Made by a program: the position numbers and the translations under genes. The notes under the pieces were generated by a model. It was given only the letters and a program-made list of their open reading frames with translations, ran no database searches and was not told the DNA's origin. From the IMG/VR virus record IMGVR_UViG_3300002026_000087: DNA of 36,476 nt; one strand, written 5' to 3'. Origin of the DNA: a virus. Every line of letters begins with the position of its first letter. Positions within the stretch are counted from its first letter, which is position 1. This document shows positions 1 to 36,476 of this stretch, in pieces.

Positions 1-91
1 CGAATCCGACAGGGGGGGTATGTCGAATCCGACACCATATAATAAGAATACATTAAATAAGAAAAGAAAGAAGAAGGAAGAATATATATGT
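1..91. repeat. Terminal direct repeat: nt 1-91 are identical to nt 36386-36476 (overlap of a circular or circularly permuted genome)
   Basis: Base-by-base comparison of both window ends. An ORF reads in phase across the join. Confidence 0.95.
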
Positions 92-478
92 CAACACGAT
101 CCAATTCTTAACGACATAACTGCGCAGAAGGTAATGGACCTGTGGAATTCAATTGTTGATGAAAAAGGAACACTTTCTAATATTAAAGAACTTAATGCTA
201 ATAGGCATGAACTAATTAAAGAGCTGTCTATAACAAGATTACCTACTATTGATGATTGGAGGACATATTTTTATAGCATATATCAATCTAAATTTCTTTT
301 AGGCCAGGCCAATGGAACGTGGAAAGCAAATTTTGAGTGGGTTCTTAATTCAAGTAATGCTTTAAAAATAATAGAGGGACAATATTTCGACAAACAGAAA
401 AAAATGGAGTCAAATTCAGAGATTGAGAATTTTAGGCGAAACATATTAGGCCTAGGAAATAAAAAGGGGGTTATATGA
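2..478 (+). CDS. Replication initiator / replisome-organizer-like protein, 3' part (same gene as 35919..36476; wraps the circular junction; about 314 aa in total)
   Basis: Position 20 equals 36405 on the circle, in the same phase as ATG 35919, with no stop between. The C-terminal segment GQANGTWKANFEWVLNSSNALKIIEGQY resembles the conserved C-terminal domain of phage replication/organizer proteins. Its TGA overlaps the next ATG (ATGA). Confidence 0.6.
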   Translation, partial: ESDRGGMSNPTPYNKNTLNKKRKKKEEYICQHDPILNDITAQKVMDLWNSIVDEKGTLSNIKELNANRHELIKELSITRLPTIDDWRTYFYSIYQSKFLLGQANGTWKANFEWVLNSSNALKIIEGQYFDKQKKMESNSEIENFRRNILGLGNKKGVI

Positions 479-1005
479 ATTACGGGGAATTAATGGCATA
501 CAACTTAGCTGATTATTATGAAAAAAAATTGGGAGATGTACGCTTAGAATATGATGGGAAGTTTTTTTCCCAATTTACAGAGCTAGAATTAAAAACAATT
601 TATATCAAGTGCATATCTACATTTAGGTTTTATCCAACAATAGCAGAATTAACGGAACTATTACAACCAAAAGAAGATTCTAAAGATCAAGCAAATGAAA
701 TGACAGGTTCAATTCTCCAAGCAGTTAGAGATTACGGGAGACATCAAGCGCTTAAAGTAAAAATGCTATTAGGACCCATAGCATGGTTTGCAATAGAAAG
801 CTTTGGAGGGTGGGATGTTATATGTAATGTCCCTGAAGATCAGCTAGCAACATCAAGAGCACAGCTAAGAGACATGTGTAAATCAGCGTTGACAATAAAA
901 AGTAGGGTAGCTATAAAAGACAATCTTTTAGAGTATCAAAAACATGGAATGCGAAAGCTTGGATTTTGCCAAGCAACTAATTATATCGAAAACAAAGGAG
1001 AATAG
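475..1005 (+). CDS. Putative replicative-helicase loader (SPP1 G39P-like), 176 aa
   Basis: ATGA overlap with the initiator gene and an AAGGGGG SD. FRFYPTIAELTELL resembles the F-P-P-[ST]-[IV]-A-E-[IL] signature I associate with the G39P loader family. It sits directly after the initiator. Confidence 0.5.
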   Translation: MNYGELMAYNLADYYEKKLGDVRLEYDGKFFSQFTELELKTIYIKCISTFRFYPTIAELTELLQPKEDSKDQANEMTGSILQAVRDYGRHQALKVKMLLGPIAWFAIESFGGWDVICNVPEDQLATSRAQLRDMCKSALTIKSRVAIKDNLLEYQKHGMRKLGFCQATNYIENKGE

Positions 1006-1006
1006 G

Positions 1007-1285
1007 ATGAAAGTAACAATTGAGTTTGATTTACCTAAAGATCAAGGTAAGTATAATACTTACCTAACACAACAAACAACTGTTGAGGAAATAGAAAAGT
1101 TGTTTATGTATGTTTTAACAGTATCAGAAGAAGCGGAAAAGTCTGGGGATAATTCAGTAGTAGATTTATGTTTAAATATAAATAGGAAATTAACTTTAAT
1201 GGTTCAAAAAACATCTATATCAATTGGATGTAATTATGACGTTTTAAAAGAATCATATTTAAAAAAAACAAGTCAGCAGGAATAA
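1007..1285 (+). CDS. Hypothetical protein, 92 aa (start moved from the track ATG 944 to ATG 1007)
   Basis: An AAAGGAG SD lies about 7 nt upstream of ATG 1007. ATG 944 lies inside the preceding gene. Confidence 0.6.
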   Translation: MKVTIEFDLPKDQGKYNTYLTQQTTVEEIEKLFMYVLTVSEEAEKSGDNSVVDLCLNINRKLTLMVQKTSISIGCNYDVLKESYLKKTSQQE

Positions 1286-1290
1286 TTATC

Positions 1291-1319
1291 TTAACAACTA
1301 ATAACTAATTTTATATAAT
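1291..1319 (+). promoter_or_regulatory. Sigma70-like promoter candidate, TTAACA-17-TATAAT, upstream of ssb
   Basis: Hexamers read directly: -35 at 1291-1296, -10 at 1314-1319. The AT-rich background raises the chance-hit rate. Confidence 0.4.
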
Positions 1320-1326
1320 AATAACA

Positions 1327-1374
1327 ACTCACCAGATATCCCTTTTATCATCCCTCCAGAAAATTCTGGTGAGT
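1327..1374 (+). promoter_or_regulatory. Perfect 10-bp inverted repeat (ACTCACCAGA ... TCTGGTGAGT, 28-nt loop) in the ssb leader
   Basis: Arms at 1327-1336 and 1365-1374. Only a weak T-run (TATTT) follows, so it is more likely a leader structure than a terminator. Confidence 0.35.
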
Positions 1375-1396
1375 TATTTCCAACAAAAGGATCTCC

Positions 1397-1837
1397 ATGT
1401 CTCTAAACAAAGTACATCTAATAGGCCGACTTGGTAAAGATGCTGAGTTAACTCATACATCAACAGGATTAGCTGTTCTAAAGGCCACAATTGCTACTTC
1501 TGAGCGTTTTAAAGATAAAGATGGAAAGTATATCGAAAAGAGCGAATGGCATCGTTTAGCTATGTTTTCGAAACGAGCAGAGGGTGTTGCTCCTTATCTT
1601 AAAAAAGGCACTCAAGTTTATGTGGAAGGAAAGATCCAAACCACTCAATATGAGAAGGATGGCGTTAAACATTTCTCCACAGATATCATAGTCAATGACA
1701 TTATCTTGCTGGGCATAAAGGAAAAAGCTGTCCAACAGGAGTTTAAACACCCTGATCAAGAGCAATTTGATAAATTAGTTGGAAATATGAGAGCTGCAGC
1801 AACAATATTAGGTGACAGTGACAATATCCCCTTCTAA
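1397..1837 (+). CDS. ssb: Single-stranded DNA-binding protein
   Basis: N-terminus MSLNKVHLIGRLGKDAEL is typical of an OB-fold SSB. It has a flexible tail and an acidic C-terminal tip, DSDNIPF. An AAAGGA SD is present. Confidence 0.9.
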   Translation: MSLNKVHLIGRLGKDAELTHTSTGLAVLKATIATSERFKDKDGKYIEKSEWHRLAMFSKRAEGVAPYLKKGTQVYVEGKIQTTQYEKDGVKHFSTDIIVNDIILLGIKEKAVQQEFKHPDQEQFDKLVGNMRAAATILGDSDNIPF

Positions 1838-1846
1838 AATGGAAGG

Positions 1847-2074
1847 ATGGATACAGAAAGAATTGCATTAATTAAGTCATTAGCAAAAGTATTGGCGTTT
1901 GAACTAGTAGATCAAGTTCAACACTACAAAGACGTTTTCGAGATAGATGTAAACCTACATGTTATAAACAGAGATATCCTGATTAAAAAGTTCAAGTTAA
2001 TTATCAATGATCATTTATGTCACCACAGAGGAGTGCTTCCGAAAGATTCACTTTGGCGAGGTAAAGAAAACTAG
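1847..2074 (+). CDS. Hypothetical protein, 75 aa
   Basis: ORF tightly following ssb, with a GGAAGG SD. No motif recognised. Confidence 0.5.
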   Translation: MDTERIALIKSLAKVLAFELVDQVQHYKDVFEIDVNLHVINRDILIKKFKLIINDHLCHHRGVLPKDSLWRGKEN

Positions 2075-2076
2075 GA

Positions 2077-2298
2077 TTATTTCCCACTCTCCTTCTTTAA
2101 TCTCTCCCTCAACCTCTCAAGTTGCCCCTCATACTTATCATGCATCTTAATCGGCAAGTCAGTCTCAATCTCGCTTACAAACTTTAAAAACTCTTCTTTT
2201 AGCTTCTGATTGTCCGCTTTCTTATCGATAATAAATAATACCAGTTTCAAAAGCAAGGGTAATGCTGTTGTCAAAATCGTTCCTATAACCGCCCACAT
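2077..2298 (-). CDS. Small membrane protein with an N-terminal TM helix and a charged helical C-terminus (holin- or spanin-like; lysis cassette candidate)
   Basis: WAVIGTILTTALPLLLKLVLFII is followed by a K/E-rich helix. It is the last gene of the late operon. Confidence 0.55.
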   Translation of the reverse strand: MWAVIGTILTTALPLLLKLVLFIIDKKADNQKLKEEFLKFVSEIETDLPIKMHDKYEGQLERLRERLKKESGK

Positions 2299-2300
2299 AT

Positions 2301-2981
2301 CTACCTCCTTACCTGTTCAGTTTCATACCCTATAACTGTATGTCTATGTACTTTGTTGGGAGCTGCTAACTCCATAAAAGCATAGACACACGTCCCTCTA
2401 TTTACTCTATAAGTATACTCGATACCCCTATCAACTCCAATCTCACACCCTATGTCAGGCGATACAATTGTCTCCACTCTAAATCTCAACCTTTGGATGC
2501 TGCCAATCTTCTCCTGACAGATGCTAACCCCGTTAGTACTCTCTGTGACTGATCCACAGATGCTAACAGCAGGCAATGTGGTATTAGGATCTTCGAAATC
2601 TATGTATCCCAGAGACTGCATCCCCTCTGCATTCAGTGCCACTACGTAGGCGGGACATAGTCCTTTTAGTTCGAGTTCGTTAGGGGCATAGTTAATCCTA
2701 AACTCCTTCCTATTTAGACCTATACGGGGATCTTCGACTGTCACAGTTCGAGAGCAGGTCTTAAAGCTTATCCAGTCAATCTTTTGCTCAGTAGAGAAGT
2801 CTATCGTGTATAGTGGTTTGGCAGGTAATACAAGGACACCGTTGCCAAAGTACTCTTTGTTTTGGATGGACATATCTAGTTTGTAGATCTTGTCCTTGTC
2901 TATTTTGGTTTGAATTTGTGAACAACCTGTAATTATAATTGCACAAATTGAGATAATGAAAATCTTAATCATATTTATCAT
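2301..2981 (-). CDS. Predicted lipoprotein, Cys-rich, 226 aa
   Basis: Signal peptide MIKIFIISICAIIITG|C with lipobox I-T-G-C. The mature part contains many Cys residues. Confidence 0.65.
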   Translation of the reverse strand: MINMIKIFIISICAIIITGCSQIQTKIDKDKIYKLDMSIQNKEYFGNGVLVLPAKPLYTIDFSTEQKIDWISFKTCSRTVTVEDPRIGLNRKEFRINYAPNELELKGLCPAYVVALNAEGMQSLGYIDFEDPNTTLPAVSICGSVTESTNGVSICQEKIGSIQRLRFRVETIVSPDIGCEIGVDRGIEYTYRVNRGTCVYAFMELAAPNKVHRHTVIGYETEQVRR

Positions 2982-3195
2982 CTGATATTCTCCAAGGTTC
3001 GAGTTCTAACTCTTTCAGTAGATCTTTTTCGGGACCTCTTTTATACTTTAATAATTCAGGGTATCTGTTGAGCCAGTATCTTAGAGCTCTAGTTGAGATG
3101 CCTATCCAGTTCGCTGCTACTTTTTGTCTATCGCAAACTTTATAGGCATCATGAACTAGTTTTATCTTTGCCTTATCTAATGGAGAGTGGGACAT
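2965..3195 (-). CDS. Small helix-turn-helix DNA-binding protein (Fis/NtrC-type HTH-like)
   Basis: KVAANWIGISTRALRYWLNRYPEL fits an HTH_8-type motif. Confidence 0.5.
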   Translation of the reverse strand: MSHSPLDKAKIKLVHDAYKVCDRQKVAANWIGISTRALRYWLNRYPELLKYKRGPEKDLLKELELEPWRISDDKYD

Positions 3196-3548
3196 TACTT
3201 TAAGTTTTTAAATAGTGCGATCGAGTCACGCACTATGACCTCTAATTGGAATAGAATACTAAATGACTTTTCTATCACTACTTCTAAGCTTCTGTCCTCT
3301 ATTGAGAATTTCTCGCATAGATAGTCTTTGATCTCTACTCTTTCGGCATCACTTAGATCGCTGTACTCATTCTTAAGAGCTTTAAAGTCTACTCTAATCA
3401 TGTCTACTACTTCATCTAAGGCGTCTACTAACTTTAACCATTTCTTCCAGTTCTTACTATTTTCTTTGCCGATAGCATCGCCGATATTGCCTAGCTCAAT
3501 TGGTAGTCCTATTAGTAACTTGATATTCGAAATTCCAAACTTTTCCAT
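3195..3548 (-). CDS. Hypothetical protein, 117 aa
   Basis: ORF with a TGAGGA SD, coupled to its neighbours. No motif recognised. Confidence 0.55.
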   Translation of the reverse strand: MEKFGISNIKLLIGLPIELGNIGDAIGKENSKNWKKWLKLVDALDEVVDMIRVDFKALKNEYSDLSDAERVEIKDYLCEKFSIEDRSLEVVIEKSFSILFQLEVIVRDSIALFKNLK

Positions 3549-3554
3549 AAGTCC

Positions 3555-3734
3555 TCACTTTTTAATTATTAATATTACCAGATTAAATACTATCGTAATT
3601 ACTGTCGTTATTCCAATAATAATTCCCATCGCTTTATTTTTAAACTCAACCACGGAGTCAAGCTTGTCATCGATTTTATCGACGGATTCTTTAATGTATT
3701 GAATGACTTCGCTCTTCTCGCATGGTTGATTCAT
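3555..3734 (-). CDS. 59-aa tail-anchored membrane protein (XhlA-like topology); absent from the ORF track because it is under 60 aa
   Basis: Hand translation gives MNQPCEKSEVIQYIKESVDKIDDKLDSVVEFKNKAMGIIIGITTVITIVFNLVILIIKK, i.e. an N-terminal helix plus a C-terminal TM. It fills the gap between the fibre gene and the 117-aa gene. Confidence 0.5.
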   Translation of the reverse strand: MNQPCEKSEVIQYIKESVDKIDDKLDSVVEFKNKAMGIIIGITTVITIVFNLVILIIKK

Positions 3735-3754
3735 TGTTGTTCTATTTCCTATTA

Positions 3755-6700
3755 CTAACTTAGTCTTGCAATTTGTAAAACTGTGCCCGAGGAAGATCCA
3801 ATTACCGTTATCGTGCTGGTACTATTATCGCCTGCTCCATATAGGAAAAGCTCTACGTAGTCTCCTGGATTTAGATATTTAATAGCTGATACAGGAATTA
3901 CAAAAGCACTACTTGCTACCTGTTTTTGATATGGTCCACCAAAAACAGTGACTCCGTTTATTCTAATAACTAATTGATAATAATTAGCTAGTATGTTAGT
4001 AGGGTCAGTATATACACTCCCTATGATGCTATAGAAACCACTTATAGGCGCCACATATCTATAAGTGGAAACATTGAAAGCGGCGTGAGTATCTTTTGCT
4101 ACCGTATTTATGTTTAATTTAACAAAAGTATTATTAGTATTTACTCCAGTTTGGTTGCCAGTTAAATAAGAATCACACCCGACGGACTCGCTCGCTGCGA
4201 TTGTTTGAGGGGAGGATACCAATTCTATGTTTAAATTAGAAACATTATTTGCATCTAAAGTAGCTGAACTACGTAAATCAATGAAGTCTCCTGCATTACA
4301 TTTTAATAAACAATTAAATGTACCTTCTCCGTTTGAATCGGTAATTCCTCCTTGTATGACAAAAACTGCATTAACATATGCATATAGAGACGCTGCATTG
4401 TTGGCAGACTCTATATAACCATAAACTCTATAATAACCACCTGTTGAAACTAAATACCTTCCTGTTGTAGGATTATATGAGGCAGTAGTATCAAAATCTA
4501 TCGTAGGGAATATTATAGGTTGATTGGCAGAAGCAGATGCTGCGTCTCCCTTTACTCTGCAAGCAACAACCCTATTCCCAGCATCACTACTCATAACTAC
4601 GTTGGAGGACCAACCGGCGATGGGGATAACTGCAAAAAAAGCAACCGTTGACGAAGCATTTGAAAATGTCTCTCCAGTAAGTGTTCCGTAAAATGTACTA
4701 TTTGTAGGCGTCTGTGCCCCATAGATAAATTTTAAAAGAGTTGTACTGCTAGGAATAACACTAATCCCACCTCTATTAACACCGCCGTTGTCTAAGTTAA
4801 AAGAGTATCCTGAACCAAAGGTATTATCGTTAGCACTATATTTTGTTGTGTCCATAGAATAGCCAACAGGTAATGAATAAGTAACTGCAGCTGTTCCTGT
4901 TCCAGACGAAACTGAAAACCTCCCACTGATTTCCATTGAATCGCCAACTCTACGATATTTGGCAGAAATTGACCCTGGAGTACCTGTTCCATATCCAGCA
5001 ACTGTAGGAGTATAATTAATCCAATCAGTAACCGGCGCCCCATATGTAATATTAACCGGTCCAACTTGTACATCATCAATATTCATAGTCCATGCGCTGG
5101 CATTTACCGTAGCAACATGGAAGATTAATCGATAATCATTGTTTGGAGTAGCATCTGTCTGAAACTGTCCAACAAACCTACCTGATCCATCTAAACTATT
5201 TGGAGTGATCGGTACAAGCGCAGCGCCATCTCTACTGTACATAAAGATCGCAACGTCGCCGTTGGCATAGCTATAGTTAGCGCTAGTCTTATAGTTGAAA
5301 CTTACCTGTAATACTTTACTGAAGTCTGCAGGATCGATAGTGAAGTCATAACTAACACCTTCACCTTGTCTATTAGATGCGTCCTTAGTTATCAGACCGT
5401 CTCCAGCGCCTCTTAATGGGGTGGTTGTATTGCGAGTAATAGTAACGGTAGGTGATCCACCTGTACCGTCTACAGGGGTTGCTGCTGCTGCGTCTGCGTA
5501 TGCTGCCCAACCTGTTGTTGCTGTATCGAAGGTTGAGTTTAGGATGTAATCAGGAGTGACATTGATGTCTACTGAGCTTACGTTAGCTCCATCACCTTTT
5601 AGGAAACCTGTTAGGTTAGTAGTTGTGGTTGTTCTAACATCGTTTAGAATTATATTCCTATCTGGGACTGTAATTACTCTATTGTTTGCAGTTGTGATCC
5701 CAGATGCTTCGAACTGGAATGTTTTAGTTACGTCGGTGTTATCGAATATTTGAAATGTGCTGTCATTGAATACTGTAGGAACTGCTCCTCCTGCTACTGT
5801 TCCTCCTGTTGTGGTTACTGCTCTCCAATCTTGGTAGTTAATACCTACGGCGATGGTTCGTATTCGAGCTTTAAGAGCATTAGAATAGGAGTTATTTGTT
5901 TCGTAAATAACGGTTCCTAGTGATTTCATTTCCTTTGGAAATCCAGGAATAAGCTGTATGCCTGCTATCTCCGTTGTTGCTCCAGCACGTGCATTCGCAA
6001 CAGACGTATACGTAGATTGCCCCATGATTGCGACAACTCTAAGAGACTGAGTGTTTTCTCCGATACAGAAAATGTGGTATAGGCAAAAATCTGTATTTGC
6101 TACTTCTGCTAGTGTCCAGTTACCGCCGGTTAAGAAGTTGTATGCTATTCTGCCTGTGCCGGTTGCTATCGCAGAATAACCTGCGTTTGTTGCTTTGCGG
6201 AGAGTGGGCGCTGCTGTTGTACCCAGTAAATAATAGATCGGTAGTCCAACCGTGGATGCAATAGCGATAGTGGGGAAATAAATATCTTCATCTACAATTG
6301 CGCCAGCATCAACTCCGAATTGAATATTTGTGGCAAGTGCTCCTGAGCCGTCGGCAACAAATGTATTTAGTGCTAGACCATTTAGGTATCTTGCTCCAAA
6401 TGCAAAGTGGAGATACGCATGAGTGTCTTTCGCCATGTTTATACCATGGAGTTCTTTGCCAAGGAAATTGTGGGCCTTTGCTGTAGCATCCCAGTATACG
6501 TATGCAACTAGTGGATTTGTTCTTATAGCTGTATCGATTTGCGCATCTGTTGGATTAATGATTTCAGCGAGCACTCCTAAGTTATAATATATAAAATGGA
6601 GACCTTCAGTATCTGCTATTTTGAATGAGTCAGTAGCTTTTGTATATTTAACTCCGTTTTGATAAAAGTGAAATGTACTTCCAATTGTAGGAGTTAGAGT

Positions 6701-7333
6701 TAATGTTCTAGTTGCTCCAAGTGCTCCATCTACGAATGATAAAGCTGCAGGTCCATACATGCTTGACCAACCTGTCCTTTCTGTACTCTCAACAGTGTTT
6801 TCTTCTGCGTTGGGGTTTACTAATATCGAGCCAACAGTTGCACTTTTTACGACCACTATTCCTATCCTAGCAGGGAAACTCCCGTCTACTGGATGAGTAA
6901 TAGTATATGCTCCTGCGACTGTTTCACTCAAGTATAGAACGTCTCCTGCAGTATACGCATTTGTGTTTAAATTATTCACAACTCCGAACCTGGTCACTAT
7001 CCCTGTAGCACCGATCCCTATTGCTGCTGTTACAAGTCCTAGTACTCTAGAGTTTGGGTATCCGGTAGCGAGAGCAAGAGACACTTCTGGCAATCCAGTC
7101 CCTGCATTCGAGCCAGAAACATACACTGCAGATCCATCAGCGATTATAGATCCTGTATTATTAAATACACGAACATGTGTTTCTTGACCAATTTGGTTGG
7201 TCACATTTGCGATATCAGAAGGGTAGGAAGGGCACCCGTTGGTTGCATCCCAAGCAATGCTACCTGTGGTTTTAAACTTGAGTTTATCTTTAAGTATTTT
7301 GACGCCATCGCCTGAAAAAATTGAAGCCGGCAT
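3755..7333 (-). CDS. Tail fibre / receptor-binding protein, 1192 aa, multidomain
   Basis: Size and position at the end of the virion module. A central CBM-like segment (YILNSTFDTATTGWAAY...NIDDVQVGP, about nt 5057-5550) is present. Two C-terminal beta-sandwich repeats show C1q/TNF-like patterns (about nt 3758-4575). Confidence 0.8.
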   Translation of the reverse strand: MPASIFSGDGVKILKDKLKFKTTGSIAWDATNGCPSYPSDIANVTNQIGQETHVRVFNNTGSIIADGSAVYVSGSNAGTGLPEVSLALATGYPNSRVLGLVTAAIGIGATGIVTRFGVVNNLNTNAYTAGDVLYLSETVAGAYTITHPVDGSFPARIGIVVVKSATVGSILVNPNAEENTVESTERTGWSSMYGPAALSFVDGALGATRTLTLTPTIGSTFHFYQNGVKYTKATDSFKIADTEGLHFIYYNLGVLAEIINPTDAQIDTAIRTNPLVAYVYWDATAKAHNFLGKELHGINMAKDTHAYLHFAFGARYLNGLALNTFVADGSGALATNIQFGVDAGAIVDEDIYFPTIAIASTVGLPIYYLLGTTAAPTLRKATNAGYSAIATGTGRIAYNFLTGGNWTLAEVANTDFCLYHIFCIGENTQSLRVVAIMGQSTYTSVANARAGATTEIAGIQLIPGFPKEMKSLGTVIYETNNSYSNALKARIRTIAVGINYQDWRAVTTTGGTVAGGAVPTVFNDSTFQIFDNTDVTKTFQFEASGITTANNRVITVPDRNIILNDVRTTTTTNLTGFLKGDGANVSSVDINVTPDYILNSTFDTATTGWAAYADAAAATPVDGTGGSPTVTITRNTTTPLRGAGDGLITKDASNRQGEGVSYDFTIDPADFSKVLQVSFNYKTSANYSYANGDVAIFMYSRDGAALVPITPNSLDGSGRFVGQFQTDATPNNDYRLIFHVATVNASAWTMNIDDVQVGPVNITYGAPVTDWINYTPTVAGYGTGTPGSISAKYRRVGDSMEISGRFSVSSGTGTAAVTYSLPVGYSMDTTKYSANDNTFGSGYSFNLDNGGVNRGGISVIPSSTTLLKFIYGAQTPTNSTFYGTLTGETFSNASSTVAFFAVIPIAGWSSNVVMSSDAGNRVVACRVKGDAASASANQPIIFPTIDFDTTASYNPTTGRYLVSTGGYYRVYGYIESANNAASLYAYVNAVFVIQGGITDSNGEGTFNCLLKCNAGDFIDLRSSATLDANNVSNLNIELVSSPQTIAASESVGCDSYLTGNQTGVNTNNTFVKLNINTVAKDTHAAFNVSTYRYVAPISGFYSIIGSVYTDPTNILANYYQLVIRINGVTVFGGPYQKQVASSAFVIPVSAIKYLNPGDYVELFLYGAGDNSTSTITVIGSSSGTVLQIARLS

Positions 7334-7382
7334 ATAATTACTCTCCTTGAGTAGATTGTTTGTTAGACACGTTTAATGCACT

Positions 7383-7405
7383 CGACTGTTCTACGTAGAA
7401 CGTCG
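7383..7405. promoter_or_regulatory. Intergenic palindrome CGAC-T-GTTCTACGTAGAAC-GTCG upstream of the fibre gene
   Basis: A perfect 14-bp palindrome at 7388-7401 is flanked by CGAC/GTCG. No T-run follows on either strand. Confidence 0.3.
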
Positions 7406-7412
7406 CACTAGG

Positions 7413-8237
7413 TTATCCCAAAAAGTTAATTGCTAAAAATCCTGAAGTGACCGCTGCATTCTTCATGTTTCGTATTGAAACCAAAGTTCCTGGAGGGATA
7501 GAGATATCCATTTCTCCACCACCTAATGGTAACACGCATAAAAGCGTAGGTGAAGAAACTACACCTGAATATAGGCCGAAAAACTCTCCAATATCCTCAA
7601 CTGTTACAACTTTTTTAACAGCTGCTGCTAATGATGCTACTAGCGCTAACGAACTAGAGGCGCTTGCAGGGATATTGCTTGAACTTAGATCTAATAGAGG
7701 AGTTGTATCTATCTGGTCAACTACGGTTAAAGTAGCGGGAGTAACTGGAAAGGCGGCCTGATTGTTGGCAATAGTAACAGGGACTGAAGTCGCCATTGCT
7801 GTTTGGCCTAGAACTATCGATGTTCCAGCTCCATCTTTAATATATGCAGTGACGACATCTGAAGATGTAAGTGCTCTAATAGACCTTGGATCAACCTGTA
7901 CGCCTGCAACGTTTACACCTACATCTAATGCTCTAGCTGATCCATTGACTTGAGATGTTAAAGCATTGCCTGCTCCATCTTGTGTCTTTACTGGGAGCGC
8001 CGTTTGGTTATTTGCAATAGTAACTGGTGCCGATGCTGCCATCGCTGCTTGACCTAATACAGGTACTTTTGCGTTCAAAGTAACTAGATCGCCGTGAATA
8101 GTTGTATTTAAATCGGTATGAATAGTCCCAAGAGCTGTTATTTGAGTATCTTGTTTTGCTTCAGTTGCTCCACCTGCTGGAGCGCTTACTGATAATGGAA
8201 CTGAATCAATACGTGGATATATTCTGGTAGTTGTCAT
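7413..8237 (-). CDS. Virion/tail-associated protein, 274 aa, with an internal duplicated motif
   Basis: LGQAAMAASAPVTIANNQTALPV and LGQTAMATSVPVTIANNQAAFPV lie about 82 aa apart. The gene sits between the internal proteins and the fibre. Confidence 0.6.
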   Translation of the reverse strand: MTTTRIYPRIDSVPLSVSAPAGGATEAKQDTQITALGTIHTDLNTTIHGDLVTLNAKVPVLGQAAMAASAPVTIANNQTALPVKTQDGAGNALTSQVNGSARALDVGVNVAGVQVDPRSIRALTSSDVVTAYIKDGAGTSIVLGQTAMATSVPVTIANNQAAFPVTPATLTVVDQIDTTPLLDLSSSNIPASASSSLALVASLAAAVKKVVTVEDIGEFFGLYSGVVSSPTLLCVLPLGGGEMDISIPPGTLVSIRNMKNAAVTSGFLAINFLG

Positions 8238-8239
8238 GG

Positions 8240-8584
8240 TTATGCTCCTATAGATGCTGCTTTAATATAAGCGTTTAAGGTTCCAGTTCCTGCGCTAGAA
8301 GCATAGGTTAACTTGATATATTTAAAATCTATTTCAGTTATAATTATAGCAATATCATCCCCTGTAGCAAGAGCTGCCAGAGGCGCTATATCCAATTCAG
8401 TCCATAGTATTTTATCGTCTGACGACCATGCGTGAAATGATCCACTTAAACTAGTTCCTGTATATACAGCAATGTAACGGCAATGATCACATTGCTCGAC
8501 ATCGGTAATTATACTAGTTAAATTACCTGACATATCCCCTGCGGTAATTACTTGATACCGGTTTGTAACGTGCTTCCTGCTCAT
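8240..8584 (-). CDS. Small beta-rich structural protein, 114 aa (paralog of 29314..29646)
   Basis: Shares a pattern with the 110-aa protein: TS..I..E.C, L.G.F....S.D.I.W.E, Y.K......G..TL. Confidence 0.6.
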   Translation of the reverse strand: MSRKHVTNRYQVITAGDMSGNLTSIITDVEQCDHCRYIAVYTGTSLSGSFHAWSSDDKILWTELDIAPLAALATGDDIAIIITEIDFKYIKLTYASSAGTGTLNAYIKAASIGA

Positions 8585-8623
8585 GACTTCCCCTTTGTAA
8601 GTTAATCGGTGTTACCCGAATAG

Positions 8624-11341
8624 TTAGTGACGATTCATAACCCTATTAACGTCACTTGTTGTATCTTCTGCGTGTGTGAATTTATAATTTTTTGGAGTTG
8701 GCATCTGTGATTGCATACCCCCGTCTTGTGCTGCTGCTGTTTTAAAATTTGCTTGATAAGCAGCGAGTTTAGTAAGGCTATTATCTATATCTCTAGTTCC
8801 TAGCAATATCCCTAATTGCACCTTCTGATTATAGGACAACTTAGATAAATCATTACTAGCGGCATGTTTTACCACTCGATTTTTTACTTGATTGTAAAAT
8901 TTAGGATAAACTACGGTCAACGCATCTACTTGCTCTTTGGTTAGTTTACCCTTTTGGAAGTCCTCCATAATAGAGAATGGATTCTCTACAGTTTTAGCTA
9001 TTCTGTTAAACTTAGATAACTGAGCGTCGTTAGGATGCCATTTCTTTTTAATCACACCTGGAGGATTTGGATCTTTCGGCATCATATCGTAAAGATATTT
9101 CAGTGCTTGTTGCATCTGTTGCTGATAAATGGCAGCAATCTGAGGGGCGCCATTATTCGACAGTGCCGAGCTAAATGCTATAGTCGCTTGGTTAGCTTGC
9201 GGGTTAAGGTTTAACTCTGATAACTTATCGCTAACCTTCTGGAAGTTTTGCTTGTGATCATGATCATCCTCATGACCATGGAGTAATCTTGATAGACCGC
9301 TAGTGATGGTTTGAGTGCCTGTTGGACCTTTGTATACCTCTTTGCCTATTAATACATTATCAACTTGATCAAGTTTCTTTGCTACGTTTCGGAGACCTCT
9401 TTCAATCATAGGAAGAGCAGAGCGTCCTATGTTCGATTTTACTAGTCCATATCTCCCAATATCTCTTACCTGTAGACCTACATTTAATATATTCTGATAG
9501 TCTATTCCTTTAGGCGTTCCAGATGGGCCTATCTGTTTAGGCAGCGCTTTGTATATCACTGTCTTTAAATCAGCGATCTTTTGTGCATACCCATCTCCCC
9601 ACATCATTTTTTTTACTTCTGCAGGGATGGCCTCCATTTGGGTTATAAAGTTTTTAACGTTTAATTCTTGTCCAGTTAAACTCTTCGCATAAATGCTTGC
9701 CATCTTTTGAGATTTTAATTCCTCAAATATATCCGGGAAATCTTTTTTTATAGTTTGCAATCTTGATATCTCGGAAACATTAAATAATTTTTCAGTGAAT
9801 TTGCCGGTTTCAACTCCTGAACTGACTTTATCTAGTATTTCACCATAACTCTTAGATTTTTTTCCTCCTAGTGCTTTATCAACCGGAGCAAACCTTTGCA
9901 TTCCTTCTCTATATTCAGCGTCTGCACTTAACCATGTCTTTTTTGCTTCTATTTTATTAGGAAAAGTATCAGGAAGATTATCTATAGCATCTCCCATTTT
10001 ATTTTTTAATAATTGGTTTATCTCTGAAATAGTCGCTATATCACCACGAGTAGTTGATCCACCTACTAACCCTGAAATCTCCTGTCTTGCTGCCTTCGCT
10101 GTAGAAAAATCAGTAATATTATTTACCATTCCTACTATCTGTTTACGAATCCCTGTTGGGCTAACTTTATAATGAGGATCTTCTGTTATTTCTTTGATGA
10201 TATCGTTTTTAACTTTTTCACTAAAAGGAACATTGGCAAGATTATCGTCCACCCATTCATATTTTTTTTGAAAACTTGCCTGTCTATCTATCATTTCAGC
10301 TGCTAGTTTTTTTTGGACCTCGTCCCCACTCTCCTTTAATGTGATAGCAGCTTTTTCAGAAAGCATACTTTCAGCTTCAGCTTTTGCCCTGTCAACGATA
10401 CTATTTATTTCTTTACTTATCTGCGCTCCAGGGACACTTGGTGATTGTGCCAAAGAAGATACTTGCCCTCTTAATATCTCATTACCGGACGTCATCCATG
10501 GTTGTTCCGGTATTTCCATCCTTCCAAGTGCTGCCTTTATTTCGGGAGCATCTTTAGAGGGAACATTCTTCATTATTTGTTCATATAAAGAATCACCCTC
10601 TCCAAGCCCTTGATCTTTTGCCATCTTTGCTAATTCATTGTCGGTAGGCCGTACTCCTAATTTTTCCCCTACCCATTTAGAAGCTGCTGCACTCTTATTC
10701 AATCCCTTAGAGGCAAGATTCAACCCTCCACCAACAGCGCCACCTATCAACCCACCAGCAAGTAACGATTCCGCCGCTTGATCATAGTCCTTGAAGTATG
10801 CCTCCGTCGCTGCCTGAGGTGCCGCCATCAGCACGCCCTCCGCCCCTGTCCTAGCAATAGTACTCGCGAGTCCAGCGCCAGTGGTAGTTGCCGCTTTAGC
10901 ACTTAGATTTACCCCTGCATCTATAGCAGCATTTCCTAATCTATTAGCAATTAATTTCCCAACTGCTCCAGTTGCAGCACTAGTTAAAGGACCTCCATAC
11001 GCCATAGATCCAGCGAATCCTGCGACTCCACCAATAATATTGGCGATATTATGCTCTTTCTTTAATGCCTCTCTTTTTGCCTTCTCAAGATCTGTGTCAC
11101 TATAATCTCTAATGGTTTCAGGTACGTTAAACGCCAGCTGATTTAACAGCTGATCTATACCAACTTTAACCGATCCCTTTAAATCTTTATTCTCTAATAT
11201 GTAGTCATTAACTGCATGATCATCTGGAGTAGCAGTCCTATATCCTAACCCTAACGCCTTATTTACTTCATCGTTAGATACTGTGACTAACTTGCCGTCA
11301 GGGTTAATTAAATAAGTGTCACTGGTTTGTGTTTGTGCCAT
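8624..11341 (-). CDS. Internal virion / DNA-ejection protein, 905 aa (T7 gp16-position analog)
   Basis: Gly/Ala-rich hydrophobic segments (IIGGVAGFAGSMAYGG, LAGGLIGGAVGGGLN). It is the third of three consecutive genes after the nozzle gene. Confidence 0.55.
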   Translation of the reverse strand: MAQTQTSDTYLINPDGKLVTVSNDEVNKALGLGYRTATPDDHAVNDYILENKDLKGSVKVGIDQLLNQLAFNVPETIRDYSDTDLEKAKREALKKEHNIANIIGGVAGFAGSMAYGGPLTSAATGAVGKLIANRLGNAAIDAGVNLSAKAATTTGAGLASTIARTGAEGVLMAAPQAATEAYFKDYDQAAESLLAGGLIGGAVGGGLNLASKGLNKSAAASKWVGEKLGVRPTDNELAKMAKDQGLGEGDSLYEQIMKNVPSKDAPEIKAALGRMEIPEQPWMTSGNEILRGQVSSLAQSPSVPGAQISKEINSIVDRAKAEAESMLSEKAAITLKESGDEVQKKLAAEMIDRQASFQKKYEWVDDNLANVPFSEKVKNDIIKEITEDPHYKVSPTGIRKQIVGMVNNITDFSTAKAARQEISGLVGGSTTRGDIATISEINQLLKNKMGDAIDNLPDTFPNKIEAKKTWLSADAEYREGMQRFAPVDKALGGKKSKSYGEILDKVSSGVETGKFTEKLFNVSEISRLQTIKKDFPDIFEELKSQKMASIYAKSLTGQELNVKNFITQMEAIPAEVKKMMWGDGYAQKIADLKTVIYKALPKQIGPSGTPKGIDYQNILNVGLQVRDIGRYGLVKSNIGRSALPMIERGLRNVAKKLDQVDNVLIGKEVYKGPTGTQTITSGLSRLLHGHEDDHDHKQNFQKVSDKLSELNLNPQANQATIAFSSALSNNGAPQIAAIYQQQMQQALKYLYDMMPKDPNPPGVIKKKWHPNDAQLSKFNRIAKTVENPFSIMEDFQKGKLTKEQVDALTVVYPKFYNQVKNRVVKHAASNDLSKLSYNQKVQLGILLGTRDIDNSLTKLAAYQANFKTAAAQDGGMQSQMPTPKNYKFTHAEDTTSDVNRVMNRH

Positions 11342-12690
11342 TATTTTTTCCCTGTTTTAGTTTCCACTGGTTTTTCTGATACTACTTGGTTATAAGTTGG
11401 GTCTACTTTTAATCCTGCTACTTTTGCTTCAGCTTGTGCTTTCCTAGTAATTGCATTCTTAAGAGTTTTCAATCTAGCTTTATTGGTTGCATTGAATATT
11501 TCAGAAGGATCAGCAATGACTGAATCTAATATTTTCCATTCAGATTCACTTACCGCTCCGGGACCTACTAAAAAAGTACGTAAACTACCTTTGAGAATAT
11601 CTTTTAATGTCTGTGCTTCAGCTCTTATATCTTTAAAAGGAGCGGTTCTATCTATCTGTTCTAACCTGTCGATTGTATTTAAACTCGACATAGCATCCGC
11701 TGCTGTAGTCTTAATCTTATCTTGATATGCAGTCCCCCCTCTGATTAATCCATAATATCCCGGACCCTCTACGTACCTATTCTGATCCTCAACAGGCAAT
11801 CTACTTACCATTTGCTCTCTAGTTGTCGCTCCCGGAGAAAAATAATCTCTTATTCCTTGCATCTGAGCAGTCTGCACAGCATCCGATAAAAACTTCGCCT
11901 TCGCTTGATCTAACTGACCAATTGCCATATCCGCCTGTGCTTTCACTTTAGGATCAGCAGACTTTGCTGCTGCCATAGATAATTGGTTTTGCACATTAGT
12001 AGATGCAATTGCTCGATACGCATTTTCTGCTGACTGCATACTACCTAGTTGAGACCTTAGTTCTCCTAGCAATCCTTTAGTTTGAGTGATCCTACCGCCT
12101 GCTTTCTCTATGTTAGCTTTTTGACTAGCAATATCTCTATCAATAGCATCGTCTATAATCTTGAGTGCATTGTTTTGACCACCACCTAGTCCACCTAGGA
12201 ATATACTGATCCCTGCTAGAATTTTACTCCCAGTGCCACGATCCTCCCAAAACTTTTCATTATTGACTCCCATCTTGCCATACTCTTCATCTAGGCCCTT
12301 AAGCTTGACAGTAGTTGCCTCTAGCTCTTTTTGTTTAGCTATCTGTTCATCTTGGATCTTTTTAATTCTCTCATTATTTGCTCTAATATCTTCAGGCTTC
12401 ATCAACACATCATTAAGTGCTTGTCTGGTTGCTTCGTTCTGACCTAGGGATGCTTGCTCTAATCCTGTTATTGCTCCTTTCTGCTTATCAAATGCTTGCA
12501 TCTGTAATGCTAGCGGATTAGGTGCTACAGGTTGCTCTACTGCTGTACCTGGAGCTAATGTTGGTTCTAATGGTAAGCTCACATCTGTGGGGGTAGGTAC
12601 TGCCATTGGAGCTTGCACTTCAGGAAGTGTATTTAATGCCATTGGAGCTTGGAATTCTTCAAGTGGATCTATATTGAATTGATCTATCAT
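11341..12690 (-). CDS. Internal virion protein, 449 aa (gp15-position analog)
   Basis: Coiled-coil-rich with one Gly-rich hydrophobic segment (ILAGISIFLGGLGGG). Its stop overlaps the next start. Confidence 0.5.
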   Translation of the reverse strand: MIDQFNIDPLEEFQAPMALNTLPEVQAPMAVPTPTDVSLPLEPTLAPGTAVEQPVAPNPLALQMQAFDKQKGAITGLEQASLGQNEATRQALNDVLMKPEDIRANNERIKKIQDEQIAKQKELEATTVKLKGLDEEYGKMGVNNEKFWEDRGTGSKILAGISIFLGGLGGGQNNALKIIDDAIDRDIASQKANIEKAGGRITQTKGLLGELRSQLGSMQSAENAYRAIASTNVQNQLSMAAAKSADPKVKAQADMAIGQLDQAKAKFLSDAVQTAQMQGIRDYFSPGATTREQMVSRLPVEDQNRYVEGPGYYGLIRGGTAYQDKIKTTAADAMSSLNTIDRLEQIDRTAPFKDIRAEAQTLKDILKGSLRTFLVGPGAVSESEWKILDSVIADPSEIFNATNKARLKTLKNAITRKAQAEAKVAGLKVDPTYNQVVSEKPVETKTGKK

Positions 12691-12713
12691 TTTAATTCTC
12701 CTTTGTATTATTC

Positions 12714-13676
12714 TTATGCCATTGCAGCAGCTGCACTACCCATTGATCCATATAACTTACCCATAGCTGCTTGATTCGCTTGGTTAGCTGTATTGATTGT
12801 ATTCGCTTGCCCTGTTGCCAGCTGAACTCCCATTTGTTGCTGAGCTATTTTGGCCTGTCGGTCTCTTTCAGCTTGATCAAGCATCGCTTGTTGATAGTAC
12901 TTGACCATATCTTGTTGCAACTGTTGTTGAGCTAAAGTATTTTGAGCTGCTTGTTGACCTGCAGTTAAATTCATTTGCTGAGCATTTTGAGTCGCCTGAA
13001 CTTGTTGCTGCTGAGAAGTTAGGTCTTGTCCTCTAGTTCCCGATAGCAATCCAGCTAATGCATTCTGAGTCGCTAGTTGTTGCTGTTGTTGAGCAATTCC
13101 CTCTTGTGCTCTTAAAGCAGATGTATCAGCAACGTTTTGCTGTTGAATCCCTGCGCCTGCTTGACCTGCTAACCTAGCACCTAATCCAGCATTAACCCCT
13201 CTATTGGAGGCTATAGCTGCTGCCTGCTGCTTAACTGCATCTTCTGATCCCTTTTGCATTTGCATTTCTGCTAATGATGGTCCAACTTGTCCACCTGCTG
13301 CTTGGGATTGAAGCATTTGAGAAAGTGCTAATTGCTGTTGTCTCGCTTGATCTTGCTGAGGATTAAATGTTGGCATTGCAACTTGTTGAGCTTGCTGTGC
13401 TTGTTTTTGTGCCATTTGTACTTGCATTGCTTGCTGTAGTGCCGCTCTATCTTGATCACTATTTTGATTTTTAAATGCTTCTGGATCAATATTGTAATCA
13501 ATCTTAGCAGCAGGACTGGTTAATCCAAGTCCTTGTCCTAAACCTCCAGTTATACTACCTAGAATTCCACCGCCTGCTTTACCAATATCTCCACCCATTC
13601 CACCCGTAAATGGCAGTGTAGTAATAGCACCTATTGGATTTAATAATGCCCCACCTATATCACTAAATATTCCCAT
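12714..13676 (-). CDS. Gln/Gly-rich internal virion protein, 320 aa (start moved to ATG 13676)
   Basis: AAGGAG-N6-ATG at 13676. The track start at 13721 lies inside the upstream gene. The protein has a Gly-rich N-terminus and long Q/A low-complexity stretches. Confidence 0.55.
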   Translation of the reverse strand: MGIFSDIGGALLNPIGAITTLPFTGGMGGDIGKAGGGILGSITGGLGQGLGLTSPAAKIDYNIDPEAFKNQNSDQDRAALQQAMQVQMAQKQAQQAQQVAMPTFNPQQDQARQQQLALSQMLQSQAAGGQVGPSLAEMQMQKGSEDAVKQQAAAIASNRGVNAGLGARLAGQAGAGIQQQNVADTSALRAQEGIAQQQQQLATQNALAGLLSGTRGQDLTSQQQQVQATQNAQQMNLTAGQQAAQNTLAQQQLQQDMVKYYQQAMLDQAERDRQAKIAQQQMGVQLATGQANTINTANQANQAAMGKLYGSMGSAAAAMA

Positions 13677-13686
13677 ATATATCTCC

Positions 13687-16600
13687 TTAGACGTTTTTAA
13701 TTTTTGGTACTTTAAATGCACCTTTCTTTATTCCTAATACAAGAGTCAATGCAGTTATATTCATAGAAGAGCCTTCCGTGACGTCTTTATTGAAATCAGA
13801 AAATTCATATCTGATAGACTGGCACTTTTGAATCGCATTGTTTATCTTGAACTGATAGAGGGAGTCGCCACCGCCAAAAAATCCTGGAGTACCGAAAACA
13901 ACGTCACTACCAAATAGATTAATAGGCAATGCAACTCTAGTGTCTATGCTATAAGATTCTCTCCATTCACTTCCATAGTTATACCCAATTTTAATACGTA
14001 GACTATGTTCGGAATTCAGTTGACCTATTAAAACTGCCTCATAGATTCGCTGGAATCCTTGTACACCTGCTGTTTTTATCCATGGGGTAACTAGTCTCAT
14101 TTGTACATTTGTACCATTATCTAGGTATGTACTCTTATTTTCTTTATCAACTACCCCACTCTCCCTAGCTATAACATAACCGCCATTCCATCTACGTGAA
14201 GAAACACACTTATAGTTGGTAAATATTCCCCACTGTCCAATATAGTAATCATAAACCACGCACTGCCCGTCGGAGTGGGTGAAGCGAATTTGATTAGTCT
14301 CATCTATTAATACCGCCCCTGAACAAGTTAGGTCGTTAAATGCTTCAGCTGGAGCACCTACGTATGATATTTGAAGCGCTCTATCTAGCTGATAATAACC
14401 TTTTTTAGACTTAAAGAGAAGGCCGTGAGGAAATATAATTGCTGATTTATGGGATATACATCCTGTATCAGTTGCTAATGCTTGAGGGATACCTATATCG
14501 TTATTAAATCCTGTATCGGTAGGACCAGAAGCTGTTTGGATATAAATATTATTATCTTTAAAGAAAACTATCTTTTCGTCTAGCTGTGCGATTGAAGTTA
14601 TGCCTCTTTTGCCTTGATCTATTCTAGTAGTGATCAAGTCACTGAAGTTCACTGCCTCATTAGCTGAGAATTGACGACTATACCAGATTTCGTTGGGATC
14701 TTCTAATCCTGCTAGTACTAGTCGGTTATTGTATACGTATGGGATTGTAGCACTTGGTGGTGGGATGTTTTCTAATACTCCACCTGTGGTATATAGGAGT
14801 TCGTTGCCTATTAAAGCGGAATCGGCAATATTATCGGCGAATGCTACGGTATCAGCAGTCTTGACACTTAAAGTTGGGGAGCTTATTGAAGTTACCCTAT
14901 AGAATACTGTACCTGCTGCTACGGTTCTATATGTGATTATGGCGACATTAGTTCTTGATGTTAACCGGAGAGTGGGAATTACGAAGTCCACATGGCTTGT
15001 GCCACCTGCAGTTGTATAGGTCACTGGAAGGCTTGGAGCACTCCTATGGATCTGTCCTTGAGCATCTGTCCATTCATAGGTAAAACACCACTGTCTGACG
15101 CCTGCGACTAGGGTTCCACCTGTATCATCAACTGTTCCTACTGCTCCCTCGGGATATAGGTTATACCCTGCCTCTACTAGGTTTACGCCGTCATAGATAA
15201 GCAGCATACCTGCGCCTATATGGAGGTTTAATCCAAGTTGGGCAGTGTTGAATATGTTAGATGTATCAAAATTAAAAGTAACTCGAGAAATACCATTATT
15301 AGAGAATATAACACCACTTTCCGAGCTAAGTTTCGTTTTGATAACATTTGCGAAGATCCAATTATATGTGGATACGTTCATCACGTTACACAAAGAAAAG
15401 TCTTTGGTATTTAATCCACCTGAGTTTTGGTAAGAGATTCTGTTTATTACTTCTGAAGTAAATAGAGTACTATTAAATTTTACTAGATAGCTAGTGGATT
15501 GATAGGTGCTTTTGTGTCCAGCGACTATATATAAATCATAGGTTGGAGTAGTAAGAAGAGATCCTGCAACGCCTAGGAATACTTTCGACAACAACCCTAC
15601 GCCTTTAAGGACTAAATATACACTTCCAGCGACACCTGTTCTAGTTATACTCGAAGTGTTTATATAATTTAAATCAGCAGTAGCGGCCTCTAGCTCCCAA
15701 AAAACCCTTACTGATTGTATGCTGTCATTTATTAAAGTAATGTTTCTAGTTGGGAGAGCAGGAGATGAGATAAGAATAGCACCATGAGAGACAGTTAAGT
15801 TTGTATTTAAAACAAGACCATATAATTTATTATCAGCGGTAAGTGTATATGCAACGTAAATACCATCATAGGTTACATCACCGTTATAATAAGATGTTAT
15901 TGCTACGGCATCTACAGCAAGAGCAATAGTTACTGCTGCCTCAAAGCCATCAATTACTCCTGCTACTTTACCATCCGATTTTAGAAATCCTACAGTAAAA
16001 GTACCTGCAACGTTTTTATATACAAGGACATTATTGTTACCATATTTTGCTATGTCGTAAGAAGCAGCAGCATTGATGTTATTAACGACTACACCCATCG
16101 CACTAAATCCAGCGGTAGGATTTCCACTAGTAAGTCTACTACATAATAAGTCAGCACCTACTATATACCATACTAGTAAATAACCGTTCACATATGAGCA
16201 TTTAGGCATTACCCCTGTTGCTGATATAACGACATGGTTAATAAGAATTAACCCGGTATCTTGATCAACTACTGTCGCTCTAATCCCTCCTGCGCTATCT
16301 TCATATGCATACATTGTCACGCCTGCATAGCTGGCAATATCAGGTACACTTTGAGAATAGATATTCCTTATTAGCGCTAGTGAATCTAGGGAAACTCCCC
16401 CTATCTTTGCTTTCTCTATCCATGTATCATTTGCTTCTGAGTATGAGTAAAAGCTAGTATCATCAATCAAACATAATTCGTTTTGAAATACTGTTAATGA
16501 TTTAGCGTTATCAATAGTTACTCCTGCTCCGTCAGTTTTACCTAACGACGTTAGTCCATATCTCTTCTTTAACTGTCCAACAGAGGTAAATACTGCATTC

Positions 16601-16698
16601 TCTAACTCTAGTAGATTCTCTGATACAAGTTTGGGATCACTTTTCGTATCGATACCTGTCCCGAGTGGTATTGTTGTTGTTTGTTTTTCTAATGGCAT
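13687..16698 (-). CDS. Large tail protein, 1003 aa (nozzle / tubular-B-position analog)
   Basis: Size, beta-rich composition, and position immediately before the three internal-protein genes, as in T7-order podoviruses. Confidence 0.55.
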   Translation of the reverse strand: MPLEKQTTTIPLGTGIDTKSDPKLVSENLLELENAVFTSVGQLKKRYGLTSLGKTDGAGVTIDNAKSLTVFQNELCLIDDTSFYSYSEANDTWIEKAKIGGVSLDSLALIRNIYSQSVPDIASYAGVTMYAYEDSAGGIRATVVDQDTGLILINHVVISATGVMPKCSYVNGYLLVWYIVGADLLCSRLTSGNPTAGFSAMGVVVNNINAAASYDIAKYGNNNVLVYKNVAGTFTVGFLKSDGKVAGVIDGFEAAVTIALAVDAVAITSYYNGDVTYDGIYVAYTLTADNKLYGLVLNTNLTVSHGAILISSPALPTRNITLINDSIQSVRVFWELEAATADLNYINTSSITRTGVAGSVYLVLKGVGLLSKVFLGVAGSLLTTPTYDLYIVAGHKSTYQSTSYLVKFNSTLFTSEVINRISYQNSGGLNTKDFSLCNVMNVSTYNWIFANVIKTKLSSESGVIFSNNGISRVTFNFDTSNIFNTAQLGLNLHIGAGMLLIYDGVNLVEAGYNLYPEGAVGTVDDTGGTLVAGVRQWCFTYEWTDAQGQIHRSAPSLPVTYTTAGGTSHVDFVIPTLRLTSRTNVAIITYRTVAAGTVFYRVTSISSPTLSVKTADTVAFADNIADSALIGNELLYTTGGVLENIPPPSATIPYVYNNRLVLAGLEDPNEIWYSRQFSANEAVNFSDLITTRIDQGKRGITSIAQLDEKIVFFKDNNIYIQTASGPTDTGFNNDIGIPQALATDTGCISHKSAIIFPHGLLFKSKKGYYQLDRALQISYVGAPAEAFNDLTCSGAVLIDETNQIRFTHSDGQCVVYDYYIGQWGIFTNYKCVSSRRWNGGYVIARESGVVDKENKSTYLDNGTNVQMRLVTPWIKTAGVQGFQRIYEAVLIGQLNSEHSLRIKIGYNYGSEWRESYSIDTRVALPINLFGSDVVFGTPGFFGGGDSLYQFKINNAIQKCQSIRYEFSDFNKDVTEGSSMNITALTLVLGIKKGAFKVPKIKNV

Positions 16699-16700
16699 AA

Positions 16701-17831
16701 TTATATCTCGTAAGCTATAAGTCTAATCCTGCTTAATTCAAAATTATATGTATAAGTTGGATGTGTTGAAATCTTAAAGCTGTACGTATATGTGCCTGCA
16801 GCTGGAGTATCAATATAAAATATGCTTGTTGGTAAAGATATCCATACATAATTTGCGTCGGTTTCTTCAAAACCATTGCTACAAATTTCTGTAGCATCTC
16901 TAAAAAATTTCAATTGAGTATTATTGTCCCGAGTGGTCCCTGATATATTCTGTGTTCTTATAAAACTCCCATACCCACTACTTATCATTCCAGTTATTGC
17001 AACAAATACAGGTCTTCCTGTTGTTGTTAAACTTAAAGATAATATCTGGAAATTTGTTTTTGTGGCACCTTCTGAGGCATATGTACCAGTATAATCAGAA
17101 GATATTTGACCTAATGCTGATTTTTTTGCCGGAGTAACACTTCCATCTAATATTTTAATAGTAGTAACTTGAGAGTCTGCTATTTGCGCAGTTGTTACTT
17201 GTGCAGTTGATAATACTCCTGCTGAAGATACAATAAGAGGCAAACTACTAGCAGGAAGCGCAGTAGGTAATGTCAGGGCATAACTACCGCCTAGGCCTGT
17301 TGATGTTTTTAATTCTACTGAATTTCCACCTGATACTGCTTCAAATATTTTCAAGTTTCCAGTGTTAACCTTGGCATATATTCCAGTATTGCTAGTAAAA
17401 GTGAATGTTGTTGCAGCAGTTGAATAGGCAACACTAGCTGTACTGGTTGAATAATCTCCTCCAATAGTACCTATAGATGATAGGTTAATGCCTCCTGAGG
17501 CAGTTAGTTTAATCTGATTACCAGAGTTATCGTTATAGTAAAGTTCCCCTCCTGAGGCATATAGACATGTTGCTGTAGATCCTGCAATTGGAGCAACGTT
17601 GTTTAAACTTTTAAAATAGGAAGCATCGGTAATTCCATACTGTAGCATATTAAGATTTTGATTTACATTTAATGCCCCTAAGGTCAAAGAAGATCCTGAT
17701 CCTGTAGTATGCGTGTGACTATCTATCACGTTCATCGCAGTCACTATCTCAGTCGCCCATGCAGGGCCTACCTCTACACTTGGAACTGGAAGGATCATCC
17801 CCATTAATGGAGTTGTTGTTGTCGCTGTCAT
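16701..17831 (-). CDS. Tail fibre-like protein, 376 aa
   Basis: N-terminus LPVPSVEVGPAWATEIVTAMNVIDSHTHTTGSGSSL is a pattern common at fibre/spike N-termini. The remainder is Thr/Ser/Gly-rich. Confidence 0.6.
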   Translation of the reverse strand: MTATTTTPLMGMILPVPSVEVGPAWATEIVTAMNVIDSHTHTTGSGSSLTLGALNVNQNLNMLQYGITDASYFKSLNNVAPIAGSTATCLYASGGELYYNDNSGNQIKLTASGGINLSSIGTIGGDYSTSTASVAYSTAATTFTFTSNTGIYAKVNTGNLKIFEAVSGGNSVELKTSTGLGGSYALTLPTALPASSLPLIVSSAGVLSTAQVTTAQIADSQVTTIKILDGSVTPAKKSALGQISSDYTGTYASEGATKTNFQILSLSLTTTGRPVFVAITGMISSGYGSFIRTQNISGTTRDNNTQLKFFRDATEICSNGFEETDANYVWISLPTSIFYIDTPAAGTYTYSFKISTHPTYTYNFELSRIRLIAYEI

Positions 17832-17840
17832 ACTTCCCCT

Positions 17841-18158
17841 TTAAAATATATAGAGCGTAGTAGTCGCTGCAGCACTAGCTCTTAAGATTAGTTGTCTGTT
17901 TTTACTTGTGTTAACTGTCGGGCTTCGATATATCACACTGTCAGTATCAATATCTGTGACTACCCACCCTTGATAGTCACGTTGTAGTTTGTGTGAAATA
18001 ACGGTATCCCCGGTACCAATTAATATGGTAACGAAGATACCGTTAATAAACGGCGAGGTTGTTAAAGCATTTAGTACCTCTTCGGCATTTGATTGTAGCT
18101 TATTAACCTCGAAGTCAATTGAATAAACCTTTTTAAAATGTGGTATCATTAAAACCAT
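17841..18158 (-). CDS. Small virion protein, 105 aa
   Basis: ORF in the head-tail joining region. No specific motif recognised. Confidence 0.55.
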   Translation of the reverse strand: MVLMIPHFKKVYSIDFEVNKLQSNAEEVLNALTTSPFINGIFVTILIGTGDTVISHKLQRDYQGWVVTDIDTDSVIYRSPTVNTSKNRQLILRASAAATTTLYIF

Positions 18159-18835
18159 CCCCAGTATGGCATCGATCCGCCGAATCTATTAGATGAGTTA
18201 TTAACGTCGCCTATCCTGTCACCCATGCCTGCATCTCTATTAGATGCCATTGCTTCGATTCTTTGTTTAAGCGCTTGCTTCATCATCATTAAGGCAGACG
18301 GATCACTTTCTTCTTTAACCATACACTTGATGGCAGCATCCATGATAATGTACTCCTCAAAGTCCATTACGTCAGAGAGAACTGTAGAGTCTGCTGCTAG
18401 TGCTGTATAGCGTGGGATATACCACAACCTGTAACTACCTTCAGCTCTGTCTTCAGGGTAAAACAGTATCTTCTGCCCCATTAGACGGTAGTTAACTCCC
18501 ACTCTCCCAATAATCGACCTCGTCCTTGAGGTCATACGATTCCTCTCTACAAAGTTAAAGGGATAGATTGTCGACCACTGACCATCTAGGTTTAAATCTA
18601 TCCCTCTAATTTTATATAGGTCACTAGGGACTGCATATGAGTTGCTACCCGAAACAACAGAGAACAAAAGAGGATCTTTAATAAAGTAATCCTCAAACCT
18701 AGATACGAGTATATCGTATAGTTCGGCATATGAATTATTGATATAACCATTCATCTCAACGTCAGTAATAAACTGACTTGATTGTTGGTCCGACCTCTCT
18801 CTAACTTTCTCTCTTAATTCGGCAAGCGTCGTCAT
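18149..18835 (-). CDS. Putative head-tail adaptor, 228 aa
   Basis: N-terminus TLAELREKVRERSDQQSSQFITDVEMNGYINNSYAELYD is typical of connector/adaptor proteins. It lies downstream of the capsid genes. Confidence 0.5.
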   Translation of the reverse strand: MTTLAELREKVRERSDQQSSQFITDVEMNGYINNSYAELYDILVSRFEDYFIKDPLLFSVVSGSNSYAVPSDLYKIRGIDLNLDGQWSTIYPFNFVERNRMTSRTRSIIGRVGVNYRLMGQKILFYPEDRAEGSYRLWYIPRYTALAADSTVLSDVMDFEEYIIMDAAIKCMVKEESDPSALMMMKQALKQRIEAMASNRDAGMGDRIGDVNNSSNRFGGSMPYWGWF

Positions 18836-18837
18836 TA

Positions 18838-19122
18838 TTAATCCCCTTCTCTTTCAGATTCTTCTTCTTCAGCGCCATAACCTTGAGCTTCCATTTCTTC
18901 ATCGTAGATGGAATGAAAGTCCTTCATAGCACCCATTAGTAGTTTAATGTTCTTTGTTTCAATTGCACTCAAGATATCTTCACAAGCACTTTCAAGCGCC
19001 ATATCATAGTCACTCAAAGAGCTCGCGCTATCTTCGACCTTTTCACCCATAGGCTTAGGTCCACTCATTCTCTCTACTATCATAGTAGCAATTTTATTCT
19101 TACCAGGTAACATTAATGGCAT
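18838..19122 (-). CDS. Acidic hypothetical protein, 94 aa
   Basis: ORF with a highly acidic C-terminus (EEEESEREGD). No motif recognised. Confidence 0.5.
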   Translation of the reverse strand: MPLMLPGKNKIATMIVERMSGPKPMGEKVEDSASSLSDYDMALESACEDILSAIETKNIKLLMGAMKDFHSIYDEEMEAQGYGAEEEESEREGD

Positions 19123-19132
19123 TTTCTACTCC

Positions 19133-19537
19133 TTAGTAGGTTATTCCAACAGATGATCTACGCGCTATAATTTGAAAGCTAAACATTGATCCAGAAGCGG
19201 CGTCTACTGCCGATCCGGCCTTGTCATAGAATTGCACAAGGATTGTTTTTGCTTTGAAATTTGTTTGTAAATCAGCAGGAGCGGTTAATATTTCAACTGC
19301 CATTACTGCAGATCCAGTAGAGTCTTTTATGAAACCCCATGAGAAATGCAAGAAACTATCATACGCATCTGTTAAATTAAATGTGTATTGACCTACAGTC
19401 GTTTCCTTTACTATCGAATCAATTCCAACACCTTTGGTTACGCCAACTGCACCGGAACCACCAATCATAAAATTACCATATAAATGTACAACTTGTTTTT
19501 CTATTGCCAGTTCACTGTTAAATATTCTGTTTGACAT
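19133..19537 (-). CDS. Putative capsid decoration/cement protein, 134 aa
   Basis: Located two genes after the MCP. Its N- and C-terminal sequences are similar to those of the 521-aa protein upstream. Confidence 0.5.
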   Translation of the reverse strand: MSNRIFNSELAIEKQVVHLYGNFMIGGSGAVGVTKGVGIDSIVKETTVGQYTFNLTDAYDSFLHFSWGFIKDSTGSAVMAVEILTAPADLQTNFKAKTILVQFYDKAGSAVDAASGSMFSFQIIARRSSVGITY

Positions 19538-19546
19538 AGATCCCCC

Positions 19547-21112
19547 TTATACAGCTGTACCATTTTTAAGTGTTATTGTTCCCCATACTTCTGATCCTGA
19601 AGCTAGGTTAGCAGCAGAAGCAGTTGTAACACACATTAAGTCTACGTATGGGATAGCAGCATTAACACTCTCAGCTTTTATTTGGAAATGTATATCTCTC
19701 GCTGTAGCATCTTTAATAGTTGCATGAACGTCGATCAACTCATTATAACGATCTTCTAAAATAATTCTAAGAACACCTGTAGTGTTATAGGTAATTCCAC
19801 TGATCCCATATTTTTTCTGGAATGTGAAATCAACTGCACCTGCAAATGTTGCTACTTTGGAATCACCCTCACCTAAATTAACTAATACTTCAGCTCCACC
19901 GCCTGTTGCAGTTTGATCATTTAATAATGTTCCTGTATCTGTTACACTTACAGTTTTACCTACCACAGATCCTGAAGTAATCAACTCAGCTAACTCAGCA
20001 GTTGTAAGACTTACTGGAGTATTTACTCCACCGCCGAATGTACAAACTTTGCCATCACCTTCGCCACTATTAGCTAGAGGAGCAGAACCACCACCAGTTG
20101 CTGTTTGATCATTTAATAGGCCACCAGTGTTTGTTAGGTTTACGTTAGTAAGAGTTCCAGAGTTAATCAAAGTTACAAGGTTTGCAGTAGTGATACTAAC
20201 AGCAGTGTTAGCTCCACCAGCAAATGTTCCAACTAGGCCATCACCTTCACCTGCGTCTGCAAAAGCTACAGCACCACCACCAGTTGCTGTTTGATCATTC
20301 AGTAATGTTCCTAAGTCTGTTAAATTTACATTAACCAAAGTTCCTGCGTTGATCAATGTAACTAATTCAGCACTAGTAAAATTCACTGGAGTAGCTGCAT
20401 TGTTAGTTCCATCGTTAGGAGTAATAGTGCAAATTATCGCAGCAGCAGTACCAGTAATGCCTACTAGTATCTTATCAGTTGGGTTAGCAGCAGCTGCTTC
20501 TACTTGGATAGTAAAAGTGTTAGTGTTACCCAAAACGCCCGGTTTAGCTGCTACGGTCTTAGTTAAAACTATAGGAGTAGCAGTAGCTATTGAAGCCGAC
20601 GCTTGAGTTGTAGGGTTGTTTGTGCCATCATTAGGGGTTATTGTGCATACAATGTCAGCAGCATCACCTGTGATCACTGCGAGTACTTTATCGGTTGGAT
20701 TAGCAGCAGCAGCTTCCACTTCTAACGTAAAAGTACTTCCATTACCCAAAACTCCTGCTTGTGCAGCAGCGGTTTTAGTTAGCACTATATCAGTAGTTAA
20801 ATCTAATGATCCAAATGCCTGTACTGTAGGGTTATTAGTTCCATCATTCGGAGTTATAGTACATACTACAGCGCCAGCATTGCCTGTTACAGCAGCAAGC
20901 ACAGTTAGTGTAGGATTAGCAGCAGCTGCTAATACTTCACTAGTAAATGTATAACCGTTAGTAACTGATCCAGTTGCTACTTTACTAAGCACTATCGGAG
21001 TAGTCGTTGCTAATGTAGCAGTCGATGCCGTCGGAGCTTCTGTAAATTTAAAAACTAAATCTGTTATGTTTTTCTCCAAAGTTTGTCTTTTGGTAAAAGT
21101 TCTATTCGCCAT
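19547..21112 (-). CDS. Repeat-bearing paralog of the 134-aa decoration-like protein, 521 aa
   Basis: The N-terminus MANRTFTKRQTLEKNITDLVFKF aligns with MSNRIFNSELAIEKQVVHLYGNF, and the C-terminal body is similar too. Between them lie 3 copies of an approximately 71-aa repeat and 3 copies of an approximately 61-aa repeat. Confidence 0.7.
   Translation of the reverse strand: MANRTFTKRQTLEKNITDLVFKFTEAPTASTATLATTTPIVLSKVATGSVTNGYTFTSEVLAAAANPTLTVLAAVTGNAGAVVCTITPNDGTNNPTVQAFGSLDLTTDIVLTKTAAAQAGVLGNGSTFTLEVEAAAANPTDKVLAVITGDAADIVCTITPNDGTNNPTTQASASIATATPIVLTKTVAAKPGVLGNTNTFTIQVEAAAANPTDKILVGITGTAAAIICTITPNDGTNNAATPVNFTSAELVTLINAGTLVNVNLTDLGTLLNDQTATGGGAVAFADAGEGDGLVGTFAGGANTAVSITTANLVTLINSGTLTNVNLTNTGGLLNDQTATGGGSAPLANSGEGDGKVCTFGGGVNTPVSLTTAELAELITSGSVVGKTVSVTDTGTLLNDQTATGGGAEVLVNLGEGDSKVATFAGAVDFTFQKKYGISGITYNTTGVLRIILEDRYNELIDVHATIKDATARDIHFQIKAESVNAAIPYVDLMCVTTASAANLASGSEVWGTITLKNGTAV
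19838..20383 (-). repeat. Three tandem, diverged repeats of about 183 nt (about 61 aa; consensus LVTLINSGTL.NVNLT..G.LLNDQTATGGG......GEGD..V.TFAGG.NT)
   Basis: Read from the translation; coordinates are approximate. Confidence 0.8.
20384..21001 (-). repeat. Three tandem, diverged repeats of about 213 nt (about 71 aa; consensus TPIVLTKT.AA..GVLGN..TFT..VEAAAANPTDK.L..ITG.AA.I.CTITPNDGTNNPT)
   Basis: Read from the translation; coordinates are approximate. Confidence 0.8.
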
Positions 21113-21143
21113 AAATTCCTCGGGTAAATACGACTAGGGTTCA

Positions 21144-21185
21144 CCACGGCCTAGAAGACAAAAGGGTATAATAAGAATTGTTCTT
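21144..21185 (-). terminator. Rho-independent terminator/attenuator just after the major capsid gene
   Basis: Perfect stem of about 15 bp (AGGGTATAATAAGAA / TTCTTATTATACCCT) with a 3-nt loop, followed on the minus strand by TTTTGTCTTC. Confidence 0.8.
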
Positions 21186-21216
21186 ATTATACCCTCTCAT
21201 ATTAATCTAAAATAAA

Positions 21217-22461
21217 TTAAGAAATTTTAAGGTTGATATTGTAACCAGGAGCGCGAGTTCCTACGTTACCATAAAATCCATATCTGATCTCAACACCATC
21301 GGAACTTGCTTGTCTTAACATTTGCAATCCATCGGTATCAATTACTCTTACTGCTTTACCTAGAGAGTAAAGTTTCCATGTATCTAATTGAACGCCGAAT
21401 GCAGTTGATGGAGGGCAGTTTTGATCTGGAAGAATTCTGATCATGCCTCTTGGACCGTTTACTACGATTCCACGGAATGCAATTTCAGGATTAACTTTCA
21501 TATCGATATATTGAACTTTGGTACCTAGTGCTTTCTCAACTTTTGAGTAATTTGCATAGTTCATAAAGAAGTAATCGATTTTTGCACCTTCACGAGCAGC
21601 ATATACAGCAGCTTCGATCAATGCTTCTTCGATTGGAAGAGAGCTACCATCTAAACGTAGACCACCTAAACGAGTATCTACTGATCTATTAACACCAAAG
21701 AATGCAGTTGCTGCTGGAGCAGATTCTGGAACCCATGCTCCAAGTCCTGCGATAGTAGTTTGAGTCCCGGCAACATGGTCACCTCTGATAAAGATATAGT
21801 CACTCACTGCGATTGCTGGGATACCATTAGTTCCATCGTTAGCGTTGTAACCAACAGTGATAGTTCCTGCTGATCTATTTACGCCAGTCACTAAAAGGCC
21901 ATTGCCTGAAGATCCATATGATCTTAAAGCACCAGTTAAAGTATCAGATAGATCTAACTCCATTCCATATTCGAAGTTAGTTATTTCGTTAGCGTCAGCT
22001 AGAGTAAGAGTAGTACCAACTACAGAAGCGGTTGCACTCAATCTTCCGATTTCGCCGTTACCACTTCTATACATTTTAGTTGCTACTGATCTAGTTAAAG
22101 AGTTAATAGCGCCATCAATTTCTACAGTTGCAGCTTCTAGGAAAGCGTTAGCGTTTCCCTTAGATGCTTCAAGAGTTTCGTTATCGATAGTAGCAATAGA
22201 ATAATCTTTTACTCTGGTAAGTAGAAAATCATCTAGTTTAGAGTTAGTAAGAGCGCCTCTTACTTGTGCTCTAGTAAAATCCCTAGAACGACCTTGTGGG
22301 TTTCCCCAGATGGTTACTATAGGTAAATTACGACCACCAAAATCTTCCATTTTAGGAATCATAGCTAGTAATGGGTTATCTTTGTAAACCATCATTTCAA
22401 TCATGTCGTTGGTGTAATGTTGCTTAAGAGCAGCATCAAATGAAGTTAGATCCAAACTCAT
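21217..22461 (-). CDS. Major capsid protein, 414 aa
   Basis: Follows the scaffold gene and is followed by a strong terminator. Size is typical of an HK97-fold MCP. Confidence 0.8.
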   Translation of the reverse strand: MSLDLTSFDAALKQHYTNDMIEMMVYKDNPLLAMIPKMEDFGGRNLPIVTIWGNPQGRSRDFTRAQVRGALTNSKLDDFLLTRVKDYSIATIDNETLEASKGNANAFLEAATVEIDGAINSLTRSVATKMYRSGNGEIGRLSATASVVGTTLTLADANEITNFEYGMELDLSDTLTGALRSYGSSGNGLLVTGVNRSAGTITVGYNANDGTNGIPAIAVSDYIFIRGDHVAGTQTTIAGLGAWVPESAPAATAFFGVNRSVDTRLGGLRLDGSSLPIEEALIEAAVYAAREGAKIDYFFMNYANYSKVEKALGTKVQYIDMKVNPEIAFRGIVVNGPRGMIRILPDQNCPPSTAFGVQLDTWKLYSLGKAVRVIDTDGLQMLRQASSDGVEIRYGFYGNVGTRAPGYNINLKIS

Positions 22462-22481
22462 TGTAAAATCCTTTTATTGAG

Positions 22482-22503
22482 TAGAGATCGTCAATGATCT
22501 CTA
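22482..22503 (-). other. 8-bp perfect hairpin (TAGAGATC / GATCTCTA) overlapping the scaffold stop codon
   Basis: Arms at 22482-22489 and 22496-22503. No T-run follows. Confidence 0.3.
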
Positions 22504-23412
22504 TCTACGTTGTTGTTGTAATTCTTGGAGCAATTGCGCTGATCTTTTAATAGATGCTTCACGCTTTTGTTCAAAACTCATATACGTAGTCTCTTGAGAT
22601 TGGTTTGATGTCGGATTAACAGCATTACGATTAGTTAAAGTAGGTGATACTGGATTTGACTTAGGTGTATCTATTGGACGATATTTACTCGCTAATTTTT
22701 TCGACTTGCTAAAGATTTCGTACTCATGATTCTCATAATACTCTTCAATCTTTTTTGCAGCTTCATCGATGCTCATTAAAACTGGCTTAGTTTCCCCTGT
22801 AGGATCTTCTTTTGCCAGTTTCGACGTCTTTTCAAGCCAAGCCTCTATGAGACTATAAACTTCTTCGTGAGCACCCTTAAGGTTAATTAACTCGTACTTC
22901 TCGGGATTATCTTTGATGTGCTTATCTATTTCTGCTTTGAAACCAGAGATACTTGACTGAATCCTTTCACTCTCATATCTCTGTTTCTCAGCTATTTCGT
23001 CCTGCTCTTTACGTTCAAGTCTATCTTGTAATTCCTTGATCCGATCCTCAACGTTTTTTTCAGGCTTACTCCCTAGTCCTGAGTATATCACATCTTCTAA
23101 TTTCAACCCACTTTTTTCTAAATACGCAAGAGGGTCTAGCTTTGCCGATTCCTTTGCTTTTTTATAGTCCTCGTACTCTTCACGCTCAGACTTTAACTTC
23201 TGTTCACGTTCAAGTAGCATCCTTTCCTTTTTAGAGATGGCAGCGAATCGAGATGATAAACGTTCATCTTCTTTTGGAGGAGCTACTTCCTTATTTAGGG
23301 ACGCATTATCCAGTTTTTCTGGTAAATCTGTCCCCGTTTCCGGGATGCCCGTCTGAAGACTAGTTAATTGTTCTGGCGCAGCATTGACGATCGCATTGAC
23401 GATTTCACTCAT
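22501..23412 (-). CDS. Scaffolding protein, 303 aa
   Basis: Highly charged, K/E-rich helical sequence between the portal and MCP genes. Confidence 0.75.
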   Translation of the reverse strand: MSEIVNAIVNAAPEQLTSLQTGIPETGTDLPEKLDNASLNKEVAPPKEDERLSSRFAAISKKERMLLEREQKLKSEREEYEDYKKAKESAKLDPLAYLEKSGLKLEDVIYSGLGSKPEKNVEDRIKELQDRLERKEQDEIAEKQRYESERIQSSISGFKAEIDKHIKDNPEKYELINLKGAHEEVYSLIEAWLEKTSKLAKEDPTGETKPVLMSIDEAAKKIEEYYENHEYEIFSKSKKLASKYRPIDTPKSNPVSPTLTNRNAVNPTSNQSQETTYMSFEQKREASIKRSAQLLQELQQQRR

Positions 23413-23438
23413 TAATAAACATCCTTGTTAATTAGGCC

Positions 23439-25310
23439 CTACGCTGTAGGGATATTTGGTATTAATTCATTAGTTGGAGTTGGTTGAGGAGCTGCTAGAG
23501 GCGATCCACCCATGGATTGCTCGGGCATTCCCGGTACAACTGGAGGAGCTGGAGGTGTTAGTAGAGTCTGGACTTCATCCATAAATCTACGTAACAGGTC
23601 TAGTCTCTCTTCAGGTACATTCTGTTGTTTAGCTTTTAGATAGGCCGACTGTACAGTCACAGATGCCAATTGAAGATTCATAAACGGTTCAGGTGATTGA
23701 TAGTCGTTATTCTCGATCATATTCTCAATCAACCACATAATATCGTCTCTGGCGGCATTATACAGCGACATAACTCCCTCTAAATCAGGGAAGTCTAGTA
23801 AACTGCGTGCATCCTCTGGAGAGATAAACCCTGCTTGGGTTAACTCTTGGATATGAGCAAGTCGGCCTTGTGGTTGAGATGGAAGTAGAGATGTAGGGAA
23901 TACTCGCATGATAAATTTATCAGCAGGTATATTAATTTCACTCCACTTTATGGTTTCTATGAAGTTACGTTTACCTTTAACGTTAACTTTAACGTTTTCG
24001 CCTGAGGTATATACGTCTTTTGCTATATCCATGACTATTTTTGCTAGATCCATGAAGCTTTTTTCATATCTTTGAGCAACTAGCATGAATCTTTCTGACT
24101 CGATATCTTGATATTCTCTCATGGCAACCGCTGCATTTATACCTGAAGGTTTTGTAGATGTAGCGGAGAGCAGGGAAATCCCTGTTATCTGATAGGCCTT
24201 TTGAAATAGATTCTCTAAGTGAGCATATACATCTGGCGCCATCGATGCCTGAGTCTGGAATACTGGAGGAGTTCCAGTGTATTTACCGATAGTACCAGGT
24301 TCGTTTACCATGTTAGATATAGCTACCTGTGAGCTATTCTCAACCCAAACACGGGGAACACCTACTAGATGGATCGCTCTTTGGATATTAGTAATGGTTT
24401 TAGTTATCTCTAACTGAATACCAACTAACTCTTCAGCTAAACCCATACCATAGAATCCAAATATTCTAGGATTCCAACGATAGAACACGAACGGGAAGTA
24501 GTCTTTGATATACTCTTCTGCCATTAGGGTGCAGTTTTCAATAATAATTGTATGTTTACCATCCTTAGCATTTATACCTGATCTAAGATGCCATGACTCT
24601 CTCACTGCAATCCTATCAGATGCTGATCTATAGGCCATGTCTGCACGTACAAACGATGCCGCCGACATGATCTGACCTGTATATTCAGGATACATTTCGC
24701 ATAGAACGTCTCTTGAAATGTACTTCGTTTGATGTATCTGTTGAGGTTCTCCGTAAATTGCATCCGCTTCATCTAGGGTTAGCTCCTCGGGGAATACTCT
24801 ATCAACCTTGAATTTACCATCTTGATAGTATGGTTTTAGTATCCCTATTCCAAAGATAGCAGCATCTACGAAAGCACGTTGACCCATTTCATAGACGTTC
24901 ATCTCTTCAAAGACTCCATCCATAAACTTAGTTAATTGCTTTGCTTTACGTTGTTGAGTCCAATTGCCGTCGCTAGTAAGAAACAATGGGCGTGGCTTAT
25001 TCTTTGCTATCTTGGATGCAACTGAATCCACGCATGACTTGATCACGTTTAGAGATAATCTATTATTAAAAAAGCTGTTAAGAGCAGTACGAGAGAACAT
25101 CTTAGATGATAGACCAAGGAATTCCATATTAGAGTACATCGCTGCAAACCTAGCATACGCTGCTCTAAGGAACTGTTGGTTATCCTCAATAGAGTTAACT
25201 ATCCTCCATACATGTTTATGAATTTCATCATCTGGCTGAAGCCACCAGCGAGCTTTTGGGTTAAGTGCACCTATATCGTTTCCGACATACTCAGACATTA
25301 CGTCAGACAT
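23439..25310 (-). CDS. Portal protein, 623 aa
   Basis: Size and position between terL and the scaffold gene. It has a Pro-rich C-terminal tail. Confidence 0.8.
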   Translation of the reverse strand: MSDVMSEYVGNDIGALNPKARWWLQPDDEIHKHVWRIVNSIEDNQQFLRAAYARFAAMYSNMEFLGLSSKMFSRTALNSFFNNRLSLNVIKSCVDSVASKIAKNKPRPLFLTSDGNWTQQRKAKQLTKFMDGVFEEMNVYEMGQRAFVDAAIFGIGILKPYYQDGKFKVDRVFPEELTLDEADAIYGEPQQIHQTKYISRDVLCEMYPEYTGQIMSAASFVRADMAYRSASDRIAVRESWHLRSGINAKDGKHTIIIENCTLMAEEYIKDYFPFVFYRWNPRIFGFYGMGLAEELVGIQLEITKTITNIQRAIHLVGVPRVWVENSSQVAISNMVNEPGTIGKYTGTPPVFQTQASMAPDVYAHLENLFQKAYQITGISLLSATSTKPSGINAAVAMREYQDIESERFMLVAQRYEKSFMDLAKIVMDIAKDVYTSGENVKVNVKGKRNFIETIKWSEINIPADKFIMRVFPTSLLPSQPQGRLAHIQELTQAGFISPEDARSLLDFPDLEGVMSLYNAARDDIMWLIENMIENNDYQSPEPFMNLQLASVTVQSAYLKAKQQNVPEERLDLLRRFMDEVQTLLTPPAPPVVPGMPEQSMGGSPLAAPQPTPTNELIPNIPTA

Positions 25311-25338
25311 AAAACTTCCTTGTTAAATGTATTTATAA

Positions 25339-25563
25339 TTAACTATTAAATGGATTAATCCACGAGTTATTCTCAGCAGGAGAATCCTGCTCTTTCACTA
25401 TCTCAACTTCATGTTGTGACTTTGTGAATTTAACTCCATCTACTTCTGCATAATCTATTTTATTCTTTCTCATTAACATCATTAGTTGATCAACATCCTC
25501 TAATGACTTAATAATTTTAGTATTCCTCACTCTCCGTGTAGGCCTTTTAGAATCCAAACTCAT
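25339..25563 (-). CDS. Hypothetical protein, 74 aa
   Basis: ORF between terL and the portal gene. No motif recognised. Confidence 0.5.
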   Translation of the reverse strand: MSLDSKRPTRRVRNTKIIKSLEDVDQLMMLMRKNKIDYAEVDGVKFTKSQHEVEIVKEQDSPAENNSWINPFNS

Positions 25564-26938
25564 CTACTCTATCTCCTCTTAATACTCTGTCTGACTCCAT
25601 CTCCCAGAATTGATCAACTATCTCTTCTGCTTGTGGAGCATAAACGACAGGTTTATTTGTAAAACAATAATTATAAGCATGTACAAACATATATAGAGCA
25701 GCATCCGCGCCATGGTTAGGACAACTCGGATGCTCCTCTTTCTTTAATTTCTTCTCGTCCCATATAAGACCGTCGTACTCTTCCATTAGATTCGTACAAC
25801 TCTCATGTACTAGTATCTTCCCAGTTATGAAGTCAGCATTCATTAACTCAATATGATCAACCTTCCCAGTCTTCTCAGCAGCAATCAACGGCAATTCATA
25901 CCGTCTTTTCATCTGCTCCACACCCTGCTTATTTGCATTATCAATAACCACTTTCGTAGTGTTGTACTTCTTCATCAACGCCTTAATAATCACAGACACC
26001 TGATAAAAGTCTAGGTGATTCCGTTTAATAACCTCCAACACCCATAGGCGACTGTCATACTGATTATAGCAAGCGACAACAAAAGCATTATCATCTTCGT
26101 AACCAAGGTCGACTCCTATTAAGTGATACCATTCGGTCTTATGTGTCTTAGGAAGGTCAGTAAACACGTTTACTGCTCGGTTAAACTTATAGACTAGTTT
26201 ATCTGTGTCTATAAACCATTCGCCCAAATACATCCGTTTAAACGCTGGAGTCTCTACTATCTTGGGATCACGTGCCAACTGATCCTTTATCTTCTTCTCC
26301 CACTTGTCCGCTATATATGGGTTGTCCATAGTTGACCATTTGTGTACCGACCACCCACTCTCCCTATTAGTAGTCACATCATAGAACAGCGACCTAACTA
26401 GGTCTGTAGGCGTTCCTATCATCGCTACACTGCCATCTAAGTCAACACACGCAGGCTCTATAATCTCATAAACTAGCTTCCGTAGATCCTGTCTGAATGA
26501 TCCAGCTTCATCTACAATTACTAGCTTATATTTCTGTCCTAGAAACTTCTCCATCTCAGCAGGTTTAGCATCGGCACCTACTAGCCTGATAGTGCTCTTA
26601 TTCCCTAACGTCATAGACAGATCAACTTCATTAGTCTTAGCGCTTATTGAGTACTTATTGACGAGCACTTTAAGTACATCATCCCACATAATATTCTTTG
26701 CTGAGTCTCTAGTAAGTGCAATATAGAGACACTTCACCCCCGGATAATCATTGGCCGTCTTTAGGAGATATCTCCCGGCCCCGAAAGACTTCCCGCTTCT
26801 TCGGGTACAGAGTGCGGCCTTTAACTTAGATGGATCATCAATGAAATCATTTTGCTTTTGAAACTTGTCGTCCTCTATTCTTATCTTCAGCTTTGACGAC
26901 ATCGTTCTTAATATCTGGAGGTCTAATTTTGTCAGCAT
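25547..26938 (-). CDS. terL: Terminase large subunit
   Basis: Walker A CTRRSGKSFG, Walker B LVIVDEAG, and nuclease-domain acidic motifs IGVDLGYEDD and HGADAALY. The start could alternatively be Met13 (26902). Confidence 0.9.
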   Translation of the reverse strand: MLTKLDLQILRTMSSKLKIRIEDDKFQKQNDFIDDPSKLKAALCTRRSGKSFGAGRYLLKTANDYPGVKCLYIALTRDSAKNIMWDDVLKVLVNKYSISAKTNEVDLSMTLGNKSTIRLVGADAKPAEMEKFLGQKYKLVIVDEAGSFRQDLRKLVYEIIEPACVDLDGSVAMIGTPTDLVRSLFYDVTTNRESGWSVHKWSTMDNPYIADKWEKKIKDQLARDPKIVETPAFKRMYLGEWFIDTDKLVYKFNRAVNVFTDLPKTHKTEWYHLIGVDLGYEDDNAFVVACYNQYDSRLWVLEVIKRNHLDFYQVSVIIKALMKKYNTTKVVIDNANKQGVEQMKRRYELPLIAAEKTGKVDHIELMNADFITGKILVHESCTNLMEEYDGLIWDEKKLKKEEHPSCPNHGADAALYMFVHAYNYCFTNKPVVYAPQAEEIVDQFWEMESDRVLRGDRVDEFGF

Positions 26939-27143
26939 CTTTTAACTCTCTAAACCAAACAGTATTATATAGGCCTGTATAAGTACACTCACCAGTCCCT
27001 AACTCTTTAATCTTAACTAGATTATCATTAATCTCTATCTCATATGCAGGCTTATTATTTAATCCCTCTAAATGACTTGCTACTATTAGCTCTTGATTGC
27101 CAACTTTAACTGAGTTAAAGAATTTAACTTCGCTTATTTTCAT
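26847..27143 (-). CDS. Hypothetical protein, 98 aa; its 3' end overlaps terL by 56-92 nt
   Basis: The sequence looks protein-like up to about residue 70. The tail lies in an alternative frame of the terL 5' end. Confidence 0.45.
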   Translation of the reverse strand: MKISEVKFFNSVKVGNQELIVASHLEGLNNKPAYEIEINDNLVKIKELGTGECTYTGLYNTVWFRELKDADKIRPPDIKNDVVKAEDKNRGRQVSKAK

Positions 27144-27561
27144 AATACCTCAAAAATGGATTATAGTGCCAATCTCTTTCTTTCTTCTTATTAATTGTAT
27201 CGTACACTTTGGTTACATGACTAACGACTATAGTGTGATTACTTCCTATAGAGCGATCTATTAGCATTCTAGCTATTCCTACGAGTCTAAATACATACTT
27301 TACGTAGATATAATGGACGACTGGAAGATCATCTATCACCTCATAAATAACATATCCATAGACGTGATTGTTATCCTCGACGTCACAAGCAATTAAACAG
27401 TGGCACCGAGACATCAATCGGTTGATGATCTTGGAGTAGTTATGAAAGTACACGTCGTTAGTCATACGAGTATTATCGAAACTAGTTCTAAATGATTTTA
27501 GATAAGAGGACATGATGAAGTCGATATCTTCTTTAACTGCCTCTCTGAAGTCTATATCCAT
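27124..27561 (-). CDS. GNAT-family N-acetyltransferase-like protein, 145 aa
   Basis: VHYIYVKYVFRLVGIARMLI fits GNAT motif A (R-x-x-G-x-A after beta4). The N-terminus MDIDFREAVKEDIDFI is typical. Confidence 0.55.
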   Translation of the reverse strand: MDIDFREAVKEDIDFIMSSYLKSFRTSFDNTRMTNDVYFHNYSKIINRLMSRCHCLIACDVEDNNHVYGYVIYEVIDDLPVVHYIYVKYVFRLVGIARMLIDRSIGSNHTIVVSHVTKVYDTINKKKERDWHYNPFLRYYENKRS

Positions 27562-27972
27562 TTATGCCACCGTTGTTTCACGTTCTTTGATATAATCCAT
27601 CGCTTTCTTAGTAATGGCCTTTAATTCATCTAATGATAGCTCATTAAAATCTATCCCTTCTGCTGCTGGCTTATCTGTCCAACCACATAGGTTTTTAGAA
27701 GCATATATTAACATCGCAGTGTTGCCATTTTCACATTGCTTTATGATATTTCTAATGATCATAAAACGTGTGTGGACCATATTTTGTTCACGAAATAACG
27801 TAAAAGATAGACCTATTTTTTTACAATATTTATCGATTGAGTCTTCACTTACTTCAAGGAATGCAGCACAGTCGGCAAGAGTAGGTTTCATCCTACATAT
27901 TGCTTTTAGTTGCCTGATTTTTTCTTCTGTCATGACTGTTGGACGTCCAGTCTTTTTAATAAGCTTTGACAA
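27562..27972 (-). CDS. terS: Terminase small subunit
   Basis: N-terminal HTH KKTGRPTVMTEEKIRQLKAICRMKPTLADCAAFLEVSEDSIDKY, plus ...LCGWTDKP. It lies upstream of terL. Confidence 0.75.
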   Translation of the reverse strand: MSKLIKKTGRPTVMTEEKIRQLKAICRMKPTLADCAAFLEVSEDSIDKYCKKIGLSFTLFREQNMVHTRFMIIRNIIKQCENGNTAMLIYASKNLCGWTDKPAAEGIDFNELSLDELKAITKKAMDYIKERETTVA

Positions 27973-29190
27973 TTATAACTCCTTGTATGGAATCCGTTTC
28001 CCGTCATTTATTATGTAGGCCTCTTTATTCGAATACTTTTGCCAACGTTCAATTATTACTTGGCAATAATGAGGGTCTATTTCCATTCCAAAGCAGCGAC
28101 GGTTAGTTTTTTCGCAGGCGATGAGAGTTGAACCAGAACCAAGGTAAAGATCGATCACGCTGGAAGGATTATAGTCATTTAAAATATTTGCAAACAGACC
28201 CACTGGCTTTTGTGTTGGGTGGACTCTTTTAGTTAACTCGTCTTTGCGATTGCCTTCTCTAGTCATACCTGCCCATGTAAATTTGTAAACCTTAACCGTT
28301 TTCTTTTCAATGTTTGTCCATGCGATTTCTGCATCTGAAAAATCATTGCCAAACGGAGTATCTTTGTACCAGACCAGCCAATGTGGGGAGGATGGTAATT
28401 TCTCAGAGAAATGGTTCACTCCCCAAATAATTTGTTTATCAGCAATTCCTAAAAGAAATGTCGGATCGAATGGGCGATCATCTCCAATTATGGGTTTATA
28501 GATTCCGCATTTTACTTTCCCGGCAAACCCCACCACCCCTTTCCTATTCCCTCCAATATTCCCGTCTACTTTAACAGCATTCATTCCATAAGGAGGATCG
28601 GTAAACAACATATCCGCTTTCTCCCCTCCCATTAACTTCTCAACATCATCAACCAACGAACTATCCCCACAAAGCAAACGATGAGCTCCTAACTCAATAA
28701 GCATACCTTTTGTTATTATACACTCTGATTCATTTGCAATATCGGGTATCTCGTCTTCGATTAGTTCTTTATTTGGATCAATCTCGGGGAGAATCTCAAT
28801 ATTTAATTCTTCGCTAGTAAAACCCCACTCTAATAAATCACTTTCCTTAAACTCCAAATTCAACTTTTGAAAATCCCACTCTCCAGCAACCGCCTTATTC
28901 ATCAAAATAATAACAGCTTCTTCCTGCTTCGGAGTCAATCCCCTATCCGGTACATACACATCAACACTAGTCACACCCTCTTTCTTCAGCTGCATCCATC
29001 TAGCATGACCACTCAATATAGTCCCATCTAAATTAATGTTAATCGGTTGTGCCATCCCAATGTTGTTAAATGACCTCTCTAGCTCCTCTAGCTTATCATC
29101 TCTGATAATCCTAGGGTTCTTCTCATACGGGATCAATTTATCTATATCCCAGACCTCTGAGTGCCACTGTATTCTTTTAGTCACGATCAT
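27973..29190 (-). CDS. ParB-like-nuclease-domain / DNA (N6-adenine or N4-cytosine) methyltransferase fusion
   Basis: ParB/Srx-type N-terminus (EKNPRII...ILSGHARW). Motif IV is FTDPPYG. Motif I is DLYLGSGST, preceded by HPTQKP; this beta-class order is as expected. Confidence 0.85.
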   Translation of the reverse strand: MIVTKRIQWHSEVWDIDKLIPYEKNPRIIRDDKLEELERSFNNIGMAQPININLDGTILSGHARWMQLKKEGVTSVDVYVPDRGLTPKQEEAVIILMNKAVAGEWDFQKLNLEFKESDLLEWGFTSEELNIEILPEIDPNKELIEDEIPDIANESECIITKGMLIELGAHRLLCGDSSLVDDVEKLMGGEKADMLFTDPPYGMNAVKVDGNIGGNRKGVVGFAGKVKCGIYKPIIGDDRPFDPTFLLGIADKQIIWGVNHFSEKLPSSPHWLVWYKDTPFGNDFSDAEIAWTNIEKKTVKVYKFTWAGMTREGNRKDELTKRVHPTQKPVGLFANILNDYNPSSVIDLYLGSGSTLIACEKTNRRCFGMEIDPHYCQVIIERWQKYSNKEAYIINDGKRIPYKEL

Positions 29191-29314
29191 CCTTTGGAGA
29201 ATTATTTATTTTGATATCTGTCTGAATATCATTTATCAACTGCACCACTTCAATAAATGGCCTAGTAGATAAGTAGGTCATTATCTTTGTCATTACTTCT
29301 TCTGATATGTTCAT
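29177..29314 (-). CDS. 45-aa hypothetical protein (not in the ORF track)
   Basis: Hand translation gives MNISEEVMTKIMTYLSTRPFIEVVQLINDIQTDIKINNSPKDDRD. It has a TAATG overlap with the upstream gene and a 14-nt overlap with the methyltransferase start, filling an otherwise empty 123-nt gap. Confidence 0.4.
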   Translation of the reverse strand: MNISEEVMTKIMTYLSTRPFIEVVQLINDIQTDIKINNSPKDDRD

Positions 29315-29646
29315 TAGACACCCTTTACGAAAGAGTTAACAAATAGAGTAGCCGATCCACCAGTTAAAACACATACGTGCTTCACATATCGATACATAGC
29401 ATCTGCGACTTCATACTCTTTCGCTCCACTAGCATCCGCTATATTTGTAGTTCCGACTTCTATCCAGTAGATTCCATCATTTGATTTATAGGTTTTGAAT
29501 GTACCACCGAGGGTACCACCTACTTTGGTCCACTTACCGTGGATTGAATAACCATAGCAATGTTCGATCACTATAGTAGGGCTTGTATATGTAGCAACGC
29601 CAGCAGCATCTAAAGACACTGTGACGGCCTCAGCATTATTTCTCAT
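29314..29646 (-). CDS. Small beta-rich protein, 110 aa (paralog of 8240..8584)
   Basis: AAGGATGG SD. Sequence pattern is shared with the 114-aa tail-module protein. Confidence 0.6.
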   Translation of the reverse strand: MRNNAEAVTVSLDAAGVATYTSPTIVIEHCYGYSIHGKWTKVGGTLGGTFKTYKSNDGIYWIEVGTTNIADASGAKEYEVADAMYRYVKHVCVLTGGSATLFVNSFVKGV

Positions 29647-29690
29647 TAACCATCCTTAGTTAAAAAGTTACGTTAGCTTTATGATACCAT

Positions 29691-29736
29691 AAAAACGAAA
29701 AGGGGAGTAGAAAGGAATTAATCCCCACTCTCCCCC
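29691..29736 (-). terminator. Rho-independent terminator candidate after the Lys/Ala-rich miniprotein gene
   Basis: The minus strand reads GGGGAG...CTCCCC followed by TTTTCGTTTTT. Confidence 0.5.
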
Positions 29737-29755
29737 TATCAATTACAAACAAAAA

Positions 29756-29878
29756 TTATTTGCTTTTTTTTACAGACTTAACAGCTTTTTTAGGAGCTGC
29801 TTTTGATGATTTAGCTGCTGCTTTTGGAGCTGCTGATTTAGATACTGCTTTTACTGATTTCTTTGGTGCTACGGCCAT
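29756..29878 (-). CDS. 40-aa Lys/Ala-rich, histone-H1-like basic miniprotein (not in the ORF track)
   Basis: Hand translation gives MAVAPKKSVKAVSKSAAPKAAAKSSKAAPKKAVKSVKKSK, with 13 Lys and no acidic residue. A GGGAGG SD lies 4 nt upstream of the ATG, and the gene has its own promoter and terminator candidates. Confidence 0.7.
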   Translation of the reverse strand: MAVAPKKSVKAVSKSAAPKAAAKSSKAAPKKAVKSVKKSK

Positions 29879-29898
29879 AGTGCCTCCCGTGTAAAATT

Positions 29899-29921
29899 AT
29901 TAATATTATGGTAATATTAAT
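29899..29921. promoter_or_regulatory. 10-3-10 perfect palindrome ATTAATATTA-TGG-TAATATTAAT (operator candidate) in a divergent intergenic region
   Basis: Read directly. It overlaps the -10 of the minus-strand promoter candidate. Confidence 0.4.
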
Positions 29922-29942
29922 ATATCAATTAACATATGGCAA
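29914..29942 (-). promoter_or_regulatory. Sigma70-like promoter candidate TTGCCA-17-TAATAT driving the miniprotein gene and the long virion operon
   Basis: On the minus strand, -35 is at 29942-29937 and -10 at 29919-29914. Confidence 0.5.
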
Positions 29943-29958
29943 GCATTGAGGAGCATAA

Positions 29959-30489
29959 ATGTTTAAAGTTAAACTAGAAACTGACGGATTAACTGCGATC
30001 GAACTTGATAAGGTATCACGAGCAGCTGAAAAGATGGAGATGGTCTTTAATAGTCTTGAGTTCAAATTTTGGGTTACCAATTTCTCCTATGAAATAACAA
30101 CCTCAAAAGGATACTTCTGGAATCGTACTTACAAAAAAGAAGAACGTATATGCTTTGATAGTTCTAACGGCCTAACAAACTATCAAGTCTATAACAATTT
30201 AATGAAAGGAGCTGAGTCCTTAGATCCTACAGTTGACGAAGAGGCCGACATCTTCTTAACAGTTGATCGACGTAACAAGTATGGGGTAATCGGATACACT
30301 TACCCTACTACTAAATGGCAGACTATCTATGGTTGGGTTCTTAAACAGTACTCGATAGACTTTATTGCTGGAAATCTTGCACATGAGTGGTGCCATAAGG
30401 CAGGATGGTCTCATAGCTACAATAATACCCCTACTAGACAGTATTCAGTTCCCTACGGCGTAGGGAGTTACGTCGCATCATTTAAATAA
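29959..30489 (+). CDS. Small metzincin-like zinc metallopeptidase, 176 aa
   Basis: AHEWCHKAGWSH matches HExxHxxGxxH. The upstream EEADIFLTV resembles the ADI strand of matrixin-type catalytic domains. A GAGGAG SD is present. There is no signal peptide and no Met after the motif. Confidence 0.6.
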   Translation: MFKVKLETDGLTAIELDKVSRAAEKMEMVFNSLEFKFWVTNFSYEITTSKGYFWNRTYKKEERICFDSSNGLTNYQVYNNLMKGAESLDPTVDEEADIFLTVDRRNKYGVIGYTYPTTKWQTIYGWVLKQYSIDFIAGNLAHEWCHKAGWSHSYNNTPTRQYSVPYGVGSYVASFK

Positions 30490-30492
30490 ACT

Positions 30493-30548
30493 CTCCTGCA
30501 AGTGACTTGATACGCAATTGCAGGAGTTACACGGCAAACGTGCTTTTT
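30493..30548 (+). terminator. Terminator candidate: 9-bp hairpin CTCCTGCAA/TTGCAGGAG, then a short CACG/CGTG hairpin plus T5
   Basis: Arms at 30493-30501 and 30518-30526. The second hairpin spans 30530-30542, followed by CTTTTT. Confidence 0.5.
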
Positions 30549-30564
30549 ACCACTTTGCCATGTA

Positions 30565-30635
30565 ATTATTCCCATTATTCCCGTATATCCCGTATATCCC
30601 GTAAATAATTCCCATTTAATCATAAACAATTCCCC
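30565..30635. repeat. Tandem 9-bp repeats ATTATTCCC x2 and GTATATCCC x2, followed by two longer units each ending in TTCCC(C)
   Basis: Read directly. TCCC recurs at 30570, 30579, 30588, 30597, 30610 and 30632. The tract is intergenic. Confidence 0.85.
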
Positions 30636-30699
30636 TTTAGTCGTAAGTAAATTCATAAACACATCACGTTATATTACGACGTTATGCGAAACAAATATG

Positions 30700-30728
30700 T
30701 TGCATTACATGTCATACGGCGTTATAAT
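30700..30728 (+). promoter_or_regulatory. Near-consensus sigma70 promoter TTGCAT-17-TATAAT
   Basis: -35 at 30700-30705 and -10 at 30723-30728. An AAGGAG SD and ATG 30754 follow. The imperfect palindrome ATTACATGTCAT lies in the spacer. Confidence 0.6.
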
Positions 30729-30753
30729 AGATATATAACAACAAGGAGAATAT

Positions 30754-31296
30754 ATGAAAGACTTAAATGTAACACTTGAAAAACTTATCGCTCTTTATAG
30801 GAAAAACGAGGAAGTAGACGACGAAATCCTGGACTTACTTGAAGAAGTTAAAGCACAGTTGGCCCCCTTATTAAGACAAGCAATAAATGCAGGGGTTTTA
30901 TCTATTGATATCAATCACAAGAAATACCTAAAAGGTAAATATAAAATGGTTTATTTTGATATTGCAGATATATACGACAATGGGAAATTAGTACTTACAA
31001 TAGACTCAGATGAAGACGCTACTATGTATGCTTTAAATAAAGACTTTAAATTTATGATTAAACAAAAAATGCCAACACTATTCGAAACCATCTCTAACCA
31101 ACGCGGATACTTAACTTGGGATGATTTAAGAGCACTTAGTAACTGTATTCCTGACTGCCCGATCATCCTATCTTTTAGAGGTAAAGTTATCATAAAGGTT
31201 CGTTGTTATGCTAAACAGGCCTTTAAATGTATCGAGATAGTAGAGAATACTGGGATTCTTATTTGTAGGGATATCAGTGTTATTAACAAGGAGTAA
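30754..31296 (+). CDS. Hypothetical cytoplasmic protein, 180 aa (first gene of the accessory cassette)
   Basis: Strong promoter and SD. No motif recognised. Confidence 0.65.
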   Translation: MKDLNVTLEKLIALYRKNEEVDDEILDLLEEVKAQLAPLLRQAINAGVLSIDINHKKYLKGKYKMVYFDIADIYDNGKLVLTIDSDEDATMYALNKDFKFMIKQKMPTLFETISNQRGYLTWDDLRALSNCIPDCPIILSFRGKVIIKVRCYAKQAFKCIEIVENTGILICRDISVINKE

Positions 31297-31299
31297 TTT

Positions 31300-31533
31300 A
31301 TGTTTGAACTTATAATTGTAGTGATAATGTTAATTGGCGCATTTTTCTTATTTATATTTATAGGAACATATGCTCAGAATGCTAAATATGCTCAAGAGCA
31401 ACTAGAAAAACAAACCAAATTAATATATGAGATGAAAAGGAGAGCTGAAGTTGCTGAGGAATGTAGACAGAATAAAGCAGAATTTGAAAGAGTTATGAAG
31501 AGATACAGAGAGACAGGAGAATACATTCCATGA
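31300..31533 (+). CDS. Single-pass membrane protein with a coiled-coil tail, 77 aa
   Basis: N-terminal TM ELIIVVIMLIGAFFLFIFIG followed by a K/E/R-rich helix. Confidence 0.6.
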   Translation: MFELIIVVIMLIGAFFLFIFIGTYAQNAKYAQEQLEKQTKLIYEMKRRAEVAEECRQNKAEFERVMKRYRETGEYIP

Positions 31534-31682
31534 AAACATTAACAACAATCTTCTCAATTAGAATCGATCCAACTCTAATCAAAGAATTCAAACTCTATTG
31601 TTTAGTAAACAATACGACCATAACTGCTTGTATAACCAAAATGATAATTAAACTGATAAATACTAGTAAGAGATACCCATAG
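31530..31682 (+). CDS. 50-aa ribbon-helix-helix (CopG/Arc-like) DNA-binding protein (not in the ORF track)
   Basis: Hand translation gives MKTLTTIFSIRIDPTLIKEFKLYCLVNNTTITACITKMIIKLINTSKRYP, with a beta-strand (FSIRID) plus two helices. It has an ATGA overlap with the upstream gene and an AGGAGA SD. Confidence 0.6.
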   Translation: MKTLTTIFSIRIDPTLIKEFKLYCLVNNTTITACITKMIIKLINTSKRYP

Positions 31683-31718
31683 GGCAAGCTATTAGTACCT
31701 CTTACTAGTAAGCTTTTT
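31661..31718 (+). terminator. Rho-independent terminator of the accessory cassette
   Basis: Perfect 12-bp arms TACTAGTAAGAG (31661-31672) and CTCTTACTAGTA (31699-31710), followed by AGCTTTTT. The loop is long (26 nt). Confidence 0.55.
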
Positions 31719-31770
31719 CGAAAACTTTCCAAGAACAGGATATTAGTTTATGACTTTTGGGATTGGTTGT

Positions 31771-31803
31771 AAAGAAAAACCACCGAGGCGCTACTCCCGG
31801 TGG
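31771..31803 (-). terminator. Rho-independent terminator of the leftward early operon
   Basis: The minus strand reads CCACCG-N12-CGGTGG followed by TTTTTCTTT, about 40 nt after the HNH stop. Confidence 0.55.
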
Positions 31804-31842
31804 AAACACTTATAAAGAGTCGCTTTTCATTTAGATATAATA

Positions 31843-32898
31843 TTATGCTTTCAATAGGTTGGAAAGTTTTTCCTCAACATCTTTTATTGATGGAGTTTCT
31901 TTCCATTCACTTGTTTTGTAATATTTGGTATCCATTCTCCACTTTATTTCTTTCTGAAAGTTACATTTTTTGCATAGAACTTGTAGATTTTTTTTATCCC
32001 AAAATTCCGAGTAATTCATTGCTGAATCAAAAACATCTTTTTTTGTATGTTCGGGCTTTACTATTTTCGTAAATTCATCATAAATTATTGAAAATTTAAC
32101 TATATGATCTACTTCTAACCTCCCGCCAACTTTTCCGCATTGTTTGCATGTGTATTTATCTCTCTGCAATATTTCTTTTATTAATTTTTTATTTTTCTCT
32201 GAATCTCTTATCATCGAAGCTATTGTCTTCCTGCCATCTTTATAGTTAGGATTATTATTTGACGAATATCTTACCTTCCTGAAATTTTTTCTACATTCAT
32301 CTGAGCAGCATGTTTTCTTGTGTAGTATGTAGGTATGGAAAATTCCCTCACAATATTTACATTTTACATCTTGATAGTTTTTCTTCCTACATTTCAGACA
32401 TATGCTGTTCTTTGCTCTAACTCTCCCATTTTTAGAAAAGTCATCTCCACATTCGGTGCAAGCATAAATCCTTTCTCTTTTCTCGTATGGGATCTGTTTA
32501 TCTCCAGATATCTTTAATGGTTTTATTTGTTTTGCTTTGTTTTCTTTTAACCTATTTTCTTTTTTTATTAATATACATTTTTGGCAATTAATATTTTTGC
32601 CATAACTAATAAATTTCCCACCACAAGTAGTGCAAACTTTATCCCCTTTGCCTTTATTATTAGATTTATTGGCACATTCATCTGAACAGTATTTTCTTTT
32701 TTTATTATATGACTTATATTCTTTATTGCATCTCAGACATGCTTTAATACCAGCATTTTTAAAGTTAGGATTATTGCTTCCAATTAATATTTGTTGAAAA
32801 TATAACTTTCGGCATTCCATTGAACAACATTTTCTTTTTTCAAAATGAGATGGTTTTGTTTTAAAATTGTTTTCACATATAATACATTTTTTATGCAT
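31843..32898 (-). CDS. HNH endonuclease with five N-terminal CxxC...C(xx/xxx)C zinc-ribbon modules
   Basis: C-terminal CKQCG...LEVDHIVKF...NLQVLCKKCNFQKE is an HNH motif. Modules such as CLRCNKEYKSYNKKRKYCSDEC are repeated. NNPN(F/Y)K motifs are present. Confidence 0.8.
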   Translation of the reverse strand: MHKKCIICENNFKTKPSHFEKRKCCSMECRKLYFQQILIGSNNPNFKNAGIKACLRCNKEYKSYNKKRKYCSDECANKSNNKGKGDKVCTTCGGKFISYGKNINCQKCILIKKENRLKENKAKQIKPLKISGDKQIPYEKRERIYACTECGDDFSKNGRVRAKNSICLKCRKKNYQDVKCKYCEGIFHTYILHKKTCCSDECRKNFRKVRYSSNNNPNYKDGRKTIASMIRDSEKNKKLIKEILQRDKYTCKQCGKVGGRLEVDHIVKFSIIYDEFTKIVKPEHTKKDVFDSAMNYSEFWDKKNLQVLCKKCNFQKEIKWRMDTKYYKTSEWKETPSIKDVEEKLSNLLKA

Positions 32899-33278
32899 TA
32901 ATTTAAGCCTAGTTTTATCTTTACATCTTCAATGGAAGTAGCAACAAACGCTATTCCCCCATTTGCGTTTACTCGATCCATGAAATTCTTCTGATTATCT
33001 GTCAGATTATTACGTCTTGAGGGGACCTTAATTTCTATGCATAAGAGCTTTCCAACTTTACCACTGCTTGTGTATACAGGCAAAATTCCCAGGATGTCAC
33101 AGATACCAGAGATGATGAATGGAGAGTGGGGTTTACGATAGACTCCTAGTTTGGAATCAAAGACCCCTACTGTGTTCTGCTTCCAACAGAAAATATTTAA
33201 GGTAGCTAGATAATGGAGTATAGATGTCTCGATTTGCTTTTCTGTTGACTTTAGAACAGTAGGGGTTTTTGTTTTCAT
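32898..33278 (-). CDS. VRR-NUC family nuclease
   Basis: PD-(D/E)xK pattern GICDILGI...LLCIEIKVP...LTDNQKNFMDRVNANGGIAFV. Confidence 0.8.
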   Translation of the reverse strand: MKTKTPTVLKSTEKQIETSILHYLATLNIFCWKQNTVGVFDSKLGVYRKPHSPFIISGICDILGILPVYTSSGKVGKLLCIEIKVPSRRNNLTDNQKNFMDRVNANGGIAFVATSIEDVKIKLGLN

Positions 33279-33321
33279 AGGGTAATTATGGAACGAAACC
33301 CCTATGAATTCAACTATTTTT

Positions 33322-33510
33322 CTACTTAATATTTCTTTCAGAGCATTCTTTGAAATGACTAATACTCATTTCTTCATTGGGGACATCCATCCACTGCGAA
33401 TCTACATATTGCATGTGATTTAATCGATCAACACAGTCGTTGATCTCTCTTTCACAGGCACTATAATTTATTGCATATGCGCAATAAGTAGCAACTAATA
33501 AACTAAACAT
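33322..33510 (-). CDS. Small Cys-containing protein with a signal-peptide-like N-terminus, 62 aa
   Basis: MFSLLVATYCAYA|IN. No other motif recognised. Confidence 0.45.
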   Translation of the reverse strand: MFSLLVATYCAYAINYSACEREINDCVDRLNHMQYVDSQWMDVPNEEMSISHFKECSERNIK

Positions 33511-33519
33511 AATTACCTC

Positions 33520-33792
33520 CTAATAAGTGTTTTTGTTAATACCTTTACAGCTATCGCAAAGGCGTTTTCCGTTATACGACTTAAATTTAGCGTCACATTT
33601 AAGACATCTTTTGAAGTCTACTACTGCTTCAATTCCTTTATAACTAAACATCTTCTGCCTTTCTTTGAGACATTTCCTACATCTAGGTGTTTCCGATACC
33701 CTTTCTGCTGGATGAAAGAGCGAAACATGTCTTTCTAATAAACAGACAATACATTTTATTTTTTTGATTCCCTTCTTAACGTAAACAGACAT
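33520..33792 (-). CDS. Double zinc-ribbon miniprotein, 90 aa
   Basis: Four CxxC pairs. CLKCDAKFKSYNGKRLCDSC resembles the modules of the HNH protein. Confidence 0.55.
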   Translation of the reverse strand: MSVYVKKGIKKIKCIVCLLERHVSLFHPAERVSETPRCRKCLKERQKMFSYKGIEAVVDFKRCLKCDAKFKSYNGKRLCDSCKGINKNTY

Positions 33793-33950
33793 AAATCCTC
33801 TTCTCCCGCCCAGACTTTATTGATATAGATTATCTCTTCTAATTCTCGTATTTTACTAAATGCGCCTTCGTTAATCATCTTCTCTTTCAGTGCCAGTAAT
33901 TCTTTCAATCGTCCCTTTATAATTACTTGTGCTTCTTCCGCTTCCATCAT
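33756..33950 (-). CDS. Helical hypothetical protein, 64 aa (start uncertain; alternative ATG at 33878)
   Basis: Coiled-coil-like sequence. It overlaps both neighbours. Confidence 0.4.
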   Translation of the reverse strand: MMEAEEAQVIIKGRLKELLALKEKMINEGAFSKIRELEEIIYINKVWAGEEDLCLFTLRRESKK

Positions 33951-34086
33951 CCACCTCGATTATTTTACTTTCTGATTCCCATTGTTCCCGCTTAATACGT
34001 ACTAGTTGATCTAAACAATAAGCACACGCATAAACCCCATCCTCACTCTCCATATAAGAGCCACACTTTATGCATTTTTTCCCCAT
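33871..34086 (-). CDS. Zinc-ribbon miniprotein, 71 aa
   Basis: CIKCGS...CAYC. The C-terminal 26 aa overlap the next ORF and look low-complexity. Confidence 0.45.
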   Translation of the reverse strand: MGKKCIKCGSYMESEDGVYACAYCLDQLVRIKREQWESESKIIEVDDGSGRSTSNYKGTIERITGTEREDD

Positions 34087-34220
34087 TAATACTCCTCTGA
34101 TTCCTTCTGATAAATAGCAAACGCTGCATACAAAATAGCAATTTCTCTTTCAGATAGCTCTTCGAATTCTTCATATAGTGCTGCTCTTAAACAACTAACG
34201 AGTCCCTCATTTTTAATCAT
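34086..34220 (-). CDS. Hypothetical protein, 44 aa (start moved to ATG 34220)
   Basis: ATGA overlap with the stop of the upstream 80-aa gene. The track start at 34277 lies inside that gene. Confidence 0.4.
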   Translation of the reverse strand: MIKNEGLVSCLRAALYEEFEELSEREIAILYAAFAIYQKESEEY

Positions 34221-34459
34221 AATAAGTCCATTGTATTGTAAAGTAACATTGCACTTAGAACTACTTCTATATAGCAATCTCTAGTTACTACAATTGGCAA
34301 ATTTCTACAGATCTCAACCAGATCACACTCTAAGGCCATATCCATCATATCTTCCAACATATCTTCCAATACTTCCTTAGTTATCATTTCTGATCTAGGA
34401 CATCTTCTTTCTAAATAATGTATAAATATTCCTTGAGCACAATTCATCTCAGTTATCAT
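34217..34459 (-). CDS. Acidic hypothetical protein, 80 aa
   Basis: ORF coupled to the ATPase gene by a 4-nt overlap. No motif recognised. Confidence 0.5.
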   Translation of the reverse strand: MITEMNCAQGIFIHYLERRCPRSEMITKEVLEDMLEDMMDMALECDLVEICRNLPIVVTRDCYIEVVLSAMLLYNTMDLL

Positions 34460-35358
34460 AAAATATTCTCCTCTTGCATTTTGTTTTCTAAAAAAGCTAT
34501 AATTTCATATTTTTCATTATCAGGTAACGCTCTAATCTCTAATGAAGTATTAAAATTCAATTCTTTTTTTAATCCCTCTACTTTATTTTCTTCGTAGTTA
34601 TTGGTTAATCTTTTCATACAATAACAAATTCTATCGAATAACTTATCAGTTTGAGGGGCCAACGGTGCTACTGCACCTGACTCATTCCATGTCTTAATCT
34701 TTCTGCCTATCTCTTCACTTAATAGGAATGGAGTAGCATCACTAAACATACCCGTACGGTCTTTATCAGTAGTCGCATAATGCTCTTGATTGATCTGAAA
34801 TGCGATAGTCATCTCATAATCAAACCCTTCCCTTGTGATAGTCTTAAGACCTATCTTCTCTACTTTCCCACGTCCACCTTGAGACTTGCCTTCAAAGTTA
34901 TAGTCAATCTTAGACCGACCTGTGGTAATGATGTGGCAACTAGATTGAACTATCGCTTGAATGAACTGATTATGTAATGGAGTTACCTTTGCCCAATTCT
35001 CAAACTTGCCACCTAGCCTAGCGTGAATCTCTAAACAACCGCCTGATCCCTCCCATTCATGAGAGATGCTATCTATTATGATAACTTCGAAGCCTTGTTG
35101 TTCACATGCCTTGATCGCCTCTATGTAGCGTGCAGGGGCGAATGGAGCCTCTAGGGTTAATGTAGAGTACTCACATAGGTTTGAGTATAAGTCTGCACTA
35201 CCATTCTCTGTATCGATTACTACTACCTCAGATGGATCAACGGTTAATCCCTTAGATAATAGTAATGCACTATAGGTCTTACCACTGCCAGATGGACCGA
35301 ATAAACCGATTCTCATCTTAGATATGTGTCTGTTTGCTTTTTTAATAATGAACGCCAT
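34456..35358 (-). CDS. RecA-fold AAA ATPase (AAA_24 / Sak4-like recombination protein)
   Basis: Walker A GPSGSGKT, Walker B EVIIIDSISH, and typical length. An AAAGGA SD is present. Confidence 0.8.
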   Translation of the reverse strand: MAFIIKKANRHISKMRIGLFGPSGSGKTYSALLLSKGLTVDPSEVVVIDTENGSADLYSNLCEYSTLTLEAPFAPARYIEAIKACEQQGFEVIIIDSISHEWEGSGGCLEIHARLGGKFENWAKVTPLHNQFIQAIVQSSCHIITTGRSKIDYNFEGKSQGGRGKVEKIGLKTITREGFDYEMTIAFQINQEHYATTDKDRTGMFSDATPFLLSEEIGRKIKTWNESGAVAPLAPQTDKLFDRICYCMKRLTNNYEENKVEGLKKELNFNTSLEIRALPDNEKYEIIAFLENKMQEENIL

Positions 35359-35388
35359 AATCTATCCTTTGTAAAAGTTTTCGTTAGA

Positions 35389-35628
35389 TTATTTTGACTT
35401 TTTCTTTACAGTTTGTTTAGGGTTTTTATCGTGATTTTTATCAGTTTTCTGTAATTTTTCAGCTAAATCTAGCATCTTTGATTCATTATTAAAAAGTAAT
35501 ACATGCATTCCATTACTCAGATTTCCCCTCCCGAGATTTAAAATTAATTGTCTATATCTTGAGGGAATTCTTACCTTGATATCTGTTTTTGTATCGTAAT
35601 CTATTAAGGGAGGTTGTTTGTAATTCAT
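35389..35628 (-). CDS. Putative ribbon-helix-helix regulator with a basic tail, 79 aa
   Basis: DIKVRIPSRYRQLILNLGRGNLSNGMHVLL fits the strand-helix-helix pattern of Arc/Mnt. It is the first gene of the leftward operon, next to operator-like repeats. Confidence 0.45.
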   Translation of the reverse strand: MNYKQPPLIDYDTKTDIKVRIPSRYRQLILNLGRGNLSNGMHVLLFNNESKMLDLAEKLQKTDKNHDKNPKQTVKKKSK

Positions 35629-35666
35629 AAAGTATTCCTTTGTTAATTATAATTATTTACTCAAGT

Positions 35667-35691
35667 AAAGTGTACAGAAAGTGTACACTTT
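35667..35691. promoter_or_regulatory. Operator candidate: AAAGTGTACA repeated with an 11-bp period (35667-35676, 35678-35687); it also forms the inverted repeat AAAGTGTACA/TGTACACTTT
   Basis: Read directly. It lies between the leftward promoter candidate and the RHH-like gene. Confidence 0.5.
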
Positions 35692-35706
35692 AATGGTGGA
35701 TGAAAG

Positions 35707-35734
35707 ACTATAATACATTAATTTTAAAAATCAA
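35707..35734 (-). promoter_or_regulatory. Leftward early promoter candidate TTGATT-16-TATAGT
   Basis: On the minus strand, -35 is at 35734-35729 and -10 at 35712-35707. Confidence 0.4.
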
Positions 35735-35807
35735 ACTTTTATTCAATACTCGGGCCAATTAGTCAACTAACTATGAACAATTATTCACTTTTAATTCATA
35801 ATTTATT

Positions 35808-35837
35808 TTGACAGATTAATATTTGGGGCCGTATTCT
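35808..35837 (+). promoter_or_regulatory. Rightward early promoter candidate TTGACA-18-TATTCT
   Basis: -35 at 35808-35813 and -10 at 35832-35837, about 80 nt upstream of the initiator ATG. Confidence 0.45.
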
Positions 35838-35918
35838 AATAATTCACATGACTTATATGGAAGGTCATACGGGGTTCTAAAACAAATAACGCAACTACTA
35901 ACAGGTGATAATAATATT

Positions 35919-36476
35919 ATGACGGGGGATAGTCGTATGCAAAATATTGACGGTTTTTGGGGATTCAAGAAAAGAGAAGTCGAGATTTGTAATGGGAAGG
36001 AAACTCATGCTTTAGTATTGAACTATATCATAGCATTGCTAAAGTCATCACAACATCAAGATATAAATAAATTCGACAATAAATATTACGCCAGGCTTAG
36101 TTATTCAAGAATAGCAAAACGTTTCCACTGGATGGGAACTGAAAAAATAAGACACATATTAAGGTATTTAATTAAATGCAACGTATTGGTTAAAAAACAT
36201 GAAATGATAAGAGGAACTGAGTACGTAAACAATTACTATACGCTGAGCAATGACTTATATAAAGAATATACGAATAGTGATGAACTGAATACCTGTATCG
36301 AATTCGATCAGGGGGGGGTCGAATCCGACCTACCTAACGGCGAATCCGACAGGGGGGGGATGTCGAATCCGACAGGGGGGTATGTCGAATCCGACAGGGG
36401 GGGTATGTCGAATCCGACACCATATAATAAGAATACATTAAATAAGAAAAGAAAGAAGAAGGAAGAATATATATGT
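35919..36476 (+). CDS. Replication initiator / replisome-organizer-like protein, 5' part (runs off the window end; continues at 2..478)
   Basis: Open frame from ATG 35919 (alternative ATG 35937 with a GGGGGA SD) to the window end. It carries a winged-helix-like segment, YARLSYSRIAKRFHWMGTEKIRHILRYLIKCNVLVKK. It is missing from the track because no stop occurs in the window. Confidence 0.6.
   Translation, partial: MTGDSRMQNIDGFWGFKKREVEICNGKETHALVLNYIIALLKSSQHQDINKFDNKYYARLSYSRIAKRFHWMGTEKIRHILRYLIKCNVLVKKHEMIRGTEYVNNYYTLSNDLYKEYTNSDELNTCIEFDQGGVESDLPNGESDRGGMSNPTGGYVESDRGGMSNPTPYNKNTLNKKRKKKEEYIC
36303..36420 (+). repeat. Iteron-like array: CGAATCCGAC x5 (36320, 36341, 36364, 36386, 36409) plus one degenerate copy, most followed by A+G6-8
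   Basis: Read directly. Spacings are 21, 23, 22 and 23 bp. The array lies inside the initiator ORF and is translated in two different phases. Confidence 0.9.
36386..36476. repeat. Second copy of the 91-bp terminal overlap
   Basis: Identical to nt 1-91. Confidence 0.95.

What the first reader, a model, noticed from the sequence alone, without database searches (positions are those of the whole stretch)
36303..36420. Lambda-style origin candidate: iterons embedded in the linker of the initiator gene and conserved as DNA, not as peptide
Seen: CGAATCCGAC occurs five times on the plus strand, at 36320, 36341, 36364, 36386 and 36409. Spacings are 21, 23, 22 and 23 bp, about two helical turns. Four copies form the 12-mer GTCGAATCCGAC, whose ends make a GTCG/CGAC dyad. 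A degenerate copy (TTCGATCA+G8) lies at 36303. Because the period is not a multiple of 3, identical DNA units are translated in two phases (VESD / ESDRGG versus MSNPTGG). The conserved entity is therefore the nucleotide repeat. The array sits between the winged-helix-like N-terminal part and the conserved C-terminal part of the putative initiator. It is followed at once by a purine/AT-rich stretch (36421-36470, equal to 36-85). Established: the phage lambda origin has this same architecture, with four iterons plus an AT-rich region inside the linker-coding part of gene O. Inference: this is the replication origin, bound by the protein it encodes.
Basis: partly seen in the sequence, partly recalled or inferred. 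Interest (0 to 1): 0.7.

Follow-up and report, generated by a model that had tools for sequence, protein, structure and literature searches.

The report
Phage replication origin inside initiator gene
A run of six ~22-bp protein-binding repeats followed by an easily melted A/T-rich stretch lies inside the flexible-linker-coding part of a phage's replication initiator gene, which is the arrangement known from phage lambda; the reading is well supported but this is an ordinary example of a known design in an unnamed protein family.

Summary
CGAATCCGAC occurs exactly at 36320, 36341, 36364, 36386 and 36409 (spacings 21/23/22/23). A sixth, degenerate palindromic unit (ATCGAATTCGAT) lies at 36297. 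All G-runs of 6 or more in the genome lie in this array, and a 78% A/T, 78% purine tract follows it.

The window is a circular contig (91-nt terminal overlap). The array lies in one 308-aa ORF (35937..36476, continuing at 92..478) that matches PHROG 345, 'replication initiation O-like'. AlphaFold gives a winged-helix N-terminal domain (10-118), a disordered linker (120-181) encoded by the array and A/T tract, and a helical C-terminal domain (190-275).

In the eleven related genes read, the same gene position carries repeats, ten of them mostly 20-24 bp apart and most read in mixed frames, followed by DNA more A/T-rich than the gene average. A syntenic sister phage (75%-identical downstream partner) has a different N-terminal domain and a different iteron. 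A natural chimera joins a true lambda-O N-terminal domain to this C-terminal domain with lambda-like iterons.

The origin interpretation is supported (about 0.8) but untested experimentally. It is a new member of a known kind (lambda O/ori, SPP1 gp38/oriL, pSK41 Rep), not a lambda O homologue. Copy number (3 versus 5 exact copies) differs between assemblies. Interest is modest.

The parts
35937..36476 (+). 5' part of the initiator gene. The ATG at 35937 is the start used by the JGI gene call for P0001; an upstream in-frame ATG at 35919 is also possible. The ORF runs off the window end and continues at 92..478.
   Evidence: Translation across the junction gives one 308-aa (or 314-aa) ORF. It matches PHROG 345 'replication initiation O-like' at E=1.7e-20. 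P0001 starts at MQNIDG.
35964..36290 (+). Coding region for the N-terminal winged-helix-type domain (residues ~10-118), the presumed iteron-binding domain.
   Evidence: AlphaFold pLDDT is above 90 with H-H-b-H-H-b-b topology. Top PDB fold matches are all winged-helix DNA binders with TM 0.55-0.64 normalised to the target. The profile hits winged-helix regulators in PDB sequences, best E=5.7e-5.
36297..36308 (.). Unit 0: a degenerate iteron, the perfect palindrome ATCGAATTCGAT, followed by CA and G8 (36311-36318).
   Evidence: family D3.
36318..36329 (.). Unit 1: GTCGAATCCGAC. Its spacer CTACCTAACGG has no G-run.
36339..36359 (.). Unit 2: GGCGAATCCGAC, then A and G8.
36362..36380 (.). Unit 3: GTCGAATCCGAC, then A and G6. 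This is one of the two units absent from variant P0001.
36384..36403 (.). Unit 4: GTCGAATCCGAC, then A and G7. The window's terminal overlap starts at 36386, so the exact 10-mer of this unit is duplicated at window 1-10 and its G7 at 12-18.
36407..36418 (.). Unit 5: GTCGAATCCGAC, the last iteron, abutting the A/T-rich tract (duplicated at window 22-33).
36419..36470 (.). A/T-rich tract, purine-rich on the coding strand (duplicated at window 34-85). It is the candidate DNA-unwinding element and encodes the Lys-rich end of the linker (NKNTLNKKRKKKEEY).
   Evidence: The tract is 78% A/T and 78% purine, the 99th percentile of 50-nt windows in the gene. It is among the ten least stable 60-mers of the genome. 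Lambda has the same feature after its iterons.
1..91 (+). Terminal overlap: an exact duplicate of 36386-36476 (units 4 and 5 plus the A/T tract). It marks a circular or circularly permuted genome of 36,385 bp.
92..478 (+). 3' part of the initiator gene. The conserved helical C-terminal domain (residues ~190-275) is encoded at about 119-376. The stop TGA is at 476-478.
   Evidence: AlphaFold pLDDT is above 90. This domain is shared by about 2,700 representative proteins and is fused to many different winged-helix N-terminal domains, including Phage_rep_O.
475..1005 (+). Conserved partner gene whose start overlaps the initiator stop (ATGA). It sits in the position of lambda P, and its function is unknown.
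   Evidence: It is 43%, 40% and 28% identical to the genes immediately downstream of the initiator in L016, L020 and L018, and 75-88% identical in sister phages. It matches phrog_10105, of unknown function. The model is all-helical with no PDB fold match.
35629..35918 (.). Divergent A/T-rich control region between the leftward operon (79-aa ORF, AAA_24/Sak4-like gene) and the initiator operon. It contains the palindrome TAAAGTGTACA-N5-TGTACACTTTA at 35666-35692. Transcription from here would run through the array.

Best explanation
The array is the phage's theta-type replication origin, built on the lambda plan.

Proposed mechanism:
1. Dimers of the initiator's winged-helix N-terminal domain bind the six dyad-symmetric units (GTCGAATCCGAC and variants). 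The units lie about two helical turns apart, so all are on one face of the DNA.
2. The resulting nucleoprotein complex strains the adjacent 50-bp A/T-rich, purine-asymmetric tract, which melts.
3. The initiator's conserved C-terminal domain then recruits the host replicative helicase and replisome, probably together with the co-translated downstream partner protein. The phage shows no helicase, primase or polymerase of its own among the replication-module proteins searched.

The origin DNA doubles as coding sequence for a disordered linker whose amino-acid sequence is unconstrained. That is why identical DNA units can be read in different frames, and why only frame-preserving pairs of units (22+23 = 45 bp) are gained or lost.

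What is shown: the anatomy, the domain structure, the family-wide conservation of the architecture, and the change of iteron together with the N-terminal domain. What is inferred: binding, melting, helicase recruitment and the role of the partner.
For: Anatomy:
- Six units are spaced 21/21/23/22/23 bp, each a 12-bp near-palindrome. The array is the top tandem repeat of the genome.
- The A/T-rich tract following it is in the 99th percentile within the gene and among the ten least stable 60-mers of the genome.

Protein:
- PHROG 345 'replication initiation O-like', E=1.7e-20.
- The AlphaFold model has a winged-helix domain at 10-118, a linker at 120-181 with pLDDT below 50 that coincides with the array plus A/T tract, and a C-terminal domain at 190-275.
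- Fold matches are to winged-helix DNA binders and, over the full length, to phage replication initiators, DnaD-like proteins and replisome organisers.

Comparative evidence:
- In L015, L016, L018, L019, L020, L021, L023, L024 and L026, and weakly in L014, the related genes carry 2-6 units at codons ~111-169. Spacing is mostly 20-24 bp and the following DNA is more A/T-rich than the gene average.
- Repeat k-mers cover 11-15% of these genes against 0.6-2.8% of the flanking DNA in six of the seven loci tested.
- Arrays with a 22-bp period are read in three frames.
- The sister phage has the same gene order and a 75%-identical partner, but a different N-terminal domain and a different iteron, AAAAGCGGAAATGCAT x3.
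- The chimera P0023 has a lambda-O N-terminal domain (E=3.7e-32) joined to this C-terminal domain, with lambda-like dyad iterons and an A/T tract in its linker.

Precedents:
- Lambda ori measured on J02459 and described in PMC7466680.
- SPP1 oriL within gene 38 (PMC6316719).
- pSK41 Rep boxes located centrally within rep, with the ori encoding a dispensable linker (PMC5703833).

Context:
- The gene sits in a replication module with SSB and an AAA_24/Sak4-like protein. No helicase, primase or polymerase was detected among the replication-module ORFs searched; most structural-region ORFs were not searched.
Against: - There is no experimental evidence of binding or initiation.
- The A/T tract is not the single least stable region of the genome. 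Several intergenic stretches, including 35643-35760 just upstream, are as unstable or more so.
- GC skew is uninformative because it simply follows the coding strand.
- No close relative with the same N-terminal domain and readable array DNA was found, so conservation of this particular iteron could not be tested directly. The resemblance to L015's unit rests mostly on the shared CAG7T run plus a CGAA core.
- Copy number is uncertain (3 or 5 exact copies), and the contig ends lie in the array.
- The partner protein has no recognisable fold, so the helicase-loading step is conjecture.
Confidence: 0.8

Rival explanations
1. The repeats are genuine initiator-binding sites but are not where replication starts. 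They would serve autoregulation, copy-number control by handcuffing, or fork arrest (as proposed for SPP1 oriR). Unwinding would begin in a different A/T-rich region, such as the divergent intergenic region 35629-35918 or 1227-1330.
For: Several intergenic stretches are as unstable as the tract after the array, or more so: 35643 and 1227 are the least stable 100-mers. In SPP1, gp38 binds a second origin-like site (PMC6316719; PMC3485210 abstract).
Against: No copy of the iteron occurs anywhere else in the genome within two mismatches in a cluster, so the initiator has no other obvious landing site. An A/T-rich tract directly abuts the array in the window and most relatives and in lambda. In the characterised analogues (lambda, SPP1 oriL, pSK41), the in-gene array is the origin.
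Confidence: 0.1
2. The array is only a slippage-generated repeat in a disordered linker and has no DNA-level function. It would be tolerated because the linker sequence does not matter.
For: The linker is predicted to be disordered. Copy number differs between assemblies. Homopolymer G-runs are slippage-prone.
Against: Neutral slippage does not explain the 12-bp dyad symmetry. It does not explain a spacing near 21-23 bp recurring in independent lineages with unrelated unit sequences, the constant A/T-rich tract on the 3' side, or the change of unit together with the N-terminal domain. The units are exact, although an unconstrained linker would let neutral DNA decay.
Confidence: 0.04
3. The array, or part of it, is an assembly artefact or marks the physical genome end (a packaging site or direct terminal repeat), because the contig starts and ends inside it.
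For: The 91-nt terminal overlap begins exactly at a unit boundary. One contig of the sister phage (L025) starts inside its array and two others (L026, L027) start about 85-100 nt upstream of it. The G-run lengths that distinguish units 2-4 are the kind of difference that sequencing errors produce.
Against: An independent gene call (P0001) spans the array intact, with at least three exact units plus the degenerate one. The ORF stays open through every G-run in both versions. In the 35,035-bp and 10,146-bp contigs of the sister phage, the initiator gene is intact and internal. Terminase genes lie about 10 kb away. Contig breaks at tandem repeats are the expected behaviour of assemblers. At most the copy number is in doubt, not the array's existence.
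Confidence: 0.03

Closest known systems
Phage lambda O protein / ori-lambda (and lambdoid or Stx phages)
   Same: - The iterons are dyad-symmetric and contain G-tracts. Lambda's are spaced 20/24/23 bp; these are 21-23 bp.
- They lie in the middle of the initiator gene: codons 117-145 of 299 in lambda by the record's annotation, 121-161 of 308 here.
- They encode the linker between an N-terminal DNA-binding domain and a C-terminal recruiting domain.
- They are followed on the same side by an A/T-rich tract that is purine-rich on the coding strand: 70%/74% in lambda, 78%/78% here.
- A partner gene lies immediately downstream (P in lambda).
- Copy number varies in pairs: lambda has 4 and Stx phages have 6, adding 13 aa. 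Here it is 3+1 versus 5+1 units, adding 15 aa.

Sources.
   Different: - There is no detectable sequence homology to lambda O (hhalign probability 0.2%).
- There is no hit to PF04492 or TIGR01610, whereas lambda O hits TIGR01610 at 5.4e-39.
- The iteron sequence is different.
- The partner is unrelated to lambda P in any search and has no known fold.
- The C-terminal domain is a different, unnamed family. That family does occur fused to true lambda-O N-terminal domains in other elements (P0023).
pSK41 Rep (RepA_N family plasmid initiators)
   Same: The three-part plan has almost the same proportions. The N-terminal domain (~120 aa) binds four Rep boxes located centrally within the rep gene. 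The central segment (121-199) is encoded by the ori and acts as a dispensable linker. The C-terminal domain recruits a host replication protein (PMC5703833). A chain titled 'N-terminal domain of DNA binding protein' (4pql), which I recall to be a RepA_N-type plasmid initiator domain, is among the fold matches (rank 8).
   Different: There is no Pfam RepA_N hit. The fold match is weak (E=0.03) and no better than matches to generic winged-helix regulators. pSK41 is a plasmid of Firmicutes, whereas this is a phage of unknown host. The C-terminal domain is different.
Bacillus phage SPP1 gp38 / oriL (replisome organiser)
   Same: The origin consists of direct repeats plus an A/T-rich unwinding element positioned within the initiator's own gene. 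The initiator is followed by a loader gene (PMC6316719).
   Different: SPP1 encodes its own helicase loader (gp39) and DnaB-type helicase (gp40), and has a second origin (oriR). No helicase was found here among the proteins searched. No sequence relationship was tested or seen.
PHROG 345 'replication initiation O-like' and related PHROGs (10469 DnaD-like helicase loader, 19658, 5810)
   Same: The window protein matches PHROG 345 over residues 61-288 at E=1.7e-20. Its C-terminal domain matches the other PHROGs.
   Different: These are annotation clusters without a described origin. No Pfam or NCBIfam model covers either domain of the window protein.

Membership tests
Lambda-type origin architecture (functional class: origin embedded in the initiator gene) | Three or more direct repeats (iterons) with internal dyad symmetry | tested here: met
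   There are five exact and one degenerate unit. The 12-mer GTCGAATCCGAC is symmetric at 5 of 6 pairs, and unit 0 (ATCGAATTCGAT) is a perfect palindrome.
Lambda-type origin architecture (functional class: origin embedded in the initiator gene) | Iterons phased at about two helical turns | tested here: met
   Spacings are 21/21/23/22/23 bp here and 20/24/23 bp in lambda, measured on J02459.
Lambda-type origin architecture (functional class: origin embedded in the initiator gene) | The array lies inside the initiator ORF, in the segment encoding the inter-domain linker | tested here: met
   The array occupies codons 121-161 of 308. AlphaFold predicts a disordered linker at 120-181 between two confident domains.
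Lambda-type origin architecture (functional class: origin embedded in the initiator gene) | An A/T-rich unwinding element adjoins the last iteron | tested here: met
   36419-36470 is 78% A/T, the 99th percentile within the gene and among the ten least stable 60-mers of the genome. It is not the unique minimum.
Lambda-type origin architecture (functional class: origin embedded in the initiator gene) | The initiator's N-terminal domain binds the iterons, and replication starts there | not testable with these tools
   The only evidence is indirect: the iteron sequence changes with the N-terminal domain type across relatives.
Lambda O protein family (Pfam PF04492 Phage_rep_O / NCBIfam TIGR01610 phage_O_Nterm) | Significant match of the N-terminal domain to the family model | tested here: not met
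   There is no Pfam hit at E<=0.1 and no NCBIfam hit. Lambda O scores 5.4e-39 as a positive control. The hhalign family profile against lambda O gives probability 0.2%.
RepA_N plasmid initiators (Pfam PF06970) | Match to the RepA_N N-terminal domain model | tested here: not met
   There is no Pfam hit. The only link is a weak fold resemblance to 4pql, E=0.03.
DnaD-like / phage replisome organiser proteins (PF07261, PF09524 and relatives) | Match to DnaD-domain or Phg_2220_C models | tested here: inconclusive
   The window protein itself has no Pfam hit. However, a family profile retrieves many DnaD-domain and Phg_2220_C phage proteins at E~1e-28 to 1e-33. One of the 63 aligned relatives matches DnaD_N. 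BFVD fold hits include 'DnaD' and 'Replisome organizer'.
PHROG 345 'replication initiation O-like' | Significant profile match over most of the protein | tested here: met
   E=1.7e-20, residues 61-288 against profile positions 69-293 of 297.

The most novel reading that the evidence does not exclude
The G6-G8 homopolymer runs, which are confined to this array and all lie on the non-template strand of an A/T-rich genome, might be more than spacers or contact points. Two readings are not excluded.

(a) They could act as slippage-prone switches. A change of one G converts the full-length initiator into a truncated protein consisting of the DNA-binding domain plus a short tail: the alternative frames stop at about 36335 or just after the array. 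Such a protein would compete at the origin and give heritable, phase-variable control of replication.

(b) They could form G-quadruplex or R-loop structures when the operon is transcribed, helping to open the origin. This would be a structural counterpart of lambda's 'transcriptional activation'.

A more sober version: the unnamed C-terminal domain plus the fold-less partner protein form a previously undescribed helicase-recruitment module that is widespread in phages, prophages and integrative conjugative elements (about 2,700 representative proteins).
Probability: 0.08. Interest if true: 0.6.

Novelty: new member of a known kind. Interest (0 to 1): 0.3.

Why it matters
This gives a confident, testable origin assignment for an uncultured phage whose initiator has no Pfam or NCBIfam model. 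It also shows that the origin-in-the-linker design is a recurrent property of a large, unnamed, modular initiator family. In that family a constant C-terminal domain is joined to interchangeable winged-helix N-terminal domains, each with its own iterons. Two practical consequences follow. Scanning the linker-coding segment of such genes for repeats about 22 bp apart could locate origins in many metagenomic phages. And these arrays are places where assemblies break and copy number is unreliable. It does not change how phage replication is understood.

Tried and rejected
- GenBank phages: blastn with the region found nothing. tblastn found only three weak C-terminal matches.
- The search for related loci found no confirmed relative with the protein in viral contigs, with alignment A2 in viral and genome contigs, or with the N-terminal domain in metagenome contigs. 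Alignments A1 and A5 were too diverse for pattern derivation.
- A DNA pattern of two iterons in viral contigs gave 13 loci. Twelve are acidic low-complexity coding repeats (DESD-type) and so chance matches. L013 has two GGGGTACGAATCCGACAGG units upstream of terminase genes, which is a different context.
- The iteron-plus-G-run pattern in metagenome contigs gave 0 hits. P0001's own contig was not on record, so the 3-versus-5 copy question could not be settled.
- GC skew as an origin indicator was rejected because it tracks the coding strand.
- There is no DnaA-box cluster.
- There are no tRNA or Rfam matches, which excludes a tRNA-like reading of TCGAATCC.
- The partner protein has no Pfam or NCBIfam hit. 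Its PHROG is of unknown function. A confident all-helical model has no PDB fold match, all E>5.
- The similarity between the window iteron and L015's is real but rests mainly on the CAG7T run, so it is treated as suggestive only.
- Weaver et al. 2009 (PMC2652615) was not available. PMC5703833 was used instead.
Full report
OBSERVATION

The region was read directly and searched.
- CGAATCCGAC is exact on the + strand at 36320, 36341, 36364, 36386 and 36409, giving spacings of 21, 23, 22 and 23 bp.
- Four copies are preceded by GT and give GTCGAATCCGAC, which is symmetric at five of six base pairs.
- The 'degenerate copy' is a perfect 12-bp palindrome, ATCGAATTCGAT, at 36297-36308. It lies in register 21 bp upstream, so there are six units in all.
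- Tandem Repeats Finder scores this array 144, the highest in the window; the next best is 64.
- All four G-runs of 6 or more in the genome are in the array.
- The 50 nt after the last unit are 78% A/T and 78% purine. That is the 99th percentile of 50-nt windows in the gene and among the ten least stable 60-mers of the genome, although it is not the unique minimum.

GENOME CONTEXT

The first 91 nt of the window equal the last 91 nt. The contig therefore represents a circular or circularly permuted genome of 36,385 bp, and the hits at positions 1 and 24 are the same units as 36386 and 36409.

One ORF runs from ATG 35937 (or 35919) through the array and across the junction to a stop at 476-478, giving 308 or 314 aa. 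It sits at the head of a rightward operon:
- the initiator;
- an overlapping 176-aa gene (475-1005);
- a small ORF;
- SSB (1397-1837).

This operon diverges from a leftward operon that includes an AAA_24/Sak4-like protein and an HNH endonuclease. No helicase, primase or polymerase was detected among the replication-module proteins searched (most structural-region ORFs were not searched), so the phage presumably uses the host replisome, as lambda does.

THE PROTEIN

- No Pfam or NCBIfam model matches the protein. PHROG 345, 'replication initiation O-like', matches residues 61-288 at E=1.7e-20, and several other replication-initiator PHROGs match the C-terminal part.
- An exhaustive HMMER search found 2,734 representative relatives. 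Most share only the C-terminal domain.
- An AlphaFold model built on 63 relatives (mean pLDDT 79.7) has three parts. The N-terminal domain (10-118) has pLDDT above 90 and a winged-helix topology. The linker (120-181) has pLDDT below 50. The helical C-terminal domain (190-275) has pLDDT above 90. The linker coincides with the codons supplied by the array (121-161) and the A/T tract (162-178).
- PDB fold matches of the N-terminal domain are all winged-helix DNA binders: YodB, TFE-alpha, ArsR/SmtB, MarR, PadR and a plasmid 'DNA binding protein' N-terminal domain (4pql). TM-scores normalised to the target are 0.55-0.64 and E-values are 0.012 or weaker.
- A sequence profile also hits winged-helix regulators, with 2d1h at E=5.7e-5.
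- Against predicted viral structures, the whole two-domain protein matches phage replication initiators, DnaD-like proteins and replisome organisers, down to E=2e-9.

COMPARATIVE TEST: DNA OR PEPTIDE?

Distant relatives showed short repeated peptides in their linkers, so their DNA was fetched.

| Locus | Protein | Units | Unit sequence | Spacing (bp) |
|---|---|---|---|---|
| L018 | P0031 | 6 | ACAAAAATGTCTAATCGAATAG | 22 |
| L019 | P0009 | 5 | GATTTGTGAAAAACAACAAATG | 22 |
| L020 | P0005 | 6 in register (4 match the strict core) | ATCAGATGGGTCTAATAGAACC | 22 |
| L015 | P0046 | 3 | GCAGGGGGGGTGCCCGAAACG | 21 |
| L016 | P0004 | 4 | GAGGTACAAAATTTATACTCCG | 33/45/24 |
| L021 | P0115 | 2 | TACAAAATTGTCAGACG | 21 |
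| L023 | P0023 | 3 | WWWWAGAGTCA dyads | 20/24 |
| L024 | P0057 | 3 | TGGYCAARWTGRCCAG dyads | 111/23 |
| L026 | sister phage | 3 | AAAAGCGGAAATGCAT | 22 |
| L014 | P0002 | 2 | GAATCGCT | 22 |

- All arrays start at codons 111-148 and end at codons 133-169.
- The next 50 nt are more A/T-rich than the gene average in every locus: 66-88% A/T, between the 72nd and 100th percentile within the gene.
- Repeat k-mers cover 11-15% of these genes against 0.6-2.8% of the flanking DNA in six of the seven loci tested.
- In eight of the eleven relatives, and in lambda, the same DNA unit is read in two or three frames.

The conserved entity is therefore the nucleotide repeat and its phasing, not a peptide.

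CHANGE OF ITERON WITH THE N-TERMINAL DOMAIN

- A sister phage has contigs of up to 35,035 bp, the same gene order, and a partner protein 75% identical to the window's. Its initiator (P0275) is about 57% identical in the C-terminal domain by my count over the BLASTP alignment, but its N-terminal domain is barely alignable (about 20%) and of a different subtype. Its iteron is unrelated (AAAAGCGGAAATGCAT) and is read as KRKCIS / KAEMHF / KSGNAS.
- Conversely, L015 has one of the N-terminal domains most similar to the window's (35%). Its unit has a G7 run and a CGAA core in the same order as the window's. This similarity scores 28 against 8-15 for the other loci, but it is dominated by the G-run, so it is only suggestive.
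- Across relatives, the same C-terminal domain is fused to Phage_rep_O, HTH_36, HTH_24, MarR, Rep3_N, DnaD_N and GntR-type N-terminal domains.
- P0023 has a true lambda-O N-terminal domain (E=3.7e-32 against lambda O) joined to this C-terminal domain. It sits in a lambdoid prophage with NinB, YbcO and a DnaC/IstB-like loader. Its linker carries dyad iterons followed by ACACACAAAAGACAATATTAAAG. This links the family directly to the lambda example.

MEASURED COMPARISON WITH LAMBDA

On J02459 the four annotated 18-bp iterons start at 39034, 39054, 39078 and 39101, spaced 20/24/23 bp. They lie in gene O (38686-39585) at codons 117-145 of 299; the table, which uses a shorter core motif, gives 117-142. 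They contain G-tracts and are followed by ACACAAAAGACACTATTACAAAAGAAAAAAGAAAAG, which is 70% A/T and 74% purine.

The literature supports the same picture.
[quoted passage not shown] O contacts the G-tracks. Stx phages have six iterons against lambda's four, which adds 13 residues to O (PMC7466680).
- SPP1 oriL consists of direct repeats plus an A/T-rich unwinding element within gene 38 (PMC6316719).
- pSK41 Rep binds four Rep boxes located centrally within rep, and the ori encodes a dispensable linker at residues 121-199 (PMC5703833).

MEMBERSHIP VERSUS MECHANISM

The window protein is not a detectable lambda O homologue. hhalign gives probability 0.2%. It has no PF04492 or TIGR01610 hit, whereas lambda O scores 5.4e-39 on TIGR01610. 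It is not a Pfam RepA_N or DnaD protein either. It works like lambda O but belongs to an unnamed family.

COPY NUMBER

P0001, from a 36,340-bp JGI contig, is identical to the window protein except that it lacks GGYVESDRGGMSNPT. That is 45 nt, or units 3 and 4. Only the pair (22+23 bp) preserves the reading frame. The G6/G7/G8 run lengths keep the ORF open in both versions.

Contigs of the sister phage begin inside or just before their array, and the window's own ends lie in the array. Assemblers break here, and the true copy number (3 or 5 exact units) is unresolved. Attempts to recover P0001's contig failed.

THE PARTNER GENE

The gene at 475-1005 overlaps the initiator stop. It is conserved downstream of related initiators at 28-43% identity in distant relatives and 75-88% in sister phages. 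Its model is confident and all-helical (pLDDT about 80) but has no PDB fold match. Its O-P-like position suggests a role in helicase recruitment, but that is inference only.

RIVAL READINGS AND NEGATIVE CHECKS

- GC skew follows the coding strand and says nothing about the origin.
- There is no DnaA-box cluster.
- There are no tRNA or Rfam matches.
- The same iteron pair in viral contigs is otherwise found only in acidic coding repeats, apart from two units upstream of terminase genes in L013.
- A purely peptide or slippage origin, an assembly artefact, and a packaging terminus are each contradicted by the comparative pattern, by P0001, and by the intact internal gene in the sister phage's long contigs.
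- The main live rival is that the array binds the initiator for regulation while unwinding starts in a nearby intergenic A/T-rich region.

VERDICT

This is a new member of a known kind: an origin embedded in the linker-coding segment of its initiator gene. The initiator belongs to an uncharacterised modular family in which this design is recurrent. Interest is modest (0.3).

Noticed in passing
window 1-91 and 36386-36476: There is an exact 91-nt terminal overlap, so the contig is a circular or circularly permuted genome of 36,385 bp. The overlap begins exactly at an iteron boundary. The contig is in NCBI WGS project JFJP01.
   Followed up: partly
window 36364-36408 (units 3 and 4): A JGI gene product (P0001, from a 36,340-bp contig) lacks exactly these 45 nt (15 aa) and is otherwise identical. 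This is either iteron copy-number polymorphism or assembly ambiguity. Only a two-unit change keeps the reading frame.
   Followed up: partly
window 35666-35692: A perfect 11-bp inverted repeat, TAAAGTGTACA-N5-TGTACACTTTA, also reads as the direct repeat AAAGTGTACA x2. It lies in the divergent A/T-rich control region between the two early operons and looks like an operator for a repressor or Cro-type protein. The adjacent 79-aa ORF (35389-35628, minus strand) has no family match.
   Followed up: no
window 30565-30650: A cluster of 9-bp repeats (ATTATTCCC x2, TCCCGTATA x3) and a 21-bp repeat (TAAATAATTCCCATTTAATCA x2.3) lies in an intergenic region. It sits between a terminator-like hairpin (30492-30527) and a promoter-like site upstream of the gene at 30754. 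This may be a second protein-binding array of unknown function.
   Followed up: no
window 475-1005: The gene overlapping the initiator stop is conserved next to related initiators and carries an invariant FPTIAEL-like motif. It is confidently predicted as all-helical but has no Pfam, NCBIfam or PDB fold relative. It is a candidate for a new helicase-recruitment partner.
   Followed up: partly
L023 3001-4583 (ENA ERZ25067548, 1.3-Mb contig): This is a natural chimeric initiator: a true lambda-O-type N-terminal domain (PF04492) fused to the window-type C-terminal domain. It has lambda-like iterons in its linker and is followed by a DnaC/IstB-like loader in a lambdoid prophage with NinB and YbcO.
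   Followed up: partly
L024 3001-4275 (ENA ERZ27332935): A branch of the family carries an extra C-terminal DnaA_N domain (PF11638). It sits in an element with an integrase and Tra genes, so it looks like an integrative conjugative element. It has TGGYCAARWTGRCCAG dyads in the linker-coding region.
   Followed up: no
L025 1-60; L026 95-165; L027 80-150: The sister phage (partner 75% identical) has a different N-terminal domain and a different iteron (AAAAGCGGAAATGCAT x3). One short contig (L025) starts inside the array and two others (L026, L027) start about 85-100 nt upstream of it, so these arrays are recurrent assembly breakpoints.
   Followed up: yes
L013 2690-2790 (IMGVR_UViG_3300027586_001512): An unrelated 54% GC viral contig has two GGGGTACGAATCCGACAGG units plus AAATCCGACAGGCGCA and AGATCCGACAGGCGCA repeats in the intergenic region upstream of its small and large terminase genes. 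The core is the same as the window iteron, but the context is different (possibly a packaging or regulatory site, or chance).
   Followed up: partly
window 27973-29190 (minus strand) and 31843-32898 (minus strand): A ParB-like N-terminal domain is fused to a DNA methyltransferase (phrog_498, E=3.8e-79). A 351-aa HNH endonuclease lies inside the early or replication gene block.
   Followed up: no
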